A model generated the notes under the pieces. That model ran no database searches. It was not told where the DNA came from and worked only from the letters and a program-made list of their open reading frames with translations. From the NCBI GenBank assembly GCA_038243585.1, contig JBBSQY010000006.1:34764-98763 (forward strand): a DNA stretch of 64,000 bases, written 5' to 3'. The position numbers and the translations under genes are program-made. Source of the stretch: Candidatus Sumerlaeales bacterium (GTDB lineage Bacteria > Sumerlaeota > Sumerlaeia > Sumerlaeales > Sumerlaeaceae). Positions 1 to 64,000 of this stretch are shown piece after piece (positions within the stretch are counted from its first letter, which is position 1; each line of letters begins with the position of its first letter).

Positions 1-1428
1 CACTACGTCAGCAGCATCAACTGAGCCTCTATTTGAAATGTCAATCATAGCCGCTGCAAAAAGTTCAAGCATTTCCTTATTTTCAGTTTCGGTCGGCTCA
101 ATCATTATAGCTTCGGGCACAATGAGTGGGAAATAAGTTGTCGGAGGATGAAAGCCGTAGTCGATTAGCTTCTTTGCAATATCAACGGCCTTAACACCCA
201 TCTTCTTTTGGCGGGTTGCGTCTATTACGAATTCATGCATACAACGCTTACCGTAGGGAATATCGTACTTATCGACAAGCAATGATAAGAGATAATTGGC
301 ATTTAACACCGCGTAGTCACTGACGTCGCGAAGGCCTTGTTCTCCTAATTGCCGAAGATATACATAAGCGCGAACCACATGGGCAACGTTGCCAAAATAA
401 CTGCGAACCTTCCCAATGCTTCGCGGGTCGAAGTTAAAGTCATAATTGCCATCATTACTCTTAACTACTGTAGGAGCAGGCAGATACGGAGCGAGAAAAT
501 CTCGTACAACTATAGGGCCAGCACCAGGGCCTCCGCCTCCATGAGGAATACTGAAGGTTTTATGAAGATTAATATGCATCATGTCGCCGCCGAAATCGCC
601 AGGGCGTACCCGCCCGACTATGGCATTAAAATTTGCACCATCAATATATACGAGTCCTCCAGCCTGGTGCACTATTTCGGCTGCCTCAGCGAGACGGTCC
701 TCGAACAGCCCGCAAGTATTGGGATTCGTTACCATAAGGCACGCGGTCCGGGGTCCAACTACTTTTTTTAAAGCTTCAATATCAATGCGGCCTGTGGAGT
801 CAGATTTAATCTCGACCGGCTCCAGCCCTACACGAAAAGCCGATGCGGGATTTGTGCCATGGGCCGTGTCGGGAATGATGACTTGGGTGCGCTCCGTTTC
901 GCCTTTGTCATCGAAGTAAGCCTTTGCCATCAACAGGCATGTGAATTCGCCATGGGCACCGGCTGCGGGCTGCAGAGAGACTCCGGGAAGGTTTGTCAGC
1001 TTGCCTAGAATCTCCTGCACTTGGTAATATGCTTCCAATAAACCCTGCATGGTAGATGCCGGCTGATCCGGATGCAGATTCGAAAAACCAGGCAGGCCCG
1101 CCCCGAACTCATTGATTTTGGGATTATATTTCATTGTGCAGGAGCCCAATGGGTAGAAGGTCGTTTCTACTCCCATTGTCCTACCCGACAAGTGCGTGAA
1201 ATGGCGCATAGTAGTCAGTTCGCTGACCTCCGGCAGTGCCGGCGGGGTTTCGCGCAAAAATCTTTCTGGTATCACGTCAGCGCAGACCCCTTTGGTTTCG
1301 GGAGGCTCCGGGGGCAATGAAAAGCCGGTCCGACCAGGGACGCTAAGCTCAAAGATCGTCTGCGTGTCCAGGCGTTCTTTTACGCTTAGATTGTTTTCTT
1401 CGACGGTGATCTGAATTCGCCTGCTCAT
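1..1428 (-). CDS. gcvPB: Glycine dehydrogenase subunit 2 (P-protein beta), runs off window start
   Basis: Not in the ORF track (truncated). Manual translation from ATG 1428 gives MSRRIQ...LPEVSELTTMRHFTHLS...FYPLGSCTMKYNPK. ATGA overlap with the gcvPA stop. Confidence 0.93.
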   Translation of the reverse strand, partial: MSRRIQITVEENNLSVKERLDTQTIFELSVPGRTGFSLPPEPPETKGVCADVIPERFLRETPPALPEVSELTTMRHFTHLSGRTMGVETTFYPLGSCTMKYNPKINEFGAGLPGFSNLHPDQPASTMQGLLEAYYQVQEILGKLTNLPGVSLQPAAGAHGEFTCLLMAKAYFDDKGETERTQVIIPDTAHGTNPASAFRVGLEPVEIKSDSTGRIDIEALKKVVGPRTACLMVTNPNTCGLFEDRLAEAAEIVHQAGGLVYIDGANFNAIVGRVRPGDFGGDMMHINLHKTFSIPHGGGGPGAGPIVVRDFLAPYLPAPTVVKSNDGNYDFNFDPRSIGKVRSYFGNVAHVVRAYVYLRQLGEQGLRDVSDYAVLNANYLLSLLVDKYDIPYGKRCMHEFVIDATRQKKMGVKAVDIAKKLIDYGFHPPTTYFPLIVPEAIMIEPTETENKEMLELFAAAMIDISNRGSVDAADVV

Positions 1429-2780
1429 AAGAACTCTCCCAAAGCTTCCGCGAAGCCATCAATTTCCGCGTCTGTACGCTTTTCCGTAGTCGCAACCAAC
1501 AGAAGATTTTCATATCCGCTGCCGCAGGTTTCAAAAAGCGGGGTGCCTGCAAGATAGCCTTTTAGCAGAAGAGCGTCGCGCACCTGCTGTGCAGGTCGGT
1601 TCGTTCGAATTACAAATTCCTTGAACACAGGTGCCGTAAACGCAATGGCATCAGTATGTTTTTTTAAAATGGCAGATTTTAACCGGTTCGTATTTCGCAC
1701 ACAGGCACGGGCAACTTCACCCATACCTTGCGGACCCATCAGGCACATATAAATAGAGGCGCGCAAGGCGTTATGCGCGTGATTTGTACAGATATTTGAA
1801 GTCGCTTTTGCGCGGCGGATATGTTGCTCGCGGGTTTGCAGGGTAAGAACAAATCCACGCCGGTCTTCGCGGTCCTTTGTCTGGCCTACTAAACGCCCCG
1901 GCACTTTGCGCATAAACTCGGATTTACAAGTGAAAATACCAACGCTTTCGCCGCCGGCATATTGATTCAGCCCTAGCGGCTGTCCTTCGCCTACAGCAAT
2001 ATCAGCACCATAAGTCCCTGGTGGCGCCAGAACTCCCAAACTAATGGGGTCGGCAACAACAATAAATAACGCTCCAGATTCACGCACACGCTTTTCAATT
2101 CCATGCACATCCTCCAGACATCCGAAATAATTGGGATGTTGAACAACAACGGCGGCTACGTCGTCGCCCAGACTTTCGCCCAGTGCTTGTACATCGGTAA
2201 GTCCATTTCCGGCTTTTACAATATCGACTTTTGTATTAAAATGAGCCATATAGGTCGCAACTAAAGCGCGGGAATCGGGATGAACAGATTCCGACATAAC
2301 AATTCGGTTTCGGTCCGGATGAACAGCAAGCGCCATGAACACTGCTTCGCCGACAGCCGAGGCGCCGTCGTAAAGTGACGCGTTGGAAACCGGCATATCG
2401 TATAATCGACTGAGTAACGTCTGGTACTCAAAAAACGCCTGGAGCAGTCCTTGGCTTGCCTCGGGCTGATAAGGGGTGTAACCGGTAACGAACTCGCTGC
2501 GATTAGCCACGTGCATAATGGCAGTGGGAACAAAATGGTCGTAAATTCCGCCACCCATAAATGAGGTAAGGCTGTCAGCCGCCTGATTCCGGGCAGCCAT
2601 GCGGGTTAGATGTCCTTGCAGTTCCAGTTCACTGAGAGCAGTCGGAATATCGAAAGTATCTTTGTGCTGAAGGTCGGAAGGTATCTGATCGTTAAAAATT
2701 TCATCAATGGACGTGGCATCAACTGCTGCCAACATCTCAATTATCTGGTCAGGGGTAGCCTGAATATAGGGGTTACTCAA
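1425..2780 (-). CDS. gcvPA: Glycine dehydrogenase subunit 1 (P-protein alpha)
   Basis: YTPYQPEASQG, NASLYDG and TREQHIRRAKATSNICTN motifs; gcv operon context. Confidence 0.96.
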   Translation of the reverse strand: MSNPYIQATPDQIIEMLAAVDATSIDEIFNDQIPSDLQHKDTFDIPTALSELELQGHLTRMAARNQAADSLTSFMGGGIYDHFVPTAIMHVANRSEFVTGYTPYQPEASQGLLQAFFEYQTLLSRLYDMPVSNASLYDGASAVGEAVFMALAVHPDRNRIVMSESVHPDSRALVATYMAHFNTKVDIVKAGNGLTDVQALGESLGDDVAAVVVQHPNYFGCLEDVHGIEKRVRESGALFIVVADPISLGVLAPPGTYGADIAVGEGQPLGLNQYAGGESVGIFTCKSEFMRKVPGRLVGQTKDREDRRGFVLTLQTREQHIRRAKATSNICTNHAHNALRASIYMCLMGPQGMGEVARACVRNTNRLKSAILKKHTDAIAFTAPVFKEFVIRTNRPAQQVRDALLLKGYLAGTPLFETCGSGYENLLLVATTEKRTDAEIDGFAEALGEFL

Positions 2781-3169
2781 TGGGATTCCTCAGCCACCTG
2801 CTTCTCATAATCGTCCGGAGAAATAAGTCGTTCAACATCTGCCGGATCATCGGGTGTAATTTTAATCATCCATCCGGTTCCGTAAGGCTCTTCTGAAACC
2901 TGATTTGGGTCGGCGACTACGGCATCATTGATGGCGCTTACTATTCCAGACACTGGCGCATAGAGATCACTGGCGGCCTTAACCGACTCAATAACTCCAA
3001 AACTGTCTCCAGCCTTTAGTTTACGGCCAGGCGTGGGAAGATCGACGAAAACAATTTCCTTATTGAGCTGCTCCACGGCAAAATCGGAAATACCGACGAC
3101 GACTGAACCGTCCTCGAGCCGCGCCCACTCATGGGATTTCTGATATCGTACGTTGTTGGGCCTGGACAT
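2777..3169 (-). CDS. gcvH: Glycine cleavage system H protein
   Basis: SHEWA, GISDFA and IESVKAASDLYAPVSG (lipoyl-Lys) motifs. Confidence 0.97.
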   Translation of the reverse strand: MSRPNNVRYQKSHEWARLEDGSVVVGISDFAVEQLNKEIVFVDLPTPGRKLKAGDSFGVIESVKAASDLYAPVSGIVSAINDAVVADPNQVSEEPYGTGWMIKITPDDPADVERLISPDDYEKQVAEESH

Positions 3170-4278
3170 TAGCCGGCGTTCCTCCTGTAGAAGGGTCGTT
3201 TTATAATTTGAGCGGGTAGGGCCCGCCCGCGAATATCAATGCTGATACTACCGCCCACCGCGCTATGTTCTTTTTTAACGTAAGCAAGGCCTACGGTTTT
3301 TTGGAGAGTCGGAGAAAATATGCCGCTTGTAACCGTGCCAATACCGTTACCCGAAGCATTTAGTACAGAAAAGCCCTGACGCGCCACCGGCCCTCGCTGA
3401 AGCATTTCGAATCCAACCAGCCTGGTATCAGGTCCACCGGAATTTTTTAAAGATTCCAGAGCAATGCGGCCTATAAAATCCTCCTTTTCCATTTCAATAA
3501 AGCGACCAAATCCGGCATGAAGCGGAGTGAGAGAGTCATCCAGTTCGTGTCCATAAAGCGGCATCGCTGCCTCCAGACGAAGACTGTCCCGCGCCCCAAG
3601 TCCTATTGGCCTAACATTTCCTTCCGGCGCAGCGGCAATCAGGCTGTCCCAAAGCGAAACAACGTTTTCAGATGGCAGATAAATTTCAAAACCATCCTCG
3701 CCGGTATAGCCGGTACGGGAAATTATCATTCGTCCGGGATATTTGGGATTGTCTAAACTGGCAAATTGATAGTAGTTTAAAGTGGATACGTCTGTTCCGA
3801 AGAGGTTTGACATTACCTCCGCGCTTAAGGGCCCCTGGAGGGCAATCATTCCCCAGGATTCACCGCGGTCGTCTAGCTCAACATTGCCATCAAAAGCGTT
3901 GGCCTGTTTCCGAATCCAATCTAAATCACGCTCGCGGTTGCCGGCATTAATCACCAGGAAAATTTCTTCAACATCGTAATACACAGTTATATCATCAATG
4001 ACCGTCCCATCCTCCCGAAGCAAAAAGGAGTACTGCACTTCACCCGGTTTCGCCGAGCTGACCTTTGCAGGGGTAAGATGATTTACGAAAGCGAATGCGT
4101 CGGAACCCCGAAGAAATAAGCGACCCATATGGCCAAGATCAAATAGGCCGGCTTCGGCACGAGTGTGCTGATGTTCCTGCGTAATACCTTCGTAATAGAG
4201 GGGCATATGCCAGCCATTAAAATCAGTCATAGTTGCGCCGTGGGCGATATGCCACTCATTCAAAGCTGTTTTTTTCAT
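3169..4278 (-). CDS. gcvT: Aminomethyltransferase (T protein)
   Basis: GLFDLGHMG, SRTGYTGEDGFE and GLGARDSLRLEA. ATG 4278 preferred over TTG 4287 on RBS spacing. Confidence 0.96.
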   Translation of the reverse strand: MKKTALNEWHIAHGATMTDFNGWHMPLYYEGITQEHQHTRAEAGLFDLGHMGRLFLRGSDAFAFVNHLTPAKVSSAKPGEVQYSFLLREDGTVIDDITVYYDVEEIFLVINAGNRERDLDWIRKQANAFDGNVELDDRGESWGMIALQGPLSAEVMSNLFGTDVSTLNYYQFASLDNPKYPGRMIISRTGYTGEDGFEIYLPSENVVSLWDSLIAAAPEGNVRPIGLGARDSLRLEAAMPLYGHELDDSLTPLHAGFGRFIEMEKEDFIGRIALESLKNSGGPDTRLVGFEMLQRGPVARQGFSVLNASGNGIGTVTSGIFSPTLQKTVGLAYVKKEHSAVGGSISIDIRGRALPAQIIKRPFYRRNAG

Positions 4279-4525
4279 AGGCGGCAAGACTCCATCTTGT
4301 AATGCGTTATAAATATTATGTTATCAGTAAATCGAAGATAAATGGGACAGCCCGTTGGAACGACTTTTCCCATCGGAAATTCGGACGCAACAACAATGGG
4401 AATTCGACGATATTTTTACTACACATTCTACTCGTTGTTTTTTAATAACCCACGACATTCGGTATGAGAAAAGTTAATCCGGGATTTTGGACTTCCGCCA
4501 AACTAGCGCTGCTGTATAATATCGA

Positions 4526-5626
4526 TTATGGAGTTTGAGAACGAAGTGCCGGCTCCGCAATTAAGCTACAGCCTCTCGGCAACGATTCCTGGATGCGACC
4601 AATAACGCGAAAGGATCCATCTGGAGAGGCAATCCCAACATCATCTGTTTGAATTGCGATCACGCTGCCTACGTTGGCCAGATCAATTATTCTGATAAGC
4701 CCCGGCTCGCCTGGAGTCATCTCGTCTCCTGTCTCCGGGTCAACACACATAACTCTGCACCAGCTAGGACCCATCTTCCAATCGCTGCTGTTCTGATCGC
4801 GCAAGCTGCAGTCATAAAATTGCGATGAAAGTTCGGTCATGCCGTATTCGTTAACGATGTTGAATGCAGGAATACCGAACAGTTCGGACAAAACCGGGTA
4901 AAACTCATTTCTTTGTATCTCGCGGACCCGGCCCTTAAATCCGCCGGTTTCCATTATACGACTGCCGAACGGAAGGTTAAATCGTAGATTCCGCTGTGTC
5001 ATCGCTTCCAAAACGTAAACAAACCCGAATGCCGTGCCCAGCAAAAAAACAGGTTGCTGACGCTCAGAAGCTTCGTAAAGAGCGCAAGATAAACTGTCGA
5101 TATTAACCACGGATCCTGTTCCGTGGAATTGGGATTCCGGTGTTCCAAATTTTAACCGGACGGTATCCATCATATGGACTAAAGAACTATGAGGAGTCTC
5201 AAAAGGGGGAGGCGTTAAAAACTCCATTCGCATATGTTCTGCATCGGGCAGAAGGAAGCTTTTGAATGGAGGGCAGATGGCCTTTTCATAAATTTCTAAC
5301 GTTTCAAAGTAATGGTATCCTGTATCGCCTTCCGTTGTACCACTGGTTTCGAACCATGCTTTTATGGCGTCAAAGGGGAACGAACACACGCTTGCTCGTT
5401 TAAATGCGGCTGCGGGAAGAGCGGGAAGCTTCTTCCAATGATCTGGGGCGCTGAGGCGGGCTGCGTCAAAATATCCCCTGTACACAGGGTTTGCTGATAG
5501 CTGATATCGAAACAGTTGTAAAGCGAAGCTGCTGAACTCTACGTCCGACAGAATCTGCCCTGTCGAAATTATCTGAAGGATTTCGCGATGTAGCAACGCC
5601 CGAAGGCCATTAGCTGTTTGTGACAT
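4526..5626 (-). CDS. LuxE/PaaK-like acyl-protein synthetase (ANL family)
   Basis: FETSGTT, METGGFKGR, EYGMTELSSQFY, DLANVGS..AIQTDD and RGCS, typical of the LuxE family. Confidence 0.8.
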   Translation of the reverse strand: MSQTANGLRALLHREILQIISTGQILSDVEFSSFALQLFRYQLSANPVYRGYFDAARLSAPDHWKKLPALPAAAFKRASVCSFPFDAIKAWFETSGTTEGDTGYHYFETLEIYEKAICPPFKSFLLPDAEHMRMEFLTPPPFETPHSSLVHMMDTVRLKFGTPESQFHGTGSVVNIDSLSCALYEASERQQPVFLLGTAFGFVYVLEAMTQRNLRFNLPFGSRIMETGGFKGRVREIQRNEFYPVLSELFGIPAFNIVNEYGMTELSSQFYDCSLRDQNSSDWKMGPSWCRVMCVDPETGDEMTPGEPGLIRIIDLANVGSVIAIQTDDVGIASPDGSFRVIGRIQESLPRGCSLIAEPALRSQTP

Positions 5627-5676
5627 CTTTTTGTTTGCCCTTGGGAAGTGAACGGGTCGTAACGAGATTTAATAAT

Positions 5677-6978
5677 ATGCGATTATCTAATTTTTCATAC
5701 ATGGTTGCGACCAACCTTACAGAAAAGAAATGGCGCACGCTGTTTGCCGTGCTTGTAATTGCGTTTGCCACAGCTGTCGCACTGGCTGTGACGGCGGTTA
5801 GTAGCGGTATGCTGCGCGGGCTGCAGGCCCGAGCGGCAGATATGTTCCCCCCAACGGTAATTATGGTCAAGCCTAAGACAGTGGCGCTGGCAATGCTTTC
5901 GTTTAATTCTGCCGTCATTGATGAACCAGCTGTTGCTAAAATCCGGGCTTTGCCCGGAGTTAGCCATGTTGAACCACAGTTAAGCCTGAGGGTTCCGCTG
6001 CGAATGGAAGTAGAAATTGCAGGCCAGTACGCAGTGACAGACGCCGTGGTGATTGGCGTGGACCCGTCTACATTAAAGAATAGTGTTGCCAAAGGCATGA
6101 CCTTCGAGTATGACGATTCAAGCAGTCAACCCATACCCTGCGTTGTTCCAAAGCTGTTGCTGGATATGTATAATCTGGCGTATGCCGACAGCATCGGATT
6201 TCCTAAAATCAATGAGGATTTTCTGATAGGAAAACGCTTCACCATGGTGCTGGGGCAGACTTACTTGGCCGGCGGCGGCGCCAACGGCAAGCAGGACAAA
6301 ATATTGTGCAGGGTAGTTGGCCTGGTCTCAGACGCTTCTTTAGTACCCGGAGTCTATATACCGATTGAGTATGCCCGGCGTTTGAACTTCTGGTACACTG
6401 GAAATATTGATCAGCCTTATACGGCACTTCGAGTGATAATTAAGCGGCCCGATCAGGTTGACACCGTAAGCAAGAGCCTTTCAGATATGGGGCTTATGGC
6501 AGAAGGAAACCGTTGGGCCTACGATTCTATTACTTTTGCGACTAAAGCGGGGGCAGTGGTTCTCTATGCTTTTGCATTTCTAATTCTATTAGTTACGTCG
6601 TTTAGTATATTAAATCTTTTCAGCCTCATCATGGCGCACCGAACCGGCGAAATACGCTTGCTGACGGCTGTTGGCGGAACGAAAGCGACCCTGCGATGGT
6701 TGTATTTTGCTGAGGCAGTGGCCATCGCGTTGGGCGGACTGATCATCGGTGGGAGCGTAGTCTTTTTTGGCTTAAATCAGATTGAATTGCAAATTCGCAG
6801 GCGTCTGGAAGCCTTGAATATGGCAAATCTCAGCGTATTGCCAGAGCACATTTTTGCCTTTGATTTTCTGCCTGTCACAGTTGTTGTAGTTGTAGTGATG
6901 ATAATGTCTGTTGCCGCTCCGCTGGTAATTACCTGGAGAACTACTGGAAAACAAGTGGCTGGTTCAGGGCAGGCCTAG
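5677..6978 (+). CDS. ABC transporter permease, MacB/FtsX-like
   Basis: N-terminal TM, large periplasmic domain, C-terminal TMs with RTGEIRLLTAVGG. ATG 5677 avoids overlap with the divergent gene. Confidence 0.75.
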   Translation: MRLSNFSYMVATNLTEKKWRTLFAVLVIAFATAVALAVTAVSSGMLRGLQARAADMFPPTVIMVKPKTVALAMLSFNSAVIDEPAVAKIRALPGVSHVEPQLSLRVPLRMEVEIAGQYAVTDAVVIGVDPSTLKNSVAKGMTFEYDDSSSQPIPCVVPKLLLDMYNLAYADSIGFPKINEDFLIGKRFTMVLGQTYLAGGGANGKQDKILCRVVGLVSDASLVPGVYIPIEYARRLNFWYTGNIDQPYTALRVIIKRPDQVDTVSKSLSDMGLMAEGNRWAYDSITFATKAGAVVLYAFAFLILLVTSFSILNLFSLIMAHRTGEIRLLTAVGGTKATLRWLYFAEAVAIALGGLIIGGSVVFFGLNQIELQIRRRLEALNMANLSVLPEHIFAFDFLPVTVVVVVVMIMSVAAPLVITWRTTGKQVAGSGQA

Positions 6979-6998
6979 GCTACTGGGAAGGTAATTTA

Positions 6999-7388
6999 GT
7001 GATGCAAACTACTAAAAACACGTCGGGAACGGCAGGTAGCCTTTATTTAGGTCGTGTAAATAATGCTTTTGCCATTGTTGAACTATTGCTTGTGGTAATC
7101 GTAATTGCCCTTCTTTCCGGCTGGTATTTCAGAGACGGAAACAATCCACACCAGGAAGCCGCAAGCCAGTACAAGCAGAGCATGGATCGAAGCAAATCCA
7201 CGGCGTGTATCGCCGGGCGATCCGCTATGCGATCTGTGGTGCTGACTCACACAATGCAAAATCCAGGACAACCAGTCACCACAGAGGCCTTAAAAGCAGC
7301 GGGTGTAAATATGAACATCTGTCCCGAGGGCGGCGTTATAACTGTGACAGCGGACGGAAGTCTTCTTTGCTCAATTCACCAGCCATGA
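6999..7388 (+). CDS. Prepilin/pseudopilin-like protein
   Basis: AF-AIVELLLVVIVIALL type IV prepilin-like N-terminus; C-terminal CPEGG...CSIH. Confidence 0.65.
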   Translation: MMQTTKNTSGTAGSLYLGRVNNAFAIVELLLVVIVIALLSGWYFRDGNNPHQEAASQYKQSMDRSKSTACIAGRSAMRSVVLTHTMQNPGQPVTTEALKAAGVNMNICPEGGVITVTADGSLLCSIHQP

Positions 7389-7988
7389 GTGCTTTTTTTA
7401 TTGCCCAAGATTGCGAAAAGGATAAGACTTTGTGTCATGTTAAATAAATTAAGCCCTTTTTTGAGAAAACCTGTCGGAGTCATTGCCGTTTCATTCGGGT
7501 TATTTCCGTTCTCCGCTCCCAAGCAGCAACCTGTAGTATTTAACTTCGATCAAACTATTAATTTATTTCAACCGGGTCCGAAGTGGCCGGTTGAAAAGCT
7601 TTTGAAACCAGCCGAGAAGCAGGTATACGAACAGTACGGGAAACCGGATTACTTCCGAATTTTGTGGAACAGCACAGGGGAAATCAAAGTCAGATCCATA
7701 CTCGAGCAGGAGTGGAAGAGTACGGGTCCCAAAAACCTTCCGCCTTCCTCCTGGGTTTACCTACAGCGTAATGAAGAGATCATCTTTGTAAATGATAGCT
7801 TCCGTACGCAGCCACTAACTGCCGCAGTGCAACTTATTGTTAAGATGGGTGACCCTGAACTGGTAAAAGATATGGGTTCCGGCATGGCGCAATGGACGTA
7901 TTACAGCACAGGGAAAATGTATACTGTTTCTGAAGGCAAAGTAGCAGAAACAAGAAGCTTTCCGCCAATGGGCAGCTATCATAAGTAA
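7389..7988 (+). CDS. Hypothetical exported protein (start probably ATG 7437)
   Basis: Long ORF collinear with its neighbours; hydrophobic N-terminal segment. Confidence 0.55.
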   Translation: MLFLLPKIAKRIRLCVMLNKLSPFLRKPVGVIAVSFGLFPFSAPKQQPVVFNFDQTINLFQPGPKWPVEKLLKPAEKQVYEQYGKPDYFRILWNSTGEIKVRSILEQEWKSTGPKNLPPSSWVYLQRNEEIIFVNDSFRTQPLTAAVQLIVKMGDPELVKDMGSGMAQWTYYSTGKMYTVSEGKVAETRSFPPMGSYHK

Positions 7989-8058
7989 TTATGAAATAGA
8001 GCATTTAGGTCAAGAGCAGCCAGATAATAGCAATCGGCCTCTGTTTTTCGCCTTAAAA

Positions 8059-8631
8059 TTGCCCTCAGAGGTGAAGATGCAGCTCGCCGATCTTCAGGCT
8101 CGCCTTAAAATCGGTTGTCGTTTTGTGGATGCTCATCCGAAGTGGGTTGAAACAGACAACCTGCATTTGACTTTGTTGTTTATCGGAAATATAAATAAAA
8201 CTAGAATAGCCGAATTAGCCGAAATTGCTGACGGGGTTGCCGCAGAAATGGACCCGTTTGACGTGGTGGTCGCCAGGCTAGGTTTGTTTCCTGCCGATAG
8301 CAAGGAACCGAAGGTTTTGTCGATAGACGTTAGAGGTATGGACAAGAGTTTGCAGCGGCTGCATGCTCGGCTGCACGATGCACTTTCTCAGCGTGAATTT
8401 GACTTGGAAAGACGGCCTTATAAGCCCCATCTAACCCTCGCCAGAATCACCAGTATCAAAACCGGCTCCCGCCTTGCCCCGCTAGCGGCTTCACACGCCA
8501 ACAAGCTCCAGACGAAATTTACAGCTAGCGAAGTGGTTCTCTTTGAAAGCCAGTTGCAAGCCGAAGGGTCTACCTATAACGACTTGCACACATCAAAATT
8601 TACTAGTAGCTCCGCAACACACGCGGGTTGA
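8059..8631 (+). CDS. thpR: RNA 2',3'-cyclic phosphodiesterase (2H family)
   Basis: Two HxT motifs (LHLTL, PHLTLAR) and LFES..L...G..Y. True start is probably upstream (see findings). Confidence 0.85.
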   Translation: MPSEVKMQLADLQARLKIGCRFVDAHPKWVETDNLHLTLLFIGNINKTRIAELAEIADGVAAEMDPFDVVVARLGLFPADSKEPKVLSIDVRGMDKSLQRLHARLHDALSQREFDLERRPYKPHLTLARITSIKTGSRLAPLAASHANKLQTKFTASEVVLFESQLQAEGSTYNDLHTSKFTSSSATHAG

Positions 8632-8666
8632 TTTAAAGTCTGCAGAGAATTGTAAGTAGGATTTTT

Positions 8667-9422
8667 ATGAAACAATTTATTTATCTTTTTACCGCTATCA
8701 TTTTAAATGGAAGTTGTTTTGCACAAGATACTCCACCTTCGATGAGCGCTGCGGAAGTTGCTAGAGATGTGGTGCAAAAAATTAACCGCATTTCAAGTTT
8801 CAGCGCCACTGTAGAGACTGGGGAAACGGAAGCAGCAAGCCCGGCCTTTAAAACCTCATCAGACTTGGTAGTGTCTCGTCTGTATGGCTGGAAACTGATT
8901 GCTGATGACGGGCCGGAACCCTATACGTTAATTACAGATTTCCAGTCGTTTTACCAGTATTTTCCCAAAGAGAAAAAGGTAATGAAAACGACAGCGGACG
9001 TTCCTGAGCTAAAGGCCATGCTAACAAAACCTGTTACGGATATGAACCCATTAAACCTTCTTGATCCCAAATCACTAGTATATAAAGGTAATGAAAAAGT
9101 GAACGGAGAGACTGTCTACCACATCGAAGGTACAACACAGTCCCAGCTGATGCCGGGCGGGCCGGAAATTAAAAGATCATTGATAGCTTGGATTAGTGTC
9201 GAAGATGGTCTGCCGCGTAAGACTGTTGAGTCAGTCGGCACCTCTACCGGCACTACCGTGTACCAAAATGTAAAAGTTAACCCGCCGGTCTCACCGGCCG
9301 ATTTTACGTTTACTCCTCCGCCGGGAACAGCGGTTATTGATACGAACGAGCAGATGCGTAAAATGCAACAAGAAGATCGGCGCCCTTCAGCAGCCGAACC
9401 GTCGATTACACCTACCCCTTAA
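8667..9422 (+). CDS. LolA-like periplasmic protein
   Basis: Signal peptide; C-terminal NVKVNPPVSPADFTFTPPPG typical of LolA-fold proteins. Confidence 0.6.
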   Translation: MKQFIYLFTAIILNGSCFAQDTPPSMSAAEVARDVVQKINRISSFSATVETGETEAASPAFKTSSDLVVSRLYGWKLIADDGPEPYTLITDFQSFYQYFPKEKKVMKTTADVPELKAMLTKPVTDMNPLNLLDPKSLVYKGNEKVNGETVYHIEGTTQSQLMPGGPEIKRSLIAWISVEDGLPRKTVESVGTSTGTTVYQNVKVNPPVSPADFTFTPPPGTAVIDTNEQMRKMQQEDRRPSAAEPSITPTP

Positions 9423-9463
9423 GTTTTAAAACCTACTCTCTAACCTTTCCGTGGAGGAACGTT

Positions 9464-10426
9464 ATGCGTCTCGGAGTTTTTCTAGCGCTGTTTGGCAATC
9501 AGGATCTTGAAACTACATTGGATTTTGTTCAGAAAATCGGTCTTGATACTGTCGAGGTCGGGACGGGAAATTACCCGCCTGACACCCATTGCAAGCCGGC
9601 GGATCTTCTTGGAAACAAAGAAGCGCAGAAGCAGTTTCTTAGTAAATTCAAAAAACGCGGAATCATGATATCCGCCCTGTCTTGCCACGCCAATGCCATT
9701 CATCCCGATGAGGCGGTTGCGTCCGCCCATGCAAAAGTCCAGCGAGATACAATACAGCTTGCTGGTGAGCTTGGCATCGAACGCGTTAACACCTTCAGCG
9801 GCTGTCCCGGCGGTGGTCCCGGCGATAAAACTCCGAACTGGGTAACTTGCCCATGGCCGGACGATTTTCTAAACATTCTGGATTGGCAGTGGAACGAAGT
9901 CATTATTCCATTTTGGAAAAAGGAATCCACTTTCGCAAAAGAGCATGGCGTTAAAGTCGGACTGGAGATGCATCCTGGCTTTTCAGTTTATAATCCTGAA
10001 ACCATGCTGCGCCTTCGCGCTGCTGCTGGCGATAATATTGGCTGCAACTTTGACCCATCGCACTTATTCTGGCAGGGGATGGATCCCATTGCTGCGCTTC
10101 GAGAACTTAAGGGTGCAATTTTCCATGTTCATGCCAAGGACGTTAACATTGATCCTATAAATACATCACGAAATGGCGTACTGGACACAAAACATTACGC
10201 GGACGAACTGAACCGGTCATGGATTTTCCGGACGGTCGGTTATGGTCACGATGAGTTGTTCTGGCGTAATTTCGTCAGCACCCTGAGGTTGATCGGTTAT
10301 GACCACGCCATCAGCATCGAACATGAAGACAGCCTGATGAGTGTAAACGAGGGCCTGAGCAAAGCTGTAGAATTGTTGCGGCGGGTTTTGCTAACTGAAG
10401 AAACCGGCGAAATGTGGTGGGCTTAG
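9464..10426 (+). CDS. Sugar phosphate isomerase/epimerase (xylose isomerase-like TIM barrel)
   Basis: LEMHPG, NFDPSHLFWQG, HVHAKD and SIEHED motifs; GGAGG RBS. Confidence 0.88.
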   Translation: MRLGVFLALFGNQDLETTLDFVQKIGLDTVEVGTGNYPPDTHCKPADLLGNKEAQKQFLSKFKKRGIMISALSCHANAIHPDEAVASAHAKVQRDTIQLAGELGIERVNTFSGCPGGGPGDKTPNWVTCPWPDDFLNILDWQWNEVIIPFWKKESTFAKEHGVKVGLEMHPGFSVYNPETMLRLRAAAGDNIGCNFDPSHLFWQGMDPIAALRELKGAIFHVHAKDVNIDPINTSRNGVLDTKHYADELNRSWIFRTVGYGHDELFWRNFVSTLRLIGYDHAISIEHEDSLMSVNEGLSKAVELLRRVLLTEETGEMWWA

Positions 10427-10848
10427 CCCAATGCCTTCAATTTTTAGTGATACTTACAACCTTGGCACTTTCTTTCGCCGGGTGCAAAGGGAAAGACTGG
10501 CGCCACCATAATGGGTATGTTATTGTCGCCGATTATGGTGACAGGCATGCCGTCATTCACGACGATCCAACTGGTTATCGGGGAGATTTTATAGTCGGGC
10601 CAAGGATTACCCACTGGAATACCTATGATGAGTATCTTCTTGTTTATAAAGTGCCAAATCCAAAAAATGATTTAAACGTGCCTTGGGCAGCGGAGACAGG
10701 CTACGCTATAATTAACACATTCGACGGCAGCACAACTTTCTCGGAAATGCGCGAGAATTATAAATACATGGCCGTGATTCAATTAGGAATTCCGGAAGCT
10801 GAAACGGTGTTACATTCCATTTATCCCAGCATTAAAACCAAAAGATAA
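10414..10848 (+). CDS. Hypothetical lipoprotein
   Basis: Lipobox-like FAGC after a hydrophobic stretch. Confidence 0.55.
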   Translation: MVGLAQCLQFLVILTTLALSFAGCKGKDWRHHNGYVIVADYGDRHAVIHDDPTGYRGDFIVGPRITHWNTYDEYLLVYKVPNPKNDLNVPWAAETGYAIINTFDGSTTFSEMRENYKYMAVIQLGIPEAETVLHSIYPSIKTKR

Positions 10849-10916
10849 ATTGTTTCTAACGGCATTTGGCCCTGTCGCGGGGCTTTGGTATTTTATAGCA
10901 AAACGATGAACGGAAA

Positions 10917-11930
10917 CTACAACAAATCCGTCTGTCGCGGCGGCTCGGCTACATTCAGATGCTCATAGCAAGCTGAAGTTGCCAGTCGGCCCCGCGGGGT
11001 TCGCTGCACAAAGCCTATCTGAATTAGAAAAGGCTCGATCATATCCTCGATGGTGTCCTGATCCTCGCCGATGGCGACCGCTACGTTGTTCAGTCCCACC
11101 GGCCCGCCATTAAACTTTCTGATAATTGTCGTCAGGTAAAACTTATCCATCATGTCCAAGCCCAAGTGGTCAATGTCCAGCAGGTCCATGGCTGCCCCAG
11201 CTGTTTCAAGGGTTATGCTGCCATTAGAACGCACCTGTGCATAATCCCGCGCCCGCCGTAGGATTCGGTTGGCAATACGAGGCGTGCCGCGGGAACGCTT
11301 CGCGATTTCCACACAGCCTTCGTTGTCGATGGGCACCTTGAGAATTCCCGACGACCGGCGGACAATGGTTTCCATTTCTTCCTGCGAGTAAAAGTGGAGA
11401 CGTTCAGAAATCCCAAACCTGCTGCGCAAAGGGGCCGTTACCATACCAGCTCTCGTTGTCGCGCCCACAAGCGTGAATGCGGGCAAATCCAACTTAATGG
11501 ATTTGGCGTGGGGCCCTTCGCCTATGAGGATATCAATTTTGAAGTCTTCCATGGCCTGGTAGAGGCACTCTTCCACAATTCGGTTCAACCTGTGTATTTC
11601 ATCGATAAAAAGAACGTCACCGGCCTTTAAATCCGTAAGCAGGGCGGCAAGATCATCCTTTCTTTCTATGATCGGGCCGCTTGTGCTTTTCAGCTCACCA
11701 CCCATTTCATTGGCGATAATAACCGAAAGCGTCGTTTTCCCAAGTCCAGGTGGACCATAAAGCAGACAATGATCCAGCGGCTCGCTGCGCTGCCTGGCAG
11801 CCTGAATGAAAAGGCGCAGTTTTTCTATGACCCGCGATTGTCCGACAAACTCGGATGTCGTCTGCGGCCGCAGAGTTGTTTCTTCGCGCTCTTCATGTTC
11901 ATCGCGCAACGGAGAAATAATGTTGTTCAC
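10917..11930 (-). CDS. ruvB: Holliday junction branch migration helicase RuvB
   Basis: [37 protein letters not shown] and RTPRGR. Confidence 0.98.
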
Positions 11931-12087
11931 TCTGAATTGTTAGCCATTTAACGAAGCACATATGCTAGAACAAAATAACTAGTTCTGCAAAAATTTCCTT
12001 TTTTTTGACCAATTGCTCCATAAAGTGCGTAACCAGTTTTTCTTCGCGGTAGTATGCGTCATTGATTTCGCAGGAGGTAAATCCATC

Positions 12088-13305
12088 GTGTCGTTGAAAA
12101 CCGACTTATGTAAAGAGACCGCATCCGAGTGCGTATTTCCCAATTATGGGATACGAAATATTGTGCTTACCGGAGGTAAAGGCACACGCGTATGGGACTC
12201 AGACGGGCGCGAATACCTGGATTTCCTTGCCGGAATTAGTGTGAACAACCTTGGACACTGCCCAGACAGAGTAATCGAGGCAATTCGTGCTCAAGTGGGG
12301 GAGCTTATGCATTGCTCCAACCTTTACTTGGTGCCGCAACAGGTTGAACTGGCGCAGCGCTTATGCGAACTATGTTTTGCTGATAAAGCGTTTTTTGCTA
12401 ACAGCGGTGCAGAAGTGAATGAGGGAGCAATCAAGCTAGCTCGGCTTTACTCTAAGGCGAAATTCGGGGAAAACCGTTACGAAATCATCACTTTGCGAAA
12501 TTCGTTTCATGGTCGCACATTGGCTACGCTGACCGCCACCGGACAGGATAAAATTCAAAAAGGCTTCGAGCCGCTTCCGGTTGGCTTCAGATATGGAATT
12601 TTTAACGATTTGGAATCTGTACGGGCCTTAGTGACTGACCTTACTTGTGCCGTAATGATTGAGCCAGTGCAGGGTGAAGGGGGAGTGACAGCCGCCTCTC
12701 CTGAATTTATTAACGGCCTCCGAGAGCTTTGTGATACTCATAATCTACTGTTGATATTTGACGAAATCCAATGCGGCATGGCTCGATCCGGAAAAATGTT
12801 CGCGCATCAGGTATACGGCGTCGAGCCAGACATCATGACGTTGGCGAAAGCTCTTGGCAACGGTTTGCCCATTGGCGCAATGCTGGCGCGCAGGGAGGTT
12901 GCCGACGTAATGCAGCCCGGCACTCACGGCTCCACTTTTGGCGGCGGGCCTGTGGCCTGTGCGGCGGCGCTGGCGGTTCTTGATGAAATGCGAGACTCTG
13001 CAATTCCTGAACGAGCAGCAAAAATGGGCGATTATCTGCGTTCAGGCATTGAAAACGCTCTACGCGGGCTTCCCGTCTTCAAGGGATTGCGCGGACTGGG
13101 TCTGATGGTAGGTATTGAATTGGCCTGCGAAGGTGCCGAGATAGTAAAAAAATGCCAGGAACATGGCGTTCTCATTAACTGCACTATGGGAAATGTTTTA
13201 AGATTACTTCCCCCACTAACAGTTACAGAAGAAGAATGCGACCAGGTGAGCGATCTCCTCGCCTTGATTATCGCGGACCATGCCTTCAGTGCGCACCCTG
13301 TTTAG
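12088..13305 (+). CDS. argD: Acetylornithine aminotransferase
   Basis: FHGRT, EPVQGEGG, FDEIQCG, AKALGNG and HGSTFGG. GTG 12088 follows GGAGG. Upstream of argF. Confidence 0.92.
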   Translation: MSLKTDLCKETASECVFPNYGIRNIVLTGGKGTRVWDSDGREYLDFLAGISVNNLGHCPDRVIEAIRAQVGELMHCSNLYLVPQQVELAQRLCELCFADKAFFANSGAEVNEGAIKLARLYSKAKFGENRYEIITLRNSFHGRTLATLTATGQDKIQKGFEPLPVGFRYGIFNDLESVRALVTDLTCAVMIEPVQGEGGVTAASPEFINGLRELCDTHNLLLIFDEIQCGMARSGKMFAHQVYGVEPDIMTLAKALGNGLPIGAMLARREVADVMQPGTHGSTFGGGPVACAAALAVLDEMRDSAIPERAAKMGDYLRSGIENALRGLPVFKGLRGLGLMVGIELACEGAEIVKKCQEHGVLINCTMGNVLRLLPPLTVTEEECDQVSDLLALIIADHAFSAHPV

Positions 13306-13320
13306 AAAAGGACAAGCCGT

Positions 13321-14253
13321 ATGAAAGATCTTATAAGGACGTCAGATTTTGATCGGGACACAGTTGAGCGTGTAATGAACGTGGCTGTCCGGGTGAAGGA
13401 GCGAACGCATCGGCGAGAGATTTGTGACGTACTGCAAGGTTATTCCGCCGCACTCATATTTCAAAAGCCCTCGCTGCGCACTCGAGTTACTTTTGACGTG
13501 GGAATAAAGCAACTGGGCGGGCACAGCGTCTATCTCGGGCCGTCTGAAATCAGCATGGGTGTGCGCGAAACAGTCTATGATGTAGCCAGAAATCTCGAGC
13601 GCTGGGTCGATCTGATTGTAGCGCGAGTGTTTTCGCAGGATCATGTGGCGGAGTTGGCGCAGGTTGCTAAGCCCCCCGTCATAAATGCGCTGAGTAACAC
13701 TGAACACCCTTGCCAGATCTTTGCCGACTTTCTTACCTTGAAGGAAAAAGGGCTGCGCTGGGATGAAATTCGCCTGGCCTACCTTGGAGACGGAAATAAT
13801 GTGTGTGTCTCATTAATGCTGCTTAGTGCAGTTTTGGGTGCGGAAATACGTGTTGGAAGTCCCAAAAGATATTGGCCACAGAAGCACATTATAGACGAAT
13901 TCAACGCTTTAGCAGCCAAATCCGGCGCGAAGCTTATTCTGACGGACGATCCCATAGAAGCTGCACGTGGAGCCAATGCGGTCTATACAGATATATGGGC
14001 AAGCATGGGATGGGAAAACGAAGCGGCTGAACGAAGCGCTATTCTCCGTCCGTACCAGCTTAACGCCACCGTAATGAAAGAGGCTGAAACTGGAGCTTTC
14101 GTAATGCATGATCTGCCAGCTCACCGTGGGGAAGAAATTACGGACGACGTAATGGATGGCCCTAATTCCATCGTATTTGATCAGGCAGAAAACCGGCTTC
14201 ATGCGCAAAAAGCAATAATCCTCGAGTGTCTTGGTCTGTCCGATAAAGTATAA
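13321..14253 (+). CDS. argF: Ornithine carbamoyltransferase
   Basis: SLRTR, HPCQ, GDGNNV, WASMG, HDLPAHRG and QAENRLH. Confidence 0.95.
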   Translation: MKDLIRTSDFDRDTVERVMNVAVRVKERTHRREICDVLQGYSAALIFQKPSLRTRVTFDVGIKQLGGHSVYLGPSEISMGVRETVYDVARNLERWVDLIVARVFSQDHVAELAQVAKPPVINALSNTEHPCQIFADFLTLKEKGLRWDEIRLAYLGDGNNVCVSLMLLSAVLGAEIRVGSPKRYWPQKHIIDEFNALAAKSGAKLILTDDPIEAARGANAVYTDIWASMGWENEAAERSAILRPYQLNATVMKEAETGAFVMHDLPAHRGEEITDDVMDGPNSIVFDQAENRLHAQKAIILECLGLSDKV

Positions 14254-14302
14254 TAGCCTTCAAATTAACAATTGTGATCCGAAACCATTGGAAGGAATCT
14301 AA

Positions 14303-16510
14303 ATGGAAGCAGCTGATGTTTCAAACCAGGCCCTTTTGACTCTGGTGACCGCTGTTTCCGCAGGAACTTTTCTTATGGCGGTGGCTCAACGGGTTGGCAT
14401 TCCGGCCATAGTTTTGCTATTAGGCGGTGGGATACTTCTCGGACCCGAGGTCTTTAATATCATACAGCCGGCATCGTTAGGTCCAGTTTTAATGCCGCTT
14501 GTATCTTTAGCCGTAGGTCTCATATTATTTGAGGCGGGAATGACGCTGGACTTCGCCGGCTATAAAACTGCCTCAAAAGTAATACAGCGGCTTTTAACCA
14601 TTGGGACTTTGATTACCTGGGTTGGAACCACCGCTGCGATCTACTATATAATTGGGACCCAAATAGAAACAGCCCTTCTTTCGGCCAGTCTTGTGATTGT
14701 AACAGGGCCCACCGTAATCCTACCGCTGTTAAAACGGATCAAAGTCATTCCACGAGTCCATCATATTCTCCAGTGGGAAGGGGTTTTGATAGACCCAGTT
14801 GGGGTATTTGTCGCGATTTTATGTTTTGAGTTCTTAACCAGCGGTAGCGGTATGGCCGCCGCCACTGATTTTGGACTAAGAGTCGTCGTAGGGGTCGGTG
14901 TAGGCTTATTCGGGGGTTTTGTTACCTATTACATCTTAAAAAAGCGCTGGGCACCGGAACATTTGGTAGGCGTGGCAACCCTTGGTTGTGCGGCATTTAC
15001 CTTTGGACTTTCAGAAATGCTGATAGGCGAAGCCGGCCTTTTATCAGCAGTTATTGCAGGCTTCGTACCTGCGATTCTCAAACCTATTGATCTAAAACGA
15101 GTCAAAGATTTTAAAGCAGAAGTCGCTGATCTACTTATCGCCGTGCTTTTTATGGTGCTGGCGAGCCGCCTGGAGTTAGTCCAGTTTTTAGAATTCGGGT
15201 GGCGTGGGTGGCTGGTGGTCGCAGTGGTTATGGTTGTCGTTCGCCCGGTAAACATTCTTGTCTGTACCGCTGGGCAAGGGCTGCCATGGCGTGAAAAGGC
15301 GTTTTTGAGCTGGCTTGCTCCCCGGGGGATTGTAGCCGCGTCTATGGCTTCTCTTTTCAGAATCATGCTCGAAGATAATCCGATGTTTAAAGATCCAGCA
15401 TTTGTAGAAACTTTTACGTATTCGGTTATCATTACCACAATCGTCATCGAGGGGCTACTGGCGAACCGGGTAGCAATTCTCTTGGGTCTGAAACGTCCGG
15501 AGGCGACTGGCTGGCTCATTGTTGGTGCGCATGATTTCTCAAGACGTCTGGCGACTTTTCTTATGAAATCCGGCTTGCCCGTTGTTGTGATCGATTCCAA
15601 CATGAGAGCAGTTAAAGCTTTAACATCTAGATCAAACATACAGGCATATCAACGGGACGCCCGGGATCCGGCAATCTTTGAAGATGAAAAAATTATGGGC
15701 TTGGGAAACGTTATTGCTTTAACCGACAATGAAGACTTGAACCTCGTAATTTGCAACCGGCTGTCTGAGGTTACGGGGAGAGACAATGTCTATGCTTGGG
15801 TATCCGGCGCAAGCGGCAATCCATTGGAATCGGAAAACGCCAATATCGTCTGGTCTAATCTGCCTAAACCCTCAATGCTAAGCGCAGAAATACGACAATA
15901 CGAGAGTCGCTTTTTCCAACTGGACGGTAATGCAGAACTTCCGTTCGACAGCCTTGTTCTCGGTGCAGTTAGTGAAAATAAAGTGGAAATTTACCCTGAA
16001 AATCCAGACACTCTCCCCGGAGAGGGTGCTACACAAATGGTTGTGGTACGAAGCAGCAATCATTTAAAACGCGGCTTATCTATGGGTTTAGCTATCGACG
16101 TATCAGGCAATAACCTGTCTTCTGCCTTGAACTCCGCACTTGATCTTGTGCTGCTCAAATACCCGAATCTTCCGAAGGAACAGTTAATTACGGAAATTAC
16201 TGCAAGAGAGCGAGAGTTTCCCACGGTTCTAGGACATGGAGTAGCTGTTCCTCATGTGTTTACCCGGCACATTAGCAACCGCATCTGTTGCATCATACGC
16301 AGCCCGGATGGGATCACGTTTGGTAATGGCGATTCTTCCGAACAGGTGCATCTGATGTTCCTCGTGATTAGCCCATCTGGAGATCCCGTCGGACATCTTG
16401 CAATGATGGCGGAAATAGCTAACCTCATAAGCCATGTAGAGATGAGAGCGCGTTTGCTTGGGGCGGAAGACGCCGCGGAAATTACTCAAGTAATTGGTGA
16501 AGAGCAATAA
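14303..16510 (+). CDS. CPA1 cation/H+ antiporter fused to TrkA-N/RCK and PTS EIIA domains
   Basis: TGPTVI, EGVLIDP and APRGIVAAS (NhaP-like); Rossmann-like IVGAH..; C-terminal REREFPTVLGHGVAVPH (EIIA). Confidence 0.85.
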   Translation: MEAADVSNQALLTLVTAVSAGTFLMAVAQRVGIPAIVLLLGGGILLGPEVFNIIQPASLGPVLMPLVSLAVGLILFEAGMTLDFAGYKTASKVIQRLLTIGTLITWVGTTAAIYYIIGTQIETALLSASLVIVTGPTVILPLLKRIKVIPRVHHILQWEGVLIDPVGVFVAILCFEFLTSGSGMAAATDFGLRVVVGVGVGLFGGFVTYYILKKRWAPEHLVGVATLGCAAFTFGLSEMLIGEAGLLSAVIAGFVPAILKPIDLKRVKDFKAEVADLLIAVLFMVLASRLELVQFLEFGWRGWLVVAVVMVVVRPVNILVCTAGQGLPWREKAFLSWLAPRGIVAASMASLFRIMLEDNPMFKDPAFVETFTYSVIITTIVIEGLLANRVAILLGLKRPEATGWLIVGAHDFSRRLATFLMKSGLPVVVIDSNMRAVKALTSRSNIQAYQRDARDPAIFEDEKIMGLGNVIALTDNEDLNLVICNRLSEVTGRDNVYAWVSGASGNPLESENANIVWSNLPKPSMLSAEIRQYESRFFQLDGNAELPFDSLVLGAVSENKVEIYPENPDTLPGEGATQMVVVRSSNHLKRGLSMGLAIDVSGNNLSSALNSALDLVLLKYPNLPKEQLITEITAREREFPTVLGHGVAVPHVFTRHISNRICCIIRSPDGITFGNGDSSEQVHLMFLVISPSGDPVGHLAMMAEIANLISHVEMRARLLGAEDAAEITQVIGEEQ

Positions 16511-16598
16511 TGTGTCCTTTCAATGGCTACATCTTAAACGAATGTAATTCTGGAGAGACTCACATGAAACCCAGCGATCCGCATCCGATGTTAATAGT

Positions 16599-17381
16599 GT
16601 GACAAATCCGTTTGTTTTAATGCAGATGATAGGGTGGGCCGATGTCCTGGATGTCGCCATCATCGGTACTCTTTTTTACGTCCTGCTCTATCTTCTTAAA
16701 CAAACCAGGTCCAGTTCTGCAACGCGGGGCGTTGTAGGGGTCATAGTATTTAGCTTTCTATTATACGCCATGGCTCGGTGGATGCGTCTTACGGCCACCA
16801 GCACGCTTTTCGAAAGATTTTGGCTTGTTATCGCTCTCGCAGTTCTGATTATTTTCCAGAACGAATTTAGAAAAGCAATTTTAGACATTAGCAGACGTTC
16901 GCTGGTACGACGCTTTTCCCGTAACGCCATGCCCATGGATGAAGTCGTAAAGGCTGTAAAGCAGCTAAGCCGGCTTAAAGAGGGCGCGATAATTTGTATA
17001 GAGCGTCTGGACGCGCTCAAAAGTCATGCAGAAACCGGTACGCCCTTAGACTCGTTGATTAGCAAAGAGTTAATAACCTGCATTTTTAAAAACTACAGTC
17101 CGCTTCACGACGGTGCAGTCCTCATCCGGGGCGATCGCATATCCGCAGCTGGCTGTATGTTGCCACTGTCTGACAGCCCCATGCTCGAAAGCGAATTAGG
17201 CATGCGTCACAGGGCAGCAATTGGCCTTAGCCAGCAAACTGATGCTGTAGTCATTGTGGTGAGTGAGGAAACAGGTACAATTTCACTGGCTGTTGACTCT
17301 AATTTTGAGCGGCATCATACACCGGAATCCCTAAAAGAAGCAATTCAAGAGCTGATGAATGTTGAAGAAGAAGATAAATAA
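16599..17381 (+). CDS. dacA: Diadenylate cyclase CdaA/DacA
   Basis: Three N-terminal TMs; SPLHDGA, GMRHRAA and VSEETG catalytic motifs. Confidence 0.93.
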   Translation: MTNPFVLMQMIGWADVLDVAIIGTLFYVLLYLLKQTRSSSATRGVVGVIVFSFLLYAMARWMRLTATSTLFERFWLVIALAVLIIFQNEFRKAILDISRRSLVRRFSRNAMPMDEVVKAVKQLSRLKEGAIICIERLDALKSHAETGTPLDSLISKELITCIFKNYSPLHDGAVLIRGDRISAAGCMLPLSDSPMLESELGMRHRAAIGLSQQTDAVVIVVSEETGTISLAVDSNFERHHTPESLKEAIQELMNVEEEDK

Positions 17382-18444
17382 ACAGCGCGTAAAAGAGCAG
17401 CTACGGCTTGTGGGAATGGCACTCGGCCTGGCAATCATCGTGTGGATGATAGCCAAGTCCGGCGAAACCCGTGAAGCGAAACTGACCATACCTATCGAAG
17501 TGGTCTCTGCCGGACCGCAGGTCGAAGTCCAGGTCATCCCGGAGGAGATGCCGGTAATTATACGGTATGGCCGGGAAGCGAGCCCGTACATCAGCAGCGA
17601 AAACTTTACGTTCGTTATTGATGCCAGCACGATGCAGGAAAATCTGGGTGTGAGCTGGAAGTCCATGACAATGAGTTTAAGCGACAAAAACTGGGTCGCA
17701 AACATACCCTCGGCCCGCGTCGATCTTGCAAATATTGGTTTGCAGGGGAGCACAGTGGAAGTGCGTATGCGATACAACGCTGTGCCCGCAGTCATTAAGC
17801 CGGAAATTGTGGGACTTGATCGATTACCTGATGGATATCAACTTGTGCAGCCGGTAAAGGTTACACCTCGAGAAGTTTATTTAATCGGAGATCTGGACAA
17901 ACTAGCCGGCCATACCGGTGATGACTTGACAAGCCGGATACAGCTGAAAACCGTCCCGGTTTCCGTAGCGGGTCTTACCGAAAGCAGCCTCGAAAGCGTG
18001 GAGATACTGTTGCCAGCGGGCATTTCTATGGTGCAGCGAAGCAGCAATCTGGCCGAGGTAAACCTGGAAATTCAGGAAGTGCAAACGGTGCGAACTATTT
18101 CTGATATCGCTTTAAATTTTCAGGCTGTTGCTCCTGATACTGTGACCATGAAATATGGGATTAGGTCTGCATCTGTGCGCGTTTTTGGTCCTCAGAGTCT
18201 GCTGCGCCAGCTATCGCCTGAATCCTTCCGCGTGGGACTTGTTCGGCCGCAAGAAGAGGTTCCTGGTCAGGTTCGTGATGTGCCATTGGAGGTTCATTTT
18301 GCGACATCCATATCTGAGGAGATTCGCTCCCGGGTTCTGATACAAGCCATTGAACCGAACTCAATCCGCGTTGAGTATGTTGCCAGACAGTCAACCCCAG
18401 TAACCGCCACGGCTTCAACAACGGCCACCCAGGAAACGAGGTAA
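17359..18444 (+). CDS. YbbR/CdaR-like regulator
   Basis: Single N-terminal TM, beta-rich repeats (V.P..V...G), overlaps dacA. Confidence 0.75.
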   Translation: MLKKKINKQRVKEQLRLVGMALGLAIIVWMIAKSGETREAKLTIPIEVVSAGPQVEVQVIPEEMPVIIRYGREASPYISSENFTFVIDASTMQENLGVSWKSMTMSLSDKNWVANIPSARVDLANIGLQGSTVEVRMRYNAVPAVIKPEIVGLDRLPDGYQLVQPVKVTPREVYLIGDLDKLAGHTGDDLTSRIQLKTVPVSVAGLTESSLESVEILLPAGISMVQRSSNLAEVNLEIQEVQTVRTISDIALNFQAVAPDTVTMKYGIRSASVRVFGPQSLLRQLSPESFRVGLVRPQEEVPGQVRDVPLEVHFATSISEEIRSRVLIQAIEPNSIRVEYVARQSTPVTATASTTATQETR

Positions 18445-18452
18445 TTTGAAAA

Positions 18453-19226
18453 TTGCCAAAACTTTGCGTTAATATTGATCATGTGGCAACCGTCAGACAG
18501 GCGCGTCGCATAAAGGAGCCGGATCCTGTTTTCGCGGCGTTGCTTGCTGAGTTGGCCGGCGCCGCCGGAATTACCTGCCATTTGCGCGAAGATCGTCGTC
18601 ACATCCAGGATGAAGATGTGGTCAGATTAAAAGCGATGGTAAAAACCCGGCTTAACCTGGAAATGGCCGTCACGGAGGAAATGCTGAAAATCGCAGAAGA
18701 TATTAGCCCGCACATGGTGATGTTTGTGCCCGAAAATCGGCAGGAGGTTACGACAGAGGGCGGTCTTGACATAAAACGAAACCTTAAGCGGGTAAAAGCT
18801 GCAACTGAACGAATGAAGGCTGCCGGACTCAAAGTAAGCCATTTTATTGATCCAGAGATTGTGCAGATTGACGCCGCGCGCGAATGTGGAGCTAATGTAA
18901 TCGAGCTTCATACCGGTGCCTACGCTGAAGCCCTGACGGAAAACGATCGCTTGCAGGAACTGCAGCGTCTGGAGGCAGGCGTTCTACACGCCTCTCTTAA
19001 CGATCAACGTATTAATGCAGGACATGGACTAAACCTGCGCAATGTCGGCCCCATAGCGGCCATACAAGGTATATCCGAACTTCATATCGGCCACAGCATA
19101 GTTTCTCACTCAGTACTTGTGGGATTTGAACGAGCGACCCGGGAGATGCTGGATGCCATTATTAGAGGTGAGCTCCTCGGAGCGAGGTATACACCCGCAC
19201 AGGTTCTGACTCTTTTTTCTCCGTGA
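18453..19226 (+). CDS. pdxJ: Pyridoxine 5'-phosphate synthase
   Basis: [34 protein letters not shown] and NAGHGL. Confidence 0.97.
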
Positions 19227-19915
19227 AAAAATCTAGAAAAAAACGCAGAATGTGGACTTTTGTTATTCTCATGCTGGCCGCAATCATGTTGTGTCTTGTA
19301 GCGGCTGTTTTCGTCATCCACCACAATGTCGCCGCGGCTGGTCGAGAGAACATCTATTCGGCTAACGATGATATTCCCAAAATGCAAGTCGGACTTGTGC
19401 TTGGCGCACGTGTATTCAGTAGCGGCAGGCTCTCCAGAATGCTGGCTGACAGAGTCGACGCGAGCATCATCCTATACAATCGCGGTGTTATCCAGAAAAT
19501 ATTGATGAGTGGGGACAACAGGTCCGCCAATTACAATGAAGTCACTGCTATGCGAAATTACGCCATAGAACATGGCGTGCCGCCTAACGATGTCGTTCGA
19601 GATTTCGCGGGTTTTCGAACTTACGATAGTATTTACCGGGCCAAAGAGCTATGGGAGTTTAAAGAAATGATAATCATCAGCCAAAAATTTCATCTCCCCA
19701 GAGCGTTGTACATTGCCGAGAACCTGGACATAGAAGCCGTAGGGGTATATGCTGTCGATAACAGGTATCGGGCTCTTGTTAAGTCCGAACTACGGGAAAC
19801 GGCGGCAAGGGTGGCAGCATGGTTAGATGTTTTGGTTGGGCGCGATCCATACTTCCTGGGACCAAAAGAATCTCTTGATGGATCAAGCCAGGAAACAAGG
19901 GTTCCTGAGAAATAA
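19223..19915 (+). CDS. SanA/YdcF (DUF218) family protein
   Basis: VLGA, SGDN...[22 protein letters not shown] and RE motifs. Confidence 0.85.
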
Positions 19916-19943
19916 CCCGACAAATCGCCTTGACCAGCAGCCT

Positions 19944-21050
19944 CTATTCAGAATCTCCAGATGCTGCCTGCGCCTTTGCGTACTCCTGGCGCAGTCGGTC
20001 CATGAGTGCATCCCGCTGATCATAAAGCCGCTTTTGGGGACGTGGTTCACATTTGGTCAAAGCATAAGCTGTAAGCAGCGGTAAAACGATAGTTGTGTCG
20101 GCATAACATACTACCGTTCCAGGTAATTTGTCGGGATCCACTTTCCCCCAACTTACCGCTTCACTTGGGGTTGCTCCACTTAAGCCTCCGGTGTCAGGGC
20201 GCGCATCCGTCACCTGCAAAAAGTAGTCATGCCCTTTCTCCTCGATTCCAAGTACTTCCTGAATCTGCGGTTCGGTTTGAAGTGCAAAATTTTTGGGAGA
20301 TCCGCCCCCAAAAATACAGATCGCGCTTTCTCCGCCACTGCGTTTTGCTCCAAGCACTATAGCCGCCGTCTCGTTGACGTCAATTAATGGATCAATAGTT
20401 AGCTTGCTGCCGCTCAATTGACGAGCGGCCATGTTCATTCCAATCGAGCTGTCACCGGGTGAAGACGTGTAAATAGGAATTCCCAATTCATACGCGACAG
20501 ACAGCATGGAACGTTTTTCCTGCCCAAGAACTTTTTCGCGTTCAGCGACATATTTACCGCACAAGTAATGAAATTCAGCCGAACCCATTGGTCTCTGAAA
20601 TTCCGGACCCTCAAAAATCTTCCTAAAGAACTCGTCAGTTTTAAGGAGCACATCGTAATCGAAAAAGATATCGTAAATCCGCACCACGTTTTCTTCCCGC
20701 AGTACGACATCGCTGATGGTATGGTTACCCTGTCTAAGATCCAGCCCAATTCCGAAATGCGTATCATGATACAGGTTAGCGCCGGTGCTGATAATCCAGT
20801 CAATAAAGCCTGCTCTCATAAGCGGAATGATCGCGGAAATGCCTAATCCAGCCGGAGTAAGAGCACCGGTAAACGTCATCCCCACAGTCACCTGCGGCTT
20901 CAAGCATTTCTGAGTTAACAGCATTGCGGCTTCCCGGAGCCTGGCGCCGTTATAAGCCTGCATATTGTTGTCAATCAGGTCAACGACACTAATCCCGGCC
21001 TTAATCGGTTCTGGGTTAATCTTGCGACCGTGCAGAAATTTCGAAGCCAT
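19944..21050 (-). CDS. Deoxyhypusine synthase-like protein (probable homospermidine synthase)
   Basis: [24 protein letters not shown] and [18 protein letters not shown]. Confidence 0.88.
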
Positions 21051-21052
21051 AC

Positions 21053-22510
21053 TTATTTATTATCCTTAACTAATTTAGGCGAGCCAATGCAACTACCGGA
21101 AAATGCGGCCATGGCTTCATATAGGCGTCTGTCTGCTGCAAAATAAGTTCCGATAAGGATCCATGCGAGTGTCGCACGAGCGGGCATATGCAACGGAAAG
21201 CTTGTTAGGGCATTAACCAGGATTGTAGTTACAGCGGCTAGAAGCGTAACATTTAATGCCGCTGGCGCGGCAAATTTGCCGGCGTTATGTCCGAGCCTGC
21301 GAACACTCAGCCGGGTATTAACAAACCGAACTCCACCGTGGGTAATCAGAAGAAGAAAAAGGCCAAAACCAAGGGTGCCTTGTTCGAACCAAATCTCAAG
21401 GTAATCATTGTGCGTATGTTCCGCAAGACGCCTGTTCATAGCCTTTAGCAACACCACAGTTCCGGCCCGTTCATCTTTTTCAGCAAGCAGTTTTACGTTA
21501 TTTATAAATTCAAGTCGATAGCTGCCCGGCCCGTATCCCAGGATTGGGTTTATTGGGATAGCAAACGCTGTGGAAGTGTAAAAAATCAACCGCTCACGAA
21601 CCGATTCTGATTGCGGATTAGCAATATTTTTAAACCTCTGTAAAAGTCGCATATCTCGAGGATTTAGGGGGTTCGGAGTCGAGAGCACAAAAAGTCCTAC
21701 AATTACAGCAGCAAAGGCCACAACTGCTGAAACCCAGCATGCACGTTGCATGCGTTTAGATAAAAATCCTGTTTGGCCAACGAACACGACGCATCCGCCT
21801 ATGGCAAATCCAAGTAACGCGCCGCGACTTCCGCTCAATGCTAAAACGCCAGCAAGAAACGCAGCAGCTCCAATTAAAAGCACACGGGAAATCCTTCGCA
21901 GCTTTGGCTGAAACCCTAAGCCTAATAATAGTATGCTAGTGGGGGCTGCGAAGCCGCCGAAATACTCGGGATTGCCAAAAAAGGAATGGATTAAATTCCT
22001 TCCACCCTCATCCTTGGCAATGGCAAAAGGATATAGAGGACGAAGTACATCCAGGCCAACGAATGCGAGAAACCCGTAAATACCAGCCAGTAGCCCCAAA
22101 AAACCTCCTAACCATGCCACGGTTGCGCATTCCTTAAAAGAAGGTTCGAGTCGGTAAACGACCCACGCGAGACAAAAGAACGCGCCGTAATGCCATGCTT
22201 CAACCAGGGAATAGACGATACGTCCGCTGGCCAGAGCGGAAATTATAAACGACATCAAAAGTCCGGCAAATATTAGATCGACAAGACGCCAGGTGGTCCG
22301 AGTAAGTGTTTTTAGGCCGGCAACAGATACGATAAAAATGACGGCAAGCAAGGTTCGAAGCGCCAGCATTTTAGACTCTATAGCAGGGCTTACCGTTTCA
22401 ACCTTTGGAATTATAATGATTGACGCCGAGATCAGACAAGTCAGCAAGAGCAGCCAGATCAGCTTTCGAAGCACCCATGGCTGAGATAAGATTTTGGGCA
22501 TTAAAGTCAT
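21053..22510 (-). CDS. O-antigen ligase-family membrane protein
   Basis: Multi-TM; FGNPEY, SGSRGA, GYGPGSY and HTHNDYLE. Confidence 0.8.
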
Positions 22511-22577
22511 AAGAACTTACTAAAATACCGTCCCGAAATCAGTCAACTACTGAATGGTGAAAAGTTTAAGTTAAAGG

Positions 22578-22787
22578 CTATCGCCGATGGACTTGGAACT
22601 TATCGTAAACTAATGTCCACTCTTCAGACGGTTCGTTAAAAGATCCTAACAGATCTTCTTCGTCCAATCCCGTAAGACGAACGCTCTCTTCAATAAAATG
22701 CTCGATGCGCGCTTGTCTGTCTGCTTCAGGATCCATCGGAACCAAATTAAACTGTGCTAATGACCCACGGAGGTCGCGAAAGCCCAT
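22578..22787 (-). CDS. Small hypothetical protein
   Basis: 69-aa ORF in an intergenic gap with an AGGAG RBS. Confidence 0.5.
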   Translation of the reverse strand: MGFRDLRGSLAQFNLVPMDPEADRQARIEHFIEESVRLTGLDEEDLLGSFNEPSEEWTLVYDKFQVHRR

Positions 22788-22927
22788 TGAAATCTCCTGA
22801 CTTATTCTACATTTTACATGAAGAAGCGGGGCCTGCGCCAGATAGCGTAATCGCTTTTCGTTCCTATTGATAACAACACGGCGCCTGAAATCTGCACAAA
22901 CAAGCGTAATTACTGTCCAAAGATCGA

Positions 22928-25549
22928 CTACATTTGCTTGAGCACAGCTTTCATCAGGTTCGTACGCTGAAAGCTGTCTGGTATTAATGATAATGGAAAC
23001 CCAAGCAAGATGACTTCACCCTCCGAGGATGTTGGTCGGGTCAGCGTTGCAGCGCTTCCGGCACTTACCCCACTGCTATATTTCATCAATTCAATGCTTC
23101 TGCCCTGTCGCAACTCTAACCGCGAAGGTGTCGTATCTGCCTTTTGCCAGAAATTGGGCCTCACTGCCAGTGAAAGTGATACACTTGTAGGAAAGAACCG
23201 GTCGTCCGTGCTGGCAATGGCCGAATTTGCGACGCCTGAATCAGCTTTCGAAACTCCCAGAACGTCTGACAGAAAGCTGCGATTACGGCCGCCCTCTTGA
23301 TAGAGATTTGCGGCAAGTCCACTGCCAGATAAATACAGTTTTCCGCTTCTATTTAAAAAGCTGCGAAGCTGGTTTTGTATTTTCTCAGATAGAATTGGCT
23401 TTTCGGGATTCTGCGTTTCTGAGGTGACAAATAGTTGTTTATACGATTTCCAGTCAACGAGTCCGTCTTCGAAAGCCGCGCTGTCGGCACCGTCAAAAGC
23501 CTGTCCCGCAGCAACGAGGGCAAACGCTTCCGCTGCACCGGATGGTTCCTCCATTGCATACAGCGCCCGTACCCGCTCCGTCTGGGCCGTAGCCTTATAA
23601 GGTCCACCGGGCTGGATTCCCAAATTGTAAGGTATATTAGTAGACTTATCCAGCGAAGTGTGCACTGGCACAATTATGCTTTTCTTTGATGAACCTTTTT
23701 TGCCCGGTAAACCAACGGCAATGGTTTGAGATGGAAATGACTCGCCACCTGCGTTTAGTGCGGTTACTCTAATAAAAGTAACTCCTCCGCTGGTGAGGGG
23801 GTCAACAGTCAAACCTTCCACCGTCGCACCTGCGGCAACTCCGCCGTCAAATCCATAACCGTCCGGAGACCTGTACACCCTGAATTCCCTCGCCGGATCA
23901 CCACTAAATTCGCTTTCAGTGCCACCCCGCCATTTTACATTAATTTTGCCATCATCAATTAGCGCGGCGATTGCAACTGGCCGTGCAGGCGGCATTGTCA
24001 CCGCGCTGCCTGGGGATGCAACTTCTGAATACCATTTAAGAACCCCACGCAGAGTAGCCTGCGCCATATGAATGCGCGATATTGGATTCAACAGGAATTC
24101 CACATCTTCGGCGTTATCGTGAAAAGCAGTTTCCACAATAGTTGCGTTCATTTCATTCTGTATATAGTCCCGACGCAGTTCTCCGAAATTGATTCCGCTG
24201 TAAGTATTTCTTTCCCGATCAGACCATTTTGCATCACCTGGCGTCTGCTCGGCTTTCATCTGTATGTTGATTTCCTGCCCAATAATTTCAGCGAGAGATT
24301 CCTGGTATGTGGGACGCTGTCCGGCACTGGCGTTAAATAATGCAATTGCTCCGCGAGCTTTCCCTGTGCTCGCATTGGAATGAAAGCTTATGAGTATTCT
24401 ATCGAAAAATGAACCCTCTGTCTCACGATTAACGTGCGCCGCCGCTTTAGGAGGGGATGAGATGGTCGAATTTCCGTCTTTACCGGTATCAAATATCCGC
24501 CTGTCTGTGTTTGCACCGAGAGCTCTTTCGATCCAGTAACTGTCGCCTTCATCTTCACGGAGAAATCCAGAAATACCGCCCGGACGGGGCACGTCGCCTT
24601 TCCCATTGCCAAAACGGACCGCATCGGCCACGACCACGTTTCCATTATAGGCTTCGTACGGATCTAATACTTTATTGGTGGTTTCTACGTATCCGGTGTC
24701 ACCTTTGTTAAAATAATAGGTACCTAACCAAACCCATGTTTTTCCCACTTGCCGCCAGTTCACACGAATTTCTGCGTGTCCACCAGAGTGAACAATCCGG
24801 TATAACTGTTTTGAGCGGTCATCCCCATCTCGTGCCCAGACGTAAACCGGATAATAACCGGATTCAGGTATATAGGGCCGATAGCGAGCTATAGCTGTCT
24901 CCGAAAGGGTGGCTTTCGCAACGGCATAAGGGACAGCATCCGTTCGTGCGCCGTAGAAACGGTCGGAGTCTCCTTTTCGCCAGTCTCCAAATAGTTCCAC
25001 CTGGGGCATGGAATTATCCAGAATACGTTCATTCGGCTGGTAATCTATAGGTCGAAACGGAACAATGGTCGCGCCGGCGTTAAATGCCATATGGGCAAAA
25101 ATGTGCATTTGGTCCGCATTGCCCATATCTTCCACCATACCGTGAGACAGGCCGCGTTGGGTGTAGTAGTACATTTCCTCTGAATTATAGGTCCACCCGT
25201 GGCCCGCCATGGCAAACATCACTTTACCTGTCAAAGCTCCAGATGGCTGTTGATAAGCGGGACCGGAAAGCAATAACTGATCTGCTACGGCTTTAGAATA
25301 GGGCCTGGATGGTACCGGTGCGGATTCTATTGGCTCGCGGAAGTCATCAGCCTCAGCCATCTCAACTATCCAATCAGGCGAACCGGCAGCGGCTTCCTGA
25401 ATTGTAAGCGATTCGGTTGTTTGTGCATAGCCGGCATTAGGAATCAGAGATGAGCAGAGCGCAATTGCAAACGTGCTGGTTTGAAAAACGCCTGCAAAAA
25501 GGCGAAAAACTTCGCCAGATAAGTTAAAGGTTATCAAGAAGCGGTTCAT
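22928..25549 (-). CDS. Secreted amidase_3-like protein with golvesin/CBM-like and FN3 domains
   Basis: AGHG, SFHSNA and VETAFHDN amidase motifs; WVWLGTYYF..G and VVADAVRFG; FN3-like VTALNAGGES. Confidence 0.65.
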   Translation of the reverse strand: MNRFLITFNLSGEVFRLFAGVFQTSTFAIALCSSLIPNAGYAQTTESLTIQEAAAGSPDWIVEMAEADDFREPIESAPVPSRPYSKAVADQLLLSGPAYQQPSGALTGKVMFAMAGHGWTYNSEEMYYYTQRGLSHGMVEDMGNADQMHIFAHMAFNAGATIVPFRPIDYQPNERILDNSMPQVELFGDWRKGDSDRFYGARTDAVPYAVAKATLSETAIARYRPYIPESGYYPVYVWARDGDDRSKQLYRIVHSGGHAEIRVNWRQVGKTWVWLGTYYFNKGDTGYVETTNKVLDPYEAYNGNVVVADAVRFGNGKGDVPRPGGISGFLREDEGDSYWIERALGANTDRRIFDTGKDGNSTISSPPKAAAHVNRETEGSFFDRILISFHSNASTGKARGAIALFNASAGQRPTYQESLAEIIGQEINIQMKAEQTPGDAKWSDRERNTYSGINFGELRRDYIQNEMNATIVETAFHDNAEDVEFLLNPISRIHMAQATLRGVLKWYSEVASPGSAVTMPPARPVAIAALIDDGKINVKWRGGTESEFSGDPAREFRVYRSPDGYGFDGGVAAGATVEGLTVDPLTSGGVTFIRVTALNAGGESFPSQTIAVGLPGKKGSSKKSIIVPVHTSLDKSTNIPYNLGIQPGGPYKATAQTERVRALYAMEEPSGAAEAFALVAAGQAFDGADSAAFEDGLVDWKSYKQLFVTSETQNPEKPILSEKIQNQLRSFLNRSGKLYLSGSGLAANLYQEGGRNRSFLSDVLGVSKADSGVANSAIASTDDRFFPTSVSLSLAVRPNFWQKADTTPSRLELRQGRSIELMKYSSGVSAGSAATLTRPTSSEGEVILLGFPLSLIPDSFQRTNLMKAVLKQM

Positions 25550-25571
25550 TTAAAAAGGGTCTTAAACAGAT

Positions 25572-28202
25572 TTGCCAGTGACAATGAAAATCGGCAATAA
25601 GAGTCCTCTCTGCAAACGAGAAACAAAACAGGCTAAATTTATAATGACTTATTTTTACCGTAGAACAGGCTTCATCCCAATGCTCGCACATCTGATCTTT
25701 AATATCTACTTGTCCTATTTCGGCGCCGCGCCAATCACATGCGCAGAACCCTTTAAATTAGACGCGCCCATTATCGCGGTACCCGTTGGGCTTACGACCA
25801 CCCGTCAGCCCCGTATTGAGTGGCGGTCTGTCGCCAGTGACAGTTATCAGGTTCTCGTCACAGCAGAAGAGACGACTGCCAGTCAAATCTTATGGGATTC
25901 CGGCATCGTCGAAAGCGATGACAAATGGACAACGGCCGTACCGCAACTGCCGGTCAATTCGACACTATACACCCATGTTCGAGTAAAGACCAAACAGCGA
26001 TGGACAAACTGGAGCCCCCGTAGCGTCCCGTTTCGTATTCAGCCAGTTCCCCAAGCAGCAGGGGATATAATTACCTATGATCTAAGCTATTCCAGAAAGT
26101 TACCCGCACCCGAAGCCTTTGGCCATGCACATTTGGTTAGCGTTCTTCAGGGTATTGTCAATCGCGACCAGCCACAGCTATTTGTCAATTTCGTGAGAGC
26201 GAAACGCTTACCTGACGGGGTAGATAATTACTGGCTGAATCGTTTGCAAGAGCCTGAAGGATGGCTTGCAAAGAAATCATTGGTACCGGAGGATGAAATT
26301 CTGGCGTTGGTGAACCGATTTCGATCTTCAATAGATGGAGTTGTGATTTGGGATCCCGAGGTTAACGCGACGTCCAATATAGCTTCTACGGTAGCCGGCG
26401 CAGACAACTTGCTTCCAGTCAGATACGATCCCTCCCCAGGATCTTTTTATACTAGGCTTGTCACCAGCGGCCCACAACTCCCTGTACGGCTTAATCTTGT
26501 GGGAAAGTTCACCGGCACAGGAACAATACCAGACACAGCCAGAGCCTCCAGTGGAAGCAGGAAATGCGACGCCTACATTTGGGCTGTTGAAAATTATCTG
26601 AAAACAAAACGCTCAAACCCGCAAAAACTGGGTTATTATCTCGATGCCTATTGGATAAGCGAGCCCGGTGGCGACGCTCAGCTTCATACGTTGACGAATC
26701 ACGACTATTTTGTGGCTAACAAAGGGTTCTTCTGGGACTTGTCACCTTGGTCCGATGAGACCCCCGTGGACGATCCCGATCAGCCCCTTGGAGCCGACTT
26801 AAATACTTTAAAAGAAATATACGTTTCGTCTTACGAAGCAATGGCGGGTGCCAAATTTAGTCATACGGGTGGATTTACGCCTTGGCATCTAAAATATACA
26901 AACTCTCACGGGGCGGGAGGCACCCATGGTGCTGTGGAAACCGAATGGGAAACCGCTCGGATATTATCCGCTTATAACTCGTACCTCGATGCCGACGCCA
27001 TCGGGATTTGCGCAATGGCCAATGCTTCCCTGTATCAGCACATGCCATTGCCCGAGCGATACTCCCAGCCTGTGCCACCTATGCCAGAAGAGCTCCAGCG
27101 ACAGGGGCTGTTAAGCCAGCGAAATTTGGTGACAACTGCGACATACATCCTGCATTATGTGGGAGACTATGACTCGGCGGCTTGGGCTACAAGCATGCTC
27201 CCAGGTTTTTGGGACGCTGGCGACAGAGGATCTGTAAATATGGGCTGGGCGATTAATCCTAATCTGAGCGAACGCGCTCCCATGTTTTTTGAATATGCCT
27301 ACAGAACACGGACGGCACACGACCACTTCATGGCAGGGGATTCAGGAGCAGGGTACGTTAATCCCACTCAGTTGCTATCGCCTCGCCGACCATCTGGTTT
27401 GCCTTCCGCCGTAGAGGCATGGCAGCATCATTGCCGGCAATTTTACCAGGCGTTCGGAATGAACTTTACCGGGTTTGTCATTAATGGCCTTTCTGGAGTC
27501 ATTGGGCCGGAGGCGGAACGCATTCATACGGCTTTCTCTCCAAACGGCATTGTTATTCAGGAGGCGGTAAACCAGGGCGACGTTCACCTGGAAGGTACAA
27601 TGCCGGTGTTTGTTCACAATTCTGATCTTAGTGTCAATGCGCCGGAGGCCGCGGATACGGTTCACTCTCTCGCGCAACCAGACACCCTGCAATTCCTCAT
27701 GTTCCGAAGCATCCTACGGCCTGTTTCGTATTATGCTACCCTGAACAACTTGCTGCGCAGTAGTCGTCCCGATTTGAATTATGTCTTCTGTAGCCCAGAC
27801 GTTTTTTCATATTTAGCACGGGTACATTTAGGTTCAGACAATAACCAAATGGCCAGCTACCTTTTCGACACTATTCCCCAGGACATGCAGGCAGGAAACT
27901 CCTACCCGGTCCAGATAGCGATCCGGAACGATGGGTGGGACACATGGAAGGGCGGAAAAGGCGGAACTCACGGACTCCTGGTCGAAATTTCCGTAAACGA
28001 TAAGTCTACATCACCCACCTTTTATCCCATGCCCCGCGACGTTCCACCCGGTGACTCGATCGTCATAAAAGTCGAAATTACGGCATGCGACAGGGGTGGC
28101 TCGCAAACGATTAATTATGAAATGGCCAGTAACAACGGCGCGAATAAGTTTTCCAGCAGTGGTGACCCCGCTTTTGTGCAAAAGCTAAAGGTCGAAATAT
28201 AA
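25572..28202 (+). CDS. GxGYxYP-family putative glycoside hydrolase with Ig-like domains (start uncertain)
   Basis: LQGIVNR..PQL, VGDYDS and SGAGYVNP; C-terminal IRNDGWDTW Ig-like domain. Confidence 0.7.
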   Translation: MPVTMKIGNKSPLCKRETKQAKFIMTYFYRRTGFIPMLAHLIFNIYLSYFGAAPITCAEPFKLDAPIIAVPVGLTTTRQPRIEWRSVASDSYQVLVTAEETTASQILWDSGIVESDDKWTTAVPQLPVNSTLYTHVRVKTKQRWTNWSPRSVPFRIQPVPQAAGDIITYDLSYSRKLPAPEAFGHAHLVSVLQGIVNRDQPQLFVNFVRAKRLPDGVDNYWLNRLQEPEGWLAKKSLVPEDEILALVNRFRSSIDGVVIWDPEVNATSNIASTVAGADNLLPVRYDPSPGSFYTRLVTSGPQLPVRLNLVGKFTGTGTIPDTARASSGSRKCDAYIWAVENYLKTKRSNPQKLGYYLDAYWISEPGGDAQLHTLTNHDYFVANKGFFWDLSPWSDETPVDDPDQPLGADLNTLKEIYVSSYEAMAGAKFSHTGGFTPWHLKYTNSHGAGGTHGAVETEWETARILSAYNSYLDADAIGICAMANASLYQHMPLPERYSQPVPPMPEELQRQGLLSQRNLVTTATYILHYVGDYDSAAWATSMLPGFWDAGDRGSVNMGWAINPNLSERAPMFFEYAYRTRTAHDHFMAGDSGAGYVNPTQLLSPRRPSGLPSAVEAWQHHCRQFYQAFGMNFTGFVINGLSGVIGPEAERIHTAFSPNGIVIQEAVNQGDVHLEGTMPVFVHNSDLSVNAPEAADTVHSLAQPDTLQFLMFRSILRPVSYYATLNNLLRSSRPDLNYVFCSPDVFSYLARVHLGSDNNQMASYLFDTIPQDMQAGNSYPVQIAIRNDGWDTWKGGKGGTHGLLVEISVNDKSTSPTFYPMPRDVPPGDSIVIKVEITACDRGGSQTINYEMASNNGANKFSSSGDPAFVQKLKVEI

Positions 28203-28275
28203 TGATATAATTCTGTAAACCTCAGCCTATAATCGCACTGTCATCTAACACAGAAACATAAGCCAGCCTACAGCT

Positions 28276-29628
28276 CTAATTGGTGGAAGGTCCCGGGGGA
28301 GCGGTGCGTAATATGGTCCAACCTGCAATACCCGCAATGAGCGACCCTGCTAATATTCCAATTTTCGAAATCTCAAGCAGCTGAGATTCCCCGAAAGCCA
28401 GATTCGCGACAAAAAGACTCATTGTGAACCCGATTCCGCCTAGAAACGCAACGCCAATCACATGGCGCCAGGTTACTCCTACAGGCATAGACGCAAGGTT
28501 TAACCTGATAGCCAACCATGAAAATAGGCTAACACCAATAAGTTTACCCACCACCAAACCGACTATAATTCCAAGACTCACCGAACTTCCAAGCGCGGCA
28601 ACTCCGCCGCCCGCCAGACTAACTCCCGCGTTTGCAAAAGCAAAAATAGGCAGAACCGTAAAAGTAACCCACGGATGGAGCTCATCTTCTAGCCGACTCA
28701 GCGGTGTCTGCACACCTTCTGTAAGATCCTGCAAGGAATTTAACACACCATGACGGTCACTGTTAAGCCCCCGCTCTATATCCAGTGGTCCTGCTTCCTC
28801 AAACCCGTTAAGTAGCTGGCGCCCATTTTCCAGAAACTGCGCCTCGGCGATTCGCGTGCGAGCCGGAATTGCCATAGCCAGTAAGACCCCCGCAACAGTG
28901 GCGTGAACTCCTGACTTAAGGATGGCTATCCACAGAACCGCGCCGACCAAGCCATAAACGACCGGCCTGCGTACTCCCATGGTATTTAACGCAATGGCCG
29001 CCGCAAGCATGATACCAGACACCAGAAGAGCCCCAAGGGACACTTTCGCAGTGTAAAAAATCGCAATTACCAGTACGGCCCCGATATCGTCGACAATGGC
29101 AAACGCCGTAAGAAATATTTTTAACGACAACGGCGCACGCTTTCCAAGCAGTTGCAAAACACCAAGGGAAAAGGCTATATCCGTAGCCATGGGAATTCCC
29201 CAACCGTGGCTTCCGTCTCCACCGACGTTAAACACAGCATATAACCCCGCCGGCACCACCATGCCTCCAATCGCAGCTGCAATGGGAAGTGTGGCCTTTC
29301 GCACGGAGGTAAGCTCACCGATCAAAATTTCCCGCTTAATTTCAAGGCCCACAACGAAAAAGAAAATTGCCATAAGCCCGTCATTGATCCACAGTAACAA
29401 CGGTTTGGATAGCTCATAGGGTCCAATACCTATTGTTAATTTGGACTGCCAGGTATTAAAATAAACTGAGGACCAGGGGGAGTTCGCCCATAGTAGGGCC
29501 AGAACTGTACAACCAAAGAGAATTATACCGCCTGAAGTCTGGCGATGTAGGAACTCCTGAAACGGGCTTAAAATACGGTCAATTGGAGCCCTTGGTCCAA
29601 TTTTGACATGAGATTTCTTACTGGCCAC
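28276..29628 (-). CDS. nhaA: Na+/H+ antiporter NhaA
   Basis: WINDGLMAIFF, GLEIKRE, PMATDIAF, AIVDD, SGVHAT and GIGFTMS. Confidence 0.96.
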   Translation of the reverse strand: MASKKSHVKIGPRAPIDRILSPFQEFLHRQTSGGIILFGCTVLALLWANSPWSSVYFNTWQSKLTIGIGPYELSKPLLLWINDGLMAIFFFVVGLEIKREILIGELTSVRKATLPIAAAIGGMVVPAGLYAVFNVGGDGSHGWGIPMATDIAFSLGVLQLLGKRAPLSLKIFLTAFAIVDDIGAVLVIAIFYTAKVSLGALLVSGIMLAAAIALNTMGVRRPVVYGLVGAVLWIAILKSGVHATVAGVLLAMAIPARTRIAEAQFLENGRQLLNGFEEAGPLDIERGLNSDRHGVLNSLQDLTEGVQTPLSRLEDELHPWVTFTVLPIFAFANAGVSLAGGGVAALGSSVSLGIIVGLVVGKLIGVSLFSWLAIRLNLASMPVGVTWRHVIGVAFLGGIGFTMSLFVANLAFGESQLLEISKIGILAGSLIAGIAGWTILRTAPPGPSTN

Positions 29629-29739
29629 GAGTAACCTTTCAGTAATACCTTAATAAGAGATCTCTTCGGATTAAGACGCGGAACAAAATACCGTTACACC
29701 GCCAAATGCCGGAGACACCTAACTGCCAAAACCATATAA

Positions 29740-29816
<77 letters not shown>

Positions 29817-29904
29817 ATGCAGTCTAAGTTTTGATGCCTACATTAGCTGGTTTTAGGTGTTCAATAAAAACTGGCGACCTTGGATTCCCGTTAGCAGCAT
29901 GAAC

Positions 29905-30489
29905 CTATTTTATGTCCACCAACTCTATTTCAAACACAAGATCGGAGTTCGGAGGCACATTTCCCTGACCTTTATCACCATACCCCAGATTCGACGGCAC
30001 ATATAGTTTTCTGACTTCGCCAACATTCATGTCGTTTGTGCCGACCTCCATGCCTTTGATTGCTTGGGATTCACCAGGCTTGAACGAAAACGGAATCGGA
30101 AATTCCGCTTCACGTGAGCTCTCCAGCTTTTGACCATCGGTCAAATACAGCGTGTAATGGATTTGACGGGTGCCTGTGGTAGTTGCTAAGGGCCCGGCTC
30201 CAGCTTTAATTATCTGGTAGTAGATTCCGCCTGGTAATGTTAAAGAAGTAGGACTATCGGCGGAAGATGTCGCAGATGCAGTAATAATGCTATGGCTGCT
30301 TATACTCACAGTGCTCTGCGTCGTGTGGGTATCGACCTCTTGGGATGCGGTCGTCTCTTCCCCGGCTACTAGCGTTGTTGTAAGCGCATCACTCGAAGAT
30401 GTCACGAAGTCTTGTGCCCACGAGACCGTAGAGCAGCAGATGTGAACCAGTACTGCAACGATTACGAGAGTGGCGTTATTGTGCGACAT
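29905..30489 (-). CDS. FKBP-type peptidyl-prolyl isomerase, exported
   Basis: Signal peptide, S/T-rich linker, IKGMEVG..M.VGE.RKL.VP..LGYG and PPNSDLVFEIEL. Confidence 0.88.
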   Translation of the reverse strand: MSHNNATLVIVAVLVHICCSTVSWAQDFVTSSSDALTTTLVAGEETTASQEVDTHTTQSTVSISSHSIITASATSSADSPTSLTLPGGIYYQIIKAGAGPLATTTGTRQIHYTLYLTDGQKLESSREAEFPIPFSFKPGESQAIKGMEVGTNDMNVGEVRKLYVPSNLGYGDKGQGNVPPNSDLVFEIELVDIK

Positions 30490-30509
30490 TGATTAAATCC
30501 TTTCGAATA

Positions 30510-31370
30510 TCAGACGATAGCCTTGCCTTGGAATTTGCGTATGGCAAAGATTACAATAAAAAGTAGGAACTGGGTCAACACGATAGTCGATCCCGTGGGC
30601 CAGTCAGTTCCGTTAGAGATAAGAAGTCCAATGGCCGTAGTGCTAAACCCAATCGCAAGAGATACCACTATCATGTTTCTAAACCGTTGTGTCAGGACTT
30701 GCGCCGTTGCACCGGGCAGAATGAGAAATGCGCTTACCAAAAGCACTCCGATGATTCGTGAGCTGATAATGATTGTGACAGACATCAGTCCCAGCAGAAG
30801 GAGATGGAGAATGGTAACCGGAAGTCCTGAAACCCGTGCCATGTCTTCATCAAATGTAAAGTAGAGTAGTTCTTTATGGAAAAGTATTAACGGAACAATG
30901 ACAAGCAGTCCCAGTCCTGCAATTGCCGCGACCTGTTCGCTGCTAACCGCTAAAACACTACCGAAAAGATAGGAATATACATCCTGATTATACCCGGGAG
31001 CCATTCGAAAAAAAATGGCTCCTAGCGCCATACTCGCTACAAAAAAGATGCCGATAGCGCTGTCTTCGCTGATTTTAGTATGATTGCTGGTGAAAGCAAT
31101 CAGTGCGGCAACTCCAAGACAAAAGAGAAGAGCAACCGAGTCCACATGAAGAGCCGTGGCGGCGCCGCCACCGAACAACAGAATTCCCAGGGCAAACCCG
31201 CCCAGCGCGCTGTGGCTAATGCCCTGACCAATGAATGCCATCCGCCGCAACACAACATAGACAGAAAGCCACGAGCAGACAAGGCTAATTATCATGCCGC
31301 CTATTACGGCATTTCTCCAGAACTCATATTCCACGAGGTCTTGCCAAAAGGTTTGTAGTTGAGTAATCAT
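30510..31370 (-). CDS. Metal (Zn/Mn) ABC transporter permease, ZnuB-like
   Basis: RRMAFIGQGISHSALGG, YLFGSVLAV and FDEDMARVSG. Confidence 0.9.
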   Translation of the reverse strand: MITQLQTFWQDLVEYEFWRNAVIGGMIISLVCSWLSVYVVLRRMAFIGQGISHSALGGFALGILLFGGGAATALHVDSVALLFCLGVAALIAFTSNHTKISEDSAIGIFFVASMALGAIFFRMAPGYNQDVYSYLFGSVLAVSSEQVAAIAGLGLLVIVPLILFHKELLYFTFDEDMARVSGLPVTILHLLLLGLMSVTIIISSRIIGVLLVSAFLILPGATAQVLTQRFRNMIVVSLAIGFSTTAIGLLISNGTDWPTGSTIVLTQFLLFIVIFAIRKFQGKAIV

Positions 31371-31528
31371 ACGTGCCGTTTATTTTTCGGAGCGATGAGA
31401 GCCGTCGCGGCGAAGAGTGGAATTCCGATCCATGAGTATTTTGCTAAGCACAAACGATTAATATTGCCGTGGCGCGGTCATAATCCCTTGCTCCGCTGAT
31501 CATAAGATTTTTTTCCAGATAGATTAGA

Positions 31529-32407
31529 ATGCCATTGGACCCTTCGTTGACAGATCCGACCCTGCAAGAGCAGGATTCAACATTACCTAACAAAACTGCT
31601 GCTCCGGTGAGAGAAACCACATTTCTCGGTTACCTGAGAGAGTGGGCCGATGCCCTGATCATTGCTTTCGTAGTGGCCATGTTTATCCGTACATTTGTGG
31701 TTGAACTGTTTAAAATACCCAGCGGATCTATGAGTCCAACATTGCTCGGTGACTTTGTTGCAGAGGGCCTTGCGACAGATCGTAAAGGGGAAGGGCATGA
31801 GTACCTGCTTATAAGCGACCCGATGGGGGACATTGTTCAGGTTTTCGAAAAGCAGCCTGATAGCCACTATATTTACAGGGGAAAGCAGTCGAAGTTCGCC
31901 TTAACGTCAAGTCAGCAGGTGCTGCTTGAGTCCAAGGTACACCGTGAGGAACATAGAATCCTGGTTAACAAGTTTTCCTACTGGTTTAAAAAGCCTGAAA
32001 GAGGCGACGTCGTTATTTTCAGGGTTCCTTTTGGATCAGACCCGGTATTAGACGAAGCTCAAAATGTCTCCGTTCCTGCTTACCACAGGGACCAAAGCGT
32101 GTATGTGAAACGAGCTGTGGCATTCGGCGGCGAGCAACTGATGATCGGTGACGACAACCATTTGTACGTAAACGGAGAACTGGTTAGCGATCCTGAGATT
32201 ATTTCAAAATTACAATATTTCCCGCCCGCAGGGGCGTCTGAATACCAGCTTGATATTCCTGAAAATCACCTTATGGCGCTAGGCGACAACTCTGGCAACA
32301 GCCTTGATAGCCGGTACTGGGGCCCGCTTCCTTTTGACAACCTTCGGGGCAAGGCTGTGCTTAGATACTGGCCATTTAAGGACAAATGGTTTTTAAGTCC
32401 CAAGTAA
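31529..32407 (+). CDS. lepB: Signal peptidase I
   Basis: IPSGSMSPTL, YVKR and GDNSGNSLDSRYWG. Confidence 0.93.
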   Translation: MPLDPSLTDPTLQEQDSTLPNKTAAPVRETTFLGYLREWADALIIAFVVAMFIRTFVVELFKIPSGSMSPTLLGDFVAEGLATDRKGEGHEYLLISDPMGDIVQVFEKQPDSHYIYRGKQSKFALTSSQQVLLESKVHREEHRILVNKFSYWFKKPERGDVVIFRVPFGSDPVLDEAQNVSVPAYHRDQSVYVKRAVAFGGEQLMIGDDNHLYVNGELVSDPEIISKLQYFPPAGASEYQLDIPENHLMALGDNSGNSLDSRYWGPLPFDNLRGKAVLRYWPFKDKWFLSPK

Positions 32408-32524
32408 ACATGAGACGAATTTAAAAACTGATTTAATTGATAACAGGACCTTTTTTGTTGTTTGCAACTCGGGGCCTCATGAGCGGTATTGGCCCGAATT
32501 TATAATCTATGGGATATCGTAATA

Positions 32525-33721
32525 ATGTCTATTTTCGCAGCGCCCACTGACGCACCTCGGCGCGACCTCTCGTCCAAGCTTAATTCTAAAGTGTTAGCGA
32601 TGCCGCCAAGCGGTATTCGGCGCTTCTTCGAGCTCGTTATTGGCATGGATGATGTCATCAGCCTTGGGGTGGGGGAGCCGGATTTTGCGACGCCACGGTG
32701 TATTCGCGATAAGGCAATTAAAGATATTGAAGCCGGACGGACCACATATACCAGCAACTACGGACTTATGGAATTGCGTGAGGGCCTTTCAGATTGGCTG
32801 CAACGGACCTATGACATAAGTTATGACCCGGCATCCGAGATTCTGATCACGGTAGGCGCCAGTGAAGGTCTGGACGTCGCACTACGTGCCATTGTTAACC
32901 CAGGCGACGAGGTAATTGTCCTTCAGCCATGCTATGTCTCTTATGGTCCGGCGGTTGAACTCGCTGGCGGAGTGCCCGTTTTGTTCCCAACGTTCCAGAA
33001 GGATGGGTTCCGGGCTAACCTTGAAGAGCTGCAAAAAGCTGTGACGCCGCGAACTAAGGCAATCATGGTAAATTATCCGAACAACCCGGCCGGCAATACT
33101 TTTGACAGGGAAGACTTGGAACAATTAGCAGAGTTTGTTAAAAAAAATGACCTGCTGATAATCAGTGATGAAATCTACGCTGAACTGACGTATGATAAAA
33201 AACACGTGGCATTGTCTTCTCTGCCGGGGATGAAGGATTACGTTATTCTTGTAAGCGGCTTCAGTAAGAGTCATGCTATGACAGGCTGGCGGCTCGGTTA
33301 TACCTGTGCGCCCCCGGAAATTACTGCAGCAATGGTTAAAATACATCAATATACAATCCTGTGCGCTCCTACGCTAAGCCAGTATGCGGCAATAGAAGCC
33401 TTAAAGCATTGCGACGACGCAGTTTCCGGTATGCGTGAAGAGTATCAGAAGCGTCGTGACCTGATAGTGCAAGGTTTTAATAACCTGGGCCTAAAGACAT
33501 TGGTGCCAGAGGGCGCGTTTTATGCGTTCGCAGATATATCCGGAACCGGGATGTCGAGCGAAGATTTCTGCATGCGTCTGCTCGCCGAACATAAGGTCGC
33601 GGTAGTGCCCGGCACCGCTTTTGGGGCATGCGGTGAGGGGTTCATACGCGCAAGCTACGCATCAAGTTTGGAGCGGATCGAGCTGGCTCTTGACAAGATG
33701 GAAATTTATTTAGCGACATAA
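32525..33721 (+). CDS. Class I/II PLP-dependent aminotransferase
   Basis: SLGVGEPDF, NYPNNPAG, SDEIY and SKSHAMTGWRLG. ATG 32525 chosen as start. Confidence 0.92.
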   Translation: MSIFAAPTDAPRRDLSSKLNSKVLAMPPSGIRRFFELVIGMDDVISLGVGEPDFATPRCIRDKAIKDIEAGRTTYTSNYGLMELREGLSDWLQRTYDISYDPASEILITVGASEGLDVALRAIVNPGDEVIVLQPCYVSYGPAVELAGGVPVLFPTFQKDGFRANLEELQKAVTPRTKAIMVNYPNNPAGNTFDREDLEQLAEFVKKNDLLIISDEIYAELTYDKKHVALSSLPGMKDYVILVSGFSKSHAMTGWRLGYTCAPPEITAAMVKIHQYTILCAPTLSQYAAIEALKHCDDAVSGMREEYQKRRDLIVQGFNNLGLKTLVPEGAFYAFADISGTGMSSEDFCMRLLAEHKVAVVPGTAFGACGEGFIRASYASSLERIELALDKMEIYLAT

Positions 33722-33826
33722 ATCGAAAAGTAGCATAGGCCTCCCGCCTGTGTATTTCCTGAGCGGCACGTTATCCAACCAGGAAACAATGATAGGAATT
33801 ACCCAGCCAGTGCTTCTGCCACTTGA

Positions 33827-34114
33827 TTACCAGTAGTAGTAACTTCCGTACTGTCCACCGCCGTTATAGCTATAGCCCAGGCCATAATACGATCCGTCTC
33901 CATGGTACGTTTCAGGAAAATAGCTGCTATTGTATGACCAATAGGGGTCATAGCGAACCCCTGTCGAATAATGGTACGGATAACCATAATAATGGCGTAC
34001 CCCGTAGGCTTGGCGAAGCTGTTCATACTGAGGGCTGAAGTATTGAGCGGACGCGGCCCCGGCAAAGCTGGACAGAACTAACAGTACGACGATGCGGCAA
34101 GAAGTTGTGGCCAT
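33827..34114 (-). CDS. Small secreted Tyr/Gly-rich protein
   Basis: Signal peptide ending ASA-Q, followed by a Y/G-rich mature region; AAGGA RBS. Confidence 0.6.
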   Translation of the reverse strand: MATTSCRIVVLLVLSSFAGAASAQYFSPQYEQLRQAYGVRHYYGYPYHYSTGVRYDPYWSYNSSYFPETYHGDGSYYGLGYSYNGGGQYGSYYYW

Positions 34115-34158
34115 TATAGATCCTTTAAGGTGGTAATGTGGCTAATTGAACTTCGGAA

Positions 34159-35715
34159 CTACTTCTGGCTACGCATTCTTCGGGCCAGATTACTCACAAA
34201 CGGATTGTATTGGTCATTAGCGGCCTGCGTTTCTTGACTTGCGACCGCCTGACCTGCCACCCGAACCGAAGTGCCAATAAGAGGTCGTGCCTCAGCGTTA
34301 ACTTCAGTTTCCAGAAGCGATTCTCCAAGAAAGCTAACAGCGGTAGTTGGTGATAGTCCTTTCGCGTTTTGAACAAGAACCAGTTCAGCCCTTGATATTT
34401 CTTCAATCGCCTTAAGGCTGACGGTGGCCAGTTTGCCAGATCCGCGGACTTGCGAATTGGAAGCGGAGACTTCATAAACAATAATACCTTTAGTATTATC
34501 CGCGAAATTAAAGCGGTAATAGTCAAAAGTAAAATTGTTCCTCGCCATCGCATCGCGGATATTTATACCGCGGGTTACAACGTTTCCTGCATCGCTGTCC
34601 ACAACCTGCAGAATAGTAGGATCAAACTGCAAATAAAGGCGGACGCGATCAAGGCGTTTTTCACCCGGGTTTTTTAGAAAAATATCCACATCAAATGATT
34701 CTCCAGCTCGTACCGAAGTCGAAGACGGACGCAGATCAAAAGTCACATCAAGTCCAGGCCGATCGTCGCCAGCCGACGCAGTCGGAGACCCGATCAGTAC
34801 GCCATCATCCAGTCGAGTTAAAGTAGGTTTAGTTCGCGGTCCTATGACTTGGACCATAGATTTTATTACCCCATCAGATGACCCGGGCATGGTGCCCAGC
34901 AAGTTGACGTCGTTTAAAAAAAGGCCTGTGGTATGACGATTTTCGCCAAATTCATAAGAAATTACTGCTCCGTCCGTCTGCTCCAACGCTTCCCAAACTA
35001 TCGAGATCAGTTCCTTTTGAGCGAATTGTCGCGGCTCTTTCAGGGCCGCACGGACATAAATTGTTCCTTCATCCGGGTTGAACTCATAATCAATTTTGTT
35101 TTTAACATAAGGGTCGAGGGCTGAGTGATCCAACGCCAGGGGATTCAGAATATGACGAGGGTACTTAATAAGCAGAGAAACCTCATCGATTTCCCCCTCT
35201 TTTGTTTCCGCATGAATTTCCGTATTAAATCGCTCCCCAACCGATACAATGCTGTCCATTGGATGGAACAACAAGATCGTCCGTGATTCGCTGCGGGCAG
35301 ATTGTGGCGACTGAGCCGCGGGCGTTGCATCTGCCGCCTGAATGGGTGGAGTCATACGCGCGTTTTGGACAGGCCCTGTCGGAAGAGGCTGGCCGGGAAC
35401 TCCCGCGACCGGAGCTGCTCCTTGTGGGTTGACGGCACCCGGCGCTCCGGGTGGCGCGCCGGGAACTACAGCCGCGGGTGCGCCTGGAGCCGCCGGTGGC
35501 TCGGTTCCCTGTTTCGCCTGCAACGCCTTCTGCTGCTCGTCCCGTCTGGCTTTACTCTCTTCGAGTATTTTTTTAATTCGTTCCTGATGTTCCCTAATCC
35601 GTTCTTGCCGTGTTTGCTCACCACCAGGTTGTTGCGCCATAGCGCTAATCGGCTGAAAAACAAACACTAAGCTGGCAAGCATACCCCATATCACTCGCGT
35701 CGAGAACATAATCAT
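34159..35715 (-). CDS. Secreted protein with Pro/Ala linker and two cohesin-like domains
   Basis: Signal peptide, coiled coil, P/A/G-rich linker, two domains starting V.VGE.F.V.I (LQFDPTILQVVD, GSGKLATVSLKA). Start ATG 35715 after GGAAGGA. Confidence 0.65.
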   Translation of the reverse strand: MIMFSTRVIWGMLASLVFVFQPISAMAQQPGGEQTRQERIREHQERIKKILEESKARRDEQQKALQAKQGTEPPAAPGAPAAVVPGAPPGAPGAVNPQGAAPVAGVPGQPLPTGPVQNARMTPPIQAADATPAAQSPQSARSESRTILLFHPMDSIVSVGERFNTEIHAETKEGEIDEVSLLIKYPRHILNPLALDHSALDPYVKNKIDYEFNPDEGTIYVRAALKEPRQFAQKELISIVWEALEQTDGAVISYEFGENRHTTGLFLNDVNLLGTMPGSSDGVIKSMVQVIGPRTKPTLTRLDDGVLIGSPTASAGDDRPGLDVTFDLRPSSTSVRAGESFDVDIFLKNPGEKRLDRVRLYLQFDPTILQVVDSDAGNVVTRGINIRDAMARNNFTFDYYRFNFADNTKGIIVYEVSASNSQVRGSGKLATVSLKAIEEISRAELVLVQNAKGLSPTTAVSFLGESLLETEVNAEARPLIGTSVRVAGQAVASQETQAANDQYNPFVSNLARRMRSQK

Positions 35716-35770
35716 TGTCCTTCCCCATCCAATACAATGCCCAATCCTGATATTAATAATATGACTGATC

Positions 35771-36373
35771 TCAACGATTGTTTGCCAGTAAGCGATCAAA
35801 AATAATCGCGGCGGCTGCTCTGACGGATAAATGGTTAAAATCACCAGTCCCAGTAATTGGCTCCAGCACGAAATCCGCCTCAAGCATCATCTCGGGGTGA
35901 AGACCCCACCCTGTGCCAAAAAGGAGCACTATTGGCCCACCTTCATCGGCCATTATTTCTCTTAATTGTTTAAAAGTGACAGTATTGGCGTATGTGCGGG
36001 CCGATGTCACAATAAACTGGGGCTCCTGATCGCATTCGGCCAATACGTGGTCACTCATTTTCCCAACGTCGGTAAAACATTGCGTGATACTGAGGGCATC
36101 TTTGCGATTAGAATTATACTTGGATCCCCAACCGCTTTCCCAATGCTCCAGAATTTTGGATACGAGCCAATGTTGGGCCTCCACCGGCGTAATAAGAAAA
36201 TATCCATCCAGACCGTAGGTGCGGGCACTCCTGCTTATATCGTGAATGTCCAGGTTGGTAACCGATGTCGATACCAGCATGCCCTGTTTGTCAATCACAG
36301 GGTAATGAAGAAGTGCTGCGTAAATTTTGCGTGGCATGGGAGGAATTGAAATCATGCATTTTTGCACCATCAA
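35771..36373 (-). CDS. SPOUT-class RNA methyltransferase (TrmD C-terminal-like)
   Basis: ALLHYPV, TNLDIHDISRSARTYG, LFGTGWGL and FNHLSVRAAAAIIFDRL. Confidence 0.85.
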   Translation of the reverse strand: MMVQKCMISIPPMPRKIYAALLHYPVIDKQGMLVSTSVTNLDIHDISRSARTYGLDGYFLITPVEAQHWLVSKILEHWESGWGSKYNSNRKDALSITQCFTDVGKMSDHVLAECDQEPQFIVTSARTYANTVTFKQLREIMADEGGPIVLLFGTGWGLHPEMMLEADFVLEPITGTGDFNHLSVRAAAAIIFDRLLANNR

Positions 36374-36547
36374 GATGAAAATGCATTTTTATAAGAGTTC
36401 TTAAAACGTGTGATTTTCTTCTGGACTCTTGGAAAACCCATCGTTAAATTCCCATGCTGAGTAACCGTTCAGGGTGGATAGAAACTGCATAACCTGTTAT
36501 CTCTGATTCGGTGCAGGAAATATATGAGAGGTTGTTCTTAGCTAGGT

Positions 36548-38338
36548 ATGGGTTATAACCCGGAAAACCCTCTGATTGTACAATCAGATATGTCGGTTCT
36601 ATTGGAAACAATGGGCCCACATTACGAAGATGCACGCGCATTCATCAACCAGTTTGCGGAGTTGACGAAAAGTCCCGAGTATCTGCACACCTATACGATC
36701 ACGCCGCTCTCCATTTGGAATGCCGCGTCTGCGGGAATTACATTGGAGGTGATTTCGGCTGGACTTGAAAAGTTCGCGAAGTACGATTTGCCGGGCAATG
36801 TTTTTACCGAGATTCGTGAGCTGCTGGGCCGTTTCGGCAGCATTCAGCTTTTAAAAAATTCAGAAACCGGGCAGCTCTACCTTAAATGCCGAGATTTGCC
36901 GGTAGCCGAAGAAGTCCTTGCCGCGCCCGCCGTCCGGGAGCATTTGGAGAAGCGTGTATCGGACTTGGAAATTCTGGTTAGTCCCGATGCCCGCGGCCGT
37001 CTTAAACATGCCCTTATTAAGCAGGGCTATCCAGTTGAAGACCTTGCTGGGTTTATTGAAGGAGATGCTCTGGAAGTTGATTTCAGAGATGTTACACTTA
37101 AAGGTCGAAAGCTTAAGATTCGGGGCTATCAACAGGAAGCCGCAGAGATGTTCTATTGCGGCGGGCGCGCCACCGGCGGCAGCGGTGTGTTAGTGCTGCC
37201 ATGCGGCGCAGGGAAAACCGTCATTGGCATTGCCGCAATGACCCTGGTGAAGCAAAAAACCCTCATCCTGACAACAAACGTAACAGCCCTCCGCCAATGG
37301 ATGAACGAAATCATAGACAAAACGACAATCGAAGCTAAGAACGTCGGGGAATATAGTGGCGAAAATAAAAACATCCGGGACGTCACAGTCTCTACCTATC
37401 AGATTCTAACTTATAGAGACCGTAAAACAGATCGTTTTCCTCACATGGACCTTTTTGGAGCGCACAACTGGGGCCTAATTGTCTATGACGAAGTGCATAT
37501 GTTGCCTGCTCCCGTATTTCGTGCAGTCGCGGATATACAGGCGAAAAGACGACTTGGCCTAACTGCCACCTTGGTGCGCGAAGATGGCAAAGAAGACGAA
37601 GTTTTTTCCCTGATCGGCCCCAAGCGCTACGACAAGCCCTGGAAAGAACTAGAGAGCCAGGGCTGGATTGCGGAAGCTATATGTACGGAAATTCGGGTCC
37701 CCATGGATAACGATTTGAAATTGCAATACGCGGTTGCGGACCTTCGGGCAAAATATCGCCTAAGCATGGAAAACCCTGCAAAACTTACCGTAGTCCAGCA
37801 ACTCCTGGATCGGCACAAAGGTGATCGCGTGCTTGTAATTGGGCAATATCTGGGGCAATTGGCCGCGATACAGGAAATGATTAAAGCGCCAATAATCACA
37901 GGTCAGACACCGAACAATGAGCGGGACGAGATCTACGGCAAGTTTAAAACCGGAGAAATCCAAGTTCTGATTGTCTCAAAAGTAGCCAATTTCGCCATTG
38001 ATTTGCCCGATGCTAACGTAGCGATCCAGGTATCCGGCACATATCGTTCAAGGCAGGAAGAGACACAGCGGCTGGGACGGGTGCTACGCCCAAAAGCCGA
38101 TGGCAGCAGCGCATGGTTCTATTCTGTGGTAACAAAAGACAGCAAAGATCAGGAGTGTGCGAAAAAACGATCCATGTTTCTCACAGAGCAGGGGTATAGG
38201 TACTGTATTCAGGTACTTAACGATGAAGACATTAACATCACTCCTGTTATTGACGTTGATCTTGATTCAAAGGAAGCTCTGCATCGAGCAGCTGAAACAA
38301 CAACTGAGTCGACTCTAGTAACAATAACCGAAACGTAA
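36548..38338 (+). CDS. Bacterial XPB/Ssl2-like SF2 DNA helicase
   Basis: PLIVQSD N-domain, LPCGAGKT, DEVH, GLTATLVREDG and QRLGRVLRPK. Confidence 0.93.
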   Translation: MGYNPENPLIVQSDMSVLLETMGPHYEDARAFINQFAELTKSPEYLHTYTITPLSIWNAASAGITLEVISAGLEKFAKYDLPGNVFTEIRELLGRFGSIQLLKNSETGQLYLKCRDLPVAEEVLAAPAVREHLEKRVSDLEILVSPDARGRLKHALIKQGYPVEDLAGFIEGDALEVDFRDVTLKGRKLKIRGYQQEAAEMFYCGGRATGGSGVLVLPCGAGKTVIGIAAMTLVKQKTLILTTNVTALRQWMNEIIDKTTIEAKNVGEYSGENKNIRDVTVSTYQILTYRDRKTDRFPHMDLFGAHNWGLIVYDEVHMLPAPVFRAVADIQAKRRLGLTATLVREDGKEDEVFSLIGPKRYDKPWKELESQGWIAEAICTEIRVPMDNDLKLQYAVADLRAKYRLSMENPAKLTVVQQLLDRHKGDRVLVIGQYLGQLAAIQEMIKAPIITGQTPNNERDEIYGKFKTGEIQVLIVSKVANFAIDLPDANVAIQVSGTYRSRQEETQRLGRVLRPKADGSSAWFYSVVTKDSKDQECAKKRSMFLTEQGYRYCIQVLNDEDINITPVIDVDLDSKEALHRAAETTTESTLVTITET

Positions 38339-38344
38339 AGACGA

Positions 38345-41128
38345 ATGCAGACAGACAGATACGCCCTTTCCGAATCCTTAAAGCTTCGCGCCTTGCTTCG
38401 CCAGCTGCCAGACGAACAACTATCCCGTATAAGCAGAAACTGGGGATTCCGGGAAAGTGACAAAAGTGGTAGCGCGGAAAAGATTTCCGGGGAGCATTTG
38501 GCCGATTTCCTGTATCCCCGCATGAACTCCGAAACTTACTTTCAGCAGATATGGGAACGGTTAAGTGAAGAAGAGCGAGACGCACTTAAGTTTTTAGGGA
38601 TTCATGGCGGAGTATTGGCCAGAGAAGAACTGAACCAGCGCGTATTTAAAGGGGCGGTGCGAACTTTTCGCAAAGCTTCAGACAGTCTCATAGACAAAGG
38701 CCTCGTTTATGAAGCTACCGAGCTTCCAGGGATGAGTCGCTCTAGCGAACAGTGGTTTTTTGTTCCAGAAGTTTTTCTTACATTTTTACAGCTGCCAATA
38801 CATTGTCAGGGGTTTTTAGGCAATTTGCTGCGTCTGCTAGGGACGGAGGAACTGTCAGCACTTGCGAAGCGGGTGTTGAAGCTGGAAGATCACCAGTTGC
38901 CCTCGCCATTAGAGCTACGGTACAACGTCAGAAAGTTTCTGATAGAGCCAGATAATTTAAGAAACACTGTTGAAGAGCTGCCCGAAACGGAAAGAGAAGT
39001 TTTCGAAGCGTTGCTCGGCCGAAAAGGCCAATGTCTTTACCGGGAGCTGCTTGACGCGACAGGCGCTAGAAAAGTGGACCATAGCAAAGCCGAGTTCATC
39101 AACCAGTTGGCTCAAACAACGGGACTAGTGTTTACTGTCTCTGAAGGCCATAACAAATACATGAACTCGCTAATGGTTCCGCGGGATCTATATTACGTTA
39201 TTACCCGACGCTATCAGCCAGACACTCGGTCCCTCCAACGCATCGAATCCATGGCAGGCATCCGGCGGGAGGCTCCGAAGCTGCCACCCTCGGACAACTC
39301 CGCAGACATACTCCGAGACATGGCTGTTTTTGCTGCTACAATGGATATGTTTCAGCCAAAAAAACTTACAACCGGCGGTATCAACAAGGCTGATTTAAAA
39401 AAGATGGCCACGATCTTTCCTTTAAGTAAGCAGGCGAGATATTCTACTTTTTTGTCCACATATCTAATCAACTCTGATAGCTTTGTAGATATTCAAGGGG
39501 CCTGGCGGGCATCGGAAAAGCTGCCGGCTCAACTTAGTAGTCCCGAGCAGACGTTCCTTTTTCTTTTTCAGTGGTGGTTGAAAACAACCACTTGGAATGA
39601 GTTTTTTATCGATGGGGTTGCGCCAGCAGGTGATCGGCCTCCGCAGCTATGGACAAACGTTGTTGAACTGCGCCAGGTAATTCTGAGCGCTTTGCATCAA
39701 GTTCAAAAAGACAGATGGGTCAGCTACTCCAATTTTTGGGAAACAGTTGTCCCTCTTCTGGATTCGCGACTTCCCAAAGGCAGCGGCGGCGGTGGCTACG
39801 GTGGAATTCTCTCCGTAAAAGACGCGGTCGGCGTTATTATACGGGAATCCCTGTTTTTTCTGGGAGTCACAGTCATCGCCAATACGAACCCTGACGATGA
39901 TGCGGCTGCCAAATCACGCTCCGTTGTAAAGGCAAAGGGTAAAGAGCCGGTAAACGAGCCGCCCGCGGATTTTCAATTCAAGCTTTCCCCTATGGGTCGC
40001 AAGCTTGCTGGGTCTGATGCAATTAATCTCACTTTCAATATCGAAAGTGAAGACAATCCCGTAGTCGGAAGTTTTCAGCAAGGAGCACAATGGATCATCG
40101 TACAACCAAACCTCGAAATTGTGGCGCCGCGTGATCTGGGTTTAGACTCGGTTTTCCAACTCGCGCGTTTATGTAAGGTAAAGAACATCGATGTAATGAC
40201 CACCCTAGAACTGAGTCGGGAAAGCTTGCGACCTGTTCTCGATCGCGGCGCTGATACTGAAAGCATTTTGCAATTTCTGACCGGCTTGAGCAGAATGGAA
40301 ATGCCTCCAGGCATCGCACAATTAATAGAAGATTGCAGCAACAAGCACGGAGAAATCAGACTCGGCAGCAGCAGTGGGTATATTATTGCGGAAAACAATA
40401 CCGTTCTGGAATCGATATGGCGACATCCCAAGCTTACGCCGTTTATTAAAGAAAGATATGGCGACAATGTCCTGTTGCTGGCAAGCGAAACAGACCTCAA
40501 CAAAGTGGCAAAGGAGCTCCGCAGCCATGGTCACAGTCCGCAAATGGAAACCGGCGCAGTTCACGCAAACCATGACAATCGCTTCCATCTGGCTCTAACG
40601 GAAATAGAAATGCAGGACGTCATAGCTGCCGTTCGCTTTCTATCCTACGTGGAAAAAGTTCTTGAGGCAGATCTTACAGACGGGCGTGCCGCAACCATGG
40701 CCCACCGGCTACAGCCTGATTCAACCGGCTTTCTAGTAAGTGGGACTGGAGTTGAAACTCGGTCCCGTCAGTTATTCCGGCGTTTCGAAGCGGCATTTAA
40801 CAAACACGACGAGGACATTGTCGAAAAATATAAAACTCAGGTTTCTAAACTCGTATCCCGATCTACAACATCCCGGGGGCCTAGTAAATATCAGTATAAG
40901 GGATCAAATCCCGCGGTTGATAAGGAAGACATTGAGCAGCTTATCGTTTTTGCGCAAGAGTATGAGCTGGAAGTTGAACTGCTCTATCTGAAGCAAAGCG
41001 AACAGGAAACTCGCGTAGTAGTCTTGCCCCGGGGTGTCGAAGGGGAGCGCATCTACGCCCATAACAGCGTGACCGACACTGATGCGGTTTACTCCCTTAA
41101 CAGGATTTTGCGCGCCAGGCTCCTGTAA
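38345..41128 (+). CDS. XPB-associated protein (helicase-associated domain plus C-terminal WYL-like domain)
   Basis: IIVQPNLEIVAP...LSRESL...G...ILQFL helicase-associated domain; C-terminal ELLY...RVVVLP...YSLNRI; 6 bp downstream of XPB. Confidence 0.7.
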   Translation: MQTDRYALSESLKLRALLRQLPDEQLSRISRNWGFRESDKSGSAEKISGEHLADFLYPRMNSETYFQQIWERLSEEERDALKFLGIHGGVLAREELNQRVFKGAVRTFRKASDSLIDKGLVYEATELPGMSRSSEQWFFVPEVFLTFLQLPIHCQGFLGNLLRLLGTEELSALAKRVLKLEDHQLPSPLELRYNVRKFLIEPDNLRNTVEELPETEREVFEALLGRKGQCLYRELLDATGARKVDHSKAEFINQLAQTTGLVFTVSEGHNKYMNSLMVPRDLYYVITRRYQPDTRSLQRIESMAGIRREAPKLPPSDNSADILRDMAVFAATMDMFQPKKLTTGGINKADLKKMATIFPLSKQARYSTFLSTYLINSDSFVDIQGAWRASEKLPAQLSSPEQTFLFLFQWWLKTTTWNEFFIDGVAPAGDRPPQLWTNVVELRQVILSALHQVQKDRWVSYSNFWETVVPLLDSRLPKGSGGGGYGGILSVKDAVGVIIRESLFFLGVTVIANTNPDDDAAAKSRSVVKAKGKEPVNEPPADFQFKLSPMGRKLAGSDAINLTFNIESEDNPVVGSFQQGAQWIIVQPNLEIVAPRDLGLDSVFQLARLCKVKNIDVMTTLELSRESLRPVLDRGADTESILQFLTGLSRMEMPPGIAQLIEDCSNKHGEIRLGSSSGYIIAENNTVLESIWRHPKLTPFIKERYGDNVLLLASETDLNKVAKELRSHGHSPQMETGAVHANHDNRFHLALTEIEMQDVIAAVRFLSYVEKVLEADLTDGRAATMAHRLQPDSTGFLVSGTGVETRSRQLFRRFEAAFNKHDEDIVEKYKTQVSKLVSRSTTSRGPSKYQYKGSNPAVDKEDIEQLIVFAQEYELEVELLYLKQSEQETRVVVLPRGVEGERIYAHNSVTDTDAVYSLNRILRARLL

Positions 41129-41142
41129 GGAGGAGGTGACAA

Positions 41143-42531
41143 GTGAAGTCGTATGGCAATAAATTCGTCGAACTGCTGGACCGTACCTCGCTTATAAAGA
41201 CAGTCTCTAAAGGGTCGGGTGTTCTAGTAGGTGTATCCGGCGGAGCAGATTCTGTCGCATTGCTTATGGGAATGTGTGCGATCAAGCCCGCCATCGGTAT
41301 CACCCTGACCGCAGTCCATATAAACCACGGGCTACGATCGGAGGCAGCAGCAGAAGAATTCTTTGTTCAGTCCCTTTGCGATCGGTTGTGTGTGGACTGC
41401 CGCATTGTGAAACTGACCGGAAAAGAAAAGCCCGGAAAGTGCAGTCCCGAACAATTCTGGAGGCAGTCCCGCTATTCTGAATTTGAGGAAATTCTTGCCG
41501 ATACAGAAAGCGATTTTCTAGCCCTTGGCCATACCATCGATGACCTTGCCGAAACATTTTTATATCACCTGACTAGAGGAACAGGAGTTGATGGTCTTGT
41601 CTTCCATTTTTTTAAAATGGCAGGCGCTCTTCCAATCATTCGACCTCTCTGGCAAACCAGCAGGAGTCGCATAGAGACAGCCTTAACCGGCGCCGGTGAG
41701 CAATGGACCACAGACACTTCAAATCAAGACGTGAGATATAGTCGGAATCTCATCAGGCACAATGTTATCTCAGAATTAAAAAAGATAAATCCCTCAGTCG
41801 TGGATGCAATTGCACGATTATCAGCGAATTTGCACGATTCGATTTCGAACCTCCCAGATCAGGACAGTCCCGATGATTCCCTCACTGAAAATCCTCGATA
41901 CTTCTCAGCCTTAAATGACGATAAAGTTTTGAAACTAACCGGCACTGCTTCAAACGGCGCTAATATCTCAGCACTAATTCGCAATTTCGTATTTGCCGCG
42001 GCTACAACAATAATGGACAGTCGCCAGACGGCCCAGGCCACAAGAATTATCGCCTCTCGGGGAACAGGTTTAGTTGCTTTGACCGGAAGTAAGACCCTTG
42101 TGCTTTCTCAGGAGAATGGGTGGATTTATCCAGGCAATCAGCCATCAGACAAAATGCTCGCAGAGTATCACACACAATTGTTTGGGGGCTTAAGTGCTGA
42201 ACTAGTGGAATCACCTGATACCCCCGTATCCTCCCCACTCCGCATCCAGGCACTCGAGGGATCGGAATGGGTTATAGAATGGTCGAAGCCGGAGCCGCTA
42301 TTACTCAGAAACCGCCGAGCAGGGGATAAGATAAACTCCAAGCCATTGTCGAAACTTTTGATAGAATACAAAATTCCCTGGTATAATCGAGACTTCGCGG
42401 TCGTTCTCACGAGGCTTGACGGCGAAATTGTTGCCGTAGCAAATGTGTCCGATAAAATGAACGAATGGATTGCCCGCCATCGAAAGTCTGACTTTTCGTT
42501 GAAAGTAACAAAGTCAATCCTGACCGCATGA
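41143..42531 (+). CDS. tilS: tRNA(Ile)-lysidine synthetase
   Basis: SGGADS, HINHGLR, GHTIDDLAET, IRPL and DTSN...YSRNLIRH; AGGAGG RBS. Confidence 0.92.
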   Translation: MKSYGNKFVELLDRTSLIKTVSKGSGVLVGVSGGADSVALLMGMCAIKPAIGITLTAVHINHGLRSEAAAEEFFVQSLCDRLCVDCRIVKLTGKEKPGKCSPEQFWRQSRYSEFEEILADTESDFLALGHTIDDLAETFLYHLTRGTGVDGLVFHFFKMAGALPIIRPLWQTSRSRIETALTGAGEQWTTDTSNQDVRYSRNLIRHNVISELKKINPSVVDAIARLSANLHDSISNLPDQDSPDDSLTENPRYFSALNDDKVLKLTGTASNGANISALIRNFVFAAATTIMDSRQTAQATRIIASRGTGLVALTGSKTLVLSQENGWIYPGNQPSDKMLAEYHTQLFGGLSAELVESPDTPVSSPLRIQALEGSEWVIEWSKPEPLLLRNRRAGDKINSKPLSKLLIEYKIPWYNRDFAVVLTRLDGEIVAVANVSDKMNEWIARHRKSDFSLKVTKSILTA

Positions 42532-42560
42532 TCTACCCGAATACACGGTATAGCTAGTCC

Positions 42561-43031
42561 ATGGCAGAAGAAGAAGTCATAAAAGTTATCGCCACAAACC
42601 GCCGCGCCTGGCACGATTATCACATCGAGGACAGGCTGGAAGCAGGCTTGGTCCTTGGTGGAACGGAAGTAAAATCGCTGCGCGCAGGACGCGCCAGTTT
42701 GGTGGATTGTTACGTATCGGTTTCTAAAGGCGAAGCTTTTATTTATAACCTGCAGATCAGCCCGTATGAACAAGGCAATCGATACAACATGCCTGAGAAA
42801 AGGCCCCGCAAGCTACTGCTTCACAAGTCGGAAATTGAAAAAATAATGGGACAGATATCCAGAAAAGGATACACTGTTGCGGGCCTTAAACTGTACTTTA
42901 AAGGCAGCCGTGTAAAGCTTGAGCTGGGAATGGCGCGCGGTAAAAAAGATTATGATAAGCGGGAAGATATGAAAGAGCGCGATTCAAAGCGAGAGGTTGA
43001 TCGCGTGATGAAGGCTTCGAGGCGTGGATGA
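42561..43031 (+). CDS. smpB: SsrA-binding protein
   Basis: NRRAWHDY, EAGLVLGGTEVKSLR, RKLLLHKSEI and GKKDYDKRE. Confidence 0.98.
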   Translation: MAEEEVIKVIATNRRAWHDYHIEDRLEAGLVLGGTEVKSLRAGRASLVDCYVSVSKGEAFIYNLQISPYEQGNRYNMPEKRPRKLLLHKSEIEKIMGQISRKGYTVAGLKLYFKGSRVKLELGMARGKKDYDKREDMKERDSKREVDRVMKASRRG

Positions 43032-44352
43032 ACACAAAACTCCTCCACTTCAAATTTTCCCCGCTCCCTACGTTGCCAACACTGAACGCTTAATCTCAGC
43101 GGCAGCCGACGTCGAGCACCGGGTATTTTACAGGGCTGGCACTGACAATCTGCGTGGGCTACCAGTCGATTATTTTGCAGCAGGCAATTTTGTTGAGCAT
43201 GAAATCCCCTGGAAAATTGGCAACCGCGCAATACCGCTAGAACTTATCAAGGCAAAGCTTTCAGCCCTGAATGCTCGGGATGGTGCCTTAGCTGGATATA
43301 TAAGCTACGAAACCGGTTTTGCCTTCGAACCTGACAAATGGGGCCAGCTTCCACGGCCGGACCGCGGATACGCTTGGAGATTCGTCCAGCTTCCATGCTG
43401 GTATGAGGCAAATCATGCTACTGCAACCGGTCGAATCTGCGCTGTAAGTCACGCAGATCCCGAAGCGATAGCCTTTCTCATTAAACTAGTAGAAGACAAT
43501 ACAGCAGTGCTTTCTACTAAAAGCCAACCAGGAACCGCCCGCACAATAGACGAAATTGCCAGTTTCGGCGAAATTTCCATAGATACATACAAAACAAAAG
43601 TTCTTGAGGTATTGGAGGACATCCAGTCCGGACGCTACTATGAGCTAAACCTGACTCAGCGCTTCCGCCTGGAAAGCAGTCTTCCCCCGTCCGAATTGTT
43701 TACCAGACTTTTTGCTCAACTTGAGCCACGCAGAGGCTTCTTTTGTACTTTTAAAGATGAGACTATAGTGGGCGTGTCGCCCGAGCTCTTTATTAAAAAA
43801 GCATGCACCCGCATTTCGACACGGCCCATAAAAGGTTCAATATCAGGTCCTGTGTCGGCCCTCGATAAAATAAAGCTTTCCGCCGAGCACGTAATGGTTG
43901 TCGATCTCGCACGAAATGACCTCGGTCGCGTGTCCGACACCGGTTGGGTGAATGTTGAAGAATACCAGTCCGAAAGTAAGTTTGGAAGTCTGACGCATTT
44001 GGAGTCGCTCATCACAGGATCAACCTCAATGACGTGGCAAAACATTCTGGCCAACACATTTCCGGCGGCCTCTATCACCGGTATGCCGAAAATCATAGTT
44101 GTTCAGTCAATAGCTCAATACGAACTGTCATGCCGCGGTGTGTACACCGGAGCCTGTGGTTGGATATTTCCAAATGGGGATTTCGACTTTAACGTCTCTA
44201 TTCGTACATTCGCAGCCACTCCCACACGTGGGTCCTGGCGTTACGAAATCGGCGCAGGCGGGGCCATAACCGCAGACTCAAAACCTGCCGACGAATATCT
44301 GGAATGCCTAAACAAAGTTCAACCACTCATTAGCGCAGCAGCGAGTGAATAA
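43024..44352 (+). CDS. Chorismate-binding enzyme (PabB/TrpE component I-like)
   Basis: GYISYE, SPELF, RPIKGS, AEHVMVVDLARNDL, FPAASITGMPK, NVSIRT and GAGGAIT. Confidence 0.85.
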   Translation: MDEHKTPPLQIFPAPYVANTERLISAAADVEHRVFYRAGTDNLRGLPVDYFAAGNFVEHEIPWKIGNRAIPLELIKAKLSALNARDGALAGYISYETGFAFEPDKWGQLPRPDRGYAWRFVQLPCWYEANHATATGRICAVSHADPEAIAFLIKLVEDNTAVLSTKSQPGTARTIDEIASFGEISIDTYKTKVLEVLEDIQSGRYYELNLTQRFRLESSLPPSELFTRLFAQLEPRRGFFCTFKDETIVGVSPELFIKKACTRISTRPIKGSISGPVSALDKIKLSAEHVMVVDLARNDLGRVSDTGWVNVEEYQSESKFGSLTHLESLITGSTSMTWQNILANTFPAASITGMPKIIVVQSIAQYELSCRGVYTGACGWIFPNGDFDFNVSIRTFAATPTRGSWRYEIGAGGAITADSKPADEYLECLNKVQPLISAAASE

Positions 44353-44399
44353 TCGAGCAATTAACCTGTCTACACCGCCTGAACAGGTTACCGGTAATC

Positions 44400-44619
44400 G
44401 GGACAGTCCAAGACAGCAGGTCGTAATTCTTAATAAGAATTTCGTAAATTGCCCCTGCCAAGACGCATCCTGGATCAAATCCGCCTCGCGAGAGGTGGGT
44501 GTAAGACTCGTTTCGAGTTGCACTGGCACTTTGCCACGTGGCGCGGACGTGTTGAGATCGGCGTCGAAGTTTGTCCGATCCGACATAATCTGCAGCCTTA
44601 CGGCAAAGGAGGTGAACAA
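44400..44619 (+). promoter_or_regulatory. Ribosomal protein L10 leader (autoregulatory RNA)
   Basis: AAGACAGCAGG (44410-44420), internal hairpin AATTCTTAATAAGAATT and CCTGC (44454-44458) upstream of rplJ match the L10-leader pattern. Confidence 0.7.
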
Positions 44620-45144
44620 GTGCCAAACAAACACAAACTCGAAACTGTAGTTGCAGTAAAAGAAAAGCTTTCCCAGTCAAAATCGATAGTCGTGGCTGAC
44701 TACCGTGGTTTATCCGTAGGTCAGATGACCGACCTGCGTACCCGTCTCCGCAAGGAGGGGGTTGAACTACGGGTTGTTAAAAACCGCCTGGCCAAGATTG
44801 CTCTTAAAGAATCAGACATGGATCCCATGGAAGATTATTTAAAAGGCATGACGACCATTGCTTTTGGAATGAAAGACCCTGTCAGTCCGGCTAAAGTGCT
44901 TTCTGCGTACGCCAAGGAAAACGAAAAGCTGCGCATTATTGGCGGCCAGATGGATCAGCAAGTCCTTGACGCTAAAGGGATCAACGAACTAGCGCTTCTG
45001 CCTTCGCGTGAAGAGTTGCTGAGCAGGTTGCTGGGTAGCCTTACCAGTCCTGTACAGAAGCTTGCATACGGTCTCCATCAGACTGTCGCGAAAGTGGTTT
45101 ACGCCGTTGATGCTGTTGGACGCCAAAAGGGTGAACAGGAGTAG
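44620..45144 (+). CDS. rplJ: 50S ribosomal protein L10
   Basis: DYRGLSV, VVKNRLAKIA and LPSREELL; GTG start after AGGAGGT. Confidence 0.96.
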   Translation: MPNKHKLETVVAVKEKLSQSKSIVVADYRGLSVGQMTDLRTRLRKEGVELRVVKNRLAKIALKESDMDPMEDYLKGMTTIAFGMKDPVSPAKVLSAYAKENEKLRIIGGQMDQQVLDAKGINELALLPSREELLSRLLGSLTSPVQKLAYGLHQTVAKVVYAVDAVGRQKGEQE

Positions 45145-45233
45145 TTTCCTGAATGGATCATCCCAATGTTAAGCCCCCGTTGGGATGCCGAATATCATGT
45201 GGGCAAACATAAAATTTGAAGGAAATAAGAACC

Positions 45234-45614
45234 ATGGCTGATATCACCACAGACCAGATCGTCGAACGTCTCGACGGTATGACCCTGCTCGAAGTTAACG
45301 AGCTTGTAAAGAAAATCGAAGAAAAGTTCGGCGTTAGCGCCACTCCAGTTGCCGGCGCTGCCGCACCTGCTGGCGCTGCTGCTGCACCGGCTGAAGAGAA
45401 AACCGAGTTCACCGTTTTCCTTAAAGAAGTACCTGCCGACAAGAAAATCGCAGTTATTAAAGAGGTTCGCGCAATCACCGGACTTGGCCTGAAAGAAGCC
45501 AAGGACTTGGTAGAAGCAGCTCCTAAAGCAGTTGTCGTTGACGTAAACAAAGAAGATGCAGACAAGTTCAAAAAGCAGCTTGATGCCACCGGCGCAACTG
45601 TAGAACTTCAGTAG
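45234..45614 (+). CDS. rplL: 50S ribosomal protein L7/L12
   Basis: [14 protein letters not shown] and [24 protein letters not shown]. Confidence 0.98.
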
Positions 45615-45637
45615 AAATTAAGCTTTAACAGCACTCG

Positions 45638-45675
45638 GCGGTTTCCCTGCACCAAGCAGGGGAACCGCTTTTTTT
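45638..45675 (+). terminator. Intrinsic terminator after rplL
   Basis: GCGGTTTCCCTGC-ACCAA-GCAGGGGAACCGC followed by T7. Confidence 0.85.
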
Positions 45676-45732
45676 ATTTCCAGAGGCCCGCCGGCGAAAG
45701 CCTTCTTCTCCATCTGAAGAACAGCTTGGGTC

Positions 45733-48447
45733 TCAAGAAACAACGTTAGAATGAACTCCCTGCATATCCGCAAGCAATTCTGAAACGGATTGGTATCGGG
45801 AAAGCGGTGATTTGTTGACGCACCGTAGAAAAACTTCATCAAGTATGGAAGGCAAGGTCGCTCTGATAGCCGATGGCCTCGGGAGAGAGACTTGCACCTG
45901 CATACGCGCAATCTCCTGGGTGTCGTTAACCCGTTTAACATCAAACGGTGTCCGTCCGGTAAGCACAAAAAACAACAGAAGTCCGAATGCATAAACATCC
46001 GTTCGACTGTCCACATCTGTCCCAATAATCTGCTCCGGCGCCAGGTACTGTGGGTCTTGATCAGGAATCGTCAGATAGACTGGTTCCGTATTTTGAGGTT
46101 GCCGAACCGGCGCGCCGAACCCAGACAAACACAAATTTGTTTCAGAATCCATGTCCTGTCTTATCATTACGACTTCTGGTCTCAGATTAAGATGACAAAT
46201 GTCCTGAGAATGCGCGTACTCCAACGCCTCCAGGAGTTGTCCCATTATCTGACGGGTTTGCGTCACAGACATTGGACCTTTGTTTTTGATCCATTGCCGT
46301 AAATTTATTCCGTCAGGCAGCGGAGCAACTGTATAAATTACATTTCCTGCCTCGCCGTGTTGAAGTACCGTAGCTATTGATTTGTGTCTTAAATGCGTGA
46401 CTGCGGAAAGCAGATTCATAGTTGCAGAATAAGCTGTCTCATCTTCCGGACGAGGAAAAGTTCTAACCGTAACGCGGCCCCCTGACACCGTATCTACCGC
46501 CATGTGGTCAGAAACCCGGCCGTATGGCACTGTTTCACTCTCGATTCGATATCTAGCCTCCCAGAGAGTGCCTTTGGCCAGAGAGTGAGCCGACAATTGG
46601 CCGGTTTCGCCAGACTGCTGCTGTGGTTTTATCGGGAAATCGCCTGCTGAATTAGATGTGATTGCAATGCCGTTGGACCGACGCACGTTATAGCTTAACT
46701 GGTTTACAGAATGACTCGGATTAAAAGGGGTAAGAGCCCGACGTTTTATTGAGATTGGTGGGGGAGAAGGAGTTTTACCGCTTGCCCCTACAGACATGGA
46801 TGTGACAATTTTTTCCAGTTTTACGACACGGTCGGCAACATCGGAATAATGAACATCAACCCCCAAAATTTGCCTAAGCAGTCCCAGGCTCTTTTTAGGA
46901 TTGTCTGTTTCCAGGCTGCGGGCATAGGCATAATAAGCAAGCAAGTTGTCTCGGCTGATAGGTAGATCATCCATCACTCGGTTGAACAGTTCATAAGCCA
47001 TATCGTGCTGCTGCTGGTAATAGAAGGCTGCAGCTAAAAAAGCTGTAGCTTTAATAAAATCCGGCGACGCTGGTGGAACACGTTGCAGGTATTCCACGGC
47101 CCTTGCATTGTCAGTCATCTTAAGAGCTATGGTTCCGGCTTTTAAATAACTCCCGGCATTCGCGTATGCCTCCACAGCATGTGCCAGATCACCACTCTCC
47201 TCAAAGCATTCCGCCGCATTGCGCCAGTCATAAGCCTTAGCATAAGCGTTAGCCGCAGCCGGAAAATTTTTGCATGAAGAGTACATTTCACCGGCCATTA
47301 TAAACCTACCCATGAATTCATATATCCGGGCAGCTTCGCCAAAATCCTTCGACTTTTTAAACGCATCAATGGCCTGACTTTGTTTTCCTGCCTGCTCGTA
47401 CAGCTCTCCCGCGGCCTTCCAATCACCCTTGCTTACGGCTAAACGAGCTGAAATTTCAGCTGCCACTGTCCTGTCTTCTATATTTGAAATCATTTGCTCA
47501 GCTAATTGTGGCTGAGCAGCTTTTAGGTACAGCTCGGCAGACTTATCCCAAACTTTACAAGATGCATACACTTCAGCCGCACGGGTGACAGCGTTACAAT
47601 CTTCCAAAATTTGAGCCGCTTCGATTGCGTGGCCAGCGAGAAGTAAAGTTTCAGCACTCTTTTGTACAAGTCGCGTAAATTCTGCTCCACGCGTATGATA
47701 CTCCGATGGATGCATCTTAAAAACTAGCTCTAAAAGCTTATCTTTGTTTCCTGCTTTCTGGTAGCAGGCCAATGCGCAATCAGGCTTGTGAGCTTGCTCA
47801 AATATGCCACCTGCCTTGTCGAAGTCCTCCGCCCGCTCATAAAACGATGCGGCACTCTTAAACTGGTTATTTTGGAGGCATTCGTTTCCTGCAGTGCGAA
47901 AGTTTCGAACAGCCCTATCTTTTAAGCCCTCAGCCATACAAATATCAGCTGCCGCTTCAAAGTTGCCTTCTTTTTCATACAGCTCAATAGCCTTGCCCGC
48001 ATTCTCCAACTGCCGCCATGCATTAGCAGCCCTTCCGTATAAATTACCTCGCTCATAAACCCTGGCCGCATCCTGCCATTGTTCAAGGGATTCATACGCC
48101 TCACCCGCAGCCTGAAAATTCTTTTGTCGTTCAAATCGTCTTGCAGTTCGCCGGATGCTACTTGCCGGGGCGCTACTTCCAAGCTTCGACGAATGGCCAC
48201 CTGTCCCGTGGTTCAGCAGCCCAATAGCCGTAGCCGCAATAGCTTCCCGAAGATACATGGTAAGAAAGAAAAGCCCCACGCCCAGCAATATCATTCCAAC
48301 AGTTGTATAGGCCTGCAGTAGAGGGGTAAGCCAAAGCAGGGCAGCATCATACATACCTCGGTAAAAATAAGCAACCGCTCCGATTATGCCCCAAAAAAGC
48401 AACTCATACAGCAGACGTCCGTTGGTTGCCTTCATACAAGACCTCAC
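45733..48447 (-). CDS. Membrane-anchored helical-repeat protein with C-terminal Ser/Thr kinase-like (probably pseudokinase) domain
   Basis: Two N-terminal TMs, many AA..YE.AG repeats, YLAPEQ and DVYAFG; catalytic motifs degenerate. Confidence 0.8.
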   Translation of the reverse strand: MRSCMKATNGRLLYELLFWGIIGAVAYFYRGMYDAALLWLTPLLQAYTTVGMILLGVGLFFLTMYLREAIAATAIGLLNHGTGGHSSKLGSSAPASSIRRTARRFERQKNFQAAGEAYESLEQWQDAARVYERGNLYGRAANAWRQLENAGKAIELYEKEGNFEAAADICMAEGLKDRAVRNFRTAGNECLQNNQFKSAASFYERAEDFDKAGGIFEQAHKPDCALACYQKAGNKDKLLELVFKMHPSEYHTRGAEFTRLVQKSAETLLLAGHAIEAAQILEDCNAVTRAAEVYASCKVWDKSAELYLKAAQPQLAEQMISNIEDRTVAAEISARLAVSKGDWKAAGELYEQAGKQSQAIDAFKKSKDFGEAARIYEFMGRFIMAGEMYSSCKNFPAAANAYAKAYDWRNAAECFEESGDLAHAVEAYANAGSYLKAGTIALKMTDNARAVEYLQRVPPASPDFIKATAFLAAAFYYQQQHDMAYELFNRVMDDLPISRDNLLAYYAYARSLETDNPKKSLGLLRQILGVDVHYSDVADRVVKLEKIVTSMSVGASGKTPSPPPISIKRRALTPFNPSHSVNQLSYNVRRSNGIAITSNSAGDFPIKPQQQSGETGQLSAHSLAKGTLWEARYRIESETVPYGRVSDHMAVDTVSGGRVTVRTFPRPEDETAYSATMNLLSAVTHLRHKSIATVLQHGEAGNVIYTVAPLPDGINLRQWIKNKGPMSVTQTRQIMGQLLEALEYAHSQDICHLNLRPEVVMIRQDMDSETNLCLSGFGAPVRQPQNTEPVYLTIPDQDPQYLAPEQIIGTDVDSRTDVYAFGLLLFFVLTGRTPFDVKRVNDTQEIARMQVQVSLPRPSAIRATLPSILDEVFLRCVNKSPLSRYQSVSELLADMQGVHSNVVS

Positions 48448-48634
48448 AAGAAGATGAATTCATACAAACAAACCGTGTGTAAACCAAACAAACGCATACG
48501 TCAATGCATTCTTCCCTCACAGCCGGAAGCTTCTTAAGTGGCATAATCCATATAAAGTAATATTTTTATTGCGTTAGCGGTGGCACAAGCAATATAGACC
48601 ATCTCGTCGGTTTTACAAATAAAGAATCTTTAAG

Positions 48635-50119
48635 TTGAGGCCCTGGTTGATGAACCATCCGACGTTAGACGTAAACGATTTGCTTGAAATAGCGGATGAA
48701 GCCATTGAAGCAGGGGATTTCCCCCATGCCGTAAGTATTCTTCGCAAGGCCGCGGAAGTTGCCCCACTAAGAAAAGATGTTCGCAATCGACTAGCCATTG
48801 CACTGGAAGGCAGCCCTGTGACGCGAAAAACGTCACGCTCCCTTCCTCCCTCTATTAAAGTATCTGATCCCGAAGATTTTGATTACATGGAGGCCGACGA
48901 GGAATACCCTCGGTTTGCGACGGAAGCGGACGGTGGGGGCCGTGAAACAATAAGTTTAATTGCAAAAAAGGCTTTTGATGCGGCTGCAGGCCAAACAGCT
49001 CGCGCCGGCGAGGCGACAAGGAGTCTGACCAATCTCTTACACCAAGGACTTCAGACGTGGAAAAGTTCTCTGGCAGATCAGGTAAAGCATTTCGACCAAA
49101 CTGCTGCCAGCAACACTAAGGCAAGTCCTGCAAATGATCCTGTAGCACGTGTTTCCGAAGCCATGCATGCGGGCGTTTTTGGCCCGGAAAAAGAACTTGA
49201 AGACTACCTGAGCAGAGCGGACCCAGCCCTAGGGCAGCCACAGGTAAACTTAAACGAACAGGAATTTTCTGAGGAACACGATCCCACTCTTGATAGCGAA
49301 ACACATCTGGCCCAACCAGGTTCGAGATCGAAAAAAAGTTCTCGCGCTTCCACAGGAAAGAAAACAGGCACCAGACAAACGGATGTAGAAGATGTTTTGG
49401 CTGCAGGTATAGACAGTTTTATCGAAGCTGTTGGCCAGGCAGATAAGAAAAAAATTACATTCGGTATTGTTTATTTTGCCATGGCAGCGCTATTTGCCTA
49501 CGCCTGCTTCGATGTCTCCAAAAAGTTTCCTTCAATTACAACAATACCCGGCCAACACGTTCAGTCCGCGTCGCTCGGGAATCTCGACCTAAGCGACGTA
49601 GTTACCAACAGCGAAGCCATAAGCGAATCAAAAATGTTGGTTGCGGCAGGCAATTTGCAACAGGCCGCAGACCTGCTAAAAAAACAATTGGAATCCGGCA
49701 AACTTCTAAAAAACCGAGACGAGATCCGCGTGGAACTCGCAGCAGTTTTAAATACCGAAGCAGAAAAGTATCTCACAAACAACAAACTGTCGGATTCCGT
49801 GGCAACGTATAGGGAGGCGCTAAAGGTACTTCCAGATGATGCCGCGCTGCAGTTGCGTTTGGCGAATGCATTGTACTATTTAGGCACTTTAAGCGGTTCA
49901 GATGCCAGTCAAAAGAATAGTGCTCTGGCAGATGCGGAAAATGTTCTTAACCTGCTGGGTTCCAAGACAAGCGATAATCTTCAAACACATCGCCTTCTGG
50001 CTTTGGTGCATGAAGCCCGCGGAGCAAAAAGTCTGGCAAAAGCTTCATGGCAAAAAGTCAAGGCGTTGGCACCGGAGAATTCTGCGGAATCAAAAGAAGC
50101 TGCATCCCGTCTCAAATAG
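48635..50119 (+). CDS. TPR-containing membrane protein
   Basis: N-terminal TPR, disordered middle, one TM, C-terminal TPRs. Confidence 0.6.
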   Translation: MRPWLMNHPTLDVNDLLEIADEAIEAGDFPHAVSILRKAAEVAPLRKDVRNRLAIALEGSPVTRKTSRSLPPSIKVSDPEDFDYMEADEEYPRFATEADGGGRETISLIAKKAFDAAAGQTARAGEATRSLTNLLHQGLQTWKSSLADQVKHFDQTAASNTKASPANDPVARVSEAMHAGVFGPEKELEDYLSRADPALGQPQVNLNEQEFSEEHDPTLDSETHLAQPGSRSKKSSRASTGKKTGTRQTDVEDVLAAGIDSFIEAVGQADKKKITFGIVYFAMAALFAYACFDVSKKFPSITTIPGQHVQSASLGNLDLSDVVTNSEAISESKMLVAAGNLQQAADLLKKQLESGKLLKNRDEIRVELAAVLNTEAEKYLTNNKLSDSVATYREALKVLPDDAALQLRLANALYYLGTLSGSDASQKNSALADAENVLNLLGSKTSDNLQTHRLLALVHEARGAKSLAKASWQKVKALAPENSAESKEAASRLK

Positions 50120-50151
50120 ATCGCGATGTCTGGGCGTAGGCTAATACCGTA

Positions 50152-50835
50152 ATGGTAAAGACAAAACCTAAATCCAAAGCGATAATAGCGCCATCTATTC
50201 TTAGCGCAGACTTTTCAAAACTTGGGCTGCAGATACGCGAGGTTATCAGAGCCGGTTGTTCGTGGATACATCTCGATATTATGGATAACCACTTTGTGCC
50301 AAACCTTACGTTTGGACCACCTATAGTTAGCACACTGCGCAAAGTCTCTACCAAAGCATTTTTTGATGCTCACTTAATGGTAGAACACCCGGAAACACTT
50401 ATTGAACCGTTCGCGGTTGCTGGCGTTCAAAACCTTACTGTGCACCAGGAAACATGCGTTGATAATCTGGCAGTTGTATTACGGGAAATCCGCAGCAACG
50501 GTATGCAATGTGGAGTTTCCATAAAACCAGATACTTCTCTCGAAACAGTTCGGCCATTTTTTGCTGAAATAGATCTGCTTCTGATCATGACAGTCGAACC
50601 TGGTTTTGGTGGGCAGAGTTTGATACCGTCGTGCCTAAACAAAATAAGGGAAGCACGAAAGATACGGGAAGAGAAACACCACAAGTTTAAAATTCAGGCC
50701 GATGGCGGGATAAATGCCAGTACTGCCGGACTCGTTGTGGCATCCGGTGCTGATATTTTAGTCGCAGGCAGCGCGGTATTCAACGGGAAATCTGTAGCTG
50801 AAAATATTGACGCCTTGCTGAGCCAAATAAGTTAG
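50152..50835 (+). CDS. rpe: Ribulose-phosphate 3-epimerase
   Basis: IAPSILSADF, HLDIMDNHFVPNLTFG, MTVEPGFGGQ and DGGIN. Confidence 0.97.
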   Translation: MVKTKPKSKAIIAPSILSADFSKLGLQIREVIRAGCSWIHLDIMDNHFVPNLTFGPPIVSTLRKVSTKAFFDAHLMVEHPETLIEPFAVAGVQNLTVHQETCVDNLAVVLREIRSNGMQCGVSIKPDTSLETVRPFFAEIDLLLIMTVEPGFGGQSLIPSCLNKIREARKIREEKHHKFKIQADGGINASTAGLVVASGADILVAGSAVFNGKSVAENIDALLSQIS

Positions 50836-50915
50836 ATTGAAAGTTGGACTCGGTTAGTTAAACTGTCAGAATAACTACAATTCCCGGTTTGGCCAGCGCC
50901 CCATAGGAGTAATAA

Positions 50916-51491
50916 ATGATACGCCAAATTATCGTAACCGGGCTTTTGATCTGTGTTTTAGTGATCGGAATGGCGGCTATAAGCGGATGCACGGACAAGT
51001 TAGGTCGAAAAGAAAAGGAAACGGAAACCGAATTGGTGATCCCGGATTTCCCAACTGCAAAAGAGCAGTTTCTGTTCGCACGGATGTTTCAAAATAGCCA
51101 AATGCTTGCGCCTGAATTAGCTAAGCGCCGAGTTCAAATGAATAAGGTCTCACAATACTACCAGCGCGTACTCAAAAATTTTCCGAACGATCCCGAATAC
51201 GTGCCAAGAACTTATTTGGAACTAGGTGATTGTGCGTCCCTGAGTGACGAAGATCAACTGGCCATAACCTTATATCAAAAAGCCCAGGCGATTAGTAACC
51301 AGGATGACTTTATTGTGGCTCGATCACAATACTCTATCGCGCGGATGTACGACATTCAGGGCCGCTACGTGGAAGCCAAACAGATTTACAAAGATATTAT
51401 GGACAGATACAAAAAAAGTGAAGCAGGCAATGTAAGGGACGTGGTTGCACGGGCGACAAAGCTTTATTTAGTTGTTCAAGAAAAGAAGTAG
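50916..51491 (+). CDS. TPR lipoprotein
   Basis: Lipobox ISGC; TPR-like helices; AGGAG RBS. Confidence 0.65.
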   Translation: MIRQIIVTGLLICVLVIGMAAISGCTDKLGRKEKETETELVIPDFPTAKEQFLFARMFQNSQMLAPELAKRRVQMNKVSQYYQRVLKNFPNDPEYVPRTYLELGDCASLSDEDQLAITLYQKAQAISNQDDFIVARSQYSIARMYDIQGRYVEAKQIYKDIMDRYKKSEAGNVRDVVARATKLYLVVQEKK

Positions 51492-51529
51492 GCGCTCAGG
51501 AGTGATGACTGCGACGATCCTACGGTATT

Positions 51530-53389
51530 TCATTGATGCACATCAAAATCTTCAGACTCAAAACTCTCAGCATCACCGCCGCGTCGGAGCTTAATCATTG
51601 CTGAGTGGCCCTCGACCTCGCTGTTTAATTCTTTAAGAAACGCAAATGCCTTCTCAGCGTCATCCTGTTTGTCGCTTGAAAGTGAAATATCAAGTCGAAA
51701 AGCGTGCTCTCGAACTTGTGTGCCAATTTCATGCGGCAATGGGTATTCGTCATCCGACAATGCTTCATTGCAGCTACGTAAGTACTGTTCCGCTTGCCGG
51801 CGCATATATTGCCTGCGAACAAACAGACGGTCTTCTTCAGCAGCCGATTCTGATTCCAGAGTAGCCTCCTCGGCGACTTCGACAGATGAAGCGGAATAGC
51901 TAACTATGCTGATCGCATTTGAGGTACCGCTGGTCACGTCCATGGCTTGCACGTGCAAGATGCCGTTGGCGTCTATCTGAAAAGTAACATGGATGGCGGG
52001 TATCTCTTTTGGAGCGGGAGTAATCCCCGCCAATTGAAAAACTCCAAGGCTGTGGTTCTCAGCAGAAATTTTTCGCTCACCCTGTAAAACATGAATCTTT
52101 ACACTCGCCTGGTTATCCTGAACCGTTGTAAACGTCCTGGTATGAGACGTGGGAATTGAACTGTTTCTCGGGATAAGAGACGAAAAAAGGCCGCCCGCGG
52201 TCTCAATTCCAAGACTCAGGGGAGTGACGTCCAGAAGTAAAACTTCCTGGAGACTGCCTGACATTATGGCGCCTTGGATAGCTGCACCTATGGCGACCGC
52301 CTCGTCAGGATTTATTGAACGAACTGGTTCGGTATTAAAAAAGTCACGTACCAGGTTCTGCACATACGGAATCCGGGTAGACCCACCGACAAGAATAACA
52401 CTGTTAATGTCTGACACTGCAAACCCTGAGTCGCGCACGGCCTGTGAACAACATAGGGTAAGTTGTTCGGCAAAAGGCTCCACAAGGGCCTCGAACTCAT
52501 CCCGCCGAATAGTAATTTGCAAATGCTGAGGCCCCGCCTCGTTCATTGCCACAAAAGGAAGACTGACCATGGTTTCCGGCGCAGAGGACAATTCACATTT
52601 GGCTGTTTCGACAGCTTCCTTTACCCTCTGGAAGGCCTGTAGATTATCAGAAAGGTCAATGCCGTTGCTTTCCTTAAACTGAGAGATCAACAGACGCATT
52701 AGATTATCGTCAAAATTATCTCCACCAAGGAAAGTGTCACCACGGGTCGCGCGCACTTCAAATAGATCTCTATCGACTTCAAGGATAGAAAGATCGAAAG
52801 TTCCACCCCCAAGGTCAAAGACGGCAATCTTCTGGCGTATGTTTTTATCAACGCCATAGGCAAGCGCCGCCGCAGTCGGTTCGTTGATTATTCGAACGAC
52901 CTCCAGACCAGCCATTTCGCCGGCGCGTTTAGTGGCGCTTCTCTGGTCATCGTTAAAATAAGCGGGAACGGTAACAACAGCCCGACTGACAGGCTCCCCA
53001 AAAAAATCTTCCGCGGTCGCCCGCATTTTCTTAAGGATTTCTGAGCTGACTTGCTCCGGCGATACTTGGGTCCAGCCCACATCGATAAGCACGGACTCAT
53101 CCTGGCCTGCTACCAGGTCATAAGTGATCCCATAACGCAGGCGCTCAATCTCTGAAAAACGAGCTCCCATAAAACGCTTTACAGATCGAATCGTCTGTTT
53201 GGGAAAACTCACAGCCTGTCGTTTTGCCAGTTCTCCCACAACGATTTCTTCAGGGCTCTTATATAAAACAACCGAGGGCGTGGTTCGAGAACCTTCAGCA
53301 TTTTGTATAACGATTGGCTGACCTTGTTCAAGATATGCGACAACGCTATTGGTGGTGCCGAGGTCGATACCGAGAATTCGCTCCGTCAT
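51530..53389 (-). CDS. Hsp70/DnaK-family chaperone (probable paralog)
   Basis: GIDLGTTNS, TVPAYFND, INEPTAAALAYG, DLGGGTFD and LLLDVTPLSLG; divergent C-terminal lid. Confidence 0.92.
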   Translation of the reverse strand: MTERILGIDLGTTNSVVAYLEQGQPIVIQNAEGSRTTPSVVLYKSPEEIVVGELAKRQAVSFPKQTIRSVKRFMGARFSEIERLRYGITYDLVAGQDESVLIDVGWTQVSPEQVSSEILKKMRATAEDFFGEPVSRAVVTVPAYFNDDQRSATKRAGEMAGLEVVRIINEPTAAALAYGVDKNIRQKIAVFDLGGGTFDLSILEVDRDLFEVRATRGDTFLGGDNFDDNLMRLLISQFKESNGIDLSDNLQAFQRVKEAVETAKCELSSAPETMVSLPFVAMNEAGPQHLQITIRRDEFEALVEPFAEQLTLCCSQAVRDSGFAVSDINSVILVGGSTRIPYVQNLVRDFFNTEPVRSINPDEAVAIGAAIQGAIMSGSLQEVLLLDVTPLSLGIETAGGLFSSLIPRNSSIPTSHTRTFTTVQDNQASVKIHVLQGERKISAENHSLGVFQLAGITPAPKEIPAIHVTFQIDANGILHVQAMDVTSGTSNAISIVSYSASSVEVAEEATLESESAAEEDRLFVRRQYMRRQAEQYLRSCNEALSDDEYPLPHEIGTQVREHAFRLDISLSSDKQDDAEKAFAFLKELNSEVEGHSAMIKLRRGGDAESFESEDFDVHQ

Positions 53390-54141
53390 TAGCCTTTGCG
53401 CCCAAACAGCTTGGAGAATAAACTTTTTTTACTAGGGGAGAGGCATTCGAGAGCCATACGCGCTTTATCGTTAGCTGGATCCCACTTTAAAATTTCCTGA
53501 TAGGTGCTGATCGCCATGCTGAAAATTTTGGCACCTTCATAAAGTTCCGCAAGAATCATCCGGTAATCACTGTTATATGGGTCGAGGTCAATGGCCCGCT
53601 GTGCAGCCTCCGTCGCCCGGCTGAAACTTCTGTGTCCCCGCAAAAGCGAAAGCGCAAGCCGCGCGTGATACACTGCTTCCTGATCAGCGTTTTTAATAGC
53701 CATCTCAAAAAGCTCGGAGGCCTTTCCATAATCGCCCGCAGTCATCATCTGCGTTCCCCGAACAAACGCGCGTTTTGCTACAGTTGCTCGATTTTGCTCC
53801 GTGGCTGCGTTGCCGAAAACCGGCTTTCCCTCACCGCCGGATGAACTGCCAGATCCAGTCGACGATCCACCTGATCCGGCCGATTTCCCGCCATCATCAT
53901 TTCCATTACTATTAGATGCAAGGGTTTTATCGAAAAGAGCTCGTTTACTCTTGTCTTTCAACGTGTTATAAGCCGTCGATATCCTGGAAAATTCTGCCTC
54001 TAGGGTAACCGCCTGCTCAGGAGACTCCGCCTTGTCTGGATGGTACCGACGGGCAAGGCGGTGATATGCCGACTTAATCTCTAAATCAGAGGCTGTTCTG
54101 GGAACACCCAATATTTCATAAAAGTTTTTTGCCACACTCAC
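53389..54141 (-). CDS. J-domain plus TPR co-chaperone
   Basis: FYEILGV...YHPDK J-domain, G/S linker, TPRs; stop overlaps the Hsp70 start. Confidence 0.88.
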   Translation of the reverse strand: MSVAKNFYEILGVPRTASDLEIKSAYHRLARRYHPDKAESPEQAVTLEAEFSRISTAYNTLKDKSKRALFDKTLASNSNGNDDGGKSAGSGGSSTGSGSSSGGEGKPVFGNAATEQNRATVAKRAFVRGTQMMTAGDYGKASELFEMAIKNADQEAVYHARLALSLLRGHRSFSRATEAAQRAIDLDPYNSDYRMILAELYEGAKIFSMAISTYQEILKWDPANDKARMALECLSPSKKSLFSKLFGRKG

Positions 54142-54366
54142 CCAAATTCCAAAGAAGCATCATACAAGAAACCCATACAGTGATAACGAAAAAGCAAATT
54201 AAATTAAAAACATCTCGCGGACGAAATACGAAGTTCTTTGCGGAAAGACCTTGTCGGTTATCACTCATCCGATTTGTTAAAGTTAAAGCGTCTGCGAGCG
54301 TCAACAGTTCACACTTGAGTTTAGTCTGGCTGACTATCGCCTCATATAGGGTATAAAAATACAGAA

Positions 54367-55425
54367 TTACTCAAATATGTACCAGGTAGTAGCAGCCGTT
54401 TCTCCTGGAACTCGTGATCTGACGCTAATTTCACCTCTAATAATCTTTGCTTTGGCGTCTTCTACATGGTTACGGATATTTTGATCGATGATAGCAGGGT
54501 CATAAACATATCCCAGAACATCTTCCACCAGACCATACGAAATTCGTCCGCCTGAAAATTGGCCGTTTACCACTTGGCTGACAACATTACGGACTAAAAC
54601 ATCACCCTTTTTGAGCATACTCGTAATGATCACGCCTTCTTCTGCTGAGGACGATTGATCTTTATCCACCCCGATCGCCATTACACCGCGATCCTCCGCC
54701 GCCTTAAACACTCCCAGACCCGTCGATCCCGAAGCATGGAAAATAACATCGGCGCCGCCATCAATAAGCAAATTCGCCATCTGTTCGCCCTTTAAGGGGT
54801 TATTAAAACCATCATCCCCCTCGCTGGCATATACAGGATCTACATGGACGGCCGGCACGGCATATTTTGCTCCCTGAGTATATCCCGCCTCAAAACGTTT
54901 GATTAACGGAATAGGAGTCGCACCCACAAAGCCGATTCTTCCGGTCCGAGACTTGAGAGCCGCAATCATCCCCACCAGAAACGCCCCTTCATGCTCACGA
55001 AATGAAATACCAGCTAGATTCTCCGGAACCGGGCCCGAGTGAGAGTAATCCAGACAGACAAAGGTCTGCGTCGTATGAGACTCTGCCAAATCCGTTATAA
55101 CGTCGCTAAACATCGTGCCGGTAGCAATGATTAAATCTGAATTGCCATTAGCCACTTCGGTCAAAACTGCCTCGCGATCAGGCGGATCGCCAGGTGAACG
55201 ATAATTTACGTCCACTCCAAACTCAGTACCCGCCAGTTGCAGGCCGGCCCAGGCTTGGTCATTGTATGATCCGTCCCCGAGCCCCCCAATAGCGAATACT
55301 AATGTTGCCTTCGTAACAGTTGTGGTAGAGCGAACGTCTTCCTGCGCGAAAAGATTACAGCAGCAAAAGCTTAAACCCGTCGCCAAAACAGCCGCAGTCA
55401 TACTAAACAACTTCATTTCAAACAC
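54367..55425 (-). CDS. BMP/PnrA-family substrate-binding protein
   Basis: GGLGDGSYN, FREHEGAFLVG, GADVIFHASG and AIGVDKDQ. Confidence 0.88.
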   Translation of the reverse strand: MFEMKLFSMTAAVLATGLSFCCCNLFAQEDVRSTTTVTKATLVFAIGGLGDGSYNDQAWAGLQLAGTEFGVDVNYRSPGDPPDREAVLTEVANGNSDLIIATGTMFSDVITDLAESHTTQTFVCLDYSHSGPVPENLAGISFREHEGAFLVGMIAALKSRTGRIGFVGATPIPLIKRFEAGYTQGAKYAVPAVHVDPVYASEGDDGFNNPLKGEQMANLLIDGGADVIFHASGSTGLGVFKAAEDRGVMAIGVDKDQSSSAEEGVIITSMLKKGDVLVRNVVSQVVNGQFSGGRISYGLVEDVLGYVYDPAIIDQNIRNHVEDAKAKIIRGEISVRSRVPGETAATTWYIFE

Positions 55426-55534
55426 ATCTCCAAAGTAATAAAAAGCTCTGGAATACCTGCAAAGATATTTAGGGACTGATCAATGTTTTTCTCAACACGC
55501 AGACGTCTGTTAAACGAACAGATAAGTAAAAAAG

Positions 55535-55620
55535 TGGTGCCGAAGGTGGGACTCGAACCCACACACCCTTGCGAGCGGAGGATTTTGAGTCCTCTGCGTC
55601 TGCCATTCCGCCACTTCGGC
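55535..55620 (-). tRNA. tRNA-Leu(CAA), integration target
   Basis: GCCGAAGTGGCGGAATGGCAGACGCA-GAGGA-CTCAAAA-TCCTC, long variable arm, GTTCGAGTCCC...TTCGGCACCA; 86 nt. Confidence 0.97.
55579..55620. repeat. att core, left copy (within tRNA-Leu)
   Basis: AGGATTTTGAGTCCTCTGCGTCTGCCATTCCGCCACTTCGGC, identical to 63889-63930. Confidence 0.97.
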
Positions 55621-55772
55621 CCAAACTAGCGATTTTGTGACTACCTCAAGCACTGACGGTTATTTCCGGGCAACTGCACTATCCTAAAGCAAACAAAGAC
55701 GTTCACCCCAAAACGGCAGAAAACGCCAGAAAACAGGCAGAAAACGCCACCTTGATGTCAACAATCTGGCAT

Positions 55773-55805
55773 CCCCCCGCTGATGTATTTCGGCGGGGGT
55801 TTTTC
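55773..55805 (+). terminator. Intrinsic terminator-like hairpin at the left end of the element
   Basis: CCCCCCGCTGA...TCGGCGGGGG followed by TTTTT. Confidence 0.65.
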
Positions 55806-55905
55806 TTTGTCGTTGGCATTCTTGATCGCCAATTATCATTAATTACTTGACATTGTTGTGAGTGACTGCTTCTGTCCGCGAACTTGGGAATAGGGGGAGT
55901 CAGCT

Positions 55906-56268
55906 ATGAGGGGCAAGCCGCGCAACTATTGGAGCAACCAGGAATTCCTCGAGCTGCGGCGCCAGTACATCGAGCGCCCGACCGAGGCCCTGATGGTTGA
56001 GCTGATAGATCGATTCTTTAGGCCCTTGATCGACGGATACTGGAGCAAGTACTACCCAACATTTCCCGATCTCGATGAGCACGCTGCAAAGCCTGGAGCT
56101 GTCTGCATGTGCTGGATCAAGTTCGACAGATTTGACCCTACCAAGGGAAGTGGCCTGAACTATTTCACTAAGATCGTGCAGCACGAGTTCATGGGCGAAC
56201 AGGCGAAGGCCGCGCTGTATCGCCGCCGCTTTATTAATTCCTCAAGCTTGAACCTACCGGATCGTTAA
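55906..56268 (+). CDS. Sigma-70 region-2-like protein resembling T4 gp55 late sigma
   Basis: N-terminal NYWSNQEFL and KFDRFDPTKGSGLNYFTKIVQHEF; GGGGGAG RBS; no region 4. Confidence 0.6.
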   Translation: MRGKPRNYWSNQEFLELRRQYIERPTEALMVELIDRFFRPLIDGYWSKYYPTFPDLDEHAAKPGAVCMCWIKFDRFDPTKGSGLNYFTKIVQHEFMGEQAKAALYRRRFINSSSLNLPDR

Positions 56269-56615
56269 GCGCCTGATTATCGCGGGTCCCGCTACCAAAT
56301 GGGTAACAGATCGCCCGATACCAGGGGGGGGAGTGTAAAACAGCGCAAAATGTACACGCCCGTTCGATACGCCACACTCGAGGCAAAAAACCCGTTTTTT
56401 AGAAAAACCCCCCCTTGGGCAAACCCTTACACATCGGGCATTTCCGGCGAATGGTAGCCAAATAAAACCCCCCCTTTACCTCTAAAACCCCCCCTTTTAT
56501 TAGAAAACCCCCCCCCTCCTTTTTGAGCGCCTGGCTAAGCGCTCGGACCTCTGACGGCTTCTGCATTAGATAGTCGTATAAAGCTGTCCCTTGATGGGGC
56601 AAGAATGGGTGCAAC

Positions 56616-57239
56616 ATGCAGGAACCAGAAGCGGCCGCACCAGCGGCTGAAGTTGTAGAAGTACCGGACACAAGCCTGGAGCTTGATACCGAAATTGATA
56701 CAGAAGCCGCCCCGGTGGCTGAAGAGACTGAACAAGCGGAAACAGGCCCGGAGTCTGATACCGATGATTCAGAAGTGCCGGAAGAAACCGTAGAACCGGA
56801 GGCCGTAATACCGCCCGCCGCAGACATGGTTTCAAAGCGTGAGTACAACAAGCTTTGCCAGAAACACGACGGAATGAAGCTGGACGTATTCAATCTGCGC
56901 GAGAGCCGGCGCGAGCTAAAAGCTGCCCTTGATACCGTAAAAGCGGAATCACAGCAACGGGTTGAAGCATTGGAAGCGCAAATCCTGGACATGAAAACCC
57001 AGGCAATGTTTGACCTCGAGCGGGTTCCTGAGTCCGACCGCAAGGATCTGTTACAGCTCCCCACGATTGAACAGCGGCAGCATTGGGCAAGGAAGTTGTC
57101 GACCATAGCAAGGACAATGTCCCCCTTTGGCGGCGCACGCGTAATGACTGCTGGAGAGGGTCCACCAAAACCCAACCTGGCACTAATTGACGACATACCG
57201 ACCCAGGCACACCGCCCAAAACGGCGCGGGTCAAAATAG
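56616..57239 (+). CDS. Putative capsid scaffolding protein
   Basis: Very acidic disordered N-terminus, central coiled coil, basic C-terminus; directly upstream of the capsid gene. Confidence 0.65.
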   Translation: MQEPEAAAPAAEVVEVPDTSLELDTEIDTEAAPVAEETEQAETGPESDTDDSEVPEETVEPEAVIPPAADMVSKREYNKLCQKHDGMKLDVFNLRESRRELKAALDTVKAESQQRVEALEAQILDMKTQAMFDLERVPESDRKDLLQLPTIEQRQHWARKLSTIARTMSPFGGARVMTAGEGPPKPNLALIDDIPTQAHRPKRRGSK

Positions 57240-57280
57240 CAGCACACTCTAAGCAACTCAAAATATAAGGATTTTCTAAA

Positions 57281-58180
57281 ATGGCAGTTACCCAAAACAC
57301 AGACTTGCACAGCATCCAGCAAGTCGGCACTAGCGCGGTAGACGTAGCATTTTCAGCAACCCCGCTTCTGGCTATCCCAGGTCTTGCGATCGACGTCAAA
57401 GGCAGGATAAGCGACGGCGGCGGCGACAGCATCGATTTCAGCGTCTGGGAGACAGATGTAAGCGCAATTACCCAGAACGCTGTCAGAGGCGCACGGGCAG
57501 GCGTTACACCGTCAAAGCTCACCCTTACCAGCTATAATGAGCAGGCGATTGCCAAAGTTATTTCCCTGGACGGCGACCGCTATGCGTTGTCGGATTCCAG
57601 CGAAGATTCCCTGGCACATATTTCCAGCATTGTCGGCAAAGAGTTCGCCCGGGTTATCCAGGCAAACTTGATTGCCCAGGCGGTGGACCCTACGAAGGGA
57701 ACAGACCTGGTACACAGCGCCACTGCGAAGCTGACGGTTTCCGATATTCTAAAGGCCCGGCTGAAGTGGGCGGACCATGCTTCTGAAATTGGCGCGCCTT
57801 ACCTGTTCGTTCATAGCAGTCAGTTTGCCGATTTGGCGACGGACGCGGATTTCAAGACTATGGCAGCAGGCGGATCCGCGACCCCGGTCCTACCTGAAGC
57901 CGACTGGACCCGTTTCGTTGTTGCCCAGGTGTTCGGCTGCAACATCGTACTCTGTGACAGCCTGCCGATTGACGTGACCGCCACGCCTGATACCAAGACG
58001 GCCCTCATGGTCGGAGCTGGTGCGTTTGGCGTTTACGTGGCTGATGACCCAGACACCATTATTTTGTCCCATGCAGGATCTGCGGTGCAGACAATCGACA
58101 CCCATTTCCGTTTCGCCACCACCCTGTTCCGGCACAACCCCAAGCGCGTTGTGAAGCTGGTGACCAAGGAAGCCGCTTAG
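57281..58180 (+). CDS. Major capsid protein (HK97 fold, N4-gp56-like)
   Basis: GDSIDF..W, LT.S, D.LAHISSIVGKEFARVI...LI, ILKA..K, LFVHSSQFADL, VFGCNIVLCDSLP and terminal VVKL: the pattern of ~300-aa HK97-fold capsid proteins. Confidence 0.8.
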   Translation: MAVTQNTDLHSIQQVGTSAVDVAFSATPLLAIPGLAIDVKGRISDGGGDSIDFSVWETDVSAITQNAVRGARAGVTPSKLTLTSYNEQAIAKVISLDGDRYALSDSSEDSLAHISSIVGKEFARVIQANLIAQAVDPTKGTDLVHSATAKLTVSDILKARLKWADHASEIGAPYLFVHSSQFADLATDADFKTMAAGGSATPVLPEADWTRFVVAQVFGCNIVLCDSLPIDVTATPDTKTALMVGAGAFGVYVADDPDTIILSHAGSAVQTIDTHFRFATTLFRHNPKRVVKLVTKEAA

Positions 58181-58226
58181 ACTAGATTGCAGGGTGGGTT
58201 CCCCTTATCGTTCCCGCTTTGCATAC

Positions 58227-58266
58227 AGCCCGCCCCAGGCTTAGTCACCCTGGAGCGGGCTTTTTT
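58227..58266 (+). terminator. Intrinsic terminator after the capsid gene
   Basis: AGCCCGCCCCAGG...CCTGGAGCGGGCT followed by a T run. Confidence 0.8.
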
Positions 58267-58290
58267 ACTTATCAGCAGAAAGGGCCTGCT

Positions 58291-58965
58291 ATGGCACTGA
58301 AGAATTTCGACCTGGCGAACTCCGCGGCCATTGACCAGGCTATGAAAGAGATTAGTAAAAAGGAGCTGATGAAGCTCCTGAAGATGGCCGGGCTGCGTAT
58401 CATTCAGCAGCACAAGGTTTTTGAGCGGCACTGGAAAGAGGGTCAGTCGAGCTGGTCAGCGCCGACGGACGCCTACGCTAAGTTTGTCAAAAAGCGGTAT
58501 GGTGGCAGCGGCCGATTCGATGCCACTGGGGCAGCACGAAAAGCCCTGGGAAAGAAACCGACAAAGACCGGGCCCCTGGGGCTGACAGTCTCGAAGAAGT
58601 TCAACAGCCTGACGATTCACCTGCGGAAAATGGTCAATGGTAAGAACGTCTATGGGATTGCACAGCTCGGCAAGTTCAGGGGATTAACGACCAAAGACGG
58701 GAAGCAGGTTTCAGCAAAAAAGGCGATCGAGATCAACCGGGAGGCCTCTTCAAAATACAAAAAGAACCAAATGAGCGGCGGCAACGCGAAGTGGGGTGAT
58801 GTAATGAGCGCCACTGCTAAAAAGCACGGCACCGACGGAGCGAAAAGAAACAGCGAGAGCCCGAGGCATATTACTGAAGTTCAAAGCAGCGACCATGCAG
58901 CGGTCGAGGAAAGTATCATGGCCGAGATTGAAGCGACGTTGAAACACCGCGGCATAAAAATTTAA
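58291..58965 (+). CDS. Basic protein resembling Mu gpG/P2 gpS virion morphogenesis family
   Basis: FERHWKEGQSSWSAPTDAYAKFVKK...FDATGAARKAL and VYGIAQLG resemble the F...G..W.PL...Y...K...L..TG.L / YA.IHQ.G pattern. ATG 58291 follows GAAAGGG. Confidence 0.5.
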   Translation: MALKNFDLANSAAIDQAMKEISKKELMKLLKMAGLRIIQQHKVFERHWKEGQSSWSAPTDAYAKFVKKRYGGSGRFDATGAARKALGKKPTKTGPLGLTVSKKFNSLTIHLRKMVNGKNVYGIAQLGKFRGLTTKDGKQVSAKKAIEINREASSKYKKNQMSGGNAKWGDVMSATAKKHGTDGAKRNSESPRHITEVQSSDHAAVEESIMAEIEATLKHRGIKI

Positions 58966-58978
58966 GGAGCTCGAGGCA

Positions 58979-59260
58979 ATGACCCAGGCTGAAATAGATG
59001 AAGAGGTAAAGCGCCGGGTGGCGACGGAGGTCCACCTGGCAGCCGCGGCACTCACAGGGATTCTGTCGAACCAGGAACTCCTGCAGGACTTGCAGGGGCA
59101 GGTTGCGCGAGGGAAACCACGGGTAGACCTAAACGAAAAGGTGGCCAACATGGCCGCCATGGTCGCGTTTGTTACCACCATTATCCTGGGCAACAATGAA
59201 GAGGCACACCGGGACATGTTGCAGGAGGCCGAAACGCCACTTTCCAAAAGCGGCCACTAA
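58979..59260 (+). CDS. Hypothetical protein
   Basis: 93 aa with GAGG RBS; AAAALTGILSN motif is common in small phage proteins. Confidence 0.65.
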   Translation: MTQAEIDEEVKRRVATEVHLAAAALTGILSNQELLQDLQGQVARGKPRVDLNEKVANMAAMVAFVTTIILGNNEEAHRDMLQEAETPLSKSGH

Positions 59261-59386
59261 TAGCCTTTTTTCTTGCAACCGTCATTGCGCGAGCGTTGTC
59301 TTACGTCCGATTCGATAAATTTACGCATTTGCGAATCCTGACATGGCGAGGCTTCAACCCGAGCGCTAGGGTGATGTGGAGGCTTT

Positions 59387-59563
59387 ATGATGCAAAGAAT
59401 TACGCAGGAAATGAGAAACCGGGTGCGGGCTGTGATTGGACCGGAGAGGTACGACAGCACGGCTGGAGAGCTTGAGCGCTTTTCCAGGGATAGTAAAAAC
59501 CGCAGGCGGAGAGAGCTTTACCAGGAACGACAGGACCGCTGGCGATCTAATCCGAGCAAATAA
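59387..59563 (+). CDS. Small basic hypothetical protein (58 aa, below ORF-track cutoff)
   Basis: GGAGG RBS; MMQRITQEMRNRVRAVIGPERYD...WRSNPSK*; terminator immediately downstream. Confidence 0.55.
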   Translation: MMQRITQEMRNRVRAVIGPERYDSTAGELERFSRDSKNRRRRELYQERQDRWRSNPSK

Positions 59564-59570
59564 CAGAATT

Positions 59571-59597
59571 AAGCCCGTCAGAAATGGCGGGCTTTTT
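59571..59597 (+). terminator. Intrinsic terminator
   Basis: AAGCCCGTCA-GAAA-TGGCGGGCTT followed by TTT. Confidence 0.8.
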
Positions 59598-59629
59598 ATA
59601 TTGACACCCCGCCGGGCAATAACCGATGC

Positions 59630-59715
59630 CAGAAACATAAACGGCCCCAGGAAGCGCTTGCAACGCTCCCCAGGGCCTGAGTCAAAGACGGTATGCGAGT
59701 ACCGAATGACCTACG
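59630..59715 (-). ncRNA. Candidate structured RNA, C4-antisense-like
   Basis: Two hairpins that pair fully only on the minus strand (G-U pairs), a U-rich tail, and an upstream TTGACG box. Confidence 0.45.
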
Positions 59716-59775
59716 CGCAATCCCTACGGCGCTCGGCATATCCGTCAACCTATATTATGGAAAGACGGTTTTTTT

Positions 59776-60405
59776 ATGTCTACGAACAAGAACACGAGCA
59801 AGGCCTCACCGATAAAAGATGCTGGCCATAAAAGCCGCACCCTGGTCATTCCCGATGCCGGTAATATAACAGTCACGGACGAAACCGGACACAGCAGTAT
59901 TATTGAGGAATTTAACGTCGCGTTTTGGGACGCCTGGCAACTGATACCACAGACCACGCGCTCCGCGATTGTGGATTATTGGCAATCACTGGCTAAGAAA
60001 AATAAAAAGCCTGACAACCTTGCGGAACTATCGTTTGTGCTAATCGGGCATGATCGCGAAAACCTTACTCTTGATGAGTGGGAACTTGATCACCATGTGA
60101 CGGACATGATGAAAAGGAACTTCTGGATCTACGACGTCAGGGCGTGGCCTGCAACTCCATTTAAACAACGGCGGGCAGCGCTTTTCTTCCTGTCACATTT
60201 CGTTGACCATTTGTCTTTTTTTCCTAACATGCCAAACAGCCTAATCCACACCGACAGCGTTTTTTATATCGGACAAAGTACGGATGTTGTTCGTTACTGG
60301 GAGACGGGCAAGCAAACCAAAAGGTTTCAGCAGTTCATAGAGCAAATTGACGGAACTATTGCCGAGCTGGAGGCCGCAAAGGCCGCATACCTTGGAACAG
60401 AATAG
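59776..60405 (+). CDS. Hypothetical protein (element cargo)
   Basis: 209-aa ORF followed by a terminator; no family recognised. Confidence 0.65.
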   Translation: MSTNKNTSKASPIKDAGHKSRTLVIPDAGNITVTDETGHSSIIEEFNVAFWDAWQLIPQTTRSAIVDYWQSLAKKNKKPDNLAELSFVLIGHDRENLTLDEWELDHHVTDMMKRNFWIYDVRAWPATPFKQRRAALFFLSHFVDHLSFFPNMPNSLIHTDSVFYIGQSTDVVRYWETGKQTKRFQQFIEQIDGTIAELEAAKAAYLGTE

Positions 60406-60425
60406 ACCTAATAGGCAAACCACAC

Positions 60426-60455
60426 CCCGCCTGGCAGACCTCTGGGCGGGTTTTT
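60426..60455 (+). terminator. Intrinsic terminator
   Basis: CCCGCCTGG...CTGGGCGGG followed by TTTTT. Confidence 0.75.
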
Positions 60456-60498
60456 CTTTACAGACCAACACCCCACAAGCTGAGTAACGGCAGTATTA

Positions 60499-60963
60499 AT
60501 GACGATGACGAGGAACGAAACGCCGATGCAGTACAAAGACGACAACCAACTTTGGATTGGGGAAATGCAATCCAGAGACTGGCCGATGTTAATTGGCAAA
60601 TATAAGCAGTGGGGCGCAAAAGTTGCGCTTTACCGACTCCACGATGACATTCTGGAGTGGTATGAACTCACCGATGACATTCAAGCTATACGGATTCTTA
60701 AGCTATGGATTGAAACAGTATTAATAGACGATGCTCCAATTCCAACTATCAATATTCCTGATGTACTAAAGACAAAAAATGGGACTTGCGGTCGTGGAAG
60801 TGGCGGCACTTGGCTAATAGAAAACTGGTCGTCATTATTATCGCCCGGTCTGTGCTTAGGTAAAAGCAATCAGGAAATTGCAAACCTCTTGAAGGCAAAA
60901 TACGGAATTGCGTTAAGCAAGGAAACCGTGCGCCAATACCGCATGAAAGGCTGTTTTCGTTGA
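60499..60963 (+). CDS. Hypothetical protein with possible C-terminal HTH (start may be ATG 60526)
   Basis: SNQEIANLLKAKYGIALSKETVRQY resembles an HTH. Confidence 0.55.
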   Translation: MTMTRNETPMQYKDDNQLWIGEMQSRDWPMLIGKYKQWGAKVALYRLHDDILEWYELTDDIQAIRILKLWIETVLIDDAPIPTINIPDVLKTKNGTCGRGSGGTWLIENWSSLLSPGLCLGKSNQEIANLLKAKYGIALSKETVRQYRMKGCFR

Positions 60964-61052
60964 TCATTGCCACAACTTAGCAATGTAGCAATGTAGCGAC
61001 GGTGTAACCTGATGTGGTCATAATTCGACATTCTTTTTTTGGATGTGATACT

Positions 61053-61301
61053 ATGACGAAACGTAATGCTGAAACGGTCAGTGTAGATTCCCTTTCCGTG
61101 GCTGCCGCGCTAATTGCAAACGGTTGCCGACTTACTGAAACCACCCAGACCGGCCCCAGGCGTTGCCAGTTTACCCTTACCGGCCCAGACGCTGAAATGC
61201 TGGCTGCGGACTATACGCTTGGACGCCTCGAGGGCAACCTGCGGGACTTTATGACGGCCTTTGACCTGCTACGCACCAAGGTGCGTACTGGGGGCAGGTA
61301 A
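61053..61301 (+). CDS. Small phage-type protein (DUF5659-like)
   Basis: DSLSVAAALIANGCRL...RCQFTL...DY..G.L..DF..A...LR pattern; TAATG coupling to the rep gene. Confidence 0.55.
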   Translation: MTKRNAETVSVDSLSVAAALIANGCRLTETTQTGPRRCQFTLTGPDAEMLAADYTLGRLEGNLRDFMTAFDLLRTKVRTGGR

Positions 61302-62212
61302 TGGCCAACCGCATACCACCATCGGACGATAAGATACGCGAGCAATTCAACGCCCTGGACAAGGTTAAACGGGCGTACATTGCGCTTGATCAATTCAGTA
61401 ATATGTCAGCTGAGGCAACGGCTTTGTGGCACTACCTGGCCTGTAGGCGTTCGAATGAAACGGGTACCGCGTGGCCACCATATAGAGACCTGATGAGGCG
61501 CTTTGGTTGGAGTAAGCCAACACTGGATGAAGCCATTGCAGAACTGGAAGAGCGCCTTCCTGGTGCCTTTGCTGTTAAGAAAAACAGCGGTAAATCCAGC
61601 AACACCTACAGCATAGCAAAGCAGGTAGACTGGCCAGAGGATCTGATTAATGATCTCCGGTGGAACTCAGGCCGGCGACATGTTCATATAAAGCGGGTAC
61701 CCACAAAACCACGAAGTAAACCAAACCCTAGACCATGGAAAAGCTCTAGTGTTTCGACGTGCGAAACACAGCCTAGCGTTCCGACGTGCGAAACGCATAG
61801 TGTTTCGACGTACGAAACGCATAGCGTTCCGACGTGCGAAACGCTAGGGGCTGTTAGTGTTCCGCACGTCAAAACACCCTATGGAAATAATAGTGGAAGT
61901 GGTTCTGGAAGTGGGTCTGGAAGTGTAGAGAAAAGCATTACTGGAAGTGAAAGAGCTGTTGTAAACAGCCATGATAATGCTTATAATGGCACTCGGCCTC
62001 AAAAACGCCCCGACAGTAGTGCAGCAGATGCACTACCGGAAGTGCACGACGTTCCCACAAGGTGCCATACCTGCGAAAGAGAGCTGACACCAGGTCAGGG
62101 AAGAATGGACGGCGGCAAGCTGTTCTGCGGATTTGATTGTCTCGGCAAGCACCTCGAAGAACCTGTCAAAGATTTATGGGCAGGTGTGGATTCTGATGGG
62201 GGTGCCAAATGA
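61301..62212 (+). CDS. Replication initiator-like protein (N-terminal wHTH, internal iterons, C-terminal Cys4 motif)
   Basis: LWHYLACRR...AWPPYRDLMRRFGWSKPTLDEAIAELEE...SNTY is a phage replisome-organiser-type HTH; repeat block mid-gene. Confidence 0.72.
   Translation: MANRIPPSDDKIREQFNALDKVKRAYIALDQFSNMSAEATALWHYLACRRSNETGTAWPPYRDLMRRFGWSKPTLDEAIAELEERLPGAFAVKKNSGKSSNTYSIAKQVDWPEDLINDLRWNSGRRHVHIKRVPTKPRSKPNPRPWKSSSVSTCETQPSVPTCETHSVSTYETHSVPTCETLGAVSVPHVKTPYGNNSGSGSGSGSGSVEKSITGSERAVVNSHDNAYNGTRPQKRPDSSAADALPEVHDVPTRCHTCERELTPGQGRMDGGKLFCGFDCLGKHLEEPVKDLWAGVDSDGGAK
61747..61877. repeat. Iteron array / putative replication origin
   Basis: Four direct copies of TAGYGTTYCGACGTRCGAAACRC at 61747, 61774, 61798 and 61822, plus a copy with an inverted core at 61855. 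Confidence 0.85.
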
Positions 62213-62520
62213 GCGCCCCGCTGGAGTTTAAGCCTGGCGTGTTCTACCCGTTCGACCACCTGGAGAAGCAGCTGGCGGGCGTGATGACGGTAAAGACGTT
62301 CCTCATGGGCCTTGGCTTGGACTGTACCGGGCGCAACCGGACGTTTCAGAATGGCGTCATGGGTGATGAGATCCTCGAGGCCATGAAGAATGCGGCCAGA
62401 AAGCCGAAAGCGACGCCTGCGTCGCAACCCCATGTTGACCGGGTTCGAAAGCGCGGACGCCCATCCGAACAGCAGGGGAATGATTTCAGGCCAGTAACCC
62501 GCAAGGATCTACTTGACTGA
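62209..62520 (+). CDS. Small basic protein, putative excisionase/DNA-binding
   Basis: ATGA overlap with rep; lies upstream of the integrase; RKRGRP motif. Function inferred from position only. Confidence 0.5.
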   Translation: MSAPLEFKPGVFYPFDHLEKQLAGVMTVKTFLMGLGLDCTGRNRTFQNGVMGDEILEAMKNAARKPKATPASQPHVDRVRKRGRPSEQQGNDFRPVTRKDLLD

Positions 62521-62621
62521 TGCGCCCGGTTAAAGAGACCCGTATTCTTGACCATGCTTTTGACGATGACGAGAACGATGACGACAGCGGCAAAACCATT
62601 CCTATGGCGGAATGGGGGTGA
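62520..62621 (+). CDS. 33-aa acidic mini-ORF
   Basis: TGATG overlap with the upstream stop; ends 1 nt before the integrase ATG. Confidence 0.4.
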   Translation: MRPVKETRILDHAFDDDENDDDSGKTIPMAEWG

Positions 62622-62622
62622 C

Positions 62623-63873
62623 ATGATGAAAACATCTACTTCAACCCGCTGGCGAAAGATTCGCATCCCTGGCTTTGTGTCGCTGTTCCACGATGGAGAA
62701 ACCGCTTTCCGGATTCGCTACACTGAGCCTGGTACCGGAAAAGACGTCCGACACCGCCTGCCAGTCGACACCCTCGAAGAGGCCAAGAAGATTGTGCGCG
62801 GCTGTAACGCTGAAATCGGAAACGAGCGCAAGATTCCCGGCATGAAGTCGAAGGTTCCGAAAAAGGAAACCGTGCGAAGCTCACTCCTTGAGGCGTTAAA
62901 GGCCATGGGCGGAAACTCTGACACCCAAGCGCGAGCAATGCAGGGCGTAAACCGCTTCCTGAAGTTCCTACAGGCCAGATACCCTACTGTGGCCGTATGG
63001 CAGGACATACGCCCTTCCATGTGTCTGGCATGGGTCAAGGCAATGGACGAAGAGGGCATGGCCTACGACACGTTCCGGCTTGCCCTGGTGCCGATTAAGT
63101 ACGCGAGCACTTACTGGCATGAGGAAATGGCCTATGATGACGTGATGGCGTCAAAACTGGTGCGGTCGAGGGTCCGGACGGTAAGAAAGAACCGGCCACA
63201 ATCGAAAACCGGCACGGCGCTGACTGCCAAGGAGCTGACAGCGTTCATGGAATGGCTAAAGGAAAACAAGCCTTTGCTCTATCCCATGGCCATGCTGATG
63301 GGCCTGGCAGGTCTACGCATGTTTGAGGCGGCGTACCTGCGCCGCTGCGACGTGGATTTCACCAATGGAACTGTGACGGTTGATAAAACCCCTCTGCATA
63401 CGCCAAAGAACCGGCCAAGCCACAGGGCAATTCCTGTTCACCAGGCGGCGCTCCAGGCAGTCAGAGACCATTTGGCACACTCAAAGGTCCAGACTATTGG
63501 CGATGAGCTATTCACGCACTCAGGCGGCGGCCCGTGGAAGTCTAACGGGCTTTTCAGTGCATGGCGCTATGCAATGATTGAGGCCCGTGCGGCGTGCGGT
63601 CTTCCGGCGGATTTCAAGGCCAGAAACCTGCGTGCGACGTTCGTAACGCTTTCAAGGCGAGCAAAGGCCGATTATCCCATACTGAAACAGTACATCGGCC
63701 ATACAGCTGGCGACATGATCGGAGAGCATTACGAATCGGTAACGGTTGCGGATCTGCGGCGGGAAGTAGTGGACGTTTTTCAGAGCTTTTTGGATGCCGA
63801 TGTCAACAATCTGGCAGAACCCTCGAAAACTGAGGCTGAAAGTGCATTGAAGGTCAACATTATCGGGCTGTAG
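62623..63873 (+). CDS. Tyrosine recombinase/integrase
   Basis: GLRMFE (R), TPKN (K), RNLRAT (HxxR variant), IGH and EHY (Y). ATG 62623 follows GGGGGTG. Ends 15 bp from the att repeat. Confidence 0.93.
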   Translation: MMKTSTSTRWRKIRIPGFVSLFHDGETAFRIRYTEPGTGKDVRHRLPVDTLEEAKKIVRGCNAEIGNERKIPGMKSKVPKKETVRSSLLEALKAMGGNSDTQARAMQGVNRFLKFLQARYPTVAVWQDIRPSMCLAWVKAMDEEGMAYDTFRLALVPIKYASTYWHEEMAYDDVMASKLVRSRVRTVRKNRPQSKTGTALTAKELTAFMEWLKENKPLLYPMAMLMGLAGLRMFEAAYLRRCDVDFTNGTVTVDKTPLHTPKNRPSHRAIPVHQAALQAVRDHLAHSKVQTIGDELFTHSGGGPWKSNGLFSAWRYAMIEARAACGLPADFKARNLRATFVTLSRRAKADYPILKQYIGHTAGDMIGEHYESVTVADLRREVVDVFQSFLDADVNNLAEPSKTEAESALKVNIIGL

Positions 63874-63888
63874 TCAAAACCGGCACGC

Positions 63889-63930
63889 AGGATTTTGAGT
63901 CCTCTGCGTCTGCCATTCCGCCACTTCGGC
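63889..63930. repeat. att core, right copy (5' half of tRNA-Leu only)
   Basis: Identical to 55579-55620; the tRNA match stops after the anticodon stem. Confidence 0.97.
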
Positions 63931-64000
63931 GCGGTTTAACGAAAGCTTGATTACCCAGATTAGTCATGGTTATTTCCGTTTCATATGATACAGCCTCCTG

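Follow-up and report, generated by a model that had tools for sequence, protein, structure and literature searches.

A PICI-like element with its own capsid gene, probably a phage satellite, in a tRNA-Leu gene of a Sumerlaeota bacterium

Introduction

How might an 8.3-kb element that encodes a capsid protein, and no recognizable terminase or portal, be packaged and spread? The question arises from the window analyzed here (the whole 64,000-nucleotide stretch of contig JBBSQY010000006.1 of a Candidatus Sumerlaeales bacterium, assembly GCA_038243585.1), where a sequence-only reading had proposed a new type of satellite. We take this intact element of an uncultured Sumerlaeota soil bacterium to be a PICI-like phage satellite, with a probability of about 0.85; since it has its own shell gene and one tail-joining gene, and no recognizable motor, portal or tail, it is most likely a parasite of a larger phage. 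The finding brings a little-studied phylum into the range of satellites with capsid genes and points to a family of phages in that phylum as candidate helpers. The papers listed by a search on Sumerlaeota and prophages, judged by title or the start of the abstract, contained nothing on satellites.

Results

The element is precisely integrated in tRNA-Leu(CAA)

An exact 42-nt att repeat is found at positions 55579-55620 and 63889-63930, spaced 8,310 bp apart, which agrees with the excised circle of that size described in the sequence-only reading. A complete tRNA-Leu(CAA) gene on the minus strand (55535-55620) was identified with ARAGORN and the Rfam tRNA model, and an empty site was found at the start of contig C36 in the same assembly; 281 of its 293 nt correspond to the left flank plus the tRNA, and 114 of 115 nt are identical to the right end. 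By this comparison the element supplies the 5' half and the upstream DNA of the tRNA gene at 55535-55620. The left att core is the 5' half up to the anticodon arm, and the right core is the host's original 5' half, left behind its own promoter. The target is thus rebuilt from its 5' side, as it is by a relative, L083. Integration in tRNA-Leu is precise, and the element is intact.

Two further repeats lie close to the borders. An 11-nt motif on the minus strand (55658-55668) lines up exactly with a copy that precedes the host's own tRNA allele (63968-63978) and may imitate the tRNA promoter or leader; at no more than 2 mismatches and no more than 70 nt away it accompanies 3 of 42 tRNA genes, two of which are the two tRNA-Leu alleles. 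A perfect 18-nt repeat on the plus strand (55754-55771, second copy 63799-63816) would flank the att core in the excised circle and is a candidate integrase arm site; the 3.4-Mb assembly holds these two copies in total. Twelve open reading frames (ORFs) on the plus strand cover 82% of the element, with overlaps of 1 nt between o9 and the replication gene and 4 nt between the latter and the xis-like gene, so the description of intact, same-strand and often coupled genes stands.

The element is contained in one soil sequencing run, which is possibly its source; no RNA run is listed as containing it. Contig depth in the soil run was 7 to 9 over most of the element, 14.9 over the capsid gene and 9.8 over the flank, figures that do not represent copy number. 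None of the listed contigs spans the circle (attP) joint, which does not imply its absence. A joint across att (X3, 27-nt side) was discarded as likely to come from another organism.

The element encodes an HK97-fold capsid protein and a putative scaffold

The 299-residue product of o3 (57281-58180, plus strand) had been labeled a major capsid protein. Its AlphaFold model (pLDDT 75) gave Foldseek E values of 7e-12 to a phage capsid in the PDB and 3e-16 in BFVD, with about 300 aligned columns, TM scores of 0.47 to 0.63 and a probability of 1.0; the Atlas score was 0.97. At the level of the predicted structure the HK97 capsid fold of o3 is confirmed, and the objection that 57281-58180 might lack this fold did not come true. 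The model also matches encapsulins, an identity that we rejected on ancestry. Eighteen relatives at 45 to 76% identity were collected, full length in most cases, and the capsid of the full prophage L010 is 36% identical. No relative was found among 39 and 41 IMG/VR candidates in two pattern scans, or in pattern- or BLAST-limited scans of INPHARED and PLSDB. Purifying selection is indicated by a dN/dS of 0.12 between the L019 and L021 capsids, the sole unsaturated close pair of 10, and 7 of the 10 capsid codons that differ between variants in run X1 are silent.

The preceding gene, o2 (207 residues; 56616-57239, plus strand), is a putative scaffolding protein gene. Its place ahead of the capsid gene matches that in L010, L015, L020 and L021, and the first third of its product is 33% Asp plus Glu. 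The scaffold label draws on position and the acidic N terminus; sequence similarity gives it no support, as 1,811 of 2,000 shuffles scored equally well against four related scaffolds. A ParB match to o2 (E = 8e-4) fell below the cutoff and was rejected, and the long minus-strand ORFs over o2, o3 and o5, which lacked a Pfam match, were treated as shadows. Upstream of o2 lies a noncoding gap of 347 nt (56269-56615) with three 24-nt C-tract repeats (56391-56515); it may be a late promoter or a packaging signal, and it matched no DNA of the related prophages or loci.

The capsid belongs to a clade of small elements

In the capsid tree o3 falls within a 23-row clade (100/99) that includes L018, L020 and L021, apart from the capsids of the full prophages L010 and L015. 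Approximately unbiased (AU) tests, which used 25 of 49 rows and groups defined once the first tree was known, rejected a grouping of o3 with the L010 or L015 capsids (P = 3e-71 and 4e-11, respectively). The possibility raised at the outset, that homologues sit in full-length prophages from which the element derives by deletion, did not come true for the related full prophages, whose capsids branch separately. Gene context was available for 4 of the 23 members, plus partial loci L019 and L022, and some of the others may be carried by phages. All four are elements of 6.5 to 8.3 kb: the present one, the att-flanked L018 (6.5 kb), and two integrase-less circles, L020 (8.0 kb) and L021 (7.6 kb), which also lack a tail gene. 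The L018 capsid, which has no scaffold gene with it, is short of about 75 N-terminal residues; the truncation fits either decay or a non-shell role.

The related full siphoviral prophages of the L010 and L015 type are the likely gene donors and the likely helper type. They carry, in order, terL, an SPP1-type portal, scaffold, capsid, adaptor, Neck1 and tail genes; no protease match was found in them. The element and its relatives are patchily distributed. Capsid relatives occur in 5 of 75 genomes of the phylum, and a DNA search with the whole element matched 3 of 75, the other two with only 72-nt and 32-nt matches.

o4 is a divergent homologue of tail-completion proteins

The basic 224-residue product of o4 (58291-58965, plus strand; alternative start 58219) had been called gpG-like, and profile and pairwise comparisons support homology to tail-completion proteins (gpG/Phage_tail_S/Neck1). 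Atlas placed it in a virion morphogenesis cluster with a score of 0.95 (PF05069 occurs in 38% of the members of one cluster), a pairwise comparison with the L015 Neck1 protein, itself matched by phrog_26 at E = 0.0013, gave E = 9e-5, and 0 of 2,000 shuffles reached its score against three prophage Neck1 proteins. The protein is highly divergent from its phage counterparts: the hhalign probability was 10%, the match lies below Pfam and PHROG thresholds, and no close homologue was found among 321 candidates. A profile search of six-frame segments found o4 absent from L018, L020 and L021, and hence it is not a clade-wide trait. Variants in run X1 (one silent and two replacement codons) gave no sign of strong selection. 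The absence of a tail, as claimed earlier, holds for tail-tube families, for which no match was found; the wording "no tail gene" needs a correction, since the gpG-like product belongs to the tail-completion proteins. In SPP1, according to the excerpt cited, the tail-completion protein helps in head-tail joining and DNA routing (PMC11099176).

A replication-integration backbone recurs in the phylum

The labels given to the four genes at the right end are mostly upheld. The first, o9 (82 residues; 61053-61301), is DUF5659-like: the Pfam E value is 0.12, 0 of 2,000 shuffles reached the score obtained with two relatives, and the gene precedes the replication gene as in L068 and L069. The 303-residue product of o10 (61301-62212) matches HTH_36 (E = 2e-7) and a phage O-like initiator (E = 2e-6), and four 26-nt iterons lie inside the gene (61744-61844). 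For o11 (103 residues; 62209-62520) the excisionase-like label is supported by context, namely 36% identity to the ORFs that immediately precede related integrases in L069 and L075. The product of o12 (416 residues; 62623-63873) is a tyrosine integrase (PF00589, E = 3e-13; phrog_1, E = 3e-35). All four genes are on the plus strand.

Integrase relatives at E ≤ 1e-15 were present in 19 of 75 genomes, including the present one; a pattern-limited scan of IMG/VR returned 0 of 14. We examined 17 regions from the 30 other integrase matches and scanned 30 to 31 of about 120 listed ORFs against families. Att repeats anchored in a tRNA were seen in four of the 17, and tblastn with three capsid queries matched none. 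Other small att-flanked elements in the phylum share the backbone of DUF5659-like gene, replication gene, xis-like gene and integrase into tRNA; two of them (L073 and L082) have TerS matches.

A sigma-like ORF, orphans and a shared leader

The first gene, o1 (120 residues; 55906-56268, plus strand), may encode a stand-alone sigma-70 domain 2, on a weak structural signal. Of the chains that matched its model (pLDDT 50.7) with Z ≥ 2, 10 of 27 come from sigma-factor entries (best Z, 2.9), and 25 of 2,000 shuffles reached its score against host sigma region 2; the protein is too short for domain 4. The sigma-like label therefore stands weakly, against the lack of a family match in Pfam, PHROGs or NCBIfam. 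No homologue was found among 3 candidates, and Foldseek on the viral library gave 0 matches at E ≤ 0.001. Sigma-like ORFs from L068 and from L015/L001 did not match o1 in pairwise comparison, and a joint profile of these ORFs scored o1 no better than did 751 of 2,000 shuffles. A PDB sequence match (E = 0.0018, 39 residues) was set aside. Variants in run X1, five silent and five replacement codons, showed no sign of strong selection.

Between o4 and o9 lie plus-strand features of less certain role. The orphan o5 (93 residues; 58979-59260) has no family match, and a basic ORF of 58 residues (59387-59563), whose status as a gene is uncertain, is followed by a terminator-like hairpin (59571-59594). 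A leader of about 180 nt (59610-59785) is 74% identical to that of L001, a second satellite in this genome, at the same module boundary. It gave one 22-nt match in the other genomes of the phylum (75 examined) and no Rfam match at E ≤ 1, and 1 of 34 predicted pairs covaries between the two sequences. The orphan o7 (209 residues; 59776-60405), with a lower GC content of 0.48 and its own terminator-like hairpin (60426-60450), is probably an accessory gene; a pattern- or BLAST-limited scan of INPHARED gave no relative. The product of o8 (154 residues; 60499-60963) is probably a regulator with a C-terminal helix-turn-helix, as it occupies the position of a 184-residue HTH-like ORF in L068, with a weak sequence signal (21 of 2,000 shuffles reach the score).

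Packaging genes and helper

The sequence-only reading had recognized no terminase, portal, protease, lysis or primase gene, and none was found when 15 ORFs were scanned against Pfam, PHROGs and NCBIfam at E ≤ 0.1; the same scan gave no tail tube, and a tail match (E = 0.013) on a 52-residue ORF was at chance level. Six small elements, translated into 1,445 six-frame segments, were then searched with ten profiles from the related prophages. In the present element these profiles matched only the capsid (E = 2e-46) and Neck1 (E = 0.002), and left no trace of terL, portal, adaptor, terminator, tube, chaperone, tape measure or Dit at E ≤ 0.5. Two small TerS-like profiles from relatives, applied to 10 ORFs, never beat 13 of 300 shuffles, a test that a divergent TerS can escape. 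The unassigned ORFs reach at most 209 residues; in the related prophages, portal and TerL have 470 to 549. By these profiles and shuffle tests the orphans did not turn out to be terminase or portal, as had been considered.

No helper of the L010 family was found in the host assembly, which is 89.7% complete. Searches there with phrog_2, PF05133, PF04860, PF03237 and PF03354 found nothing, and the two PF17289 matches lack prophage context. The host does have a lone 592-residue terminase among housekeeping genes.

Discussion

We slightly favor the full explanation in which the satellite makes its own small shell, takes portal, terminase and tail from a helper, and contributes its own tail-completion protein. 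The helper would be a siphophage of the L010/L015/L030 family replicating in the cell. The element would excise through xis and int, and its DNA would be copied from the iterons. Scaffold and capsid would be expressed, perhaps by way of the sigma-2-like o1, and a small shell would assemble around the helper's portal, to be filled by the helper's terminase, presumably through a copied packaging signal, as no TerS is recognizable. The helper's adaptor and tail would be added and o4 built into the tail top, where it would favor satellite-head joining or DNA delivery; the small heads would exclude the helper genome of at least 28 to 33 kb. Should the element indeed make its own shell, it would show that a portal and motor of foreign origin can serve a satellite capsid, a point relevant to the origin of cf-PICIs; action of o4 at the tail top, if real, would be a hijacking point not found in the literature searched.

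The same satellite might instead use its capsid protein as a size redirector that co-assembles with the helper capsid, by analogy with the Ccm pentamers of SaPIbov5. The 36% identity of o3 to the candidate helper's capsid recalls the homology of Ccm to the phi12 capsid, as excerpted (PMC8569155), and L018 retains a capsid gene without N terminus or scaffold. The scaffold-like gene ahead of the capsid gene in the element, L020 and L021, and the full length of the capsid in most relatives, suit an independent shell better, and we consider redirection unlikely. Less probable still is that the homologues of capsid and tail-completion proteins serve as decoys that disrupt assembly of the helper or an invading phage, the element riding in ordinary helper particles. 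The divergence of o4 from phage Neck1 proteins would be in keeping with this, and deletion of the capsid gene of EcCICFT073 left interference in place, so PICI capsid genes need not act as they look, at least in the text excerpted (PMC6092414); full-length conservation of the capsid, its dN/dS of 0.12 and the scaffold-capsid order favor a structural role.

We give little credence to DNA containers without portal and tail, or to borrowing of the host's domesticated terminase and head genes. The encapsulin matches of the o3 model, the lone host terminase, and the absence of integrase and tail genes from L020 and L021 could be read in this way, but the capsid descends from a siphophage family and not from a host system, any capsid relative is confined to 5 of 75 genomes, and a tail-completion gene implies tails. 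The reading as a deletion remnant of a full prophage is largely refuted: scaffold, capsid and Neck1 do follow the L010/L015 order with the adaptor missing, and rep, xis and int run in one direction as in phages, but the frames are intact, late-gene remnants are lacking at E ≤ 0.5, the capsid clade lies apart from the prophages and is common to three other small elements, and the backbone is common to other small att-flanked elements.

Comparison with known satellites

The claim that this gene set fits no known satellite was overstated, because capsid genes without a portal already occur in PICIs and EPIPs. The PICI model counts among its five core components a capsid gene that comes without portal or TerL (PMC10085698); PmCI172 forms small heads and has a gene for a capsid homologue (PMC6092414); and for the EPIPs of Mycolicibacterium aichiense scaffold and capsid are listed, but no portal (PMC12822802). 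Among the markers of PLEs, a sigma70-like factor is frequent (PMC10085698).

Close counterparts are the PICIs that encode a capsid (SatelliteFinder type A/B; PmCI172, EcCICFT073 and PhiRv1/2). As far as the excerpts describe them, they share with the element a size of about 8 to 10 kb, integration in a tRNA gene, a tyrosine integrase, a replication gene, and a capsid gene without portal or TerL. They differ in that the element has no recognizable AlpA/Stl or TerS, has an initiator with iterons in place of a primase, carries a tail-completion gene, and reads rep-xis-int in one direction, towards att. Scored against the PICI model, the integrase, att repeats and capsid gene are present. AlpA, MerR and Stl regulators gave no family match (o8 shows the weak helix-turn-helix signal, at 21 of 2,000 shuffles), the replication module appears as the initiator with iterons and no primase match, and the tail-completion homologue o4 would depart from the rule that no other phage structural (tail) genes occur.

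EPIPs resemble the element in small size and in a scaffold (putative here, by position) and capsid without portal or TerL, and they use a siphoviral helper; they differ in their serine integrase, the present one being of the tyrosine type, and in having TerS, adaptor, stopper and tape measure, which were not found here (PMC12822802). SaPIbov5 Ccm is likewise a satellite homologue of a helper capsid and needs no TerS; it co-assembles with the helper capsid with no scaffold partner described in the excerpt, whereas scaffold-like and tail-completion genes flank the capsid gene here (PMC8569155). The cf-PICIs also have their own capsid and must take phage tails, but within about 15 kb they also encode portal, protease, connectors, HNH, TerS and TerL, none of which was recognized here (10.1101/2022.09.08.507074). 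The markers listed in the excerpt for Vibrio cholerae PLEs include no capsid protein (PMC10085698), and CapR, RepA, NixI and LidI found no match in the general Pfam, PHROGs and NCBIfam scans. VEIMEs are defined, in the text excerpted, by the lack of a major capsid gene (PMC9618062), which sets the element apart.

A distinct satellite class, comprising integrated elements and plasmid-like circles with their own scaffold-capsid shell on a borrowed portal, no need for a TerS of their own and, in the present member, a tail-completion swap that would govern which heads are joined and deliver DNA, is at this point a tentative proposal; if true, it would be a step between capsid-remodeling PICIs and cf-PICIs. 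New here are the absence of a recognizable TerS, the tail-completion gene, the targeting of the 5' half of a tRNA gene, and the plasmid-like relatives.

Boundaries and integration site of the element

The window is the terminal part of contig C6 in a 3.4-Mb assembly that is 89.7% complete, and the element occupies 55579..63930. It is flanked by an exact 42-nt repeat (55579-55620 and 63889-63930; spacing 8,310 nt). The repeated stretch is the 5' half of tRNA-Leu(CAA), of which an intact minus-strand copy lies at the left end. The host 5' half therefore stays behind at the right end, and the tRNA is rebuilt with a 5' half and upstream sequence that the element brings. Both tRNA-Leu(CAA) alleles are preceded, in exactly the same register, by an 11-nt motif that may mimic a promoter or leader. 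In the same assembly, contig C36 opens with an empty site (left flank identity, 96%), which we attribute to a co-assembled strain lacking the element and which sets both element ends. The perfect att repeats of the sequence-only reading are upheld, with a spacing equal to the 8,310-bp circle proposed there. Twelve ORFs on the plus strand account for 82% of the element's length; the element was present in one run, a soil metagenome that may be its source.

The host is probably a member of the phylum Sumerlaeota. Its flanking DNA includes a Bmp-family lipoprotein gene (54367-55425) and what we take to be a DnaK-like gene with a J-domain/TPR gene (51530-54141). Elsewhere, the assembly contains a lone large-terminase-like ORF of 592 aa amid housekeeping genes (C36, 18925-20703), a C-terminal terminase fragment at a contig start (C27, 7-459), and two tyrosine-integrase genes in tandem (C7, 34211-36905).

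Gene content

The 299-aa product of 57281-58180 has 18 relatives, at 45 to 76% identity, and no match in Pfam. In the PDB, its structural model (pLDDT 75) resembled both phage capsids and encapsulins (best E value, 7e-12), and in BFVD it resembled viral capsids (E value, 3e-16), in agreement with the HK97-fold capsid first proposed. The gene directly after it (58291-58965; 224 aa) is, on sequence comparison, a tail-completion (gpG/Neck1) homologue, because its Atlas score was 0.95, it matched the Neck1 gene product of a related siphoviral prophage, L015, with a pairwise E value of 9e-5, and none of 2,000 shuffles equalled the score it obtained with Neck1 proteins from three prophages. Profile-profile comparison gave a probability of only 10%, and a search for a close relative found none.

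The integrase and phage O-like initiator are securely labeled, the latter gene containing four internal 26-nt repeats, in line with the rep with iterons first proposed. The DUF5659-like and xis-like labels stand by homology to genes at the corresponding positions of related elements. The remaining two labels fared less well. The scaffold is putative, by position and acidity, and "sigma-like" is a weak label for the first ORF: there was no family match, 25 of 2,000 shuffles scored as well, and a low-confidence model gave 27 structural matches, 10 of them sigma-factor entries, all with Z < 3. Its central motif presumably resembles sigma region 2.3.

Relatives of the capsid

Matches to the capsid profile occur in 5 of the 75 Sumerlaeota genomes covered, the present one among them, and in 4 of 104 candidates from metagenomes. 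They fall into two contexts, full siphoviral prophages and small elements. The prophages L010 and L015 encode TerL, SPP1-type portal, scaffold, capsid, adaptor-like, Neck1, tube-like, and tape-measure genes. Each contig begins within the prophage, and the two extend 33 and 28 kb, respectively, up to a tRNA. A third member of this group, L030, has the same neck and tail order with a different capsid type. Among the small elements, L018 spans 6.5 kb between tRNA-Leu repeats and carries an integrase, HTH_17, an initiator, and an N-terminally short capsid (9869-10891, without ∼75 N-terminal residues). This capsid has an inserted domain of 65 to 70 aa matching virion and tail-fibre PHROGs, and several relatives of ∼368 aa likewise match in two stretches. 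L020 and L021, in which a scaffold-like and a capsid gene occur and no integrase was matched, are read as circles of 8.0 and 7.6 kb from their 127-nt terminal repeats. These whole contigs, with which L019 is grouped, have in common ORFs of 158, 59, and 166/175 aa oriented opposite to the capsid; their replication genes differ.

A 49-row tree, which omitted rows below 240 aa and most of the distant matches and in which rows were assigned to loci by the lengths of their contigs, placed the window capsid with L018, L020, and L021 in one 23-row clade (100/99), gene context being known for a minority of its members, with both prophage capsids outside. AU tests (25 rows), using groups named after the first tree had been made, rejected the window group joining either prophage capsid.

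Proposed assembly and alternatives

The reading we favour, as somewhat more likely than not, is a PICI-like satellite; a bolder one, in which the element belongs to a distinct class that makes its own shells and hijacks at the tail-completion step, is less probable (roughly 0.3). In the favoured reading, helper infection would lead to excision and replication; scaffold and capsid would assemble a small shell on the helper portal; helper terminase would package the element via a copied signal; and helper adaptor and tail would finish the particle, the tail top being occupied by the tail-completion protein of the element. The SPP1 protein at that position helps in joining and in guiding DNA into the cell (PMC11099176). 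No helper of the L010/L015 family was found in the host assembly (89.7% complete).

That the capsid instead enters a mixed, Ccm-like shell is unlikely. It is improbable that the capsid and tail-completion homologues act as decoy proteins, and slightly more so that host-domesticated genes are used or that the particles are tail-less. Least probable is a prophage remnant, since among 10 profiles from related prophages, run against all six-frame segments of at least 20 aa in six small elements, only capsid and Neck1 scored in the window element.

In L018, L020, and L021 capsid alone scored; TerL, portal, adaptor, terminator, tube, chaperone, tape measure, and Dit gave nothing at E≤0.5 in these three or in the window element. 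TerL and portal are unrecognisable in the element, as first claimed, and "no tail" must be amended for the tail-completion homologue. Descent by deletion from a full prophage was not found, the capsid clade excluding both prophage capsids. Capsid dN/dS was 0.12 (L019 versus L021, the one close pair of 10). Run X1 contains a second variant spanning the sigma-like ORF to the start of the tail-completion gene; of the 40 differences listed out of 50, 34 lie inside ORFs, 21 of them at third positions. Among the differences listed, silent changes account for 7 of the 10 altered capsid codons, and silent-to-replacement counts are 5 to 5 in the sigma-like ORF and 1 to 2 in the tail-completion gene. 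Loose ends at 55865, 56269-56370, and 59788, and a contig skipping 100 nt, point to a further related element in this sample sharing the sigma-like ORF, capsid module, and leader.

A shared integrase backbone

Integrase relatives occur in 19 of 75 phylum genomes, and 4 of 17 regions examined are att-flanked elements of 5.9 to 15 kb. L068, from the host's family, has sigma-like, HTH-like, DUF5659-like, primase, and integrase genes in the order of our element and no capsid match; comparisons of its sigma-like ORF with ours gave no support for homology. L073 (G017:C8, 140-15246; 15 kb, tRNA-Ser), also lacking a capsid match, encodes an O-like initiator, DnaC-like loader, tape measure, Mu-type protease, and TerS-like gene, and L082 carries TerS. 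The same satellite backbone is thus combined with varying hijacking modules. The 5.9-kb L083 (G019:C61, 3346-9335) duplicates the tRNA-Leu(CAA) 5' half and has a related integrase that appears split.

The genome of the window element contains a second capsid-encoding element, L001 (C2, 5051-15605; 10.5 kb in tRNA-Met), with an integrase, DUF3987 primase-helicase, tape-measure-like ORF, and different HK97 capsid (PF05065). It has a 180-nt leader in common with the window element, and its 201-aa zinc-ribbon ORF, possibly TerS, is homologous to one in circle L020 (E value, 2e-8).

Comparison with known satellites

A satellite-like element with its own capsid gene and no recognisable portal or terminase is borne out, but not the claim that its gene set fits no known type: a capsid gene is among the five components of the PICI model (PMC10085698), and PmCI172, which codes for a capsid homologue, forms small heads (PMC6092414). 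The element likewise has a capsid gene and no portal was found; it differs in its tail-related gene, portal and tail being forbidden in the model. On account of that gene, and with no family match to the model's regulators or to TerS, of which a divergent form may be present, we do not file it as a PICI. The cf-PICIs encode the entire head (10.1101/2022.09.08.507074), whereas the element has no portal or TerL match, and VEIMEs encode no capsid (PMC9618062), unlike the element. The EPIP preprint lists scaffold, capsid, TerS, adaptor, stopper, and tape measure and elsewhere states that EPIPs are without capsid proteins (PMC12822802). The open-licence literature searched yielded no satellite with capsid plus tail-completion protein. 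By its gene content, the element would work like a capsid-encoding PICI.
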